Shown here piece by piece: positions 1 to 64,000 of a stretch of 64,000 nucleotides of DNA. Position 1 is the first letter of the stretch. Each line of letters opens with the position of its first letter. The DNA is from Epithemia pelagica. Taxonomy: Eukaryota; Protista; Bacillariophyta. The translations under genes were made by a program, and so were the position numbers. The notes beneath the pieces were generated by a model. The model was not told the origin of the DNA and searched no databases. It was given only the letters and a program-made list of their open reading frames with translations. The stretch lies in contig OX337239.1 of NCBI GenBank assembly GCA_946965045.2, positions 496,001 to 560,000 of the forward strand, given 5' to 3'.

Positions 1-977
1 ATCAATAAGCACATGTGAGGAGTCAACTGTGTGCTGTACGGAATGCTTGCCTTAACGTCGTAAATGGATCTGAGAAACGAAACGCAACCATCCTTCGTGG
101 AGGACGAACACTCGGATCAGTATACTATATGGATTGTGTCTTGTGAATTGGTGGAGGCTTTGCAGCAAGAAAATGATTCGAACCACACCCTGGGTGTTGG
201 ATTCCTTCCCGTTGGACTGCACGAGATTCTGTGGGACCGCCGGATGATATTCGTACCAGCGATAATAGGAGGGTCAGTGTCTGTGGAAGAATGCAGTTCC
301 AAACAATGGGATTGAGACAGGATGCTTCTTCCAAACGTTGAAGTGGTGTTCTCGTTTTATAAAAACTGTCTGTGCACTACAAAACGAGTTTGCAGTCCGA
401 CTGTGCGTTTGAGTACTGGAGGCCCCCGCCACAACGATTGGAACCCATGTCCTTGACATTTTGGACTCTATCAACACTACCTACTTTGGGTGATGAACCG
501 ACGATTCGACGGTACCCGAGGAGGCCCCTTTTCATGGTCATAGGCTGTTTCTATATTATTATACGGGATGGAGTTCTCGTCTTTTTGGATAGATGGCGAA
601 TTGGCAAACTTAGTTTGTACATGAGGAAGAACTAGTCCGAACGTATGGAACGATACGTCGCATCGCCTTGTTTTGCAGTGGGCACCCACTTGTTTTCGTT
701 GCTGCATGGTAAGATGAATGTCACACAGCGAGAGAAGAGGCATTGTGCATGGCATCCTAGTGAAACAGTCGAACCACGAGTCCACAGAAGCACTGGTCCC
801 AAAGACGTGGAACTGTACTTTGCGCGGCCCATGCAAGTGACGGACTGTGTTGGATTGAGTGGGCACCCACGAGTTCTCCTTTGCTGCTGGATTTGGTGTT
901 GGATTCTTGTTGGCCAACGAGAATAAAAAATACGCAATACTGCGAATAGGATCTATCCGAGCAGTAAAATGCCACAA

Positions 978-1002
978 AGAGAGAGAGAGAGAGAGAGAGA
1001 GA
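978..1002. repeat. (AG)n microsatellite
   Basis: Uninterrupted AG dinucleotide run read directly from the sequence. Confidence 0.9.
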
Positions 1003-2235
1003 ACAGAAACAGGCGTTGGGCCAGGTAGTTGGACATGGTCTCTTGGAAAGTGTCCGTGTGGGATCCGAATCTTGGTGGGGAGAACAAAAGCACGAGTCAA
1101 CAAAAGAGGACAGGGTTGGAGAATCCAAACCAACCAGGTGGTGCGCAACCATTGTGGTTGCCGAATGGACATGAGAGAGTCTCCGCTAAAAGCTGGAACA
1201 ACCCTACCATCAAAACCAACCAACAACAATGCCTTGTATTATAGGTACACGTGACGGACCGTGAATGCAGTTCTTGGAACCAGGACTGTGTATACAAGAC
1301 GACGACGAAACACAAGAGTCATCCTGCAGCTTCTTCTTCTTTTTCTTCTTCTTGTTTCGACATTCGTACACTGTGTGTTTGGATTTTGGATGGAACACGT
1401 ATTCTATACACATGATATTTGCCAACCAAAGTTCAGATTGTGGCAACGAACTCTCGTCCGTATCGCACTCTCGTCCGGCGTCGGGGTGGACGGTTGCTCT
1501 GGGCAATAGATCAACAGGGTGTCACTTAATCGATGTTTGTATTCGCCCCACGTTTCTCCCGACTGGGCTTGCGTCTCACGTAGTATTGCCTCGTGTAGAG
1601 TTGGTCGCATTTGCTAGATAGGCCGTGACACTGACCACACACACAGCTCAACAAAAGCATCGAGCGCGGGGGATGTGTGGCTGGTCACGTTTCAAGATTT
1701 CTGGGTGACGAGAAAGAGAGGTGCAATGGAGATGATCTTTTGACTTGCTTTGTGTGTTCGAGTGCCGAAAGTTACTGTAGAATTAGTTGCTTCGTTGGTT
1801 TTGTTGCGGTGTCAAGAACAGACCGAGAGAACGAGAGATTGAATGGATTGATTGATTGATTCATTCCTTATTATACTTAGCCACGTTCCAAAATTTCATC
1901 CGCAAAAGGCAACACACAAGGACACTGAGTTGGAAGACGCAAGAGCGGGGAACACAAAGCTCTCTCCTCCAAGGTTGCCGCAAAAACAAAACCACGAACC
2001 ATAGAGAGACACGAAAACGGATTTCTATTGGTGAGACGGGAGGACGGAACCATGAGTCAATCGTCCAATCATCATGATGATAGTCATCATGGTGATCCTC
2101 CTAACAAACCATCCTCCATGACACAATCAGCATCACCAGCATCTTTTTCACCCACACTATCTCATCCATCATCTCAAGCAGCAGCCGCCACAACTACAAC
2201 AACAACAACAACAGGAGCGACGGAAGAACGCTTGT

Positions 2236-3111
2236 TTTACAAAACAACAGACCGGACATCTTCACCTCTCCCAGACTTGCTTGATCGACGCTATCCTTGA
2301 TGATCTGCGATTACCAGCGGACACAAATACTCGTGACGTGCCGGCAGCAACCACAGTGAAGATGCGCGCCGATGATGATGGGGACCCCTTTGATGGACAC
2401 TTCAACTATCGCTCGGTCATCGGGAAACTGAATTTCCTCGAGAAAAGTACACGACCTGATATATCCTACGCAGTACATCAATGTGCACGCTTTTCCGCGA
2501 ATCCAAAGCAGGTACATGGACGAGCAGTAAAGCAGATTGGGCGCTACCTCGCTGGTACACGGTCACGAGGACTAGTGCTCAAACCACAGGACAAAGAAAA
2601 TTTCGACGTTTATGCCGATGCCGATTTTTGTGGCAACTTCAACAAGACAGAAATACCACGATCAGACATGGCCCGATCCCGTTCCCGATATGTCATCTTT
2701 TATGGAGGTTGTCCCATAGTGTGGGCATCAAAGTTACAGTCCGAGATTGCACTGTCCACAACGGAAGCGGAAATTATCAGCCTCTCTACTTCATAGCGTA
2801 CAGTCATTCCACTTATGAACATTACGAAAGAGATGAAATCACTCGGCTTCCCTGTCCTGTCAACACAACCCAGAGTACATTGTCGAGCTTTTGAAGACAA
2901 TAACGGAGCTTACGAATTGGCTACGGTCTATAAGTATCGACCACGCACGCGATACCTCTGTACCAAGCTATTTCATTTCAAGTCCTATGTCGAGAAGAAA
3001 GAGATTACGATCCTCCCTTGCGATACGGAGTTGCAGACCGCGGATATCTTTACCAAAGCACTGGATAAAGAGACGTTCGAGCGGCATCGCACGCGTATTA
3101 TGGGCTGGTAG
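2236..3111 (+). pseudogene. 5'-truncated Ty1/Copia pol remnant (RT C-terminus plus RNase H)
   Basis: Motifs YRSVIGKLNFL, TRPDISYAVHQCARF, VYADADF, WASKLQSEIALSTTEAE, FEDNNGA and QTADIFTK. In-frame TAG at 2794-2796, after which the same frame continues to stop 3111. No gag, integrase or 5' LTR upstream. Confidence 0.93.
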
Positions 3112-3137
3112 TCAGATTTTCACGCTGCGTGAGGGAG

Positions 3138-3591
3138 TGTTCGAATATTGTACATGCGGGCATATGTAACTGATGGGGACCTTGGGGGACCGCAGACGCA
3201 AACCTCATGACTCCATTAGGCCCAACGCATCATCGAACCGCCTTTCACAAAATGCAAAACGACGGACGATGGATCCAGGCGACGATGCCTATGTAACGAT
3301 CGACAATGCCTATGTAACGATTGTCGTTCTTAAGGACGGGATCCCATGACCATTGTCATAACGGTCCATGGCCCTAAGTGAATCAGAAGATACTTAGAGG
3401 CAGCGATATCCCACGAACGGTGGCAGGCCCGTCCATAACACATCTCGTCGCCCAAATTGGTGACATAACGTCTCCACCAACGATTCAACGCATCGATGAC
3501 AGTAGGGAACGGAGACGTAGTACCTAACACCGTAGACACACAATTTTGCAACAAGAGTCCTTTTCTTTACTCGCTAGTAAGGAAAACAACA
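3138..3591 (+). mobile_element. Probable 3' LTR of the truncated Copia element
   Basis: Purine tract GAGGGAG (3131-3137) is followed by TGTTCG at 3138. The segment ends near ...AAAACAACA (3588-3591), where Kelch homology begins. Contains a 21-bp tandem duplication (GAC(G/A)ATGCCTATGTAACGAT, about 3281-3322). The right end is approximate because no partner LTR is present. Confidence 0.6.
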
Positions 3592-3768
3592 CACGACCGT
3601 CTGTCCATTGTTGTTGTTGTCCTGATCGGGATGATCCAGTACGACCGAAGCATTATGCGAACGCCATCCACCTTTGAGAGGAGGCCAATCGTTTACATTC
3701 CATTCTGCTCTCTCGTCGAAAAGGACAAGGCCCGACTGCCATGCTCGTTCTTTCAGTGGCGTGTCCAT
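3590..3768 (-). pseudogene. Truncated inverted paralog of the Kelch gene 5' end
   Basis: Translates MDTPLKERAWQSGLVLFDERAEWNVNDWPPLKGGWRSHNASVVLDH...TVV, matching the N-terminus of 4862-6019. Homology stops at the LTR junction. Confidence 0.85.
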
Positions 3769-4264
3769 GGTTCCAAACAGTGACTGCAGAATAAATGAGG
3801 ATCGAGACTCTGTATTGTGCGAGGGTCGTGGGTTTGCTGCTCCTGTGATGCGGATGGATGCGGACTGGAAGCACGACTGACTTGACGAAACGGATGGATC
3901 GAAACACGAGCGATCGTCGCGAGACAGATATGGACCGCAACAGTCCCACAAAACCACATATATTCTATGAATTCGGAATACCACCGTGGAGGTGTTTGGA
4001 TGATATCGAACACAAACTCCTCACGGCGAGACTGACAACCACTGATGTGGGATCCGAAAATGAGGGGCGATCCAAGAGATGAAGTGGGGGCCTCCAGAAT
4101 GTAGGGGCGGCATCTCGGTTTGGGGGATGGTATCTTTTTCGTACATTCTCGATCCATCTCACCTTCTTATTACGTATGCGTATGGGTTCTCCCTCGGATC
4201 CTCGGCTCTTGACTCATGTCTGGGGACGTCAAGCCTTATTGCTCCTTCGAAAGACCTTTGAGGT

Positions 4265-4580
4265 TGACACCACGATGCACAGTACTAGGACAGGACGAAA
4301 CTGAGCTGAGCCAGTACCACGAGAACGACCGGCACCCGTCATGCTGGACTCCGAGGCATTGCGCCGAAGACCAGCAGTACTAGCAGGATGGAACAACAAC
4401 TGGTCAAGTCACCCTGGAACATTTACTACGACCGACACATGCACTGTCCAATTTAAACAAGTTTCTCGCCATGTCTCCATCCACGGCCTGTGCAGTGTCG
4501 GCGCTCGGTATTTGGTGGGAACCAACAACCAGACAGACTGCGGAGCCTTCCTTGCATGATTGTTGGAGTATAGTACTCTA
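4265..4580 (+). repeat. Dispersed degenerate repeat, copy 1 (partner at about 8388-9090)
   Basis: Shares blocks with the 8.4-9.1 kb region, including ATGCT(G/C)GACTC(C/G)GA, CAGGATGGAACAACA and GGGAACCAACAACCAGACAGACTG(C/T)GGAGC. Confidence 0.7.
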
Positions 4581-4861
4581 TATACCGCCCATGGCAAGTG
4601 GCATAACAACCACAAACTGACTGGAACGAATCGCGCCAATTCTGACATTTTTGTTCTGCGACTCGTGTGAGGATACCACAGTGGTTGTTTGTCTCGCCGT
4701 GAGGGTGCAATCGCTCGTGTTGATATCCATCTATTTCGTCAAGTCAGTCGTGCTTCCAGTCCGCACCCATCAGAGCAGCAGCAAGGAGCAGCAAACCCAA
4801 GAACCTCTCACAATACAGTGTGTCTTGATTCTCATAAATTCTGCAGTCAACGTTCGGAACC

Positions 4862-6019
4862 ATGACAATGACGCTACAAGAACAAGCATGGCAGTCGGGG
4901 CTTGTCCTTTTGGACGAGAAAGCAGAATGGAATGAAAACGATTGGCCTCCTCTTGTGGGTGGATGGCGTTCGCTTCATGCATCGGTTGTACTCGATCATA
5001 CGGTCGTCGTGTTGGGTGGATACAAACATTTGCAAGAGAATGTCAATTCCGTTCTTGTATTGAATTTAGCTAAACCAGACAAGCAGTGGCGACAAGGGCC
5101 ATCCATGAACAAGAAACGTTCTGGACATGCCGCTGTTGTGTGCAACGGAGGTATATACGTGATGGGAGGATTCAATGGATATTCAATGTTGGATTGTATG
5201 GAGCAAATTGATGCCAACGATTTGCTACAACCATTGTCGACATCAAGCATGACGCATGAGAGTCATTGGACGAAATTGAAATGTCGATTATCAACTGGAC
5301 GAAATGGATGTTGTGCCGTTACGGTGAAGAATCGATACATTGTTGTACTGGGGGGATGGGATGGAGGGCACAACTTGTCGTCGGATATCATTGATACCAG
5401 CAATCACACTGTCATTTCGGGACCAAATATGAACGTTCCACGTATATGGTGTGCCAGTGCGGTCGTTGGCCACCGCATCTTTGTCGTTGGAGGCTCGACA
5501 GTAGAGTATTTGGACTTTGGAAAGCCTAGTGACAATGCGGAGAGAAACGACACTCTGTCTACATTCATTTCCTCCTTGTCTGGTTGGACGACTCACTCTG
5601 ATCTGGTACTTTCGGCCTCGCGAGATTCTTCTTGTGCAGTGGTTACCGTGGGATCCTGTCTGGTGGTGGCGGGAGACCATCAAACTGTGGAAATCTTGGA
5701 TACGCATCACAACCGAATGTGGAATTTCCCACCATTCCGCAATGTCGTTGATAACTGCAGTATGGTGACTGTAGCCGATCAAGTTGCCGTGATTGGTGGA
5801 TGGAATAGTCCATCCTGTGCGACATTACCACTCATGGACAAGAGTACGTGGTGCTTTCGTCAACTTTGTGAGCAGCCTCGGATTGAATGGTATCATTGTC
5901 TGGAAAGATCGGGCAACGAAGATGTCAATGATACATCCTGCACCATCTCGTCGTCGACTCTAAAACGATTGAGGACCTTTGATTACTGTGATTGTGACAA
6001 CGAGGACGATGGCAGTTGA
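4862..6019 (+). CDS. Kelch-repeat beta-propeller protein (385 aa)
   Basis: Repeated hydrophobic-GG Kelch motifs: VVVLGGY, IYVMGGFNG, IVVLGGWDG, IFVVGG, VAVIGG. Uninterrupted ORF. Confidence 0.9.
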   Translation: MTMTLQEQAWQSGLVLLDEKAEWNENDWPPLVGGWRSLHASVVLDHTVVVLGGYKHLQENVNSVLVLNLAKPDKQWRQGPSMNKKRSGHAAVVCNGGIYVMGGFNGYSMLDCMEQIDANDLLQPLSTSSMTHESHWTKLKCRLSTGRNGCCAVTVKNRYIVVLGGWDGGHNLSSDIIDTSNHTVISGPNMNVPRIWCASAVVGHRIFVVGGSTVEYLDFGKPSDNAERNDTLSTFISSLSGWTTHSDLVLSASRDSSCAVVTVGSCLVVAGDHQTVEILDTHHNRMWNFPPFRNVVDNCSMVTVADQVAVIGGWNSPSCATLPLMDKSTWCFRQLCEQPRIEWYHCLERSGNEDVNDTSCTISSSTLKRLRTFDYCDCDNEDDGS

Positions 6020-6126
6020 AATGTGCAACAGCTTGCACGGCCAAGGGCCCGGAAACTATATCATGGGCCATTATACTCTCATACAATACAGGAGATCGTG
6101 GCAGTTCTTAATTATATATTTTTAGG

Positions 6127-6909
6127 TTAAGTTATTCGACAGCAAGTTCTTACATGTTTGAAGCACCACCTTATAGCATATGACCGCACATGAATTTCTT
6201 TCCGATGCGATGGCGTCTGTGACAGTCGAACCCATCCGCCATGGTCAGCTATCCTTGTAGCAAATAATGAGATGTTACAGCGTCTGCTGTCATTTCTGGC
6301 AATCACACTTGGGTGGATGGCCATAGTAGCGCTCCTCTCTTTGGTGTTGAATCTCTCTGGTCTTGAATAGAATGAATCATCTTTCGACGGTTTTTGATGG
6401 TCTCGTTGCATCTTTGGGACGTGGAAGGAACGGCCTGAATTCAGAAAGAGAACCAAACGGGATGCCTCTTCAAACGGGATGCCTGTTGTGCATGCGAGGA
6501 TTTTGTTGTTTTGGTGCTGCTGGTGGATAGAGACTCCTGATTTTACAGCTCTTGCCGTGCTCTCCTTCATGATAGAGTTTTTGGGTGTTGTTGTCATTAT
6601 TGTAGCGCAATCGAAGGACTGTGTGGTCTTTGCTCCTTGGCTCCATGAACTTTGCTCGCTTCCACCACGCACCATGAGAGTCTCCATATCTGTCCGTGCC
6701 TTGGTTTGGCGTGTGGCTATGTTCGATGAATCGCGGACAAAATGACGAAACGGGTGGATCCAAAGGTCCGATGCTGATGCATCATACCAAATGGGCATTG
6801 TAGATGTCGTTGTAGTGGTGCCATTGTCGCTTTTGACTCGTGTTTTGTTCTTATGAAGGGTCATCGTTGGTTCCTCTTTCTTGGTGTCAATGTCTTTGCG
6901 GAGCCCCAA
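6127..6909 (-). other. Unassigned 260-codon ORF, possibly a decayed gene
   Basis: Long ORF with no recognised domain. An upstream ATG (MTTTTTSRLFG...) lies in another frame, suggesting a frameshift. Confidence 0.3.
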
Positions 6910-8387
6910 ATCTGTCGACGCGGTAAATATAAGGCGATGCTACAATTCCCAAGGCTGTGCTGGTGGTGGCCCTTGTTCCAAATAACCGACTGGTTGTGGT
7001 TGTTGTCATTTTGTCTACAAGTTATTGATGCGTCGATCGAAACCATTCATTTGCTAATATTGAAAATAGCAAGAAGGAGGACAAAACAGGATGCCTGTTG
7101 TGCGCTGGCGCAATTTCGCTGTTGGGTGTAGTCCTGATAATCGTAGTGCAGTCGAGTGACAACATGGTTTGCTCCTGTCCGCCACAAACCATGGGTTTTG
7201 ACATCTGTTCGTGCACCTTATTTAGCTTGGCTCATGGTCATGTCCGATGAATCCGACAAAAGAACGTCTCCACACTTCTCCTCCTCCTTCTTATTGCAAT
7301 GAACGTTGCCATTGAACGATGATGTGTGGGGAAACCGAAGTGTGGTTGGTGTGTAGAGGACGGATCATCACCAGTGCACTTGTGTTGATGATTGATTAAG
7401 GTACTGGCGGAGGATTCTTGTTATCATGATGGCTTTTCGCGGTCCGTGCAAGGGTGCTTCTTCTTGGAAATCCTGGGGCGACAACGCGATCCTTTTCTTT
7501 GATTCATTCTTCAGTACTCCAATCGGACGAGGAGGGAGTGGAACTGTGCTCGGTACTTTGATCCGTACTGTTGCGCTTCTCGTCATTGGCGCGATTACAT
7601 GCTAGGTCCGACTTGAAGCCTCTTGGAGCATTCGATGCGAACATGACGACGTCCCCATTCATCGGAAAATTTGTCGCTCTCCCCCAAGCAGTGCCGTCAT
7701 AGATATTTCGGCTCCCCGCAAGGCGATTGCAGGTGGCTTTTCCACGCCATTCTGGTTTCGTCAACGCAAATTCAAACCTTCTTCTTCACCATTGACGGGT
7801 GATCCGTCGAGATGATTCTTTGCACCGACTGTGCAAAAGATACGCACAGAGCGCAAAAAGATATTGGGATTTGGGGGGGGGGGGGTGAACTCAAAAGAGG
7901 GCATGTTCGCCCCCCTTTCATGAACGGCGCGATCAATGATCGACCGTCCGTCCTCCGTACGTGGTGGAGCTCGAGTTCACCATGACCATGACACTGAAAG
8001 AAAAAGCAGGAGAGTCGTCGTGGCTTTTCGTATCGAGTGATCGTTACATATGAAACAAGACGAGACAGAAAAGAGCAGAGCCTGTGGATCTGGACAAGAC
8101 GTTCTGGTGATTGTTCGACAGGAAGACGACGTCGGACCAGAACCGTCGTCAAAAAGACAATTTACGATGATGAATGTTGCTGTGCTCGTCCGTATGTCTC
8201 GAGTTTCCAACCAAAGCATGCAGATTGCAAGGCTGAATCATAGGTTCCTTCACTACATGCTCGTCCGTCTCAACCTGCCGGTGCTTCTAGTAAAACGCAC
8301 CGAACCAGCTTGCAATGGCCACCGTTTGCATGGCTACCATGTCAGCAGCATGAAACAGACCTGGTTTTTGTATTGAAGCTTGCTGAG

Positions 8388-9090
8388 AGGCACCACAACG
8401 GACAGTACTGACAGTACGAACATTTTAGGGCGACAAAACTGTGCCACTATCACGACAACGACAGGCACCACAATCATGCTCGACTCGGATGCGTTTCGCC
8501 ATTGATGGAAGAAGAGCCATGTCAACAAAAGCGGCAACAACAATGTCCTTTTCATGGTGTGCATTCATTCATCAAGTGCAAGAAGAAGGGAGAAGAAAGG
8601 TCCAAGCATTGGAAGAATCGTCTCATAAGTGGCAGATTCACCAGTGAGACCACAGCATGATGACAGGATCATGTTGTCTGAATCTAAGGGCAACGCACAA
8701 TGTTGTGGAAGAAGCCATGAAGGTCAATGTGGAATCACACAGGTGGACCTTTTGTCAATGTTGCAGAACCAACAAGGCCAATGGCCTCTGGCCAAGTACC
8801 ATACACAAGTAGCAGGATGGAACAACACCAGGTCGAATCACCTAGTCCAACACTGAGGCCTTTAACTGACGACCAGTAGTACTCACAGGATGGAACAACA
8901 CGACACTGCCAACAACAATCGATCGAATCACCGTCGAATTCAAGCAACTTCCTTCCCCGACTTGCAATACTACCCATGTCTCTCTTAATCCACGGCCTCT
9001 GCAGTCTTGTTGCTTTTTTGTTGGGAACCAACAACCAGACAGACTGTGGAGCGTTTTCATTGCATAATTGTAACACGACACTACAGTACT
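8388..9090 (+). repeat. Dispersed degenerate repeat, copy 2, interrupted by about 370 bp
   Basis: Same blocks as 4265-4580 in the same order and orientation. CAGGATGGAACAACA occurs twice (about 8814 and 8886). Confidence 0.65.
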
Positions 9091-9365
9091 CTACATTGCG
9101 CAACGTGTTAGGATTCCCCAGCCGTTAATGATGATTGTGATGATTGCGGCCCAGTCGTTGTTGTCAGGGTGGACAACCCCAGGGCCAACATTGTTCCTCT
9201 GTTCGTCCATCAACTCAATGAAGATTGTTGCTACCACCAAGCACAAGGAGATCAAGTCAACTATATTGCGCCACGTGTTAGGATTCCCCAGCCGTTAATG
9301 ATGATTGCGATGATTCCAGCCCCGTAGTTGCTGTCAGGGTGGACAACCCCAGGGCCAAAACGGTC
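9091..9365. repeat. Direct duplication of about 105 bp (9091-9197 and 9261-9365)
   Basis: Both copies contain ACGTGTTAGGATTCCCCAGCCGTTAATGATGATTG...GTCAGGGTGGACAACCCCAGGGCCAA. Period is 170 bp. Confidence 0.9.
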
Positions 9366-11002
9366 ACGAGGGCCGTCGTGGCCATCCACACTTGATCGCC
9401 GTGTTCTTGCGCCTGTCGTGCCGGATCCATTTTGCTGGTCTTGTTGCTAGTAGCATTGGAAGTCGCCGCCCGTGTGCTGCGGGTCGAGGGATGGAACGAC
9501 GACGACGACGAGTTGTGATTATTAGTGTTCGGGGGAACCAGCACTCTGGGTGTCATCATGGATGGTACGGCCGCTTCCGACAACAAGGGCGCCCAGGATT
9601 GGACCGGCACGGACGATTGCGCCACGTGTTGGAGCGCTTGCTCCAACCACGCATTGCTTTGTTGGTTCTGGTTGGATACAACAGTTGCTGTTGGTGGCGC
9701 TTGACAATATATATTGTGGGCATTGACCCAATTGTTGTGATACCAAGTGCTCATGGTTCGAGTCGTCGTTGTTGTCGTTGGTTCAGTCGTCGTCGTAACG
9801 TCTCCAAACCCCAATTCCCTCCAGACCGACTCGACAAATTCCATCAAGAGGCGGTTGGAATTGGAAGTGTTGTTGTTCATGGTAGTAGTATGGTCTTGCT
9901 GTTGTTGCTCAGGCATCAAGAGTGTGACCAAATGGACATTGGTTCGGGCCTGCATCAAATGATCCCAGAGTAGGAGTTGCAGTTTGGTCCTCCTCTCGGA
10001 TTTTCTCTTGCGGAGATATCGTGCCACAAACTGATAATGATCTTGTACTCGCGCCAATGTTGTGGCAATCCAATCTTCCTGTTCGTGCAGGGACACGTGA
10101 TGTAATTGTGCCAGGGCCACGGACCGTTCCCACCACGTGGCCAAACGACCACTCCACCAATTCCGCCACCAGCCATTTGACCCACCATAATAGTGACCCT
10201 GATACGCAGCCCGTGCTTGCAGTGCATGCCATCCATACCAAGCGACAGGATCGGCATAGTGCAAGGCTTGAAAGGATGGCTTTAAAACGGACGACAAGGA
10301 CTGTTGGACCATCCACTCGTCATCATCATCATGGTTGTCCTTGTCATCGTCGTTGCTTGTTTCGTTCGAAGAATACCATTGGTACACATGATCCACGATC
10401 CGTTGTTGAGATCCTCCCACCACGACACGGCAACTACTACTATTACTCGTACTACTCGTAGTCCACTCCACCAAGCAGGGCAAGGGACCGGTCCATTCCA
10501 CCACGGCATGCGGAATATTCACCACTACATGAGCAATGTGACCGCTTCGCAAGGCGGCTTGGACGGCCCATGCCGGTCGGTGTTGCAGGACAATCACCAT
10601 GGTCGTACTACTTGTCGTTGAACTAGCAGTGGTCCTTGTGGAATTCTGGGACTGCGGCTGTTCTGGCAGTGGCACCAAGGCCAAAGGCACGAAATCGGTC
10701 ACACGGGTATCCACAACGCCCCACGATACGACTGTCTTGCTCTTGTTCGTGTCACTGCTGTTTCTTGATTCTTGCGGACGGCATTCCCACACTTCGGTAA
10801 AGCCTGGACGACGACCAGAATGATCGTTGTCCATCTCGTGCTCGATGTAGGATCGATCGCCATGCCAATTGTACACCAGACCGGCCAAACTGGCTGGACC
10901 GTACCAACCCAACCGATTCCACACAATACGGTTCCATGACCGAGACGACGACGACGGTGACGATGATGCGGAAGAGGAGGAAGAAGAGGATGAGGATGAC
11001 AT
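9278..11002 (-). CDS. Hypothetical protein (about 574 aa)
   Basis: Long single ORF from the first ATG at 11002 (MSSSSS...). Ordered W/H-rich segments are separated by low-complexity S/T/N runs. No family recognised. Confidence 0.7.
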   Translation of the reverse strand: MSSSSSSSSSSASSSPSSSSRSWNRIVWNRLGWYGPASLAGLVYNWHGDRSYIEHEMDNDHSGRRPGFTEVWECRPQESRNSSDTNKSKTVVSWGVVDTRVTDFVPLALVPLPEQPQSQNSTRTTASSTTSSTTMVIVLQHRPAWAVQAALRSGHIAHVVVNIPHAVVEWTGPLPCLVEWTTSSTSNSSSCRVVVGGSQQRIVDHVYQWYSSNETSNDDDKDNHDDDDEWMVQQSLSSVLKPSFQALHYADPVAWYGWHALQARAAYQGHYYGGSNGWWRNWWSGRLATWWERSVALAQLHHVSLHEQEDWIATTLARVQDHYQFVARYLRKRKSERRTKLQLLLWDHLMQARTNVHLVTLLMPEQQQQDHTTTMNNNTSNSNRLLMEFVESVWRELGFGDVTTTTEPTTTTTTRTMSTWYHNNWVNAHNIYCQAPPTATVVSNQNQQSNAWLEQALQHVAQSSVPVQSWAPLLSEAAVPSMMTPRVLVPPNTNNHNSSSSSFHPSTRSTRAATSNATSNKTSKMDPARQAQEHGDQVWMATTALVTVLALGLSTLTATTGLESSQSSLTAGES

Positions 11003-11380
11003 GATGTGGATGATGAGGAGGGATGGAACCCTGAAGAGAAAGTGTGTCAACTGTCAACTGTTAACCGACTTCACAAAGATCCACAATCATTGCGATGGAT
11101 CTTTGAACCGTCTGTCCATCGCTTAGCTCTCCAGATCTATTCGGCGGTCGCTCCTTCGTAGTGACGTCATCCTCTGGTTGACGTTTGACATCTTGACCAA
11201 TGTCCTATTTCGTCCGTCCTTCGGTCCTGCCAAAAACATGCTCTGGCAGAATTTCGTCGCGGTCGTCCACACAACCACAAGAAGAACACAACGACAACTC
11301 TCTTCTTGACTCTTTTGAAGCACACTCTGGGTTTGGACAGTCGGTCGATCTCTCTTTGGTGCTCTTTCTCTTGTGGATTC

Positions 11381-12619
11381 ATGGACGATTTAATGGCGGC
11401 TTCGACCCTGGTCGACCAATTGAGCATGGCAATACCCACCAATAGCAATCGTAGTAGGCTCCCTCCAACCGCTGCCAGCACTGCTACTGCCACCGTGCCT
11501 CAACAACACGACGCGGAAAGAGACAACGACTCCCAACCAAACAGAAACCAACGACAACCGTCACGACGACGACGACAAGACGATCCAACGACGTCGACCA
11601 CCACCGCCACAACCAACAAGGACGACCCTCTTAAAGACGACAACGACAAGGAGGACACCAAAGAGACAGACACCAACAACCATGGCCCAACAAGAACCAC
11701 CCAGAACATGAAAACGAGCACCCGTGCCGTGGAGGAGAATGGGGAGGAGGATCGTGATGACGATGACGACGAGAAGGATGACAATGAATCAAACCATGAT
11801 GATGATGAAGAGGAAGCCAATCACAAGGCATCCGTAATGGTGTCACCCAGCAGAACTTTGGCCGATACCGGTGTCTTTGCCACATTTGGCAGTCCGAGTG
11901 GCCCCAACGAAACCAACCACAACCACAACAACACTACTACCAACAACGGTAGCAAACGCGGTCCCTACAAACGCAATGCCTTGATTTATGCCGAATTTCT
12001 CGACATGGGACGTCGCTGTGGCAATACCTATGTTTATTGTCGCCATTGTTATCAAGTCTACTTGGATCACAGCCAAAGTAATAACAGTACTACCAATGCA
12101 AACGACAAACCAACGCCGTATATTTGTCGCAAACGACCCGAAACCTGTCGCACGCATTTGGTCGCCTGTCCCAATTATCAACGCTACCGACATGAACATG
12201 GCATTCGAGATGTCGTGCCCGGTCCGGCTGTGCCCATTCCGCCGCCATCCTTGCCAGTGGCAGCTAGCACTACGACTCCGACGACGACGACTCATCGTCC
12301 TTCTCGCAAACGACCCCTTCCCGAACTTCCGTCCATCACAATTACTACCACGAAACGACCATCCAAACCATCACGTACCGCCACCACCACCAATCCTCCT
12401 CCAACGACGACGATTGGACAAAGTGTTCCGGAACGATTGGCCGCCGTCGAAGCCTGGCTCGGTGCGGCACCCACTCCCACCACAACCTCCACACGACGAA
12501 CAAGCACGACGCCCACCATTACCATTTTGCAACGCATCAAGTATTTGGAAGCCAATTATGGATTGGAAGGAACTGGATTGAAAATTGCTCAACGATTGGA
12601 ACAACTCGAAAATTTGTAA
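11381..12619 (+). CDS. Putative DNA-binding protein with a BED-like zinc finger (412 aa)
   Basis: VYCRHCY...CRTHLVAC gives a C-x2-C...H-x3-C pattern, preceded by basic KRGPYKR. Short C-terminal helical repeats (ERLAAVE, QRIKYLE, QRLEQLE). First ATG at 11381. Confidence 0.7.
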   Translation: MDDLMAASTLVDQLSMAIPTNSNRSRLPPTAASTATATVPQQHDAERDNDSQPNRNQRQPSRRRRQDDPTTSTTTATTNKDDPLKDDNDKEDTKETDTNNHGPTRTTQNMKTSTRAVEENGEEDRDDDDDEKDDNESNHDDDEEEANHKASVMVSPSRTLADTGVFATFGSPSGPNETNHNHNNTTTNNGSKRGPYKRNALIYAEFLDMGRRCGNTYVYCRHCYQVYLDHSQSNNSTTNANDKPTPYICRKRPETCRTHLVACPNYQRYRHEHGIRDVVPGPAVPIPPPSLPVAASTTTPTTTTHRPSRKRPLPELPSITITTTKRPSKPSRTATTTNPPPTTTIGQSVPERLAAVEAWLGAAPTPTTTSTRRTSTTPTITILQRIKYLEANYGLEGTGLKIAQRLEQLENL

Positions 12620-13733
12620 GAAAAAGTCCGCACATGTCGACGATCTGAATACTAGCGCGCGCATGATGATTCGCCAGTGTTCGTACTGGACCCGTTTTCG
12701 ACCACTGAAAAAGCCTCCTGTTCCAAGTCAACATGGGATGGTTCCATGATATTTTATTGATTCCAGGAGTACACGCCCTTCGGTCCTACCGTTTGTCACG
12801 CAGAGTTTGCAACCACAGCCGTGTGTTGGAACCCACCAACAACACTGGTACCAAACGTCTGTCCCAAACGGCAGGAGCGAAGGACGTACTTCTAGCTACA
12901 ATCATCACATGAGGGTTTTCGGCCAGAGCCGCCACCAAGACGACTGTTTCGGTTTCGCAAAGTCTGTCACAACTCACAACAACAAAACAGAGAACATGAG
13001 ACATTGTCCCAAGAGGCATTGCAAAATCCCAATACTCCACTGACGGAGTCTGTTTGTTTCGCAGCCATGACAAATTTTGGTGCAGGTAGTAGTACTACGA
13101 GAAAGGCCGTTTTCGACCCACTCGAGATCCCAATGGACGGGACGTGGTGTTCACTCGCACCACCCACCGGAACAAGGTACGTGTTTGTCACGACTGGTAC
13201 AGTGTTCGACCTCCCTCTCCAACCTTCTTTGGTTTTGATTTCGGCTTCACGATTGTGTGGACCATCCAAGAATTCAAACGATGCATTTCGTTCGTCCGTG
13301 TTTGACCATTGGATTTTGTGCTCGTGTTGTTTTCGGGCGTGTCTTTGTGAGAAAAAATGTTGCGGATTTCCGTTTTGTTAGGACGGATTCCCCATTACCA
13401 ATGCGGAAAGGCAGGATCACGACATGTCGTGAGTACTTTATATGTTTATATACATCGGAACTGCGACGGCAGCATTGGACACGTAGGATTCATCATCCGG
13501 CAGCCCAGTAGTAGCAAACGAGGAATTCGGAAGTATGACGTAACCTGTGAATCGAGTATAGCACAAAGAGTACCCCCACACAGGAATACCCAACACCGCA
13601 TAGAAGGTCCACGACTGTCCGTAGTCCAAACTCAACATTGGCACAGGCACAGGCACGATCGATCCACCATTTCCCATTTCCATTGGCCTCATAAAACACA
13701 AAAATCAACACCTCATTTTCGGAACCTTTTTTT

Positions 13734-15140
13734 ATGCAATTTGCAACCTTTCCTGCAACATCCCGAACCAATGTCTTGCTAAGCAGCATCATCACCACCT
13801 TGGTGTTGTTGTCTCCTAGCAAAAATTCTCTCGCCAACGCCTTTTTGGCAGCCGACGTCCATCCCTTTGCCATTTCCCATTCCGTCGTCGCCGCACGAAC
13901 TGCTTTCTCTTCGTCGAGTACGCTCCGAACGCCAGACCATGCCTCGCATCACTGGACACCCACCCGTCAACAAATGAATCCGGATACCATCACACTTCCT
14001 CGACCAGCCTTTGTCCCATTGGACAATACAAACAATAACAATTATAACAACAACAAACCCCCAGGCGATTCCCTGGTACAATTGGCGCATCCCTTGGCCG
14101 CCGGCGCCGTGGCTCTGCAAACCATGGTCGTTCAACCTCTCATGGACAAGATGGGAGAAGTCTTTCCTTGGCATGCCGCCGCCGCAGCATCCGCCTGTGC
14201 CATGGATTCGGCACCAATCGACTTGGAAAATGGCTTGTCCCTGGTGAGTCATGTCGCCATGAATGCCATGGCCTTGTTTGGTGCTCCGTCCTCCATGTGT
14301 ACCATGGGCATTCGAGCCGCCACAGTTCTGGCACAAGTCTTGTCCACGTCGGAATTTCACTTGTCGTCGTCCCAGTCGATTACGGCCCCCGAAGAATGCA
14401 TCTTTCAACTCGTCTCGCTCTACGTTGCCTTGACCAGTTTGTTTCAACACGTGTCTCATCATGCCGTTTCCTCCACGGTGCCCTCCTCCAAGGAATATCG
14501 GGCCTACCAAATTTGGATGAAACCTCATGGAATGACCTTGAAACAATTCAATACCCTCTCCTCCTTTGCCGTGGACTGGGTGACCTTGGACGAAGGACAG
14601 ATTGTGGAACCAAATGCCAACAGCAAGGACGATTCGGCCTTGTATTGGTTGTACAAGGGCACAGTCCAAGTCCAACCGAATCCCCATTCGTCCTCCTCGT
14701 CGTCGTATACCTTGCACGCCAATCCGTTGACCCAACACTGGTCGGCCGCCGGAGGTGCTTCGACGGGTGTGTTGGGAGAATTGGAGTTCTTGAGGGCCAT
14801 GGATGGTCCCTCCCGTTCATCCTCATTATCGTCATCTCCTGCCCATGCCATGATGCAAGCCGTTTGGGAACAAGTGCAGTCAGTGGTGGCTGGTCCGAAT
14901 CAAACGGAACCAACACCCCAAAAAAAAGAAGAAGAAGAATGTCTCTTGTCGTCGTCATGTGAATCATGGACGACGGGTCCCGGAGGGGCCACCCTGTTGC
15001 GATTGGACACGACGGCAGCCGTCAACTTGTTGCATCAATACGATGAAAGTTTGGAACAACCGCTGCGCAATCTCGTCTGGCACGGCCTTCACGCCAAACG
15101 GCAAATGGGTCCAACGGCGGCGGCGGCGGCGTCCCAGTAA
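13734..15140 (+). CDS. Popeye/cyclic-nucleotide-binding-like membrane protein with a putative plastid leader (468 aa)
   Basis: Signal peptide ends ANA-FL. Hydrophobic helices are followed by EYRAYQIWMKPHGMTLKQFNTL...WVTLDEGQ...LYWLYKG...GELEFL, resembling the Popeye/cNMP fold. Confidence 0.65.
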   Translation: MQFATFPATSRTNVLLSSIITTLVLLSPSKNSLANAFLAADVHPFAISHSVVAARTAFSSSSTLRTPDHASHHWTPTRQQMNPDTITLPRPAFVPLDNTNNNNYNNNKPPGDSLVQLAHPLAAGAVALQTMVVQPLMDKMGEVFPWHAAAAASACAMDSAPIDLENGLSLVSHVAMNAMALFGAPSSMCTMGIRAATVLAQVLSTSEFHLSSSQSITAPEECIFQLVSLYVALTSLFQHVSHHAVSSTVPSSKEYRAYQIWMKPHGMTLKQFNTLSSFAVDWVTLDEGQIVEPNANSKDDSALYWLYKGTVQVQPNPHSSSSSSYTLHANPLTQHWSAAGGASTGVLGELEFLRAMDGPSRSSSLSSSPAHAMMQAVWEQVQSVVAGPNQTEPTPQKKEEEECLLSSSCESWTTGPGGATLLRLDTTAAVNLLHQYDESLEQPLRNLVWHGLHAKRQMGPTAAAAASQ

Positions 15141-15907
15141 AACCCTCCTCCACTAGACACACACACAACCACACACAATGCACAAGACACTAGACATGAC
15201 CACACATCCGGACAAGACTTGCACCATCACCACAAGGCCTCGGATACGAGAGATTGTGCTCTCAGAGCCTGCCGTGTCTGGGTGATCCGGTCTCGAGACC
15301 AAACACATCTTTCCATACACGCTATATGACTACTGCTACGACTGCTGCTCGTATTCCTTGGTCCATTTTGTGTTCCTCGTCGTTAGGCAGATTGACACCG
15401 TATCCATGGATCGGCCGTGGCTCTACACATGCACACACACAAGGTGTACCAAATGTGAGCCGAGCTTGCCCCCGAGACTTGCCACACACAAACGAGAAGG
15501 ACACGAGACCTTGGCATATACCGCATCGAAACAAGAAACCCGATAGACGCTAGAAAAAGAGATGTAGTGATGCTATATAGATACCAATCTTCTCATTCTG
15601 TTGTGGTATATTGTATCCGTCAGCGTATAAAGGGTCACATCCACCACTCGATCCAGCAGTAAACTACATTGCACCACACGATCTGTTGACACACAGACGA
15701 TGTCTATGCCTGGGGGACCCTGCCACGAGCAAGGATGGTTGATTTATAGTGTTCTATTGGACTCAATCTTTAGTTTTCTACTTGCATGAGAGCAGTTGGA
15801 ATGCCTACCTACCGTGTCTATGGAAAAAGGTCTTCTAGAGGTAGACCTACTAGCATAACTTGGGGAAGAAAGAATGAGATGTGCGGTCGTCCGGCGGAGA
15901 GAACACG

Positions 15908-16987
15908 TCACGCATTGCGGTTTGCGGTCGCCTTAGACTCGGAAAGAAGACAATGGGGATATGACAAATAATAATGACGACAAGATTGGGGTGCACTTGC
16001 ACTATATCGGTACAGCAGGTCAACGATAAGGCCCATCATTGGATCCCCGGCAGATTGTGCAGAAAGCAGAAAGATGCCAGGGAACGATGATGACAGAGAT
16101 GTTTGAGATCGAGCAGATAGTAGGAGTAGTTCCCGCCGTGTGAAAGTCCCAGCGGTGATGTTTGGTAGTCGCTGATTGGTCAGCAGATTCAATCCGTTAA
16201 CGGAACATGTGCAACATGAAACATGAAGCTTGACCTTCTGCTTGGGGGTACTGCCAAAGATATGGGGGAAGGATGTCGACTCCTGTTGAGTCACAGTTGG
16301 GACACCACCAAAATCGAATAGGAGAGAGACCTGATGAACGATACCATACAAAAACCGAGACGAAATCTTCCAAAGCCACAAAAAAAAACCAGCCCCCCAA
16401 ACGAACAAGACAACATCGCGCTTCAACCCAAATAGTGGATGGAACAAAAGAGGCCCAAAAGCCAAAAGCAGAGTCTGCGCGCTTTGCCGGTACTCGTACT
16501 CGTACTTATTTCGCGAGAACGGACAATGGCAAGAAGAATCCCGTCCACCGAATCGAACAGTGGAGGATCGGGTAAGATCGTCTTGTTCTTCAAAGCGCTT
16601 GAGTCGGCAAGTTGACGTTTACATTCCTCCAACTGATTTCTGAGGTCTTGGCAAGTCGCCTCACTTGATTCCTTTTCAAGATGCTGCTTCGAGAGCTCCG
16701 CAGTGGTTGCTTTGTCAGCATGTTCTTTTGATTTTGTCAACCTCACTTTGACTTTGGACAAGTTGTACGGCAGTCTGGGAGGAATCGCGTTCTTTGTCTT
16801 TGACGGCCATGGCTTCTGCCCGTTTCGGAGACTCGACCGTTGCCTCAAGTTCTAAGAGAACTTGAGACAACGGTCGACTCTCTGCAACAGGCAATGTGGC
16901 AAGGGCAGCTGAAAGAAACAATTGATGTCGTAGATTCCTTTGAGCGATCTGCCGTTCAAACCAACCATGCATCTCAGATTGCCACAT
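15908..16987 (-). pseudogene. Frameshifted coiled-coil gene remnant
   Basis: ORFs 16715-16987 and 16423-16848 join into one heptad-rich protein if one base is removed near 16730 (VDKIK/EHADKATTAEL). Further frame breaks follow downstream. Confidence 0.35.
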
Positions 16988-17575
16988 AGGATTTACAGGA
17001 GCAGAACGCAGTGTTCAAGTTGCAAGTTGGTCACCATTTTTGTACCGCCTGACGGGCGTTTCGACGGGCGTTGCTTCGCCAAGAGCATGCAAAGTAGTGT
17101 TGGGGTAACGGTCTCATTCTGATGGGCACGGGGAATCAAGACCTTGTCCACCTTGGAGACTTGTCCCCCCAGTATTCTAATGATAAGCTCCAGGAGCTGG
17201 AGCTACGGCTCGTTCCCGTTCAATTGGCCGCCTCCTGCGTTCCTTGTTGTTGTCGTCGTTATCCAACAAAACACAAGACACAACAATCAAACAAAACACA
17301 CTTGGTTCGCTCTTCTTCGTTGTCCTCCGTCTCATTTGAGAGCGATCATGGTCTTGTCGAGACTTGGTTTTGAAGAAACCAGCAAACAATCCAGCGTGTA
17401 AACAAAGCTAGTTTCACATTAGATTCTCGTTAGTTACTACTGTGACATGTTTCGATTAGCGTACGCAGAGCTCGTTTGGGGCCTGGCCATCACAAGTCTC
17501 TTCAAAAGAGAATCATAGTCTCTCACACGACGACGACGACAACAACAACGCTGTGACATGGATTGTCATTCACAA

Positions 17576-17643
17576 TAGATGTATGAATAAACATCGATCA
17601 CTATTTCTATAGATGTATGAGTTAACATCGCCCACTATATCTA
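17576..17643. repeat. 34-bp tandem duplication
   Basis: TAGATGTATGAATAAACATCGATCACTATTTCTA followed by TAGATGTATGAGTTAACATCGCCCACTATATCTA. Confidence 0.85.
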
Positions 17644-17691
17644 TTGAATACTTGAGATGGCGAGAACGTTTGCCGTGTTTCGCATACCTCC

Positions 17692-20600
17692 TCAACAGGA
17701 ACTAGAGGCCATGGCGGCTTTGTAAGAAGAGACCATGTCTGGCGGCAACTTGATTTCACCCCGGTTCACCATAGTCCGGAACCGATCTTTGACTTGGACA
17801 TTGGTCCGGCGGCACAGGCGGTTGTCGCAATTGTCCTTGATCATGCGCCATTTGGGACCAAAGCGCATATATCCTTCGTATACCGCCTCGCTTTCGTCAG
17901 CGGTCCAGGCATTACGACGGCGTGGTGCCGATCTAACACTCACCGGATCTTTCCATATCTCATCCTCATACTTTTGAGTTGACAACGGCGCTGGAGCTGC
18001 ATGGGGGCCGTGGCCTGGAAGATTGACTCGTGCCCGTTGGGAGGATCCGCCGACATTCTGACTGGCTGGATCGACAATCTCGTCATCCTCCACATCCTCA
18101 ATCATTAACCGGAAGGATGATCGCGATGGCGGTGGTCGTGGTAGATTCAAAATAGGAGCCGCGGATGCGTTTATCGTTCGATTCACTTCGGTCCTGGATA
18201 ATTTTGGTGCTGGACCATCCGCCGTCTGCACGGTGGATTCATCTCTACGTCTCTTATCTCCCTGCGGTGAATATTCCTCCTCTTTGATTGCAACCGCTGC
18301 GATTGGGGGAGGTTTGTCTGAATTTCGCTTTGTCGTTTCGCTAGGAGCATTCCGTCTACCAGTGGGAGATGTTTCATTCAAGACGTCATCCTTCTCCTCC
18401 TCGTTGTCATCATTGAAACGACTGGGCATGGTAACATTCTCGTCCATTTCAGACGTCGCAGACATGCTCGCGGTGCGTTCGGCAGCCGCACGTTTTGCTT
18501 CTGCTTCACTCGTCAATTCTGGGACAGCCGCAGCGGCCACCTCTGCCGCAGCTGCGAGGGACGTAACCATGGACGATCGTAACGCATTGCCGCTTTGTTT
18601 CAAAGGAATCGACGATGGCTCTCGTTGTGATTTCGGATGACTGCGCGGCGCTTTTCGTGGAAGATGTTGCCGAACAAAGTTGTCTTTCTGAGCACCATTG
18701 GCATCCTCGTCTTTGGTTTCCGTCTGAGATTGATTGCTCGTGCTCGGAGTCTTGGATGTCTCCACAGATGATTGTTTGAGCTGGTGCTGCTTTTGTCCTT
18801 GGACTTGTTTCATGTATCGCTCTTTCGCATCTTCTTCCTCCCAGGCTTTTTCCTGCCGACGAAGCAGGTCCGAATCATCTTCCTCATCCTTGTCGTTGTG
18901 TTGTCCTTCCTCATCCTCTTTCTCTCCGTTCCTGTCTTTGCTTTCCCCAATTTGATCTGGTGGCTCTTCTCCATCCGTTCGACTCGTGTTGTTGTTTGAC
19001 ATGTCTTTGAGAAACTGTTCCGGATACTGACTGTCGCTGTGGAAGTGGGCTCCATCTGGTTCGGGTCGAAAAAATCCCACCCGGCGCTTATTGGTGGAGG
19101 ACGGGCTAGATACGGAGTTGTTGGTTCGAAAGGAGATTCGTCGCAATCGCGTTTCCTGTTCCTCCTCCTGAGACAAGATTTCGCTGTGTGCATTCTCTCT
19201 TTTGGAAGTGGAAGGTGTAGTGGATTCGGCATCCACGGCCGAGTCTGGGTTGGTACGATGATCGGACGGAGGTGGATCGGGTGCTTGCAGAGATGACGAC
19301 GCATTAGGCGATGACATTCGCGGCATGGTCTTGGCCTTTTTGGTAGTTGTACGTATGCGACTCAAACTCTTCTCGTTGCTCCCTCGTGGACGGCGTTGTG
19401 TCGATGTGGACAAGCGAGATGTTGTGGGATCCGCTTCACCACCCTTGTGGGGGCTGCGCGAATGGGTGGCCACAGCTACTGCAGTGGTTTCGTCTGGCAT
19501 GCCATTGGTTTCCAGGTCATTTTCCTCCTCGTCGTCCATGCCATAGCTGGAAACATCGTCCTGATCATGATCTTCATCGTCCATGGCCACTAGGGGAGCT
19601 CGTACACCTCCATAACCCAATTGAACAAAGGTGGGAATTGTCAAGATACGTTCCGACCATTTCAACAACAAATCTCGTGACTGGAACAAGAGTTTGGCAG
19701 TCGGAGTAAAACATTAAAGGTCAACAAAAAAGAGGTACCATACGAAAACGTAATGCAATGAGAAAAAGAATCCACATGATAAAACAACGATTCAGTCCTT
19801 TCATTCGCACACCTACCTTTTGTTGGAGTGTGGCAAAGGAATACGTGGTGGATGCACCCAATGAAACGGCGAGAGCATCATCGTAGAGGCCTTGCGGCTG
19901 AGGATCCATCCCATCCAATTGCTTTAAAAATTGGGTGAGCGAGGAGGGAAGGCCTCTGTTTCGTGCGGTGGTGTTACCTTCGGAAGAAAAGATGCGAAAC
20001 AATGCCGACCTGTACTCGTGCACGGCTTGTTCGAGGCTGGCCCTCTCGTCACCACCACGGCCCAATGGTACGTCTGTTTCTTCTCCCAATCGTGATGGTG
20101 GCATGGCAGGAGGGTCATGAGATGTCGTACTCTGGAAAGATTGACGCATAATATCTTGCAATCGTTGTCGAAACGTGGCCAGAACTCGTTGAACTTGAAG
20201 CAATTGTACCACATGTCGAAACTCGGCTTGAAACATGGCATGTTCGTGCACCGCATCACCGTCTTGTGTCTTTTCCTCAAGATTTGTGTGGTTCCGGTTT
20301 GTTGTTGTTGTTGTTGTTGTTGTCGTCGTAGGGTTCTCTAACAACATATTGGCGGTGGGTTGCAAGCACGTTTGACGCACCGCACGAAATTCCTGTTCCA
20401 AGGCTTGCCATTCTCGAGCCGGAATACGGTGGGCCGGTCGAGTCAAACCTTCCGTATCGCTTCCATTCCAATCGTCCTCAGGTTCATCCGTTGCGGAGGT
20501 CTGCAGACATCCCAAGGAAATGGATAAAAAGGCAATTTGCAAACGGGTCCACAAGCGGCCCCGACGGATCAAGACACTTTGGTGGTTATTCCTATTGAGA

Positions 20601-21001
20601 TGGCCTGGAGTGTTTGTCCGCTCCTCGGTTCCGTTCCACGAAACAGACAAGAGGACTTGCAGGGCCGTTTGCAAATGACCATAGTCCTGCACGAGAGCGG
20701 CCGTGGAGGGTGGTTGTAGACAGGCGAGATGGGCAAAGTATTCCACCACATCCATTTGGGATTGCGACAAGCTCGGCCGATCGGAGGGAACATTGGTAAA
20801 GACTCGTGATAGGGACCGCGCCAGGCGAGGACCGGACGACGACAATAATCGAGATGGAGGAGGAGGAAGTTTGGGAGGGGGAAGGTCTGATGTAGATGAA
20901 AGCGAGAAAAGAGATGTTTCGCGCGTTGTGGCAGAGAGTGCCGTTGCCTTTGGTGGTTTGGTCATGTTGGTTTGGGTCGCAATATCTCTGTTCTCCGACA
21001 T
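17692..21001 (-). CDS. TRF-like telomere-repeat-binding protein candidate with a C-terminal telobox Myb domain (2 exons, about 1057 aa)
   Basis: Exons 21001-19817 and 19680-17692. The 136-bp phase-0 intron (AAG|GTAGGT...TTCCAG|TCA) joins the two long ORFs in frame. C-terminal RRRNAWTADESEAVYEGYMRFGPKWRMIK...RTNVQVKDRFRTM is a single Myb repeat of telobox type. Confidence 0.8.
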
Positions 21002-22249
21002 GATGGGCAGAATAGAACGAAAACTGACTCTTTCTTTCAATCAACAGGACGAAATCGTCTCATTTGTTGCGGTTCTTGGTCTTGTGTTGTTGTTTTTCCA
21101 CAGACAATATGTCAGGTGGGAATCAGCGTGGGTAAAGGCAATCAGGAACGGATGGGTCGCTCGAAACTGTTGCGTTGTGGTTTAATAGGGGTAGAGAAAT
21201 CCGGTGGAATTCTTTTTGTTCGTTTGGAACACCACACGCTCTACTTTTGTATGTTGGATTGACTTTTCTTTTGGTGCCGAGACAAGCTAATGAGACAAGA
21301 ACAAATGAAAATGACATGAAAGACGATGGAAGTGAATCAATGAAAGAGAGCGTTCATCGCCCGTCTTGCTTCCTTTTGCTTGCGCGTTGGTCGTTTTGAA
21401 AAAGAGTGTAGAGTTCGTCCGCCCGCCCGTAGAAGGGCACGCGCAGAGAAGGACGATGGTCGCGCTATACCCACGTAAAGGGTAGCTCACAAAAGGGAAA
21501 GGTAGCAAGATATAATATAGAAGTACTCCTCTATTATTGCTCCATATCTCCTATGTACTTTGAATTTTCCATCGAGATGCGTCCAACACAACCAGGAATG
21601 GTTCTTGGGATTGGGTTTATGGTGTTGATTGTAGACCTATATGTGCCCTAACAGAGTATTTTGAACTATATTGTAACAGGCATGCCTTTTTTGCGTTGGA
21701 TAAGAGCCGTCGTCGTTCAGAAAAATCAAACATGTCGACCGGCTACGACAAAATCGATCGGATTGGGAAAGCGAGAGGACCGGTAAGGTCGTCATGGCCG
21801 GCATCGGACGACATAGCTATGTGCTGCTTATTGTTGCCCCGAGTTAATCGCATTTTGGTCGCTGTAGTTTGGAGAGTGCAAAAAGGATCGATGTGTATCC
21901 AATTCTGGATGGGAAATGGGAAAACCACCCCATGGGTTGCGCTGTTGTATCCATCGACAGCGGCATGGATTGTGCGGTTGTTTCCATCGAAGGTATCATG
22001 GTTGATTCACTTTCAATGATGATAGACGTAAACAGATGCTAGAACGATGTCATTGCCTTGGAATCTACTCCGTACCTAATACCCCACGAAATTGGTGCGC
22101 CGATGATGGATCCTTAGCACCCGGAAACACGAATCAGGTGAGACGTGATCAAGACGTTCTATTTCCATCATTACGAGCCTCTGTCGTTCAGACGCAAAAA
22201 CGGAAACCGAATCAGGGAACCACAAAACAACAAGAGCTCTTGCGAAACC

Positions 22250-25200
22250 ATGGCGACCTCAGGTACAGCAGAAGCAGGTCTTTCCGTTCAAGTCTACGGT
22301 GAGAAAACCAGTTTGTCCATTACGGTTCGAAAGGCGGTGGTTAGTGCACCGGATCGACCCTTGCCGTTTCTGAACCAACAAGTGTTGGTATCGGTCCAAT
22401 TGGAGCTTGTCAATGAAACGGTCAACAAGAACACGGTCGCTGCCAAGTTGCATTGGACGCTTCCAACTTCTGCTTCAGTAAAGCGGTTTGAAATAAAGCG
22501 AGACAGTGCGGATGGAAGTGATGATGGTATTTGGTATCCAGCCACGGCCGTACCCAAAAAGCAAGCCGCCACAGTTGTGTACAAGGAAAAGGAAAAGGGC
22601 CGAAAGGTTGCCTCGGTGGCTCAATCATTGGCTGCATCCAACGTCTTTGAAATGGAACTATCACCCCTGCCCTATCAAACACCTGTGCAATGTCGAGTGG
22701 AAATGCTGCTGCAACACTCGGATGTAGGAGAATTGGTTGCCCTCCTCGAGACTAGTACGCAGAGCTCAACCTCCAAGATGCCCATGACGGTCGAACGTGT
22801 GACAATATCCTCATCCAGTAGTGACGATAACGACGCCAAGATAATGAAAAACGGTGATTTTGATCGCCCGAACTCAGCCGGTGCCGTTGTGGGGACGTGC
22901 TTTGGTAACAAGACGCACTTTGTTTGTCATATCCCACCTCTGGAAGAGATTGTGGATGATCTAGAACCTCGCAAGCCAAGTACGATTCGTCGAATGGCTC
23001 TCTTTCAAGATACCTCTGTTTCCATGATCCCCACAAAGGCTCAGGTTACAAACCGAGAAAGTCGATTGCGTCAACTCTTCTCCGAAGCCCAGTGCAATCT
23101 CAAGAACGATGAAACGGTTGTCATGGAGTTTTACACCTTTGACATGGTGGAATGCCGTCCACAGGGGGTCTATTCTACAGCGGACGACTTGCTCCATGCA
23201 ATGTCTGCGGTTGACTATGAGGGTGGGACGAATATTTCCGTCCTACTTCCCACAGTGTGTGAATTGGCTAAACGGAAAACCAATGTTGTAGATTGTGCCT
23301 TGATTGTTACGGATGGTGTCGACTCAACGGCCTCCACAGCATCGCCCATAACCAATGTGCTTCCGACTGTCCCATTTCCAGTCCATTGTATTACCGATAC
23401 CACAAAGATTCATGGCCCCACCCTGTCTAGTTTGGCAGCCATGTGTCCCAGCCGACCAGGGGCTGTTTTTACCAAGAAAGACACCTCCTATCTTCCAGGT
23501 ATCCTGTACCCTCGCGCGATCCTTCGTCGCATCCAGACCAACCAAAGTGACCAAGCCTTTTTGCAAGAGATTGATGATGTTTTTTGCTGCGTGCCAGATC
23601 ATCGGCTTGCCGTTCTGAATCAACCCATTCATCCAACGGATGGTTTGCTAATTTCGGGAATTCTGGCCGACAAGGACAGCAAAACGAATGACGAACGACC
23701 CGATCCAGTGACGGAACTTGTTGCAGAGATTGTAGTAAATGGAGCGGTCTACAAGCTGTGCTTCAATTTTGATTCGTCTCGCAAGTGGGAAACAACCGCT
23801 ACGGATTGTGAAGTAGCCGATGCTTGCACCACCACACGTCGTTGCCCGACACTCTTTCTGGATGATAGTTCTACTGAACACCAGTCGGGTTTGGCTGGAA
23901 ACAGTGATTTGGCTCGGATTCTGGGGCATTTGTATGCGGAACACGTGTATCGACAAACCCAACAGGATGCCATCAAGTCGGGCATGAGTCTAACATCGCT
24001 CTTGCAAGAGATTGCCGCAACCTATGGTTTCTGTAGCCCGGAAAGCACCTTGCTCATGCTCTATGAACGCGAGCAATTTCTGGAACACGACATTGCACCT
24101 CCTCTGGGACATCCTTTGGAACCAGAACTTCGAGATCATTTCCAAAAGAAGGTGGCTCTCGGTGAAAAGAATCCCCAGAAACATGACGGAGAATGCATTC
24201 CGATGGGTGAGCTTGGCGGTCTCAAAAATGAAGTACAACGAAAGGGTGTTGTGAGATTGGCCCAAAGGCTCAACGACTTTTTCTCGGCGCCGCCCATGTC
24301 ACGGAAAGTTTTAGAACGTGCAATGCCACCTTCAGCACACGAAGAAGAGATGGAGGAATGCTGTGTGGGATGCGATGAGGAGGAAGAAGAGGAGGAGGAG
24401 GAGCTTTGGTACGGAGAGACAGGCGGGGGGCTGTGTTATCGAGAGACAGCAATGAACCCGTATGGTAGGGCCAGCGAATCTGATGAGGACGACGCGGAGA
24501 GCTTTGACAGCTCGATGCATAGTGGAAGGTCCGAGGCTGAGGAGGAGGTCCATCAAATCGGCGAGCTTCGCAGTGGGCGGGAGATTGAGAACTCCGCTGT
24601 CCGTGTAGGTGGCTTGGGTCGTGCGCTTGGCTTTCCGTCTGCGCCAGGAAATGATTCAAAGAAAAATAGTGCTGGAGGAGACGTCTCGGTTGCAACTGAC
24701 GACAGTACCAAAAAGAAGTGTCTACCGAGAGCAGCAGAGGAGTACATGCAATCTCTTGAGAGTCGCATTCAACCAGTCGTTAGTGAGAAGAATGGCTCTG
24801 ATGAACGCATGGACAATGACCCAGATGATGGATGGAAACTCGTGTACCGAAATGAGCTTGAATCGTACGGAGGTTATGATTCTGCTTCACCTTCCTTGTA
24901 CTTGAGCACTGCTCGCGTTTTAGCCAAAGTCGGGCGACTGCAAGATGCAATCCGAATTGCCACCAATTGTCTTGAGAGTGGCCTTGACGATGCTCAAATG
25001 CTGCGAAGCGTTGGGTATGTTCTGCTTTCAATTTCCACCCCTCAGGCATTGGGACTGGCAATTGCTGTGTTTGACAAGGTGAAACTGCTTCGACCAACCG
25101 AACCCCAAAGTTTCATTGATTCAAGTCTATCGCGATTCCACAAGTGGTGGAATGCATGCTTTCAATCTGACAACATGACCACAGAGGGAACGAGTTGGTC

Positions 25201-25918
25201 TTCCGACGTAGATTCTGCACACCGTGAACTTGCGACGGCTCAGGCGGACCTGGTACATGTATTGAAACATCACTGGGCGGAGAGATTCTCGGAAGTCGAA
25301 TGGCCTGTGTTAATTCTTCTTCATTACTGCAAGGAGTTGCTCGAAGCTTTGCGACAAGGTTCTACGGATCGCATCACACAACTATCCGAATGGCCCTCAG
25401 ACGCCTTGGACTTATTTCGTGGAATGGACGACACAACGGACCCTATCACATGTGAATTGCCATTGTATTGTCCCAAGTTTGACCCAGCGTTGATGGTTTG
25501 GCTTGGCTGGGACACCGACAGGACTGATGTAGATTTGCACGTCAAAGAACCCTCGGGAAATGTCGTTTACTATGGTGACAAAGAAGGAAAGGAAAGTTGC
25601 TTGAGTCGAGACTTTACCAGGGGATATGGTCCCGAAGTGTATCTGGTGAAACAAAACAGCGAGACCTTACCTGGAAATTACGAAGTGTCTGCAAAGTTCT
25701 ATGCTTCGCATCAAGATTCAGCTTTGACCGGAACGACCAGTGCGGTCGTGTGGCGGATGGAGAAGATCATAACCAAATCCATGAACGGAGCTTCTGCGGA
25801 CAGCCAAAACAACCAGAAAGGTGCTTGTTCTACCAAGAACCGACTCAAATTCGACTTCGTTCGTTTGCAGACTCGGAAGCAGCAGACACATGTTGCCACA
25901 GCAACTATTCCCAGTTAA
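22250..25918 (+). CDS. VIT - vWA - TPR - DUF2135 multidomain protein (1222 aa, intronless)
   Basis: N-terminal VIT-like region (LPTSASVKRFEI...WYPATAVPKKQA...NVFEMELSPL). vWA MIDAS-like motifs (LFQDTSVSM, YEGGTNI, LIVTDG). Helical TPR-like region. DUF2135-type C-terminus WDTDRTDVDLHVKEPSG...DFTRGYGPEVY. ATG at 22250. Confidence 0.8.
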   Translation: MATSGTAEAGLSVQVYGEKTSLSITVRKAVVSAPDRPLPFLNQQVLVSVQLELVNETVNKNTVAAKLHWTLPTSASVKRFEIKRDSADGSDDGIWYPATAVPKKQAATVVYKEKEKGRKVASVAQSLAASNVFEMELSPLPYQTPVQCRVEMLLQHSDVGELVALLETSTQSSTSKMPMTVERVTISSSSSDDNDAKIMKNGDFDRPNSAGAVVGTCFGNKTHFVCHIPPLEEIVDDLEPRKPSTIRRMALFQDTSVSMIPTKAQVTNRESRLRQLFSEAQCNLKNDETVVMEFYTFDMVECRPQGVYSTADDLLHAMSAVDYEGGTNISVLLPTVCELAKRKTNVVDCALIVTDGVDSTASTASPITNVLPTVPFPVHCITDTTKIHGPTLSSLAAMCPSRPGAVFTKKDTSYLPGILYPRAILRRIQTNQSDQAFLQEIDDVFCCVPDHRLAVLNQPIHPTDGLLISGILADKDSKTNDERPDPVTELVAEIVVNGAVYKLCFNFDSSRKWETTATDCEVADACTTTRRCPTLFLDDSSTEHQSGLAGNSDLARILGHLYAEHVYRQTQQDAIKSGMSLTSLLQEIAATYGFCSPESTLLMLYEREQFLEHDIAPPLGHPLEPELRDHFQKKVALGEKNPQKHDGECIPMGELGGLKNEVQRKGVVRLAQRLNDFFSAPPMSRKVLERAMPPSAHEEEMEECCVGCDEEEEEEEEELWYGETGGGLCYRETAMNPYGRASESDEDDAESFDSSMHSGRSEAEEEVHQIGELRSGREIENSAVRVGGLGRALGFPSAPGNDSKKNSAGGDVSVATDDSTKKKCLPRAAEEYMQSLESRIQPVVSEKNGSDERMDNDPDDGWKLVYRNELESYGGYDSASPSLYLSTARVLAKVGRLQDAIRIATNCLESGLDDAQMLRSVGYVLLSISTPQALGLAIAVFDKVKLLRPTEPQSFIDSSLSRFHKWWNACFQSDNMTTEGTSWSSDVDSAHRELATAQADLVHVLKHHWAERFSEVEWPVLILLHYCKELLEALRQGSTDRITQLSEWPSDALDLFRGMDDTTDPITCELPLYCPKFDPALMVWLGWDTDRTDVDLHVKEPSGNVVYYGDKEGKESCLSRDFTRGYGPEVYLVKQNSETLPGNYEVSAKFYASHQDSALTGTTSAVVWRMEKIITKSMNGASADSQNNQKGACSTKNRLKFDFVRLQTRKQQTHVATATIPS

Positions 25919-26379
25919 TCATGTTGATTGATTTTGGTCGTTTGTTCCTTCAAAAGACAACTCGATTCGTCAAAGTCTTTGCATGGGATTCAAACTTCTC
26001 CGCACTATGTAGGAGTATATTTATGTCGCCTACCCATGACATCGGAACTATAAGTAAAACGATCTAGCAACTTAGGATTCTATTTCTGTTTCCCAATCGT
26101 TGCATACATCGCCATCTGAAGTGCATTCGGATGAACTTGATGTTTGAGGTTTTCCCGACACTTTAAGCAACGACAGCAACCATGCCTAAATCATCCCAAG
26201 ACAACGTCATCATCTTCCTACGGAGCAATTGCATGGTCGGACATGGATGCCAGTAAATGGACACATCCACTTTGCTTCCAAATCGTTTGACTTTGAAACC
26301 ATGGTTTGGCGAAATGCCCCGTCATCATGGAGTGGTGATTGGTGATTGTTGCCTAAGGTATCCTCCCCATCATTGCCGT

Positions 26380-26988
26380 CGCTCTCTTGAGGTTGGGGGA
26401 GGGCTGAAACGCCAATTGAACCGTGATTCATGCCAAGATCCCCAATTTTTGCTCATGTGGGACGGTCGGCATCTATACCCAAATCAACATGACAAAACCC
26501 ACAAAGAATCCCAACAAGAAACCGCACCAAAAATCACGATCCTGACCAGCATTGGACGTGTTGTTGTTGGTCATGGTCGCTGTTGTGCCTGTATTATTTG
26601 CATTGGCCGTGGCTTGTCCAGCGGCCGAGGCATGGACGGCCGCACGCCACAACAGGGCCTGGCGATCAACCAATCGCGCTAGTTGTTGTGCTTGAGGGGA
26701 ATCCCCTGTCGTTGCTGTGGTATTATTCGTATTGGTAGTGGTATTCTTGTTGTTTGAACCCCCGCTTCCTTTGAAAACGAGAAGCAATGCGGACGAACGA
26801 GCGTCTCCTTCTACTGATGGACGGCAAGGCACAGACACTTGTCCCTTGGTTGCTGTGCTATACAGTTTCATTGTCCACTCGTCCTTTTGTCGGTCAATAC
26901 GACCACGACTTGATTGTCCTGGATCAATGTGGAGGGGTAGAGGTAGAGATGTCGATTGCTTGCACGTCCATTGGTCATGGTGATGCAA
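26380..26988 (-). pseudogene. DSC3/DUF2407-like membrane protein remnant
   Basis: Reads GQDRDFWCGFLLGFFVGFVMLIWV*MPTVPHEQKLGILA*ITVQLAF, with in-frame TAG (26473-26475) and TGA (26428-26430). No N-terminal ubiquitin-like part is seen. Confidence 0.6.
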
Positions 26989-27103
26989 GTTCCTCCTTTT
27001 GCGGAAACCATGTTTTGGTCATCCAGCAACAACAAGCGAAATTCATCGTGAGCTGTACAGAAATCATACAGTTCGTCCATTGTCCTACCGGACACACACT
27101 CAT

Positions 27104-28954
27104 TTACGTCCAACCCATCCAGGATGACAACATGGACGGTTTGGGACAGTGTCGATAGACAAAGGGGGCAAATCGTTCTTGATCCTTTCCCCAGGGATCC
27201 AAGTCCACTCGACGAACAAAGCGTTTGGGTTGTTGTCGTCGTTGTTCGTTGGAATCCTGGTTGTTGTGAAACATGTCCTGTGGCGCATGCGCCGAAACAT
27301 TGTACTGCAAGAGGGCGGCATAGTGCGTCAACAAGGATTGGACATAACATGCGACAGAATCCATATACAAACTAGGCGTCACTTCCGTCAAGAGTTGTTG
27401 GACAATTTGTTGTGCTTGGGCGTCGTGGGTCAAGGCCCATTCCACTTGATCCACCAAATACGTGGAGGAAGAAAAGGAAGAATTTGTAGTAGTATTGCGG
27501 GGAGTGGACAATGGCGACGAGCGGACGGGCAAATAATGTCGATACGGCTGGAGCGCACTGTAATAAAACTCGACAAACTCATTGTTGTTGTGCTTGTTTG
27601 TTGTCGGATGGTTCGGGTCGTGGTCGTCCCATGCTTCTTCTTCTTCTTCTTGTGCTTCTGCTTGGTCGTGTTCGAGAAAGATTAACGAATTGCCGACAAA
27701 GTACTTTTCGGTGCGTCCCGCTGCTGGTCCATTGCCATGCAACAAGAGTAAATAGCGATACTGCAATTGCTGCAACAAGGGAACTGGTTCTTGTCGAGGT
27801 CCCAGGGCAGCTTCCAGTTCGGCAATGGTGGCCGTCGCATTGTGAACGGCGGCCGTATACTTGTAAAAGGCGGCCCGACACCACTCCGGATGCGTTTGAC
27901 AGGCCAAGAGAAATTGCGACCGACTCCGTTGTCGCCAGTCACCATTGGGATGGTAGGGACCGCCCGAAGTTCCACCCCGCCAAAACAACAAGGCTTGTTT
28001 GGACGACCAGGGATACCGCACCACGGCTTGTTGGGTAAAGTCGTGCGCGGCAAATTCCGCCAGAGTTGCATAGGGGATCAAAATGCCCACATCCTTCCGG
28101 CGTTTTTGAAAGGTAAAATAGGGAAAATATGTACTGTTGTTCTTGATGTGGTCGTCATGATGAAACGAGGATTTTTGAATCGATCGATGCGGTGGGCCAT
28201 CTCCAAAGGTAAGAAAGCCATCCAGGTCGGGCAATTGAACCATACAGGCACAGATTTGAATCAGACGCAACATTTGATAGGACCGTGTCCGATGCCAGGC
28301 ATGGCCCCGCCACCACAAGGTCTTGGTTTCCTTTTGGTGTTTGTGCTGCGTTCGACCACGGTTGATATACCATTCCAAATCGTCGTGGGTGGCAAAACTG
28401 GCATAGACTTGATTGTTTCGCACATGAAACATGTGTCCCCGACGGACCGAAGAGTGTGTCCGATAGGTGGTTTCCATTTCTTGCAACAAGGCCAAGGAAA
28501 TTCCGTCCACAAAGGGTTGCAAATCCAAAGGAATTTGATTCTCGTAGGGTAAGGGTCGCTGACGACAAAACGTTTGGTCGTCGTCGAGTTGATGGTTGTT
28601 GTTGTTTGTACGACGAGCATTAGGCCAATGATTCACGGGGAGTCGTCGTCGTTCTTCTTGTTGTTGTTGTCTTTGGTGGATGTGTGGATGTGCTTCTTCT
28701 TTTGCTTCTTCGTGTTGGTGATCGGACGAATCCGCCGTCATTGTTTCATTCGATCCGATTCCATGATTCCATAACCATTCCATGACTTGAAATTGGGAGG
28801 AAACAGACGCAGAAGAGGACGATCGCATCAAGGGTACCACGACTCCTGCGGCTAGTAACAACACCAATGCGGCCGCCATGAGTATCACGACCATGATGGG
28901 CCGTCGTCGTCGTTGTCGTCGTCGCGGCAATCGTTGGGGTGGTGGTTGGACCAT
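27104..28954 (-). CDS. Glycosyltransferase family 90 (CAP10/POGLUT-like), type II membrane protein (616 aa)
   Basis: N-terminal signal anchor. Motifs PWSSKQALLFWRGG, YRYLLLLHGNG, EFYYSALQPYRHYLPV and VEWALTHDAQAQQI. Confidence 0.88.
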   Translation of the reverse strand: MVQPPPQRLPRRRQRRRRPIMVVILMAAALVLLLAAGVVVPLMRSSSSASVSSQFQVMEWLWNHGIGSNETMTADSSDHQHEEAKEEAHPHIHQRQQQQEERRRLPVNHWPNARRTNNNNHQLDDDQTFCRQRPLPYENQIPLDLQPFVDGISLALLQEMETTYRTHSSVRRGHMFHVRNNQVYASFATHDDLEWYINRGRTQHKHQKETKTLWWRGHAWHRTRSYQMLRLIQICACMVQLPDLDGFLTFGDGPPHRSIQKSSFHHDDHIKNNSTYFPYFTFQKRRKDVGILIPYATLAEFAAHDFTQQAVVRYPWSSKQALLFWRGGTSGGPYHPNGDWRQRSRSQFLLACQTHPEWCRAAFYKYTAAVHNATATIAELEAALGPRQEPVPLLQQLQYRYLLLLHGNGPAAGRTEKYFVGNSLIFLEHDQAEAQEEEEEAWDDHDPNHPTTNKHNNNEFVEFYYSALQPYRHYLPVRSSPLSTPRNTTTNSSFSSSTYLVDQVEWALTHDAQAQQIVQQLLTEVTPSLYMDSVACYVQSLLTHYAALLQYNVSAHAPQDMFHNNQDSNEQRRQQPKRFVRRVDLDPWGKDQERFAPFVYRHCPKPSMLSSWMGWT

Positions 28955-29347
28955 GTTGTTGTTGGTGTTATCATCCAGAAAGCATTCACGACGTTCTTAT
29001 GGGGACCATGCCTGGATGATGGATGATTGTGAATTCGTCTCTCTCTCTCGTCGTCCTTCTATCATGGTGACGAAAGTCAAAATGGTAAATAAACTAGATG
29101 CTAGGAGTACTCTCTGAAGCTCTACTCAAGTAGGAGTACTCCTCTAGCTAGCTAGAGAGTTGGGAGGCATAGCTATTGTGGATGCGCCGACAGACAGACC
29201 CATCTGGGTTTGGAGTTCGCCGCATTCCCATCTTTCATTAGGCCATGGGGAGTGAGTATAGGCTACAGAGTATATGACTCGAGACGTGCTGCAAACTTCA
29301 AAAAGATTTCTCTCCTTTCTCCAATGTATAGTTCTTGGGTGCAGCTA

Positions 29348-29797
29348 CCGTAATTTGCGGATTCCTGTCCCCCCTATAGTCCTGTCCCCCCCACTCCCCT
29401 TAAACGTACATGGCCCCCTAACTTTTTATCTGTAGGTTCTTTCTGGGCTTATGGGTTACCCCCACATTCCTCACGTTCCGAGCTTTCTATCACACTGCCT
29501 GACATTACATGGGAGTGAATCAAAGAGGAGAAACAAGAGATAAAGCATGATGGGTATTATGATTAGGGTTAAGGCTACGCATTGAAGCACGGTCTTTCCC
29601 CTGACTGGAATTGTGCGACCAAACCTTCTCTACAGCCCCGAGGTTGAAAATTAATTTACTAACTCCATACCAGACTGTGTAGGTAGTTCGTCTCACATTT
29701 TTATACTACAGTAGAAAATTATCCAAAATTGCGTAGTCCTGTCCCCCTCCTCTTAATTTTTGTACATTCCGGGGGACCAGAAATCCGCAAATTACGG
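29348..29797. mobile_element. 450-bp MITE, Tc1/mariner-type, TA target duplication
   Basis: Terminal inverted repeats CCGTAATTTGCGGATT / AATCCGCAAATTACGG are 16 bp perfect and about 27 bp imperfect. TA flanks both ends (29346-47, 29798-99). Internal repeats of TCCTGTCCCCC. No ORF. Confidence 0.85.
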
Positions 29798-29916
29798 TAG
29801 TAGGGTTGCACAAAAATCGATACCATCCAACAAAGCAACAGACCACTGACTTGTGTGGAGCATTCTCTCTGTCTCCCTCGAGTGAAGTAGTTTCGACGGC
29901 CCAACTACACCGTACA

Positions 29917-31046
29917 ATGGCTTCTGCGACGGCAGCACCCCGTTCGTCGTCGTCGTCGTCGTCATCATCCTCGACGGATGTGACACGACGCATGGTGTGT
30001 GGTGGAGTGGCTGGAATGATTGCCAAGGTAGGTACTACACGTACGAGAACATGGTAGGAAGGGACTCTACAACGATTGGCAACAAATGGTGTGGATTGGA
30101 CGATTCTTCTCACATTATGCGACACCATATCTTTCGTTGGTTGTCGTTTGGACAGACGGCCACCAATCCATTGGAACGCATCAAAATGCTGTCGCAAACC
30201 GGAGAGCATTCCGCGGCTTCCAGTAGTAGCAGTCAAAAGAATAGTATTGTGGCCTTGTATCGAGACATTTTACGCAAGGAAGGCATTGTGGGATTGTGGG
30301 CCGGCAATGGGGCCAATTTGTTGCGCGTCTTTCCGGCCAAGGCGGTGGTCTTTTCCGCCAATGACGTCTATCGACAAGCGATTGGAACAAGTTTGGACTA
30401 TGTCTACCAAACCCAACCGCCACCACAACAACAACAACCCACCAAATTGTCGCCCGGTTGGTCCTTTTTGGCCGGTGGACTGGCGGGCATGACGGCCACC
30501 TTGGTCACCTATCCCTTGGATTTTGCGCGAGGACGCATTTCGGGCAAATTGGCCCGTGGTACCGAGAACAAAAAAGTCTACAAGGGCATTGTCTCGACGA
30601 TACTGGTCACAGTCAAGGAAGAAGGAGTCTTGGCCGTGTACAAAGGTGTCACTCCCACCCTACTCGGTGCCATGCCCTACGAAGGCATCAAATTTGGAAC
30701 CGTCGGTGTCTTGGAGAGCACCTTTCCCAAATCACATGACAATGACTCGACGACTCTGTCACCCGCCGTTCGCAAAATGCTCTTTGGTGGATTGGGTGGC
30801 GTCATGGCAGGGTTGATTACTTACCCCAACGATACCATTCGTCGGTTGTTGCAATTGCAAGGAAGTCGCGGCACGACGGCCGTTTATACCGGCTATTGGG
30901 ATTGTTTGCAACAAACGGTTCGGACGGGTGGAGTGGCGCGTCTCTATGCCGGATTGGGCGCCAATTTGTTGCGCATGGCACCCAATGCTGCCGTCCAATT
31001 TGGATCCTATGAATTTTTGAAACAACACACGGCCGATTGGGTATAA
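29917..31046 (+). CDS. Mitochondrial carrier (SLC25, SLC25A42/A16-like; 2 exons, 333 aa)
   Basis: Exons 29917-30027 and 30156-31046 with a GTAGGT...CAG intron. Three carrier signatures: PLERIK, PLDFAR, PNDTIR. Confidence 0.93.
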
Positions 31047-31734
31047 CATCAACCAAACCAACCAACGCACATACACACACCGAAAGAGAGAGAGAGAGCG
31101 CATGGTTCCACGACCACGAAACAAACCAACAAGAGCATAGAAGAAGAAGCATTCCATTGTGGATGAGTGTGTCCATCCCATTGTTTTGACCAATTCGAGG
31201 GTACTTGACCACAAAAAGAGAGATACAGATCCATGAAGAGAAACGAAACAGACCAATCAAACATGGGATTCTTCTACCTAGTACGAAACGAGATTTTCTC
31301 ATGTTTATTTCTATAGAATACATCAGGAGGGAAAATGGCATTGTTCATTGCTCTTTTACACCTAATTTCTTTGAAAGAAAGATCGAAGAAAGATGGATTT
31401 GTACAATAGATGGTCGGTCGCATTCCCGACTGGATGCATACGTTCATCCTCTCTTTTGTTGGTTCCGCCGTTTGTATGGTCCGTTTCGTTTGGTTGATGG
31501 ACTCGACACAGTAGATGCATGCACCCCAACACAATCGAGTGATGAAAGAAATGGTGTCGTACACACGTTCGTGACAAGACAAGTGTCTTTGCAATTCGTT
31601 CTTCGTTTTGAAGTCTACGGAAACCCACTCCATGCTGCACCACCTTTTCGTGTCCATACAGCATCTCAGACAACTTTTGAAAAGCAAAACCTCATGAACT
31701 CTCGACGAAAAGAAATCGGTCCATCGGACCAAGC

Positions 31735-32916
31735 TCATTCCAACGTTTGTTGTGGGAACTTCTTCAAGGTCACTGGGGCCTTGCAGACAAACGCGGCATC
31801 CAATGCGTTCTCAGCCTGGACAGGTGCCACTGGCCGTCCTTCCGTAAACTGAAGAACGCCATCACTGAGTGGCAAAAGTTGCTTGTCTTTTGTGGAGAAT
31901 TTGGCCTCTGGATGAACCTTGCGAAACATCAAGTACCCACTCTTTCTCAAAGCTTCTAGCCCTTCTTCCTTAATGACCTTTCTTATGTTACACGGTGCGT
32001 TCTCACAATCATCTGATACCAGAGACCGTAGCAGGGAATGATTTCTGGCAGTACTTGTTTTTTTCAGATCTGCGCCGTGGTAGGCAATTGCTGTTTCTCT
32101 CCAGAAAACAGCGTGCGTGCAACACGTGTTTAGGCTGTCCGGGCCTACGGGGGTACACTGTTTCAGCTCTGACAAAGCATCAATCCGGTGCAATAGAGCG
32201 GTTGGGATCATTGTCTCGTCGGGGCATCCAATACCGTGGAATTGAAACTTGGTGTTCCAGTAATCCATCGAATCGCGTGACCTTAAGAGAATCTCGACAT
32301 GACGCCGCGAAAGGTCAAACCACATTTCTGCCTTACCAGTCTGATTAAGCTCAAGACCTAATTCGACGTGGTATTCCTTGAAGATCCGTTGCGCAGCATT
32401 GGGGTGAGTAAAGCATATTCGGCTCTTGTCTCCGTCGGCAATCAAAGAATCATAGAGTTCGTCAAACGAAACGAGGGGTATACTCGTGGTGCTGACAAAG
32501 ATGAATTGTTTGGCATCGGGATCATGGTGATAGGCGTGCAAAAGTGTCTGCATCATGGCGTTGTGTAGGTCACACCACCTTGTTTCAAGAGAAGGGATCG
32601 CATAGGGACAGAAATATGGGCCAAGTGGAACAACTCCATCTTTGGCAGGAACTGAATGCACAAAGATAGAATGTCTATCTTCATCCATCGGAAACCAGCG
32701 ACTTCACAAGTCTTCATTCATTCCTCCCGTTGTCAGGAAAAGAAAGGAGACTTTGGGTGTCCTCCTTTCTTTCTGTGACTGCTTAGAAGACTGTTCTCGC
32801 GACTTCTGCCCCGAGGATCCGCCTACCAGCTCCAATTCTCCGCACAACAACATTGCAGACAGACAAACCAACAGAATCAAGGGAAGAAGTCGTTTTCGGA
32901 TCATGTATGGCGTCAT
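31735..32916 (-). pseudogene. Core-2/I-branching glycosyltransferase (GT14/DUF266-like) with an in-frame TGA
   Basis: Signal anchor, then KVSFLFLTTGGMNEDL*SRWF...HSIFVHS, FIFVSTTSIPLVSFDELYDSL, GCPDE and LMFRKV. The TGA at 32704-32706 sits where the family has Trp (LWERFF-type motif). Confidence 0.8.
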
Positions 32917-34261
32917 TGTGTTTGCGAAAGCCCCAGTAAGTCCTGGACTTTGAAAGTTGACAAATGGCCGTAGTAGAGGTGTGGAGTAGCCTGAAAAATG
33001 TGTGGATCGCCGGAATCTGACTCCTCACCCAGCGATCAGCGAAATTCACGCGTGCCTACCCCTTTGTCGTTATTTCTGGGTGACTGCTACCCAAGCAGGG
33101 GTGAGTAGGTAGTCGCACATGTGTCGTGTATTCTGAATTGTCAAAATACACGATTCATGCGCGACCAGACAACTCACCCCTGCTTGGGGGGTAGGGTGAC
33201 TGCTAGCAGGGGGGCACCTCTAGAGTGTCTACCCCTTCAAGCAATTGATCTACTCCTAGGTAGGAGTAACACTTGTGTACGGCCCTCTACTGCATGCTTG
33301 AAGAACTTTTTCTGTCGTGCAAAGGAAGACGACAACAAGGTGAAAATAGGTGAAAATGAAGAAGAAAGAACTTGCACAAGAAGATGATGAGGTCAGTTTA
33401 CACTAACGAACTATCCTTTTCTTTTTCTGGACCAAATTTATGGAAAGCACTACCATATGGGACAATATCAGGCTATAAGCTACTCCTAGCAATAAATCTC
33501 TCCGTGTCTTTGTTTTGACGTTCGACAAATTGGAATTTGGAAAAAGCATTGACATTTTATGACACATAAACGAAAAGAGACAAAGTTTCAGCAGCTTGCC
33601 AGTTTGTTCTTGGTCTCAGAGCATTTGGTAGATGACGTGTAGTATTCTCCCACGAGACGACTGAAACAAATAGAGGTAGTCGACCGCTGCTAGGTAGGCT
33701 CCAAACTCTCCCTGACTTTCATGGCGGGAGGACCAAGATCATCATCTTCCTATTCGCCTTGGCCGACCATGAAGATTTGTAGGAGTAACCGTTTCGTTTG
33801 GAACCAACAAGTCTATTCAATCCACGAGCAATTTCCCAGTGTATTTGTAGGATTACTCTTGTCTCCACGCATGCATTCTCTCCTGGACCACAACAAATGT
33901 GTATAAAATATCCCGCAAAAAAGAGAACTAGACCATGTCCAACAAAATCGCCGACTCGAATACCACCAGGTAGTTGGTACTGCCTTCTCGGCCAACGCCC
34001 GGAGCAAAACGGCCCGATACAAACATAAACACTGGGAGGCATCCCTGGCCTGCCTCTGAAGAGGTTCAGCACAAACACAGAAACACGAGAAATGCATAGT
34101 TTGTGTAACATCACCCAGCGTGGAGGGTGGTTCCACGCATCTCCATCCATTGTCCTCTGGGGGGTTTGGACTAGCGGTCCTTTCCTCATGTGATGCGGTG
34201 GTATCTTTTGTTCAATGGATAAAGACATTTGACAGGGCCCCTTGTAAAGTGTGGATTACTG

Positions 34262-35326
34262 TTAGCCGGTAAAAATGTCATAATTGGCCGGTCTCCGCGA
34301 AGAGGACGTTTGACTGGTTTCCGTCGTGTCGTACGACGATTCCTCCGAATTCGAATCTGATGAGGACGACGACGAAGGATCGAGTTGAGGCACGACACCA
34401 CTCACGGCCAAAAGAATCAATCCAACGGCCAAGAGAATGACAAAGACAATGCAACACCATACTTCTGGTTGTCTGTACAACAGAGTATTTGGCGGATGAT
34501 CAGTCTCATCCTTGGTGTCGTGGAGTGGCAAACTTGCGTCGTCGTCGTCTTGAGGTTTCTTGTTCTTGTTGTGGTCCTTGTCTTTGGGGGCAAGGAATGG
34601 CGTTTGTTGGTTCTTTTTCTTCTTGTTTGTGTTGTTGTTTCTTCGCGGAGGTGCCGCTTCGGGGGGCGGTGATGATGATGAAAAGGACCGTCGTCGGGGA
34701 GGTCGTCTTGTTTCCTCTGTATCATCTACCGAATACATGGGTTCATCGCAAAAGGCACTTTCCAAATCCTCACTGTCGTCACTATCGAAACTCCTCCGAG
34801 AAAAAGTTCGCGTGCCCTGTACCTGTTGTTGCTCCTGTATGTTCAAGGCCTGCCGGGCTGCCGTGGAATAGGGTACCTTGCTGTGGTGGTGGTTGTTCTT
34901 CTTGGTAGTGGTGGTCGTCGTCATCGTCGTAGTGTTGCTAGTATGGTGAATGGGAGGAGTACTTGTTCGAGACAAGGCCGACTCGACGAGTTCATGATCT
35001 AACCCAATGCAGGCAACGGCCGCTGCTCGATGCGAGGGACCCTCCTCACCATCGTTCTCCTTCATCTTCTGCTTGATGTTCAGTACCTGTGGAACCTCCT
35101 CCTCATCCTCTATTGTCCAGGCTTGAGATTCGAGAGGTTCGTGGCTGGAAGAGTGCGGGTTGTTTTCTTCGTGTTGTTGGTTCCCATCATTATCATCCTG
35201 AAAGACTTCGTCTTCTTCTTCTTCTTCCCCGTTCTCTCCACTCCCCTTATCGTTGAGAGTTGTCTGTGCCTCCTCCTCCTCCAACGCATCATCCATCTCT
35301 CGATTGATCCGTGCCGCCATTCTCAT
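34262..35326 (-). CDS. Hypothetical acidic low-complexity protein with one C-terminal transmembrane helix (354 aa)
   Basis: Single ORF starting at ATG. Hydrophobic segment VWCCIVFVILLAVGLILLAVSGVV. Confidence 0.7.
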   Translation of the reverse strand: MRMAARINREMDDALEEEEAQTTLNDKGSGENGEEEEEDEVFQDDNDGNQQHEENNPHSSSHEPLESQAWTIEDEEEVPQVLNIKQKMKENDGEEGPSHRAAAVACIGLDHELVESALSRTSTPPIHHTSNTTTMTTTTTTKKNNHHHSKVPYSTAARQALNIQEQQQVQGTRTFSRRSFDSDDSEDLESAFCDEPMYSVDDTEETRRPPRRRSFSSSSPPPEAAPPRRNNNTNKKKKNQQTPFLAPKDKDHNKNKKPQDDDDASLPLHDTKDETDHPPNTLLYRQPEVWCCIVFVILLAVGLILLAVSGVVPQLDPSSSSSSDSNSEESSYDTTETSQTSSSRRPANYDIFTG

Positions 35327-36120
35327 GTCCTCTCAGCAGTATAAGGTCTGTGGATGATCTTTCTTTATTCACCCGGGAGCAAAGTGAGATCGAAGCTATT
35401 GTAGTTGTAGGTTCCGTTCGGATGATTGCGTTATTGTTGTTGTTGTTGGCGTCGTCGTTCTGGTTCAATGCGGTAAGCCCCTGTCGATCGTAGAGAATAC
35501 GGCTGTCGTTGTTGCTTCTCTCTCGCTCTCGCATCGCTCTCTGTTCCAATGTCACTGACTGTTACGTGGTCGATGGATCGTTAACCTGTTCCGTTACTAT
35601 TGCCCATGCTTTCTCACCGGCTCGCTCCAACGTTTTGAAATACACCCCTCTGGTAGGCAATTCGATTGTGCGTGATTTTCCGATATGCCTCCAACGACCA
35701 AAATGCTAACCCTACAATTGCCCCATCTTAGCCCAAGAAGATATCGAATAGAAAATAAATCGCGATTCGTCCGCGACCTATGAAATCCGTTCCCACACAA
35801 GACTTGATCTACTCAACCAAATCTACCTCTACTTGTACTCCTAGTAGCTAGGCCTCGTACTCGGGAGAGGAGACAATGGCGGGACTAGTAGAGACCTCTA
35901 CAACCTCCTGAGGCATGTGACAAAAGAACGCGTCACGCTCGGCGGGACTGCCGTTGACACGCACTCCGGATTCCGAATTCCGAAAGATACCTCCACAGCA
36001 GGTTTACGTAGGAATGGTACCCCTACAGTTTTGAAACGACTCTCCGGGATACTCGTAGAGCAAATACAAATCTTCCTTGAATGGTGGTCACAATCAGAGC
36101 AAGACGTAAACAATGACGAC

Positions 36121-36217
36121 CTCCACCACCACAACCACCACCACAACCACCACCACAACCACAACCACTACCACAACCACTACCACTACCACAACCACCA
36201 CCTACAACAACAACACC
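36121..36217 (+). repeat. CAC/CACAAC/CACTAC simple repeat
   Basis: About 95 bp of degenerate tri- and hexanucleotide repeat ending at the Ran-like ATG. Confidence 0.85.
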
Positions 36218-36938
36218 ATGCCGGAGTTCAAGCTAATATTATTGGGCGATTGTAAGTACCCGTCCTCGTAATTCTATTCATGGGAGACCATCAGTTGGCG
36301 ATCTGACGCTTCTTCATGCTTCACTATCCTTCTTTCTTCCTCACCATTGAAATGTATTCGTTGTGATAGCTGGTGTGGGGAAGACCACGTTTGTGAAGCG
36401 TTACTTGAATGCAATGGGTGAGGACGAGGTACATCCTCTTATTTTCAAGACCAATCGTGGTCCCATCAAGTTCAATGTCTGGAACACAGCCGGACAAGAG
36501 AGGTATGGGGGTCTTCGTGACGGATACTATATTCAGGGCCAATGTGCGATCATCATGTTCGATGTGACTAGCCGTCTCAGTTACAGCCATGTACCAAACT
36601 GGTATGGGGACCTAACGCGTGTATGTGGGGAGAATATCCCTATAGTACTTTGTGGCAACAAAGTTGATGTCCAAGACCGAAAGGTCAAGACCAAGCAAAT
36701 CAAGTTTCATCGCAAGAAGAATTTGCAGTACTATGACGTTTCCGCCAAATCGAACTACAAAGTAGTCCAACCCTTCTTGTGCTTGGCACGCAAGTTGTCC
36801 GGCGACCGCGACCTTCACTTTGTTGAAGCTCCCGTCCTTCGTCGCCCGGAGACTTCATTGATTGCTGCTCTGATCCAGCAGTACGAACAAGACCTCGCAA
36901 ATGCTGACGCGGTGCCACCACTTGACGACGATTTGTAG
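36218..36938 (+). CDS. RAN: Divergent Ran GTPase paralog (2 exons, 200 aa)
   Basis: Exons 36218-36251 and 36370-36938 with a GTAAGT...TAG intron. Splicing gives [22 protein letters not shown]...[25 protein letters not shown]...NKVD...SAKSNY and an acidic tail LDDDL. Confidence 0.9.
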
Positions 36939-37193
36939 AAGATTGTTGTGCCGTGATGCCAAGCAATGTCTGGTCAAGATATGGAACTCCCGAAGCAAGT
37001 CTTTGATTCAGCTCATACCTTACTATGTAGCTCATTATTTAGTTCCTACTTTCGATATGCTTCATTGTGATTGCTTTCAATAGTTTACCTCCTGGAGTGA
37101 TAAGCTACTATGAAAAACGACAGAACAAGAAGGAACGACCATCCTTCTCCAACGTTGGACTTGTGATCGAGATGAATTCTCTAACACACCTAC

Positions 37194-38246
37194 CTAGGAC
37201 TTGGTTTGGACCCCTTGTCGTTCGGCGGCTTCACTGGGTGTTTGGGCCGCCGTGATTTGCAAGGCATGAATGCGTGGCATAATGTCGCCCAGCAAGAGGT
37301 AAATAAGTTGATGGCGTTTGACCAATTTCAATCCTTCAAAGGCTTGCGATACAATGGTCAATTCAAAATGGGACTCGCCGTCGTCAAACCCCTTGGATCC
37401 GGCATGACCGGCATGTTGATAGGACACATCTTTCAACTCCAATTGTGTCGGTTGTAATTTTTGCAAGGCTTGTATCATTGCCGTGTACATGGGACGATCG
37501 TCTGAAATGGAAAGTGATTCGGGTGGTGCAGTCTCTCCATTGACGGCTTGAGACGACGACGACGATTCGGTCGACGTTGATTCGGACGACGACGATGCTA
37601 ATTCCAAAGCTTGTTGTTTCATTTGAGCCAACATGTTGAGAAAGCCATTGTTGCGTCCAGGTGTGAGACTCGATTGAATGCCTGCTGTTTGAATAAAGCG
37701 TGGATTGACAAGTTGAATTTCCTCTGCCGTACAACCCGACAAGCCACGGACCAACAAGGCGACCAATCCCTTGGTCAACAACCCGTCCGAATCGCCCGTA
37801 AACTGAATGGCAATCTTGTCGTCGTCGTCATCGTCCATTACCTTTGTCGTGGCATGAATGTACACATTGCTCAAACAGCCAATCACCTTGTGCTCGGGAA
37901 TTTTCAAAGCGTCATCCATGGGATCCAATTGATTGGCCATGTACAACAACTGTTTGTACCGTAGTTTGTCATCGCCAATCGCCGCAAAGGCAGTTGTCAT
38001 TTTTTGCAATTCCGGTGTCAATCCCAAATCATCCATGTCGTCGTTCGACGACACAGCCTTCAATCGGCTCGTTGCGTGTGCATGAGTGATCGTCCTCCAT
38101 GATTGCGGCAACGTTCTACTACTGGATTGGAGCGAAACTGGCACAGAGGATACGGACGATGGTGGTCGTATCACAAGAGCATTTACCAGCACGTCATGCC
38201 ATCTCCAAGCTAGAAGCAACAGGATTGATCGAAAGAACAACAACAT
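37194..38246 (-). CDS. SUFE1: Plastid SufE-BolA fusion (SUFE1-like, about 350 aa)
   Basis: Signal peptide from ATG 38246. SufE domain with KVIGCLSNV, GDSDGLLTKGL and SLTPGRNNGFLNML. BolA domain with HAGH, ESHF, FEG...VKRHQLIY and IHAL. Confidence 0.93.
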   Translation of the reverse strand: MLLFFRSILLLLAWRWHDVLVNALVIRPPSSVSSVPVSLQSSSRTLPQSWRTITHAHATSRLKAVSSNDDMDDLGLTPELQKMTTAFAAIGDDKLRYKQLLYMANQLDPMDDALKIPEHKVIGCLSNVYIHATTKVMDDDDDDKIAIQFTGDSDGLLTKGLVALLVRGLSGCTAEEIQLVNPRFIQTAGIQSSLTPGRNNGFLNMLAQMKQQALELASSSSESTSTESSSSSQAVNGETAPPESLSISDDRPMYTAMIQALQKLQPTQLELKDVSYQHAGHAGSKGFDDGESHFELTIVSQAFEGLKLVKRHQLIYLLLGDIMPRIHALQITAAQTPSEAAERQGVQTKS

Positions 38247-41200
38247 GGTATTGCAGATAGTTTCTGTTAACAGTGTGTCAATCGAATTTCCCCCAAACAC
38301 AATGGTTTGTGTGTCTTGTCGTTTGACACTCTGGTCAATCACAACACGTTGGCTGGTTGTGCTTGATGTTTTGTTGTTGATTCTGGGAGCCAGGAGAAGA
38401 AGGCACCGCACAGTATTAAGCACAAACAGAAATGTGAGATTGGCAATTGAAATCCGATGATTGCGGCAAGACACTCAAGCGGACATGGCCCCTTCCAAAC
38501 AAGATGGATGCCACTACGATCCTCTTTGAAGAACGCGTCCTTTCTAGTTAGACTTACGGCTGGTAATGCCACAGAGGACTTGTTGTTCGTCCACACCGAT
38601 TGTCCTTGCTGCCTTGGATCTTTTCAATCTTTGCCAAATCGGAATGCCACTGACGACTGTCTTCGGTGGATTTCTCTCGTCAACAACCGAACAAGGAAGA
38701 CGAGAGATGGGATTGATCTTGTTGTGGGTGTTGTCCGAAGATCCAAACACAACAACGAGACGAAAGAAGAACCGGATGCAGAAGCGGAAGCCAGAACGTG
38801 TGATGACGTGTCCTACGGAGCGACGTACGTACCGCATGAGATCATCTACCTCTGCTACCCTTCGTATCTTATCGAAAGTCGAAAGTCGAAAGCCACCATG
38901 GTCTCTTTCGGTTTCGGACTTCGGACCATATATCTTCTACTCCTACTTGTAGTGCTCTCTACTCTTACTTCAGCCTATTGTTTGGGACAGAGGGTAATGG
39001 ATCCAACAAGAACGGAATCTATAGTACATATACGTATTCTTCCGATTCATCTTGGAAAGGAAAAAGAAGGCAACAAGGATGTTCGCTCTAGCTGTTCCGA
39101 AGCATGGCTGCTAGTCTCCCGAGACCTCGACAAAAGCGTGTGTTTCTAGGGTGATTCCCATTCAGATCGTCGACGAGAATACCCCCGCGCAGCAACGGCA
39201 CTATGGTGCCCTTACTAGAGCTCTACAACTAGACATATCGACGACGCATTACACGAGATGATGACCGGGGCAAAATGGTTGTCATGACATACATTCGGCC
39301 CTGGTATCCAGGGACTGCAAGGACCGGACCATGTGCCAGGCGCTGCCGTTCCGAGCCACATTCAAGAAAACGTTTTCTTTTGTTTCCTATCCTTCGCCTT
39401 GTCCCATACGTTTTCTGTCGAGGTAGGAGAGACAACGAAAGCTATGGTACCGAGGGGCCTTCCTTCCCAATAATCCAACGGCAATCGAAGCACCATACTG
39501 AACAAGCGAAATGAATTGTACCCACGCAAATTCCAAGTTTTGGATCCTACCACGCAGTCCTCGGTTATCAATCAATGCTAGAAACATGTACAAGGAATCC
39601 AAATCTAGAGAAAGCCCCCCTCACTCAAACCAGAATCCAGACTATATTCCAGAGGATGCACTGTCCAAGCACGAGATTCATTCATAGACGGCAGGGCCCA
39701 TCCAAAAGAATGCGTTCTTCTCATCGAATTCGATACACAAAGGCTAGCATCCGACAATCATTCCATCCGCATATTGCAAACCTGAACCATCCAAATTCAG
39801 ATTTTCGTTTGGTACAAGTAGTTTCTTTGCTCGTTCGTTGTTACTGTGTTCGTCGTTCCCGTTTCTTATACGACACCACCGGTCGTGGGCAACCCAATGC
39901 GTTCCGCCCGTTGTCGAACAGCCGTGGCCGTGGCCGAGCCTTTGCGTCGTTGTGGTGTTTTTCGACTTATAGCTTTATTGGCGTTGTCTCGTTGGCCCTT
40001 GGTATCGGCTTCGGTCATCAACCGTTCATTCACAAGCTGTCATGCCACACGAGGATTGGAGCGGGTGGAGTGTCCGTGAGACCACAGGGATACCAAAGAA
40101 GTCACAAAGACAAAAAATTCGCTCAACAACCGTGTATCCTTCATCCAGCCCACTCTTCCTTTTTCATTCCTCTACTCTCTTTTTACCTGTTCATACTCTT
40201 CAATGTCTTCGGTTTTCAAGTCAATCCGAGTGGGAGGTCGTCGCAATGCCATGGTGCATGTTGTTGTCCATCCGTCGTCTTGGATGTGCTCCATCCACAA
40301 CCACCCGCGCGAAAATCGGCTGGCCCGGCGTGCATAAGCTACCGCTCATGGGTCGCTTTTTATAAAGTACGTCAGAACGAGAGCACATCCATCACCAATC
40401 ACCATGACGGGTGAAAGTGAAATGGAACGGCCGCACCCTCTGGCAAAAGGACCACGACGGTCTCGCACCAGAGACTCGGAGTCGAGACAGGCCTGCAATG
40501 CATTGGCGTAGTGATCTGTTGTGCCAACGAGAAGCAAGAATGGCCTCGCACTCAAAGCATATCGGCAGAGGAATTTGGCCTGGTCGTGTGTGGTGTCAGG
40601 TGGATTGAATTCTCGTACTGATGGTTCCTGGTCCTTGGATTGTCTTCGTCATGACGACTACCGAACCCTTTTTAAAATGTCACCCCGGGGTTGGAAACGA
40701 GTAATGGAAAAATCACAGAACGCAGATCATCGCCAATGATCATTCACCATTCACATCTTGATGCGGTGTGGAAGACACTCTCTCCCAATCATAGCAGTAT
40801 CTTTGGTGACAACGTCCAAAATTGAGTATGTGTGAGCAAGACACACAATCCTCATCGAACTCGACGGATAATGCTTTCCAGTGATTTGGAAGGACCAATG
40901 CCAAATACAAACAACACTCATGCGCAATGTAGTTCGGTCCAGGGAAAGATGACCCATGCTCATACCACAATCAACCCAGCGAAGAAAGTTATCCCAGGAA
41001 CGTCCCATTGCGTGTGAGTAGAATGACAAAACTTGCCGAATCCTGTGACATCGATCCAATGGACCAATTTGTCGTCACTCGAAAAACGCTCTCATCGTTC
41101 ATCCATCTGGAACGGCATGAGCATGCGGAGGAGAAGGAGGAAGCGAGATTTAGGTGGATTCGAGCGGTCCATTCTTTAACACCGACGTGGTGGTGTAGAT

Positions 41201-41571
41201 GGATCAGTTGCACGATGTCCTGGCCTTGCTTGGATGTCGACTTTTGTGGGGGATTTGCGGAGCACTTCTCTCACGGAGCGACGCTTCAAGATGTCATTAG
41301 CTTTCCTGGTTAATCTGGTCATAGGAGCAGTCCCATGTCAAGTGTTCCATTCTGCACACAACGACATGACACAACAATTCAGGTTCTACAAGAAAGATTG
41401 CAAAATGCGAAAACATTCAACTTTATAGTAGGATCGACAACACATATGAAACATCCTCCAACACGTATAAAATCCACTTATAGATGTATTCGTCAATTGA
41501 TCCTCACGCCATCCAAGAGTCACCCACACACCAACACCGCTGTAAACTACCTAGGTAGTCGTCTTGGATTC

Positions 41572-44075
41572 TTAGCTGGCTGCCGTGGTAGAAGCAGTTT
41601 CGGGAGGGTGGAATTTGCTGGCGGCCGCCGTCTTCATCAGGGCACCAATAATGTAGAGGACCTTGAAAAAGGTTCCAATGGCAATAATGACAATGATATC
41701 GACGCCCGTTTCATCGTTGGAACTCAGCAAGGGGAAAATCTTGGAGAATTCATCCAAGACCTCGGCACCAGACGTGGTATCCAAACACACGGACTGATCC
41801 GTGTCTTCGGTTTCCACACAGGGATTCCATTCAATCTCGATAAAGTAGTTGTAAATAAAGGATCGGACATAGTACGAGTACGGCAAAATGTAATAAAAGA
41901 GTTCAAAGGGCCAGTACAAATCACGCAAGGGAATAAGGAAGCCTCCAAACAAGAAGGCACCGAACCTGTGATATAAAACAAGACCGACGTGCACCACAAA
42001 CCATCACCATCGCAACAGAGCAAGCCAAATAAAAGCTGAGATCCATTGTTGTTGCGAACCAAAACACTCTTGTCCCCCAAGAAAAAACAAACGGAACGTA
42101 CCAAAAGTTCATGAATTGTAGCATGCCAAGAATGGGATCTTCAAACCACACGGACAAGGCTTCGGCGACGGATTCAAAGACATACATGGTACAAGCGTGA
42201 ATGATGAGACACAATCCAAAGGAGGCTCCGGGTGCACCCATGACCGCAAAGAGTGGAATACCCAAGGAAAAGAGCGAAAAGATGATCATGATTGGCAAGA
42301 CCAAAATGGACTTGGCAAAGACATAACTAGCACCGGACACCATTCCATTTTTCGTTTCGTTCAAGAGCGATTTGAATTCATCATTCAAGGAATACACGGC
42401 GACCACACCCATTTGTGTCGGGACACCAATCAACTGCGGTTCGAAATCGCATGAAAGAATAAAAGTTAGCAACCGTGCTCCAACAATCAACCTGCTGATA
42501 CCTGGAACACATGTGATGGACATACCCAAATTGACAACCAAAACTTGTTTTGCACTTGATCTTGATCGTCTTTGCGTGCCTTGAGATAAACCAGGGAGAA
42601 GATGAGACACGACACCAAAAAGACAATGCAGCGACCAATGTAGAGAATAGGGTCACGGATAATGAGGGCAAAGTGACGACGGAACAAGATTGTAATCTCT
42701 GGTCCAATGCTCTTCTTTTCCATGTTGACCACACCTTCATCGTCTTCATCCAATTCCGACTTTCCATGACCGGAATGGTGACTCGACAAGGCACCGCCGC
42801 CACCCTTTTCTTCCCAGGTATCCAAAATCTCCGCCACGGCGGCTTCATCGGAAAAGTCCGAATTGACCAAATCCAAAAAGAACTGCACACGCACACAACA
42901 ACAACCACTCTCATGTGTTAGAAACTCGACATGCAAACACGTATCCTGCATTCAAGGACCAGAACGTACTTCTGCAGGGTTGGTATTGGGCGGAATGGCA
43001 TGCCCAGTCGAATCAAAGTAGGGCAAGGCGTCTTGAACGTCCCCCACATAGGCAATTCGTCCACGCGACATGAGCATGACTTGATCAAAGTTGTTGTACA
43101 CCTTGGTACTGGGTTGATGAATGGTACAAATGGTAATGAGACGTTCTTCCTTGGCCACACGGACAATTTCTTGCATAATATTCATGGCCGACGCAGCATC
43201 CAATCCACTGGTGGGTTCATCCAAAAACAAGACACGGGGTTGCTTGACCAGGGCAATGCCAATGGACAAACGACGACGTTGGCCTCCCGACAATCGCGCA
43301 TTGGCCGTATCGGCACAAATCTGCAACCCCATTTTGGTAATAATTTCTTCCACCAACACATCTTCTTCTTCCTTGGACACGACATCGTACAATTGACAAG
43401 CATATTTGAGCGTTTCCCGACACGTCAAGTAGGGCCAATGCTTGTCTTGCTGTTGCACCACAAAGCAATGTTGTCGAAAAATCTTGGACGTGAGGGGAAT
43501 GCCATTGAGTTTGACGGAACCAGTCGCCACTCCATACTGGGCATTCAAGGTCAAGGCATTGATCAATGTAGTCTTTCCGGCTCCAGATGGTCCCATAACT
43601 ATCGATGATAGGATAATGATGCGAGCAAAGGACAACACACAAGCAGCAACAAACAATATATTTTCGTGAGTGAGGAATTGGTAGGTCAAGCACCAGACAG
43701 GACAAACTTGATGCCAATCGATATTTTGAACGCCACAGCGACAATGCCAACCGACAGTCACCATCTCTTTTCTACACTTTGCACAAATCCACAGGCACTC
43801 TCTCTCTCTCGTTCTTTTTCACACTTACTGGCCAAGACACGTCCAAATTTGACGACACCGGAAACATCGGTCAAGATATTCTTTTTCTTGTCTTTGGATC
43901 CAACAATAAAATTAATGTTGCGAAACTTCAAAATGGACGACTCCATACCCGTGGACTTTTCCGAATGCAACCGATGAACGGAGGAAGCCGATTTGGTGGA
44001 CAGGGGGACAACGGAATCATCCACCACTTCTTCGACACCTTGTTCCGGCGTAGGATCCTCGCCATTGTCCGCCAT
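41572..44075 (-). CDS. ABCG half-transporter (5 exons)
   Basis: Exons 44075-43829, 43598-42970, 42882-42526, 42433-42102 and 41965-41572. All introns are GT-AG and preserve frame. Walker A GPSGAGKTT, signature LSGGQRRR, Walker B LFLDEPTSG, H-loop TIHQP, then a transmembrane domain. Confidence 0.93.
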
Positions 44076-44444
44076 GATGATGATGATAATATGTCAGCAA
44101 AGTTTTTTGTCAAACACGGACTGTGAGATCAAAGATACGCCTGATTTGGTGGATCCACGTCGTCCTCCTTTTGCGGCTGGCTCTGGAGAACTGTGTCACT
44201 CTCAAACTTGGATCACAAAGTTGTGTGACCGAGTTGCAATGAATCAAAGAGTCTGGTTCCAAAGATGAGTGAGTTCGACACCGCACTACCAAAATATATC
44301 CAAACGAATGCAGAGCTTACAAACAAAAGAAAAAAGTGTCACTACCGCGACCATTTCTCGCTCGTAAGCACCTCGGGAAGCAAAATTCGGTGTAATCCCC
44401 AGAAGATCCGAAAAAGTGTTACAATAAGTAATTCCTGTTCACTG

Positions 44445-44517
44445 TTCACGTTCACGTACGAGTACTCGTACCTCGTACCTTGTACACGTACACTCGTACC
44501 TCGTACTGGTAACTGGT
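44445..44517. repeat. GTAC-rich short-period array in the ABCG intergenic region
   Basis: TTCACGTACGAGTACTCGTACCTCGTACCTTGTACACGTACACTCGTACCTCGTACTGGTAACTGGTA. Confidence 0.7.
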
Positions 44518-45275
44518 ATGGGGGACGTGCTGCTAAGTAGGATAAGCTCTACCAGTATCAGTGCCATATATTATGTATTTCTGTTGGGCTCGTTGTTGGG
44601 GTTTGTTGCTTTTCCAGTGGGGGCGCTTTGGTGTCTCTTCACGTCCAAATTCCATTTTCGGACGCTGTGGAGTAGAAAAAGAGAGATACTCTCCAGCTTG
44701 GGACCTCGAGTTTGTACAGTCTCATGGTATCTTTTGTAAATCCTGTACGTGAGCAGGAGGAGCGATGTTGAATTCCCCAAAAGCCGGCATGGTTTATACG
44801 TAGCTCTGCCGTAGAATGTGGTAGGAAGAGGGGTGCGTGCGCGGTTGGAAGGAGCATCTGCGAAAGTCAAGGAACTTCCCGTTGGATTTAGTGTCACACG
44901 TTTGCAAAATCTATATCTCGTGTACAGCATGTAGAGTGTAAAAAGGAGTACACTCGATCGGGTGGAGTGGTGACAGCAGGCACAAACGGTGGCCCCTTGT
45001 GATCTCGCGGTTCCATTCGATTTTCGTGGTCTCAGCTTCCAAAATAAAAAAGGTGAACATCCAAGTCACTCGTCTCTCTCGACTCTCGACATCGACCAAA
45101 GATCTTACAATTCGTTTGGCTTTGTTGAAACAAACGTGTTGTCGTTGTTTGAAATCAGCAGCGTTTTTGGGAGAATACCTGTTTGGACCCTCCTAACAAT
45201 CGCATTGTTTGGATCTTTGAAAATCTTTGCCACAGAAAAAGTTCGATCCAGTACTAGCAAAACTTGAACGACATC

Positions 45276-47882
45276 ATGGCAGACTCTGCTCCCGAACCAG
45301 TGGATCCTCCACAAGAAGAAGAAGAAGAAGAACAAGAAGTGCCTCAAGAAACCAATGGTGATACGGAGGACGACGACAAGGGTGACAGTACCAATGGTGG
45401 CGGTGGTGGCTTGACCAGCAAATCGTCGTCTCGTGTGACGCGATTGTCCTCAGCCAAATCGGTCGGAATGGAATCCTCCATTCTCAAATTCAAAGATGTC
45501 AATTTCATTGTCGGATCCAAAGATAAGGAAAAGAATATCTTGACCCATGTTTCCGGTCTCGTCAAGTTTGGACGGGTCTTGGCGAGTAAGTTGAGAAAGG
45601 CGCCACGAGGCATTGGAACGGCGGCTGTCGGTCGGCGTTTTGGAGGAATGAGGATAAAGCACTGTTTCACAGTGGCAATAACAGTATCTCACATACTCTC
45701 TTTTGCTCGTGTGTTGCTCTTTCGTTGTGTTGTGTGTGTTGTGATTTGACACAGTCATGGGTCCCAGTGGTGCCGGAAAAACAACCTTGATTAATGCCTT
45801 GACCTTGGATGCTCATTATGGTGTGGCCAAAGGATCTGTCAAACTCAATGGTATTCCCTTGACCAACGAAATTTTTAAGGAACACTGCTTTGTTGTGCCT
45901 CAACAAGACAAACATTGGCCCTACTTGACGTGTCGAGAAACTCTGTTTTTTGCCACCCAACTCTATCAAGTCGTCTCCAAGGAGGAGGAAGAAATTTTGG
46001 TGGATGGAATTTTGGAAAAAATGGGTTTGCAAATTTGTGCCGATACAGCCAATGCGCGATTGTCCGGTGGACAGCGTCGTCGATTGTCCATTGGCATTGC
46101 CCTGATCAAGCAACCTCGTGTCTTGTTTTTGGATGAACCCACCAGTGGGTTGGATGCCGCGTCGGTACGTGACTATAATACCTACATTGGTTCCTCTGCT
46201 CTCGTGAATGCATTCTCACCGTTGGTCTTTTTCTGTTGCTTGGATGTGCGCCTACTGGAATGGATTGCTCTGGACCGTGTGTTGTCTTTTTAGGCGGAAA
46301 ACATCATGCAAGAAATTGTTCGTGTGGCCAAGGAAGAACGTCTCATTACCATTTGTACCATTCATCAACCCAGTACCAAAGTCTACAACAACTTTGATCA
46401 AGTCATGATCATGTCGCGGGGTCGCACGGCCTTTATGGGAGATGTCCAAGATGCAATACCCTACTTTACCGAAATTGGACACCCCATGCCGGATGACACC
46501 AATCCTGCTGAAGTACGTGTAGTATTAGTACTCGTTTCCGTTGTTGGTATCGTGTGCGACAAGGAAGCCAAAATTCGAGACTCACACCCCTGTGTTTTCC
46601 TTTCGTGGTACCGCCTAGTTCTTTTTGGATTTGGTCAACTCGGACTTTTCCGAAGAAGCAGAAGTCTCCAAAATTCTCGACACGTGGGAAGAAAAGGGAC
46701 CAGGCTTGGTGTCCTCGCATCATTCGTCGCATGGCAAAAAGGGATTTGCGGAAGGCGATGAAGAAGGTGTTGTCAATATGGAAAAGCACAAAATCTTGCC
46801 CCAACTCTCTGTCTTGTTCCGTCGACACTTTTTGTTGATTATTCGGGATCCTATCTTGTACATTGGACGAAGTATCATGTTCCTTGTTACCAATATGATC
46901 TTTGCCTTGGTTTACTTGAAGGCGCGTAAAGACGATCAGGATCAAGTCTTGAACAAGTTTTGGGTTGTCATTTGGGTACGTTGTCCAATTTTTTGCGAGA
47001 GACATGTCTCCTGGCTTGTGAATTAGTCGTGGATGCCTCACTCACACTTGCACCATACATTCTTGCCTCCTGTGGTACCATTTGGGATTCAGTTTATCGC
47101 CGTTCCAACGCAATTAGGTGTCGTGGCAGTCTACGCCCTCAACGATGAATTCAAGTCCTTGATTCGTGAAACCAAGAATGGGATGCTCAATGGGTTTAGC
47201 TATGTGTTGGCCAAATCCTGCTTGGCGTTGCCGATCATGTACATTTTCGCTCTCTTTTCCTTGGGTATCCCATTTTACGCCGTGATTGATGCTCCCAAGG
47301 AATGCTTCTGGTGGTGTACGGCTTTGTTTGCTGCTGTCATGTTTCAGTTTGAGTCCGTGGCCGAAACCTTGTCGGTGTGGTTTGATGACCCGATTCTGGG
47401 TATGCTTCAATTCATGAACTTTTGGTACGTTGTTGCTTAAGCCTGTCGTTGAGAGGAATGAGAGTTGTTGCAGTGGTTGCTCACGGAATTGCGCTTGCAA
47501 CAGGTTTGGAGCTTTCTTGTTTGGTGGCTTTTTGATTCCGTTGCGAGATATGTATTGGCCATTTGAACTCTTTTACTATTTCATGCCCTATTCGTACTAT
47601 ATTCGCTCCTCCATGTACAATTACTTTAGCGAATCCGAGTTCAACTCGTGTGACCCAGATGTCAATACAGATCAAGCCGTGTGTGTTCCAGGCGAGAATG
47701 GTGGCAAAGTTTCTGGAAATGTGGTTCTCCAAGAGTTTTCGACCGTCTTTCCCCTCTTGAAGGATGAAGATGAAACAGCCAAGGACTTTGGAATCATTCT
47801 GGCCGTGGGTGCCTTTTTCAAGCTCATGTACATTGCCGGTGTGTTGATGAAAACATCGCAAGTCAGTAAATTCGTGCAGTAA
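45276..47882 (+). CDS. ABCG half-transporter paralog (6 exons)
   Basis: Exons 45276-45585, 45755-46164, 46294-46512, 46619-46975, 47093-47424 and 47504-47882. Same motifs as the minus-strand copy and high protein similarity to it. Confidence 0.93.
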
Positions 47883-48422
47883 GAGGCCAATCAACGAACG
47901 AAGAAGATATGGTGGTCACGACATGACAATGTTCTACAAAAGGCGATTCTTGTTCCTCGGTATCGCAAATGCCTATTTGTTCCGTTTTTCTTTCTAGCTT
48001 ACTTCTTATATGTGTTGTAACGAGACTTTCATACAATAGTGCTTTCACACAATAGTACTTTACATGTTGATACCTTCTTTGCTTGTTGAACGGGTTATCT
48101 GCTTGTCAGGCATTGACAAAAGGTGTGGTGTATTGTTTTGGAAGGATATTCATACGAACACCTTTCGGAATCATGCCTATCGTCCTAGACGTATCAACTC
48201 ATGCGCTATAAAACAAGTATCAGTTTCGTCCTACATTGAGCTCTGCTGCTGTCTAATCGTAAAAATGATCGGAACCACACCCGTTGCATATTCCATCAAG
48301 AGCGAATCGTTGAAATTGGAACAACAAATCATCTGTCGTTGATACGGATACCATTGAATCACCATCATTGTGCTTCGGTAATCATCTCATTCGTCCCAAC
48401 AAACAAGTACAATACATGTCAC

Positions 48423-48899
48423 CTAGTTGCCCGACAATCCCAAGATCTCTTGCACTTGCTCGGCTGTCTGTACTCTGTTGCGAATGGGATAAAAGGGCCC
48501 ATCATCCCCCTTGGCTCTCAATTCACAATTCGGCCCCAACCCACATTCGGCACATTCCGAGACACAACTAATGGTTTCAATCGTCACAAGCGAACTCCGT
48601 CCTGCTGCTTCCAGTTGATTGGTAAAGGTTTCCACCAAGGCCTTGCCTCCGCCCTTTTTCTTGGAACAAGTCGGACCGGTACACACCACAATGGTTCCTT
48701 TAAAGGCATCCTCCTCTCCACTTGCGGTTGCCGATAGAGCAGAGATGGGTGATACTTGTCGGAAATTGGCTGCAGGAGTGAACGACAAAGCTTGATCCCA
48801 AAGCAGTATCAGAACAAGGAAGAGACGAGCAAAGCGGCATGGCCGCGTCAAAGTTCTTGGAACCTTTCCTTCTTGTGAGCCTGCCGTTATAGAATCCAT
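48423..48899 (-). CDS. Thioredoxin-like [2Fe-2S] ferredoxin domain protein, putatively plastid-targeted (158 aa)
   Basis: Signal peptide ends ALS-FTP. Cys motifs VVCTGPTC and SCVSECAECGLGPN. Confidence 0.8.
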   Translation of the reverse strand: MDSITAGSQEGKVPRTLTRPCRFARLFLVLILLWDQALSFTPAANFRQVSPISALSATASGEEDAFKGTIVVCTGPTCSKKKGGGKALVETFTNQLEAAGRSSLVTIETISCVSECAECGLGPNCELRAKGDDGPFYPIRNRVQTAEQVQEILGLSGN

Positions 48900-49650
48900 T
48901 TTGTGTGTTGCAATTGGCAATCAAACAGTTACTTGAGCTGATGCGGTCGTCTCACAAAGACAAGAATGTGTGCCGACTGCCGATCTAAAAGGAGCAACCT
49001 TTCTCACTTCTCACACTCTCACGTTTGCCCTTCGATCCGATTCATCAGTGACTGACGTCACCTTATATCAACGACTGACAAGGACCCATGAGCGACTTTA
49101 CTTTTTCAAAACTCACCCATCTGCGACGTTCCTGTCAAGTCCCCTGTTCCGACCTTGTTATCTGTCTTCACATCTGAAGAATGTTGAATGTTGAGCCTTC
49201 CATAAGTTCACCAATAAGCACGACGCATCGATTAAAAAGAAGATGCAGATTCTCTACCAACCTCCGAAGCAAGGAACAGAATCAAGTTGATTCCTTAGGA
49301 TTTGACCCAATCATTCTTCATGGCATACCAGCGGGCAGCTTCCACCTGTATCTTCGGATCTTTTGGTACTCTCAAGTCCAGAGTGATTTGCGACAAATCC
49401 GAACGGCTCCAAAAGATCTCGCGATCCAAGTTCGGATTTCCACCCAGCATCTGGCACTTCGGCACTTCGCAAACCCGCATGGACGAAAAAGTTCCAGAGT
49501 CTTCCAGGCCATTCCAATCGCGGATCTTTCCCCGAACAGGCCATTTCGAAGTGGAAGTTGCGGAGAATTTGAGTCCTGGAAGAGCATAGAGAACATGATT
49601 TTGCTCTTTTGATGGTCCCTGTCATGGATCGTGCCTTCTTGGATTCTCCA

Positions 49651-49763
49651 CAAGAAGCGCGACCGATATTGAGCGAATTTTAAGCGAGTAGCTAACCCCA
49701 TGAGGGGCAAACGGTCTAGGTCTCACTTGTAGAATTTTCCTCTTTGAACGATGGCGTAATTTG
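49651..49763 (+). repeat. 5' LTR (113 bp)
   Basis: CAAGAAGCGCG...GGCGTAATTTG, 112/113 identical to 55724-55836. Confidence 0.9.
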
Positions 49764-50182
49764 GTTTATCAGACCCATCACGACTCTTTTATGAGCTTTA
49801 CCTCAACCATGGCCTGGGAAGGTCGCGAAATATCTGGATCATTCGCTCCGAGAATGACCGCCCAAGGTTGGATACCTGTTCTCCCTTCCTCTACTACATA
49901 TCTCACCTGCAACGGGGTTAGAGATAGAGGATGTGATATGCGGTCAGCTTTTGCGCGCATATCGGGCAATGACGGACGCGTCACACATCTTGCCGTTGAA
50001 AGATGACAGCCATACGGACACTTTCGTTGCTTAAATGCTTAATGAAGTGCGCCGTCCTGGCACCATGCGAGCTCTCGACTCCAATTCTACTTTTCCTCGC
50101 TCGCAAATGAAAGCGAGATTATCAGGTGAAGTATCTGCACACTTTCACCGGAAAGCCCAACTTCAACCGAATAAGAACTACC

Positions 50183-51619
50183 ATGGCAGCGATTCCTCCA
50201 GCAAGCCCTCTTGACATCTTGAATGCCTACATGGATGTAGTGCTCCAAATCACCGATCAGGCAGCTCGTGATGCCTTGAATGCTCAGGGACTACAAGCAA
50301 TTGGTGACTTCGAAGCTCTGAGCAAAGATGATATCGCTGAAATTTGCTCAAATGCCAGGAAACCTGGTGGTATGATTCCCAATCCTAATCCTCTTGGACC
50401 ACCGTTGATTGCTAATCCTGGTATCATGATTGGCCATCTGGCTGAGAAACGCCTCAAGATGTTTTGCTACTTTGTTATCCATTTGAACAAGGTGAATCGG
50501 ACCTTTGTCGGTACTGTTCCCAACTTGGCCGATCTACAAACACTCTATCAATTCAAAGAGAGTGAGACGGAACATGACAACGAAGTTCCCATGCCGGAGA
50601 AACTAACATCGATTGAGAATATCCGTGTTGTTTTGGAGGACCTTGATCATTATCTTGAGTCCAAGCGAGGTGTCACTGGCATTCCTTTGGCTGCGTACAC
50701 TCGTATCGATCCCAACGTTGCACCTGAAAATGAAGATCCGAATTTCGGTGCTCCAACTATCCTGGCGGAGATGATCAGGCGGGCACCACATACAGGCCCT
50801 ACCTATGCTGCCGACAATCTTGCCGTGTGGGATGTTGTCAGACACATCACACATGATGGACCAGGATGGGGCTGGGTGCAACCATTTGCACGCGCACGCA
50901 ATGGACGTGCTGCCTATCAAGCCCTGCGTACCCATTATCTTGGAGACGCTTTCCAATCTCGTCTCCGTGCCAAAGCAGATCAAACACTCGAAAGTGTGTA
51001 TTACGACGGAGCAAAGCGCAATTTTACCTATGAACGATTCATAGAATCCCTGCAACGGGCATTTACTGACCTTGAGTCAACAGGCGAAACTGTGAGCGAA
51101 GAGAGAAAAGTGCGCATTCTCCTCACAGGCATTGCCGATGCACGACTCGAGAGCGCAAAGAATCAAATTCTTGCAACCCCTACTCTCAAGGCAACATTCG
51201 AAACCGCATCGAACTTCCTTGCAGAAGTGTTAGACAGCAAGGTCTCCTATAGGAGGAAGCAAGCCAGAATCTCCTCGATCCAATCCCAAAACAAAGGAAA
51301 GGGAAGGAACAATATTGGCCGTAACAATAAGAAGAATGAAGATAAGGAAAAGGAGGAATTAACGGACCGCTACTATACTCCAAAGGAATGGTCAAAGTTG
51401 AGTGGGCCAGAACGCCAACGCGTTCGTGATGTGCGTGAAGAACGCGATAAAAGGAGAGGAGTGGCATCCGTCACGAGTCAATCCCGAAAGAAGGCAAAGA
51501 AGGATGCACAGAATAATGACACTCCCGATGTCTTCGAAGAGTCCTCTGACGAATCTAGCAGAGGCATTGGCGCAATCATGAGCCAGCGCAAGAAGAAACG
51601 AAACTCTGAAAATTTGTGA
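50183..51619 (+). CDS. gag: Copia Gag (478 aa)
   Basis: Intact ORF inside the element. Motifs RGVTGIPLAAY, EMIRRAPH and NGRAAYQALRTHYLG resemble diatom Copia Gag. Basic C-terminus. Confidence 0.85.
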   Translation: MAAIPPASPLDILNAYMDVVLQITDQAARDALNAQGLQAIGDFEALSKDDIAEICSNARKPGGMIPNPNPLGPPLIANPGIMIGHLAEKRLKMFCYFVIHLNKVNRTFVGTVPNLADLQTLYQFKESETEHDNEVPMPEKLTSIENIRVVLEDLDHYLESKRGVTGIPLAAYTRIDPNVAPENEDPNFGAPTILAEMIRRAPHTGPTYAADNLAVWDVVRHITHDGPGWGWVQPFARARNGRAAYQALRTHYLGDAFQSRLRAKADQTLESVYYDGAKRNFTYERFIESLQRAFTDLESTGETVSEERKVRILLTGIADARLESAKNQILATPTLKATFETASNFLAEVLDSKVSYRRKQARISSIQSQNKGKGRNNIGRNNKKNEDKEKEELTDRYYTPKEWSKLSGPERQRVRDVREERDKRRGVASVTSQSRKKAKKDAQNNDTPDVFEESSDESSRGIGAIMSQRKKKRNSENL

Positions 51620-54600
51620 CTATCGCTCCAGTCGATGTCAATGACCAAGCCCAACGAAATTACAGTACCAACCTTTATGTGCGAGTTAGACTCGCATGCC
51701 GACACATGCTGTCTTGGCCGAGGCTGTCACGTTCTGTATCAGACTGACACTGCCGATGTCAGTGGTTTCACGGAAACACTGGGAAATTTGAATGAGACCC
51801 CTGTCATCACGGGTTCCTTGCCTATGATGACCCTGAGAGCGGAGCAACCTTCTTGCTCTACTTCCACCAAGCGCTGAACCTCCCTCAAATGGATCGTTGT
51901 CTTTTAAATCCCAATCAGATGAGAGAGGCCGGTGTTCTGGTGAATGACGTCCCTTTGAAGTTTCTACCATCGACAGAACGAAATGAGAGGGCTCATGCGA
52001 TCGTAGCTAAAGACTCTGAGGAAAAGGAACTTGTTATCCCAATGGACTTGCGTGGGATCATCAGTCAGTTCAAAGTAAGAAAGCCGACCGCACACGAGAT
52101 CGAGAATATGGACTCGTGCTATCGGATCGATATGACCAACGCAACACCCGAATGGCGACCGAATGACTCAGCAGCAGAATATGATGCTGATGAAAGAAAG
52201 CTTCGGGATGCGATTGTTCATGACACTATTGTAAAGAAACCTTCAAGGGATCTGTAAGTTGACTCTCTTTATTCTGTGAGAAGAATCAATGGACGCACTG
52301 CCAAGACCACGCATACTCGAAAGGGGACAGTGCAGCCACAAGATTTAGCCACACGATGGAATATTGGACTCAAGACAGCGGAGCGCACCTTTGAAGAAAC
52401 AACGCAGCTTGGAGTGCGTGACTTCAATGAACATGGTGGCTCTAAGCGTCTGAGACACACTGACGTATATACTGATACCTTATTTGCCGAAACAAAATCA
52501 TTGGACCAACATACATGCGGTCAAATCTTTGCTACTGACTTTGGATGGGTGCATTTTGTCCCAATGCGCAAGCGAAGTGAAGCACCATCCACTCTGCCTC
52601 CTCTCTTTGACGAATATGGCATATTTAACCATATTGTCCCCGACAACGCCCCAGAGCTCACCTCTTTGGAGTTCAAGCGCGTTGCATCAAAGTATGGGTG
52701 TCGTCTCAAGCCAGTGGAAGCTTGGACCCCCAATCAAAACCTTGCCGAGGCTAATATACGCGAGTTGAAACGAATCTATTGGCGAGAGATGCGTCAAAGC
52801 AATGCGCCAGCTGTGTTATGGGATCATTGCCTTATGCTAGTGGCAGAGAGAAGATCACATACATCGCAAGCAAATGGGAATCCGCCTCCAATTCAAATCC
52901 TTACTGGCGATACTCCCGATATATCGCACTTGATCGAACACAAATGGTACGATTTTGTATGGTACAGCAACCCCGGGTTTGAAGGGCGCAAGCTTGGGAG
53001 ATGGCTTGGCCCCAGCCATTCTGTCGGTCAGGCCATGTGTGCCAAAATACTGACGGAGAAGGGCAAGATCGTACATCGAACGTCCGTCTGGCCCATTGCC
53101 AGGGCAATGCAAAACGACGAGGCCTTTCGAGAGCAACGTGAACAGTTCACATCGAATCTTGGAGAAGCACTTGGTGCAAGAATGGCAGGTATCCCTGCTG
53201 AAGACGACAATGAGCCCAGAGAGGCCGATACCCCTCTATATGAGCCATACGAAGACGATGAGCAAGCTGATGTCTCCATGCCGGAAGCTGATCATTATGC
53301 TCCGGATTCCTATGACAAATTGATAAGCGCGAAAGTCATGCTCCCCTTAGGGGATGATAAGCGCAAGGGGACTGTCAAACGTCAGAAACGAGATGCCGAC
53401 GGCAAAGTGATTGGTACAGCGTCGAGCAATCCGTTGCTTGATACAAGCCTGTACGAAGTGGAATTCGACGACGGACATACTCAAGCATATGCCGCCAACA
53501 TTATTGCTGAAAGTATTTTTGAACAACTAGACGATGAAGGGAATCGATATCGCATAATCGACGACATTCTCGACCACAAGAAAGACGCCAGCGCAATCCC
53601 AATCTCTGATGGAGAATTTGTGCTGAACGGACGAACGCATAAAAAGAAGACAACGAGAGGATGGTTTCTATGTATCCAATGGAAGGATGGGTCCACCAGC
53701 TGGGAACGGCTAAAGGACTTGAAGGAATCCTATCCACTGGAATTGGCCCAATACGCCGTCGCAAATAAGCTGGACAAGGAACCAGCCTTCAACTGGTGGG
53801 TACCTTTCACCATCAAGCGCAGTAAACGACTGATCAAGGCCGTCTCCAGTAGCAAACGGTACATGCGTACATGGCAGAAGTACGGAGTAGAGGTACCGAA
53901 GACTGTGGAACGGGCTCTTGAGATCGACAGAGAGACCGGAACAGATTATTGGAGGAAGGCCTTGCAACTGGAAATGTCAAAGATCTTCCCTTGTATGAAG
54001 ATTCTTGAGGAAGGCTCTTCCACCCCCATTGGCTACCAAACTATCCCGTGCCATATCGTCTTTGACGCTAAAATGGACTTTACACGGAAGGCTCGGTATG
54101 TAGCTGGGGGACATAAGACGTCCAAACCAGAAGCTCCAACCTATGCAAGCGTTGTGAGCAGGGATAGTGTGCGTATTGGCTTCTTGATGGCAGCCTTGAA
54201 TGGTCTTGACGTGCTAACCGCGGACATTGCCGGTGCCTACTTAAATGCACCATGTCTCGAGAAGGTCTGCACGGTTTGCGGATTGGAATTTGGTCCAGAA
54301 TACAAAGGTCGTATAGCCATCATTACCAGGGCTCTTTATGGCTTAAAGACAAGCGCTTATGCATGGCGCGAGCTGTTATCAACGACATTACAGACAGATC
54401 TAGGATACAAGCCTTGCAGAGCTGATCCAGACGTCTATATCCGACCCTCCACTAAGGCTGATGGCATGCGATATTACGAGATGCTTTTCGTCTATACGGA
54501 TGATATTTTGGTGGTGTCGCATAAGCCGCAAGAGACGCTCACTATGCTGGATCATCACTACCTCTTGAAGCCTGATTCCATTGGAATACCAAAGATCTAT

Positions 54601-55572
54601 CTCGGGAATCAAGTCGAACAATATGACATAAACAATGATGCGAGTCAACGGTGCTGGGCCCTTAGTTCGAACAAATATGCCAAGGCCGCTATTCAAAATG
54701 TATCAGACTGGTTGGAAGAACGCGGGCGAAAGTTGAAGACACGGGTATCAACCGTTTTGCCGAGTGGCTATCGCCCAGAAATGGACGTGAGTCCGTATTG
54801 TGACGACGAACTCCTGTCCTTTTATCAACAACAACTTGGAGTCCTTCGCTGGTTGGTTGAATTGGGACGCATCGACATCACAACAGAAGTTTCGATGCTT
54901 GCTGCCTTTCTAGCAGGACCAAGAGAAGGACACGTGGAGGCCATGCTGCACCTCTTCGCGTACCTAAAATTTCACGATCGTTCTCGATTGGTATTGGACC
55001 CGTCGTACATTGAGCACGGGGACGAACCCATGGGGGATTGGACAGCATTCTACCCCAATGCGAAGGAAGAAGTTCCGTTAGACGCACCAGAACCATTGGG
55101 TAACCCCCTACAAATGACTTGCTTCGTTGACTCCGACCACGCCGGCGACTTGTTAACACGGCGATCCAGAACTGGAGTTCTCATCTACTTGAATCGGTCA
55201 CCCATATTGTGGTACAGCAAGAAGCAGACCAGTGTGGAGACTTCTACTTTTGGTTCTGAGTTCATGGCCCTCAAAGTGGGCATCGAAATGTTACGAGGTC
55301 TACGTTATAAACTACGAATGATGGGAATACCACTCGATGGACACGCGCATGTCCGATGTGATAACATGTCAGTGGTTTCCAATAGCTCGAAGCCAGAATC
55401 AACATTGAAGAAGAAGTCAAATGCCGTTGCATACCATTACGTTCGAGAAAATGTGGCAAATGGAGTGTGTCGTATTGCCTATGAGCCATCCACAACTAAT
55501 TTGGCTGATCTCTTGACGAAGGTCCAAACAGGACCGGAACGAACAAGACTTGCTGGAATGATCTTGTTTTGA
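51620..55572 (+). pseudogene. pol: Copia Pol (PR-INT-RT-RNase H), disrupted
   Basis: Protease ELDSHADT. One-base frameshift at about 51815. In-frame TAA at 52255-52257. Then an 1098-codon ORF with integrase (VPDNAPE...EANIRELKR), RT (KARYVAGGH, LYGLK, YTDD) and RNase H (FVDSDHAG, CDN, LADLLTK). Confidence 0.92.
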
Positions 55573-55723
55573 GTACGTTTCCTGCCGCCTGGAAAGGGTC
55601 AGGGTACGTCCTGCACTCATATGAGTCTCTAAAAGCAGGTTTATGTTGCACGAAGAAATGAATGATTGAGGATGCACAATTCACTCGAAGACAATAGCGA
55701 ACGAGAAATAATTGCGAGGGGAC

Positions 55724-55836
55724 CAAGAAGCGCGACCGATATTGAGCGAATTTTAAGCGAGTAGCTAACCCGATGAGGGGCAAACGGTCTAGGTCTCACT
55801 TGTAGAATTTTCCTCTTTGAACGATGGCGTAATTTG
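55724..55836 (+). repeat. 3' LTR (113 bp)
   Basis: Direct repeat of the 5' LTR. The single difference is C49699 versus G55772. Confidence 0.9.
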
Positions 55837-56059
55837 TCCAGACTTATCTCTATCTCTTTTAGAGAGCGACCTACGGGCAAGCGTCGGAAGAGGGCTTGGG
55901 GATCGTTCTACCGGTACATCTCATAAAACGGATTGTCCGAAAAAAAAGCTTGACCCCCATCTCCTTTCCTACCATAATTTCTCTTCTCCAATTCATCAGC
56001 TCTCCCTCTCTCCTTCTCTCCTTGCGGTATCTTTGCTCGAACTTCTCCAACGATCGAAA

Positions 56060-57943
56060 ATGTGCATTTCGACTCAAGTACGACGCCAAGCATCGCAATC
56101 GAAATCCATCGTCTCCTTGGACCAACAGCATTTGTTGGCTCCCGAAAAGGTGGACAGCAACAATAATCGCAACAGCAAGCAGACCAAGAAAACTGGTGGA
56201 TCTCCCAAACGAACTACCAGCAGTAAACGACGATCGTCTACATCACATTCTCATCATCATCATCATCACCCTCAAATTGTGGTACAGCACAATTATCACG
56301 ATCGTGCCCATGATTTGCCTCCTCCCTCTTCGCCCGCCTTTCACACACTGCTATCCTCCTCGGCTCCCTCCTCCCCACAGGCCGTAGTAGCAACAACAAC
56401 CGAGCGATCACAACAGCAACGAGAAAACAAGCCGATTCTTCCCATGACCTCTCCTTCCAGCACCAAATCCTCCTCCTCTATGGCACCGCCTAACGTGGAT
56501 TGGGCGGCATGCACCCCCCTCCGTACTTCGGCCACTACGCCCTTTCCTCTCAAGTTGTACGAAATGTTGGACCAACTTGATCGCCATGGAGGAGAACAAG
56601 AAGACAGTCACGTGGTTTCGTGGCAACCCCACGGTCGCTGCTTTGTCATTCACGATCCACAAGCCTTTAAGCAAGTCCTCTTGCCCCGGTACTTTCCCAA
56701 ATTGTCCAAGGTTACCAGTTTTCAACGACAATTGAACCTCTACGGCTTTCAACGCATTACGCAAGGCTTGGACAAGGGCAGCTATTACCACGAATGCTTT
56801 TTGCGGGGCAAACCCTATTTGGCCTACGAGATTCAACGCATCAAGGTCAAGGGGACCGGAGTTCGGGGCAAATCCAACCCCGATCAAGAACCCAACTTTT
56901 GGGCCATGGAATGGGTGGGTACCAGTCACAACCCGACTTCGGCCATGTCCACCAGTCCAGAGTGGAACCATCCACAACAACAAGGTGTCAAGACGAGACG
57001 AAACAAGAAACCGTCCAGTCACAAAAAGAACATCCTGAATGCCACTTCCAAGACTACCAAGCGTACCTCCATTACACCCTCCGCCAGCATGGACGAAGAA
57101 GAAGAAGCATCTATTGTTCCGGAACAAGCTGCTTCCTTGGTCACAAGTCCATCCTCTTCCTCCTCCAACAACAATAACAACGATTGTGTTTCGGTTGTGA
57201 GCAGCAGCGAAGATGAAGCGGAAGCCGACAACAACAATGCTATGGATGCCGAGGATGATAACGAATCGTGCTTGCAACAACTGGGCTGTGCTACCACCAG
57301 CCAGACCTCTACTAGCAAGGGAGGTCTCCCCTACTCGGCGGCCAGCAGTGAAAACTTGGTTCTTCCCACCAGCATGGACATTGACACGACTGCGACCGCC
57401 TTGGAGCAGGCGGAGGAGGAGACGAACCATTCATCCACGGCCGTGTCGTGCAATGCCGCAGCCGTTGCGGCACTTTCTTCATCGTCCTCGTTTCCCTGGT
57501 TGTTTGCACCCACCGATGTCATTTTGACGGAATGGGGCATGCCCTTTCATGCCTTGCATGCTCTTCCCGAAGATATTGTTTCTCATGCGCAACACCACCA
57601 TTCTACAAATACAACATACAACAAGAATAACAACAGCATCCAGACCACCAAAACACCTCCTCCCTCTCCCGATCAAGATGCCGTCGATCATTATTGTGAT
57701 GCCTTGCCTAATCTCGTGAACAGTACCAGCCAAAACTTTGTGGGAGATTTGGAAGATCAATGGTACATGGAACAAGTCCTGTGTCGTATGGTGCACGATC
57801 GAGAATTGCAACAACAGCAACATGACGACAATGACGGCGAGGAAGATCAAGGACCAGCCTTCTTGTCCCACCACAATGACGACGAGGAAGATCATGACGA
57901 TCACGAACTGGTGGGTCTTTTGGATTCCATTACTGCCGTATGA
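56060..57943 (+). CDS. Heat-shock-factor-type transcription factor (627 aa)
   Basis: HSF DNA-binding domain FPLKLYEML...VSWQPHGRCF...SFQRQLNLYGFQR...YYHECFLRG. First ATG at 56060. Confidence 0.93.
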   Translation: MCISTQVRRQASQSKSIVSLDQQHLLAPEKVDSNNNRNSKQTKKTGGSPKRTTSSKRRSSTSHSHHHHHHPQIVVQHNYHDRAHDLPPPSSPAFHTLLSSSAPSSPQAVVATTTERSQQQRENKPILPMTSPSSTKSSSSMAPPNVDWAACTPLRTSATTPFPLKLYEMLDQLDRHGGEQEDSHVVSWQPHGRCFVIHDPQAFKQVLLPRYFPKLSKVTSFQRQLNLYGFQRITQGLDKGSYYHECFLRGKPYLAYEIQRIKVKGTGVRGKSNPDQEPNFWAMEWVGTSHNPTSAMSTSPEWNHPQQQGVKTRRNKKPSSHKKNILNATSKTTKRTSITPSASMDEEEEASIVPEQAASLVTSPSSSSSNNNNNDCVSVVSSSEDEAEADNNNAMDAEDDNESCLQQLGCATTSQTSTSKGGLPYSAASSENLVLPTSMDIDTTATALEQAEEETNHSSTAVSCNAAAVAALSSSSSFPWLFAPTDVILTEWGMPFHALHALPEDIVSHAQHHHSTNTTYNKNNNSIQTTKTPPPSPDQDAVDHYCDALPNLVNSTSQNFVGDLEDQWYMEQVLCRMVHDRELQQQQHDDNDGEEDQGPAFLSHHNDDEEDHDDHELVGLLDSITAV

Positions 57944-59085
57944 ATGAACACACAAGAAAGAAGAAAACGCCATGGAACTTGTTGTCCTGGGGAATAGAGG
58001 ACAAGATTGCTTTGTATCGGGGACTTGCCCCTGCAAGGTTCCAAAACGGTAGTGTGTGGGGTACCACCTAGCAAATGCATGTATTGGTTTGTTTCCGTCC
58101 AGCAAGCATCCTTGCAGTGCCACAAAACAAGACAACGCACAACAGGAAAGAAACATAACCGAGGATGAACTTCAAGCGATTGCCATCATCATCGTGTCTT
58201 GGACGAAAGCTGCTGGACCGTGGGACCGCGGTACCAAAATACGTCCAACAACACCTATTCTCTGTTTGCATGTTTCAACCGTCTCAACAATCCCATTGTA
58301 GAACGAAAAAAACAACACGGTATAATTATTTAGTTTGGTCCATCCAACTTCTTTCGCCTACTAGGTAACATGATTCGAATAGACTAAACTATACTCTTCC
58401 CTCTTATTAGATAAGCATAAAGGAAGCTTCCCATAGCTACTACCTATTCCAACGAAGCAGTCTTGTGTGAGTCTCGCCGCCCTCAAACACGAATCCAACA
58501 CGGGAATGGAATCCGTGGGACAGGGACTGACGTGGAAAAGGGCAATAGGAAGCAATGTGTCTGAAATCCAAGGGGGCTCAGTCCAAATTTTGGTGCGCGC
58601 CGCGCGGGATCCCGAGTGGAACGCCGAAAGGGATTGCTTTCGTGTTTATTGGATGGAGATCCGGTTGGCGAGGTGAGCTGAGCCACATGCAAAATCACAC
58701 CTTTTTGATCCACCAAAGAAAACACCAACCGACACTGGAGCACGTTCAACGGAACGGGGAGACGAACGGAGAACGGAGAAACCCAAAGTTCGATCTGTTG
58801 CCAACATAATAAGAAGAGACGGCTGTGTTCCGATAGTCGTGGGAGACGACCTCTCGATTGGTTCCGGTCCAGTCAACAGATTGATACGAAGTGTGGTGGG
58901 TCGTTTGGGGGTGACCTTTCACCTCACTCCCCTGGTTCTCCACAAAATTACGTTGCATGCCACCATATTCCCTCCACAAAACTACTACTGCCTGATAATT
59001 AGTCATTGCCGTGTTTGGGTGGATCGAGGGACCATTGTCGTGTCAAAGATCCACCAAACAACGCAACCCTCGATTTGATTCGGAC

Positions 59086-60968
59086 ATGTGGAGCGGTGGC
59101 AGGGGTGCTGCACCAGGAGGAGGGTGGATGTTGCTGTTGTTGTTGTTCGTGTTGTGATGCGTGGTCGGCAGTGCGCCAACAATGGCGCACTCATTGTTGC
59201 AGTTGGAGCAACAACAGACCCACCACCACTCCATTCGTCGACCAACACACGACGAATCGACAACAACCACAAGACGCTTGGATACTACCAGTACCACAAC
59301 TGGGTTGGACTCAAAAAAGATGAATGGCAATGCCTCGATTCGGTCTCAGCACTGTTTTTCCATCTCCACCGAAATCAATGGTTCCGTGGTTTGGAATCCC
59401 CACAATCAGACCACCAACAACAACAACACGAACATTCACATGACTCGGTTGGACAAGCAAGCCTGGTCCACTCATGTTCAACAAGGACAAATTCAAGGAC
59501 AGACCTCGGTCATTGTCTTTGAGGTGTGTCGTGCCGAGAACGACTGTTTCGAGGAGGTTGTGAACATGCAAGACTTTGTGTCGAGTCTCATGCGTCAATC
59601 GACGGAAACCAATCGAGAGTATTGCACGGCCTGTCAAGAATCCCTCGACTATTGTTTGTAAGTGTCGTCGGAGTGTTCGTGTGGTTCTTCCATGACTGGA
59701 AATTGTCATTTGTCTCATGGATTCGAATGCTACTTGTGCTTGTTTGTGTTTGTGTGTGTTTGCTAAAATGACTCGATAGTTTGGATGCGGCTTCCAGTAG
59801 AACTACGGGAACTCATCCCAATGGCACGACGAGAGGTCGATATCAACGACGAACGGTATCGCACGTGCCCGAGCGCTGGGAATACGTGGAATGTTCGGAA
59901 TGTGAAGCACGAAAATGTTTCGACCATGTGCCGACAACCAGAGACACGGAAACAACCAGCACGGAACAAGAGATGGAGGACAGGGTATTGGACTGGATGC
60001 AAGATATGGTGACCTGTCAACCCTTGCCCGAGTCTCTTGGTACAACGGCTCGAACCTGGTTGGGTCATGCACTCTACGCGGGATTTATCTGCAACCAAGA
60101 AGGAACGGGTGTGGAACTCGGCCTCTTTGTGGATCCCGACTGTTCGGTCTATACTTCGGTCTTGTCCTTTTCATCACCGGTCCTGGGAAACCATGATTCG
60201 TCTCCACGGATGCAGGAGGAACAACAACAACAACAGGAACCAAGTGACACGAATCCGTGGCGCCTCCCCGCACTCCAGTCACAAGCCTTGGTTACACATC
60301 CCTTTCTGCAGCCACTTTCGTGTGGGGAAATCCAATACACGAGTCTGGACGACAACAGCACCCCAATGACGGCGGCAGGGCCCAAGGACTCGCCAACGAC
60401 AATGACCAATGTACAGGATACGAAACTGAATTCCTATTGTCAAGTTCTCTTGGAAAAGTCGTTGTCCTTGGATCATTGTCCTCCCACGAGCAACGAGAGT
60501 ACCACGGCAAACTGGGACGATGATGATACCGTGCCGGGGTATTTGTTTTCCACGGCACAAGCCAAGGATCTGGCACACGTCTGCCATGTGGTGGCACACG
60601 AGTATCCTAGCACTACAAACGAGGCACACAGCGATTATGACTTGTGGCATGTGTACCAAGAAACGGATGGATACGGTACGGGATCCGGACGTCTCTACGA
60701 TTATAACAGCCAAACTGGGGACGGAACCAATGGACAATCCACAACTTCGCGCAGCCGTGGTGGCAAGTTTCCCATTCGAGCACGGGGTCTGGAGATTATC
60801 GCGGTCGTTATTGTTGGCCTCGTTCTAGTATTGTCGTGTCGGGAACATTTGAAACCATCGTCCCTCACGCATGGGCGAAAGGGACCCAATCGATTGCTTT
60901 TGTGGTTCCATCGTCGCTGTGGTTCTTTGCCACCGAGACAACAACAACAACACGAGTATTGGAAATAG
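59086..60968 (+). CDS. Cys-rich single-pass membrane protein (2 exons); signal peptide interrupted by TGA
   Basis: Exons 59086-59657 and 59780-60968 with a frame-preserving GTAAGT...TAG intron. Cys motifs YCTACQESLDYC, CSECEARKC and GFICN...ELGLFVDPDCSVY. C-terminal TM helix. In-frame TGA at 59155-59157 within MLLLLLFVL*CVVGSA, so the gene may be a pseudogene. Confidence 0.65.
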
Positions 60969-62276
60969 TGCCACTCTGGGAGAACCAAGCTCGGCGGGGT
61001 TGCAACCACCCAGTGCCTCTTTCTCAACGTCGTCGTCGACACGGTCGTCTTCGTTTTTGTGTCAGGCGGACAGTTCCATGGTTATCAATCCAAACCCCAA
61101 CGCTACTGAAACACATGATTCGAATACAATGAACTGCGACAACATATGAGCAGCCTTCCTGGCCACGACATGGTCGCATGAAGCAGCAGTCCTGAGGCGC
61201 GTTACAGACAAGTTGTCCTAGTCGTCCCCCCTAGCTTTTGCTTGGAAGCTGTCCACACACGCTCATCCTTGAAGAAACGCACTGCCAACCGTTTAGAATA
61301 GAGCCGACGTTTCTCATGTTAAAGCCTGTATACTGTAAGTATAGGTTTCATTGAAGTACCTTTCTTCCTGCAGGTATTCTGAATTTGATTGTATTGTATA
61401 GGAAACTTGGTCGGAGTACAAAGAAAGTAACAAGTTTCACAATACCTCTCACGCTCCGGTTGCTTTGAAAGAAAGATGGGACACGTATACCAGACACGAA
61501 TGCAACATGGGTCAGGCTAGCACCTGATGGCCATCATGGTCAACGAGAGACATCAAATGTTGAAAGATGAGAGAGCGAAAGATGCACTCTCTATCGTGAT
61601 ATAGAGAAGTTCAATAAAAAAGGTATTAAATTTCATACAAGAGCGCTCAGGTGTAATGTGCTAGGTATGCTATGCACTATGCATTATGCACCGCCCGTCA
61701 ACCATTCCCATGGGGTCCACGACAAGACACGGAAGCTGCATCAATCACTTCGTAACAACACCAAGATCTTTTGTAACATGAAACAACAACAGCACGGAAG
61801 AACACATTTGTCCGAAACCATTTTGGTCCAAGACGGAAAAAGCAGACTTTCACGTAGACCCACTGAAATGGCTGTACTGGCAAAACATGTCTGCATGCGG
61901 AAGCTGGGAGATACAAGTCGGATTCATCTAGAAGACATTCCTGACAACTTCGCTTTCCGGCTCCAGTCTTGTGTCGAGTACGCTCTTTTCAACTAACTCA
62001 TGGCCGTCTCCCCTCAACTAGCAATATGTGCCTGGTAGTACGCGTTGTTCGGAAGATGGATCCATCCTTCCAAGATCACGGACGATCGTGGTTACGGAAG
62101 TTGCCACGGATACAAAAGCCGGTCCATGAACATCTTCGAACTGCATCGCTACGGCTTATGGAGCCTAGGTAGTCCTGGAACGGTTTCATCTCAGGGTCCA
62201 ACCTTTCCCAAGCTCACAAAAAATAAACTCATACGGTCCCCACTCCAGTTTCATACCAGAGCATAGCATTCCCAGC

Positions 62277-63332
62277 ATGTCAGCTGTTTCTGTTGCGAAA
62301 ACAATGGCTCCTGTTGAGCTTCAGCTGGCGTGTTTGCAAGGAATGGCTGCATCAGGATTTAGTCCTTTTGCTCCTTCGACCTTTGCTAATGTCATGAATA
62401 CCAATACGACTTTGAATTATCACTTGACAGGAACCTTCGTGGGATTGGACAATATCTTGGAGTATCTGAGTTTCTATTCCGGTGCCCTTTCGGAATCCAT
62501 TGTACCATTGGGTGGTGTGTCGGATCCAGCCCAAGACTTGTCGCAATCGACGCCAGAAGAATGCGTTTTGATTGCCGGTGGGGGAGCCGAGATTCGGACA
62601 CGTCCCTATTTTACCGCCGGTGGTGGTGGTGGAGGAGGAGGATGTATGCAGTCCACGTTGGGATCCGTCTACCGGTACAGTCTGAACCTTGAACCTGGCG
62701 GTGGACCTCCCACAGGAATTACGCTCCATTCCTGCAAGGTGTGGACGCCAGACCGATACATGATGGATTATTTTGGCCTGTTGGATAGTGCCGCCACAGG
62801 AGAGTACATTTGCGATGTCTTGGTCACCACGTGTGCCAAGCGCAGTCATGGCTGTGGCAAGGATCCAAAGGAGGGTCATCGCAATAAGCGAGAATTCTTG
62901 CGTGGGCCATGTGACGACAACCAGGGCAACACCCAAGTCATTGCCGCCAGTAGCATTCCTGCTTCGAATGCCAGCACCACCACCAAGTACCAGCAAGCCA
63001 TGAATCAGTGCTTGAGCAAGTACCACAGTCTTCCCGCTATGACCAATACGTACTGGGCGGATGGAGATTCGAAATCTTGTCGCATGCTGCACGGTGTCTT
63101 TGCTCGTAAAAATTCCTTTCATTGTCCTCACACCACCTTTGCGTTTGAACCAGATCTGGATGGGAACAAGAAGTGCTTTCAAAGCTACCAAACCACGGTG
63201 CAAGACTTGTTCAATGCATACGAACTGGAGTTGTTGACTGCCATGGCCTTGCCGCCCTTGTCTGTGGAAAATGACAGCACGAGTGGACCTATTGCCTCAC
63301 GTGTCTTTTTCCACGACTGTCCAGCCAATTGA
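62277..63332 (+). CDS. Hypothetical Cys-containing protein of a diatom-type family (351 aa)
   Basis: Intact ORF with GLDNILEYLSF, YICDVL...C and DGDSKSCRMLHGVFARKNSFHCPH...KKC motifs. Function unknown. Confidence 0.75.
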   Translation: MSAVSVAKTMAPVELQLACLQGMAASGFSPFAPSTFANVMNTNTTLNYHLTGTFVGLDNILEYLSFYSGALSESIVPLGGVSDPAQDLSQSTPEECVLIAGGGAEIRTRPYFTAGGGGGGGGCMQSTLGSVYRYSLNLEPGGGPPTGITLHSCKVWTPDRYMMDYFGLLDSAATGEYICDVLVTTCAKRSHGCGKDPKEGHRNKREFLRGPCDDNQGNTQVIAASSIPASNASTTTKYQQAMNQCLSKYHSLPAMTNTYWADGDSKSCRMLHGVFARKNSFHCPHTTFAFEPDLDGNKKCFQSYQTTVQDLFNAYELELLTAMALPPLSVENDSTSGPIASRVFFHDCPAN

Positions 63333-64000
63333 TCTCCATGAACGGACAAGAGCAAGACAGGAATCCATTCGTACCATCTAAACTTTCAATTGATTATGCG
63401 TACAAATGTGTCCCAATAGATGCATGGCAATGACTTTGTTGCGGGTGATCATAATGATGAGATAGATGTCGCAATGCCAGAGCTTGGTGTTAGGATTCTC
63501 ACCTTTAACTAGGTGGTGGTGGAATCTACAACACATCGACTGATGCTAGTATTTTATGGCATCCGATGACATTTGTGTAAAAGTGAGAAAAGAATGACGG
63601 CATGCTCGCGGACCTTTAATTTTGGCCAAGGCATGCTCGCAATGCACGCGCTATCGGCGACCGCTCGGATATTGACTATGGCCCATCACGTGCGCGCCCA
63701 ATATTCTCAAGCGCGCGCAATCAAGATCCGAGTGAGCACCTCCACGACTTACCTCAACGACCTAAGTAATCAAAGCACGAATCACGATCACGCGAGACCA
63801 TATTTCCATTCCCACAATTCCAAGAATGCAATCAACAACGCGCCAAGAAAACTACCTATATCACAACAAAGCAAGAGCTGTTGGCATTGGTATATGATAT
63901 ACAACTGCATATACTTTCAATACAACAATGCAGGTCTACTCCAACCATTTGAGGACCTATCACACCAGATCCATGGCCGTATACAAGAGCCAGGACCTCG

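Follow-up and report, generated by a model that had tools for sequence, protein, structure and literature searches.

Do two neighbouring open reading frames (ORFs) on the minus strand of a diatom contig conceal, once spliced together, a relative of the telomere proteins TRF1 and TRF2? The binders of double-stranded telomeric repeats have diversified so far that their ancestry is disputed, and the vertebrate TRF proteins among them share a layout of TRFH domain, linker and telobox Myb repeat ending in KDRWRTM. An earlier note on the stretch of Epithemia pelagica DNA analysed here (64 kb, hereafter the window) proposed that a protein of this layout lies split by an intron, and read it as a shelterin-like binder of double-stranded telomeric DNA. 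The TRFH domain is regarded as telomere-specific and has been described from animals, fungi and trypanosomes (PMC8653790); diatoms have TTAGGG-type telomeres (PMC3622300). No telomeric array lies within the 64-kb window. The question is taken up here through the protein itself: through the integrity of its gene, the kind of Myb repeat it carries and the fold of the domain that precedes the linker.

Gene structure and splicing

The two ORFs, at 19721..21040 (439 aa) and 17692..19689 (665 aa) of the minus strand, are joined by splicing into a product of 395 + 662 = 1057 aa (Table 1). On that strand the splice context reads ...CAA CAA AAG/GTAGGT...TTGTTCCAG/TCA CGA GAT TTG, with ...TLQQK/SRDLL at the protein junction. 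The proposed phase-0 intron of 136 bp is borne out by a 722-nt contig of the public run X3, in which 19680 is followed directly by 19817; the exactly 136 bases left out end in CT..AC on the plus strand, GT..AG on the minus strand. Run X3 (39 Mb of contigs) is transcriptome-like, and runs X1 and X4, in which the intron is retained, are genome-like; for none of the runs is the kind on record. Over a 3.8-kb stretch the X4 allele has six indels, all of them intronic and adding up to -4 bases. Homologues place the intron at the same site: L001 interrupts the same codon (...YSFAHVRQK/gt..ag/TRDLLLRW), about 15 matches to the exon-1 ORF terminate in ...QK followed by V, this V being the GTN of the donor site, and the position is conserved across many diatom species.

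It is very improbable that the two ORFs belong to separate genes or that the model joins them wrongly, with the intron retained and the ORFs translated apart or not at all. A contig of run X2 (19463-19792) that spans the boundary between exon 2 and the intron would suit such a reading, as would the unrecorded kind of the runs, but it is opposed by the exact junction contig in X3, by the conservation of the intron site in many species, by a helix that crosses the junction in spliced relatives and by the presence of both domains in full-length spliced relatives. The two exons were searched separately, the junction being represented by the spliced relatives P0030, P0005, P0069 and P0024.

At its outer edges the gene model is framed by further X3 contigs. 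Those colinear with exon 2 stop near 17662; another extends past 21300, and the stretch of 5' leader that holds a short upstream ORF is thus transcribed. Since a conserved block A (RSLSRVF...) sits upstream of the later Met residues, translation should start at M1 or M24.

Table 1. Features of the candidate gene and its product (positions in the window)
Feature	Position	Strand	Description and basis
Short upstream ORF in 5' leader	21037..21063	-	ATG + 7 codons + TGA; read from sequence
Coding exon 1	19817..21001	-	395 codons; ATG at 21001, the first of the upstream (439-aa) ORF; ORF and ATG
N-terminal Ser/Thr/Pro-rich tail, residues 1-78	20768..21001	-	46% S+T+P, net charge +5; low pLDDT at model start
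Predicted TRFH-fold helical domain, residues ~79-415	19621..20767	-	AlphaFold2 model and PDB structure matches
Intron	19681..19816	-	136 bp, GT..AG, phase 0; sequence, X3 junction contig, X4 indels, L001 site
Coding exon 2	17692..19680	-	662 codons + stop at 17692-17694; ORF, colinear X3 contigs
Conserved motif GYGGVRAPLVAMDDEDHD..DVSSYGMDDEE, directly behind helical domain	19525..19620	-	Conservation
Unconserved mixed-charge, net-acidic linker	17926..19524	-	Composition and charge blocks; no Pfam match
Single telobox-type Myb repeat	17761..17925	-	Pfam PF00249, PDB matches, family profile

Protein layout and the Myb repeat

Four parts make up the 1057-aa product, namely an N-terminal tail rich in Ser, Thr and Pro, a domain made entirely of helices, a linker and a C-terminal Myb repeat. 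The linker is long and acidic, as the earlier note had it, or more exactly mixed in charge and net-acidic, its ~535 aa comprising 17.9% D+E and 13.8% K+R for a net charge of -22. At its head stands the motif GYGGVRAPLVAMDDEDHD..DVSSYGMDDEE, which has low pLDDT in the model, is 68% identical to the L001 homologue and is kept in P0005, P0017, P0021, P0030, P0069 and P0070; the remainder of the linker does not align to L001.

A Pfam search of both exons returned the Myb domain as its only match (PF00249, E 3.3e-6, exon-2 residues 589-637 of 662), and the claim of a single C-terminal repeat ending in KDRFRTM accordingly holds, the 1057 residues containing no second one. Ahead of helix 1 lies a basic arm, RRRNAW; helix 3, VQVKDRFRTM, keeps K-D-x-x-R, and the third core Trp of the repeat is Phe. 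When a profile of six Myb domains of the family was compared with PDB sequences, the human TRF2 Myb domain came out best (E 1.2e-13, 54 bits for one domain), zebrafish Terfa and TRF1 ranked next behind it, and TRF2 IKDRWRTM aligned opposite KD[KR][FWYH]R of the diatom family. The same profile gave the Myb repeats of c-Myb R3 and SNAPC4 scores slightly lower than that of TRF2, and matched the Myb domains of Tbf1 (E 3.3e-8) and plant TBP1 (E 1.9e-7); with a single-sequence query, Trichomonas vaginalis Myb3 and c-Myb outscored TRF2 in the PDB.

Transcription factors of the c-Myb type have two or three tandem repeats and a K-N-x-x-N recognition helix in R3, as established from the structures of c-Myb, TRF1 and TRF2. 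An R2R3 or 3R factor of this type was rejected here on the single repeat and on a helix 3 of K-D-R-F-R, not K-N-x-x-N. A telobox-type Myb at the extreme C-terminus, with a V..KD..R helix 3 and a basic N-terminal arm, is one of the marks of the TRF family, and this is what the diatom protein carries; judged by its sequence, the Myb domain is of the telobox/TRF type.

The helical domain

The helical N-terminal domain postulated in the earlier note is confirmed by an AlphaFold2 model with ten helices (pLDDT 81.6, pTM 0.80); in the gene the domain is split by the intron, and it contains low-complexity insertions. At the level of sequence, nothing links it to TRFH. Pfam PF08558 (TRF) matches 0 of 35 family members at E <= 10, a threshold at which these members match 43 unrelated families (the 25 listed are each matched by a single member), and neither the family profile (A2) nor the junction-region profile (A5) retrieved a TRF chain from the PDB sequences. 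The best matches of these profiles, Cry6Aa (0.048) and PA200 (0.24), were taken as chance.

Comparison of structures gives another picture. An exhaustive search of 48,161 PDB chains (representatives) with the model of a Phaeodactylum-type member placed TRFH-fold telomere proteins at ranks 1, 2, 3, 4, 6 and 7, with 143-193 residues aligned at Z 8.0-11.0, values under the mark of about 13 below which, by the search tool's own caution, helical proteins may match by chance. The TRF2 TRFH domain (3bu8) stood first (Z 11.0, 182/204 residues aligned) and that of TRF1 (9hcl) second (Z 9.9), accompanied by Poz1 (8.5), S. pombe Tbf1 (8.5), S. cerevisiae Tbf1 (8.1) and TIN2 (8.0). Foldseek assigned a probability of 0.94 (TMt 0.50) to TRF2 TRFH, 0.69-0.85 to TRF1 TRFH and <= 0.3 to the other matches listed, at E-values of only 0.4-0.8. 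One helix of the Phaeodactylum-type model spans the exon junction, which bears on the suggestion that the junction resembles the last TRFH helix of TRF2: the structural alignment ends at this junction-spanning helix, whereas the junction-region profile, compared with PDB sequences up to E 10, retrieves no TRF chain.

For the window protein itself, TRF2 TRFH was again the best whole-domain match of the predicted model (Z 7.7-7.8, 166-167 residues aligned; rank 1 among Foldseek candidates, rank 7 overall), with S. pombe and S. cerevisiae Tbf1 at Z 6.7 and 5.6. This TRF2 match (Z 7.7) is weaker than that of the relative's model, and Foldseek of the window model against the PDB gave nothing below E 0.75 and no TRFH among the best 50. 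Both models derive from nearly the same alignment, of about 33 sequences each. Single-sequence prediction fails (the Atlas model of the relative has pLDDT 0.50), and Atlas searches by features and by shape yielded nothing usable. Taken as predictions, the models support a TRFH fold for the N-terminal domain; what stands of the claim of a TRFH-like domain is the similarity of fold in these models, with no similarity of sequence found.

Might the protein be an ordinary single-Myb transcription factor with no telomere role, its diatom-specific helical domain TRFH-like by convergence or through AlphaFold bias? The absence of TRFH sequence similarity would fit, as would Z values within the chance range for helical folds and a Myb repeat for which c-Myb R3 scores close to TRF2, and T. 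vaginalis Myb3 and c-Myb above it with a single sequence. We nevertheless consider this quite unlikely: generic helical likeness does not account for the presence, among the seven best of the 48,161 chains, of six different TRFH-fold clusters aligned over nearly the full domain, and the domain order and the extreme C-terminal K-D-x-x-R Myb are traits of TRF proteins. The protein probably belongs, as a diatom representative, to the TRF class of proteins that bind duplex telomeric repeats (TRF1/TRF2, Taz1, Tbf1, trypanosome TRF), and the shelterin-like reading of the earlier note is supported as far as the Myb profile and predicted TRFH-fold models can carry it.

Comparison with known telomere-binding proteins

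With human TRF2 and TRF1 the diatom protein shares a predicted TRFH-fold domain, long flexible linker and single C-terminal telobox Myb, in that order, as well as the K-D-x-x-R helix 3 and basic N-terminal arm; the two human proteins are its best structural matches, and TRF2 leads in Myb sequence as well. It differs from them in having no detectable TRFH sequence similarity (PF08558 is absent), a helical domain stretched by low-complexity insertions, a linker of about 535 aa, a Phe in place of the helix-3 Trp and a loop between helices 2 and 3 that is two residues longer. Its tail, too, is Ser/Thr/Pro-rich, where that of TRF2 is Gly/Arg-rich and that of TRF1 acidic.

Fungal Tbf1 (S. pombe 6k5s, S. 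cerevisiae 8x6e) likewise combines a TRFH-like helical domain with a C-terminal, TTAGGG-reading Myb, and in budding yeast acts mainly at subtelomeres and promoters. A Tbf1-like general regulator, of the same TRFH and Myb build and engaged chiefly at TTAGGG-like boxes in interstitial or subtelomeric DNA (promoters, insulators) rather than in the protection of ends, is an unlikely though not far-fetched description of the diatom protein: both yeast Tbf1 proteins are among the best structural matches of either model, the Tbf1 Myb is matched by the family profile, and the telomeric location of the diatom protein is one that we infer. TRF2 and TRF1, however, outscore Tbf1 for both domains. The two readings also overlap, because in an organism with TTAGGG telomeres such a regulator would bind telomeres too.

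Beyond the opisthokonts, the TRF of trypanosomes and Leishmania combines a TRFH domain with a C-terminal Myb that binds TTAGGG telomeres (PMC2896790; PMC8653790). It is likened to the diatom protein by this description, no trypanosome TRFH chain being in the match lists, and its lineage is Discoba, as opposed to stramenopiles. The plant telobox proteins (TBP1/TRFL, TRB) share a telobox Myb repeat with K-D-K-W-R, for which AIKDKWRNL in the Mayamaea member of the diatom family may be compared; these plant proteins have no TRFH domain, their additional part being a Myb extension or histone H1/H5 domain (PMC12315454), in place of which the diatom family has the predicted TRFH fold.

A diatom family and its significance

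The window protein has 34 relatives, which together form a family in which every full-length member keeps the domain architecture; P0017, P0021, P0024, P0037, P0044 and P0069, all full-length, each carry just one Myb repeat, at the C-terminus. One cluster of the family holds XP_002179113.1 of P. tricornutum, annotated only as a Myb protein. Such proteins have been easy to overlook, because the intron splits the gene, low-complexity insertions break up the helical domain and structure prediction from single sequences fails. A word-based protein search with exon 2 retrieved the ORF itself and one homologue only, and with the family alignment four matches, swamped by low-complexity candidates. 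In the literature we found no paper on a diatom TRF, linking diatoms with TRFH or citing the accession numbers of the relative.

TRF2 recruits its partners through a docking site on TRFH and through Rap1- and TIN2-binding motifs. We propose that in the diatom protein two chains would pair via the TRFH-like domain, and that each Myb repeat would read a TTAGGG-type half-site, helix 3 (K-D-x-x-R) entering the major groove and the basic arm the minor one, so that the dimer would coat TTAGGG arrays at the ends of diatom chromosomes. Partner proteins may in turn be recruited by the TRFH surface and by the conserved acidic motif that follows it, GYGGV...DDVSS.G.

The family suggests that the TRF1/TRF2-like way of tethering a protective complex to chromosome ends arose much earlier, and is spread much more widely, than has been documented. 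The chances seem about even that a shelterin anchor built of TRFH and telobox Myb extends beyond opisthokonts and kinetoplastids into stramenopiles and dates back to, or close to, the last eukaryotic common ancestor, and that diatoms have a shelterin-like complex for which the acidic motif conserved specifically in this family behind the TRFH domain (GYGGV.AP...DDVSS.G) is the partner-docking site. If the reading is correct, a family of TRFH-fold, telobox-Myb proteins across diatoms would extend this design to a third major eukaryotic lineage and would provide the first candidate end-protection protein for diatoms, and the P. tricornutum relative would make it directly testable in a genetically tractable alga.

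Gene model and splice junction

Both open reading frames (ORFs) named in the earlier note, of 439 and 665 residues, are present on the minus strand and are joined by a short intron. The upstream frame reads ...ACA CTC CAA CAA AAG before the donor GTAGGT, and the acceptor ...TTGTTCCAG leads into TCA CGA GAT TTG TTG of the downstream frame, giving ...YSFATLQQK/SRDLLLKW across the exon junction (slash). The upstream frame has its first ATG at 21001, and from there the spliced product comes to 395 + 662 = 1057 residues.

Features of the TRF-like locus (window positions)
Feature	Position	Strand	Source
Upstream ORF, 439 aa	19721..21040	-	ORF listing
Downstream ORF, 665 aa	17692..19689	-	ORF listing
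Intron, 136 bp, GT..AG, phase 0	19816..19681	-	Read from sequence
Nine-Thr-codon run (TTTTTTTTT, residues ~225-233)	20289-20335	-	
Short upstream ORF	21037-21063	-	
Divergent neighbouring ORF, 1257 aa	22145-25918	+	

Contigs of four public sequencing runs (X1-X4) were aligned to 17500-21300; run types are unrecorded, and transcriptome or genome character was judged from the contigs. Run X3 is transcriptome-like (its contigs total 39 Mb and reach at most 19.6 kb, and coverage stops near 17662), and a single X3 contig of 722 nt carries the junction, with 19680 fused straight to 19817 and exactly 136 bases missing, whose ends are CT..AC on the plus strand, or GT..AG on the gene strand. Runs X1 and X4, whose contigs of 440-510 kb look genomic, retain the intron, and all six indels of the X4 allele over this whole 3.8-kb stretch fall inside it (19703-19811, net -4 bases), as fits non-coding sequence. 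The phase-0 intron proposed in the earlier note, with RNA as its check, is thus borne out by an exact junction in one transcriptome-like contig and by conservation of the splice site.

The X4 contig also carries ~35 substitutions over 17500-19149, scattered through the linker, which makes the locus quite heterozygous or else variable between strains. Contigs of all four runs are broken at the threonine run, which belongs to one of the helical domain's insertions and was skipped as a repeat in the contig alignment. An X3 contig extends beyond 21300, which gives the 5' leader a length of at least ~300 nt; the short upstream ORF (ATG AGA CGA TTT CGT CCT GTT GAT TGA) lies 36 nt 5' of the main ATG.

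A conserved protein family

Searching 1.84 billion representatives exhaustively with exon 1 yielded 34 matches at E <= 1e-3; for 11 the E-value was 1e-10 or lower. In their alignment (A1), variable and often low-complexity insertions separate six or seven conserved blocks: R.RSLS.VFN.LP..LP...Q.D..EY.CH..LLET; YGRL.SRL; W...EQL..LK..LLR.DAN; H.MFQ.DY.EV..LL.VQ..LA..RE.L; A...Y...L...F; IP..L..FLL; and, across the exon junction (slash), YS.A.L..K/.R.LL.KWSESIL.IP.LV..GYGGV. In all full-length members a single Myb repeat, at the extreme C-terminus, is the only Pfam domain. The Phaeodactylum tricornutum member (XP_002179113.1 / EEC49811.1 / UniProt B7FVC4, in the 90%-identity cluster of relative P0030) is annotated as 'predicted protein' or 'HTH myb-type domain-containing protein', and its helical domain is only ~25% identical to that of the window's protein, which places the window in a different diatom. 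Mayamaea pseudoterrestris contributes MPSEU_000098600; the remaining members come from MMETSP transcriptomes and from ENA, JGI and Logan contigs.

Conservation of the intron site supports the splice independently of the contigs. The sole close homologue in a word-indexed protein collection, P0002, lies on the 562-kb ENA contig L001, where an upstream ORF homologous to exon 1 (E 6e-36) ends ...YSFAHVRQK and is followed by an intron and an exon beginning TRDLLLRWSES. About 15 of the 34 relatives are exon-1 ORFs stopping soon after ...[LV].[QK]K then V, a valine encoded by the GTN of a read-through donor, and spliced relatives continue ...QQK[VTAS]R.LL.KWSE.IL. Beside the transcript junction, this makes a wrong gene model extremely improbable. 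In the full-length ENA gene models P0017 and P0021, additional hydrophobic residues stand after ...QKV and before RSLLIKWSES / RALLIKWSES; these look like in-frame read-through of the conserved intron and not genuine protein.

A conserved start, M-S/N-x-F-L-x-x-L-F-x-S/T-P, occurs in P0006, P0008, P0015, P0017, P0018, P0030 and others (A1). The window's protein (MSENRDIATQ...) and the L001 homologue are without it, which may reflect loss in their lineage or an upstream exon that went unrecognised. The contig L001, from a related diatom, has extremely many coding runs of Asn/Gln/Thr homopolymer (2176-3159 (-), 3788-4400 (+)), and its TRF-like exon 1 has ~220 residues of homopolymer-rich sequence ahead of the first conserved block.

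The Myb repeat

The single C-terminal repeat ending KDRFRTM described in the earlier note matches Pfam Myb_DNA-binding at exon-2 residues 589-637 (E 3.3e-6) and reads RRRNAW...VQVKDRFRTM. As a single-sequence query against the PDB it gave mixed matches (Trichomonas vaginalis Myb3 1e-7, c-Myb R3 5e-6, TRF2 2.4e-5). A profile built from six Myb domains of the family (A3) gives a different order: human TRF2 Myb tops all PDB sequences (E 1.2e-13, 54 bits, one domain), followed by c-Myb (6.9e-12, summed over two repeats), zebrafish Terfa (6.9e-12), SNAPC4 (1.5e-11), TRF1 (3.1e-10), Tbf1 (3.3e-8) and plant TBP1 (1.9e-7). The profile alignment sets the family's ...RtnvQikDkfRtm opposite TRF2 ...RTAVMIKDRWRTM, and its basic arm opposite TRF2 KKQKW.

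In TRF1- and TRF2-DNA complexes, base contacts are made by helix-3 K-D-x-x-R, through its Lys, Asp and second Arg, and by a basic residue of the N-terminal arm, and the equivalent helix of c-Myb R3 has K-N-x-x-N. KD[RK][FWYH]R is found throughout the family, and by these residues and the profile the Myb is of TRF type. It differs from that of TRF2 by Phe in place of the third core Trp and by two extra residues in the loop that connects helices 2 and 3.

A predicted TRFH fold

AlphaFold2 was run on A1 with residues 55-395 of the window's protein as first row, leaving out the part encoded 3' of the intron. The model is all-helical (mean pLDDT 81.6, pTM 0.80); insertions of low confidence separate its ten helices. 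Foldseek gave no significant match to it in the PDB. An exhaustive VIA-align search ranked TRF2 TRFH (3bu8_A) seventh (Z 7.7, rmsd 5.0; 167 residues aligned, model 19..341); at least 160 residues were aligned in only five among the best 50 rows, three of them TRFH-fold, namely TRF2, Poz1 (Z 6.8, 179 aligned) and Schizosaccharomyces pombe Tbf1 (Z 6.7, 160 aligned). Re-alignment of Foldseek's 450 candidates placed TRF2 TRFH first (Z 7.8), SpTbf1 fifth and ScTbf1 13th.

Since that model lacks the post-intron part of the domain, the spliced, insertion-poor P0030 was also modelled (residues 40-420, alignment A2; mean pLDDT 80.3, core mostly > 90) and compared with 48,161 PDB representatives.

Top-ranked PDB chains for the P0030 model
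Rank	Chain	Protein	Z	Aligned/length
1	3bu8_A	TRF2 TRFH	11.0	182/204
2	9hcl_A	TRF1 TRFH	9.9	173/199
3	5xxe_A	Poz1	8.5	193/220
4	6k5s_A	S. pombe Tbf1 helical domain	8.5	161/220
5	2j0o_A	IpaD	8.4	175/284
6	8x6e_A	S. cerevisiae Tbf1 N-terminal domain	8.1	187/289
7	5xyf_A	TIN2	8.0	143/192

TRFH-fold telomere proteins make up six of these seven chains, from six separate sequence clusters, so that a structure search of the kind suggested in the earlier note favours, in a modelled relative, the TRFH-like domain it proposed. Foldseek E-values were just 0.4-0.8, with probabilities of 0.94 for TRF2 TRFH (TM by target 0.50), 0.69-0.85 for many TRF1 TRFH entries and <= 0.3 for other rows. A single helix, 301-318 (...SLAKLQQKVRSLLIKWSESIL), is continuous over the exon junction, and the TRF2 alignment ends just beyond it, at chain residue 243 / model residue 332; in position, this agrees with the earlier reading of the junction helix as the end of the TRFH domain.

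Values of Z below ~13 can reflect a common arrangement of helical proteins, and the argument therefore rests on one fold family clustering at the top, on near-complete TRFH coverage and on the independent TRF-type C-terminal Myb in the same chains. The two models share almost one alignment (~33 sequences) and are not independent. Sequence methods gave no TRFH link (Pfam PF08558 on 35 members; family profiles against PDB sequences), and Atlas searches brought nothing usable. Prediction and structural comparison together assign the N-terminal domain a TRFH fold, and it is unlikely that the protein is a Myb factor of other ancestry whose helical domain only resembles TRFH. Tbf1 recurs in both the structural and the Myb comparisons, below TRF2 in each; that the protein is mainly a Tbf1-like regulator at interstitial sites is unlikely.

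The linker

The linker (residues 441-975; 17.9% D+E, 13.8% K+R, 28% S+T+P) had been called long and acidic; its net charge of -22 agrees, but basic patches alternate with the acidic ones. It does not align with that of the L001 homologue, except for LGYGGVRAPLVAMDDEDHDQDDVSSYGMDD, directly C-terminal of the helical domain, which is 68% identical. This stretch recurs across the family, is modelled at low confidence and may be a short linear docking motif.

A probable TRF-class protein in diatoms

Literature searches (full text, with most subscription journals outside scope) found no relevant paper on Phaeodactylum and TRFH, none on Phaeodactylum with TRF2, telobox or shelterin, and none citing the accessions of the P. 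tricornutum member. A review of metazoan shelterin covers mammals, plants, fungi, ciliates and trypanosomes; stramenopiles are absent (PMC8653790). Diatom telomeres consist of TTAGGG (PMC3622300).

With the gene model, its transcript junction and the family established, the protein is probably a TRF-class telomere-repeat binder. It would homodimerise through the TRFH-like domain, place two Myb repeats on the TTAGGG duplex and recruit partners, and may act in end protection or length control. Within the known TRF class it would be a strongly diverged relative.
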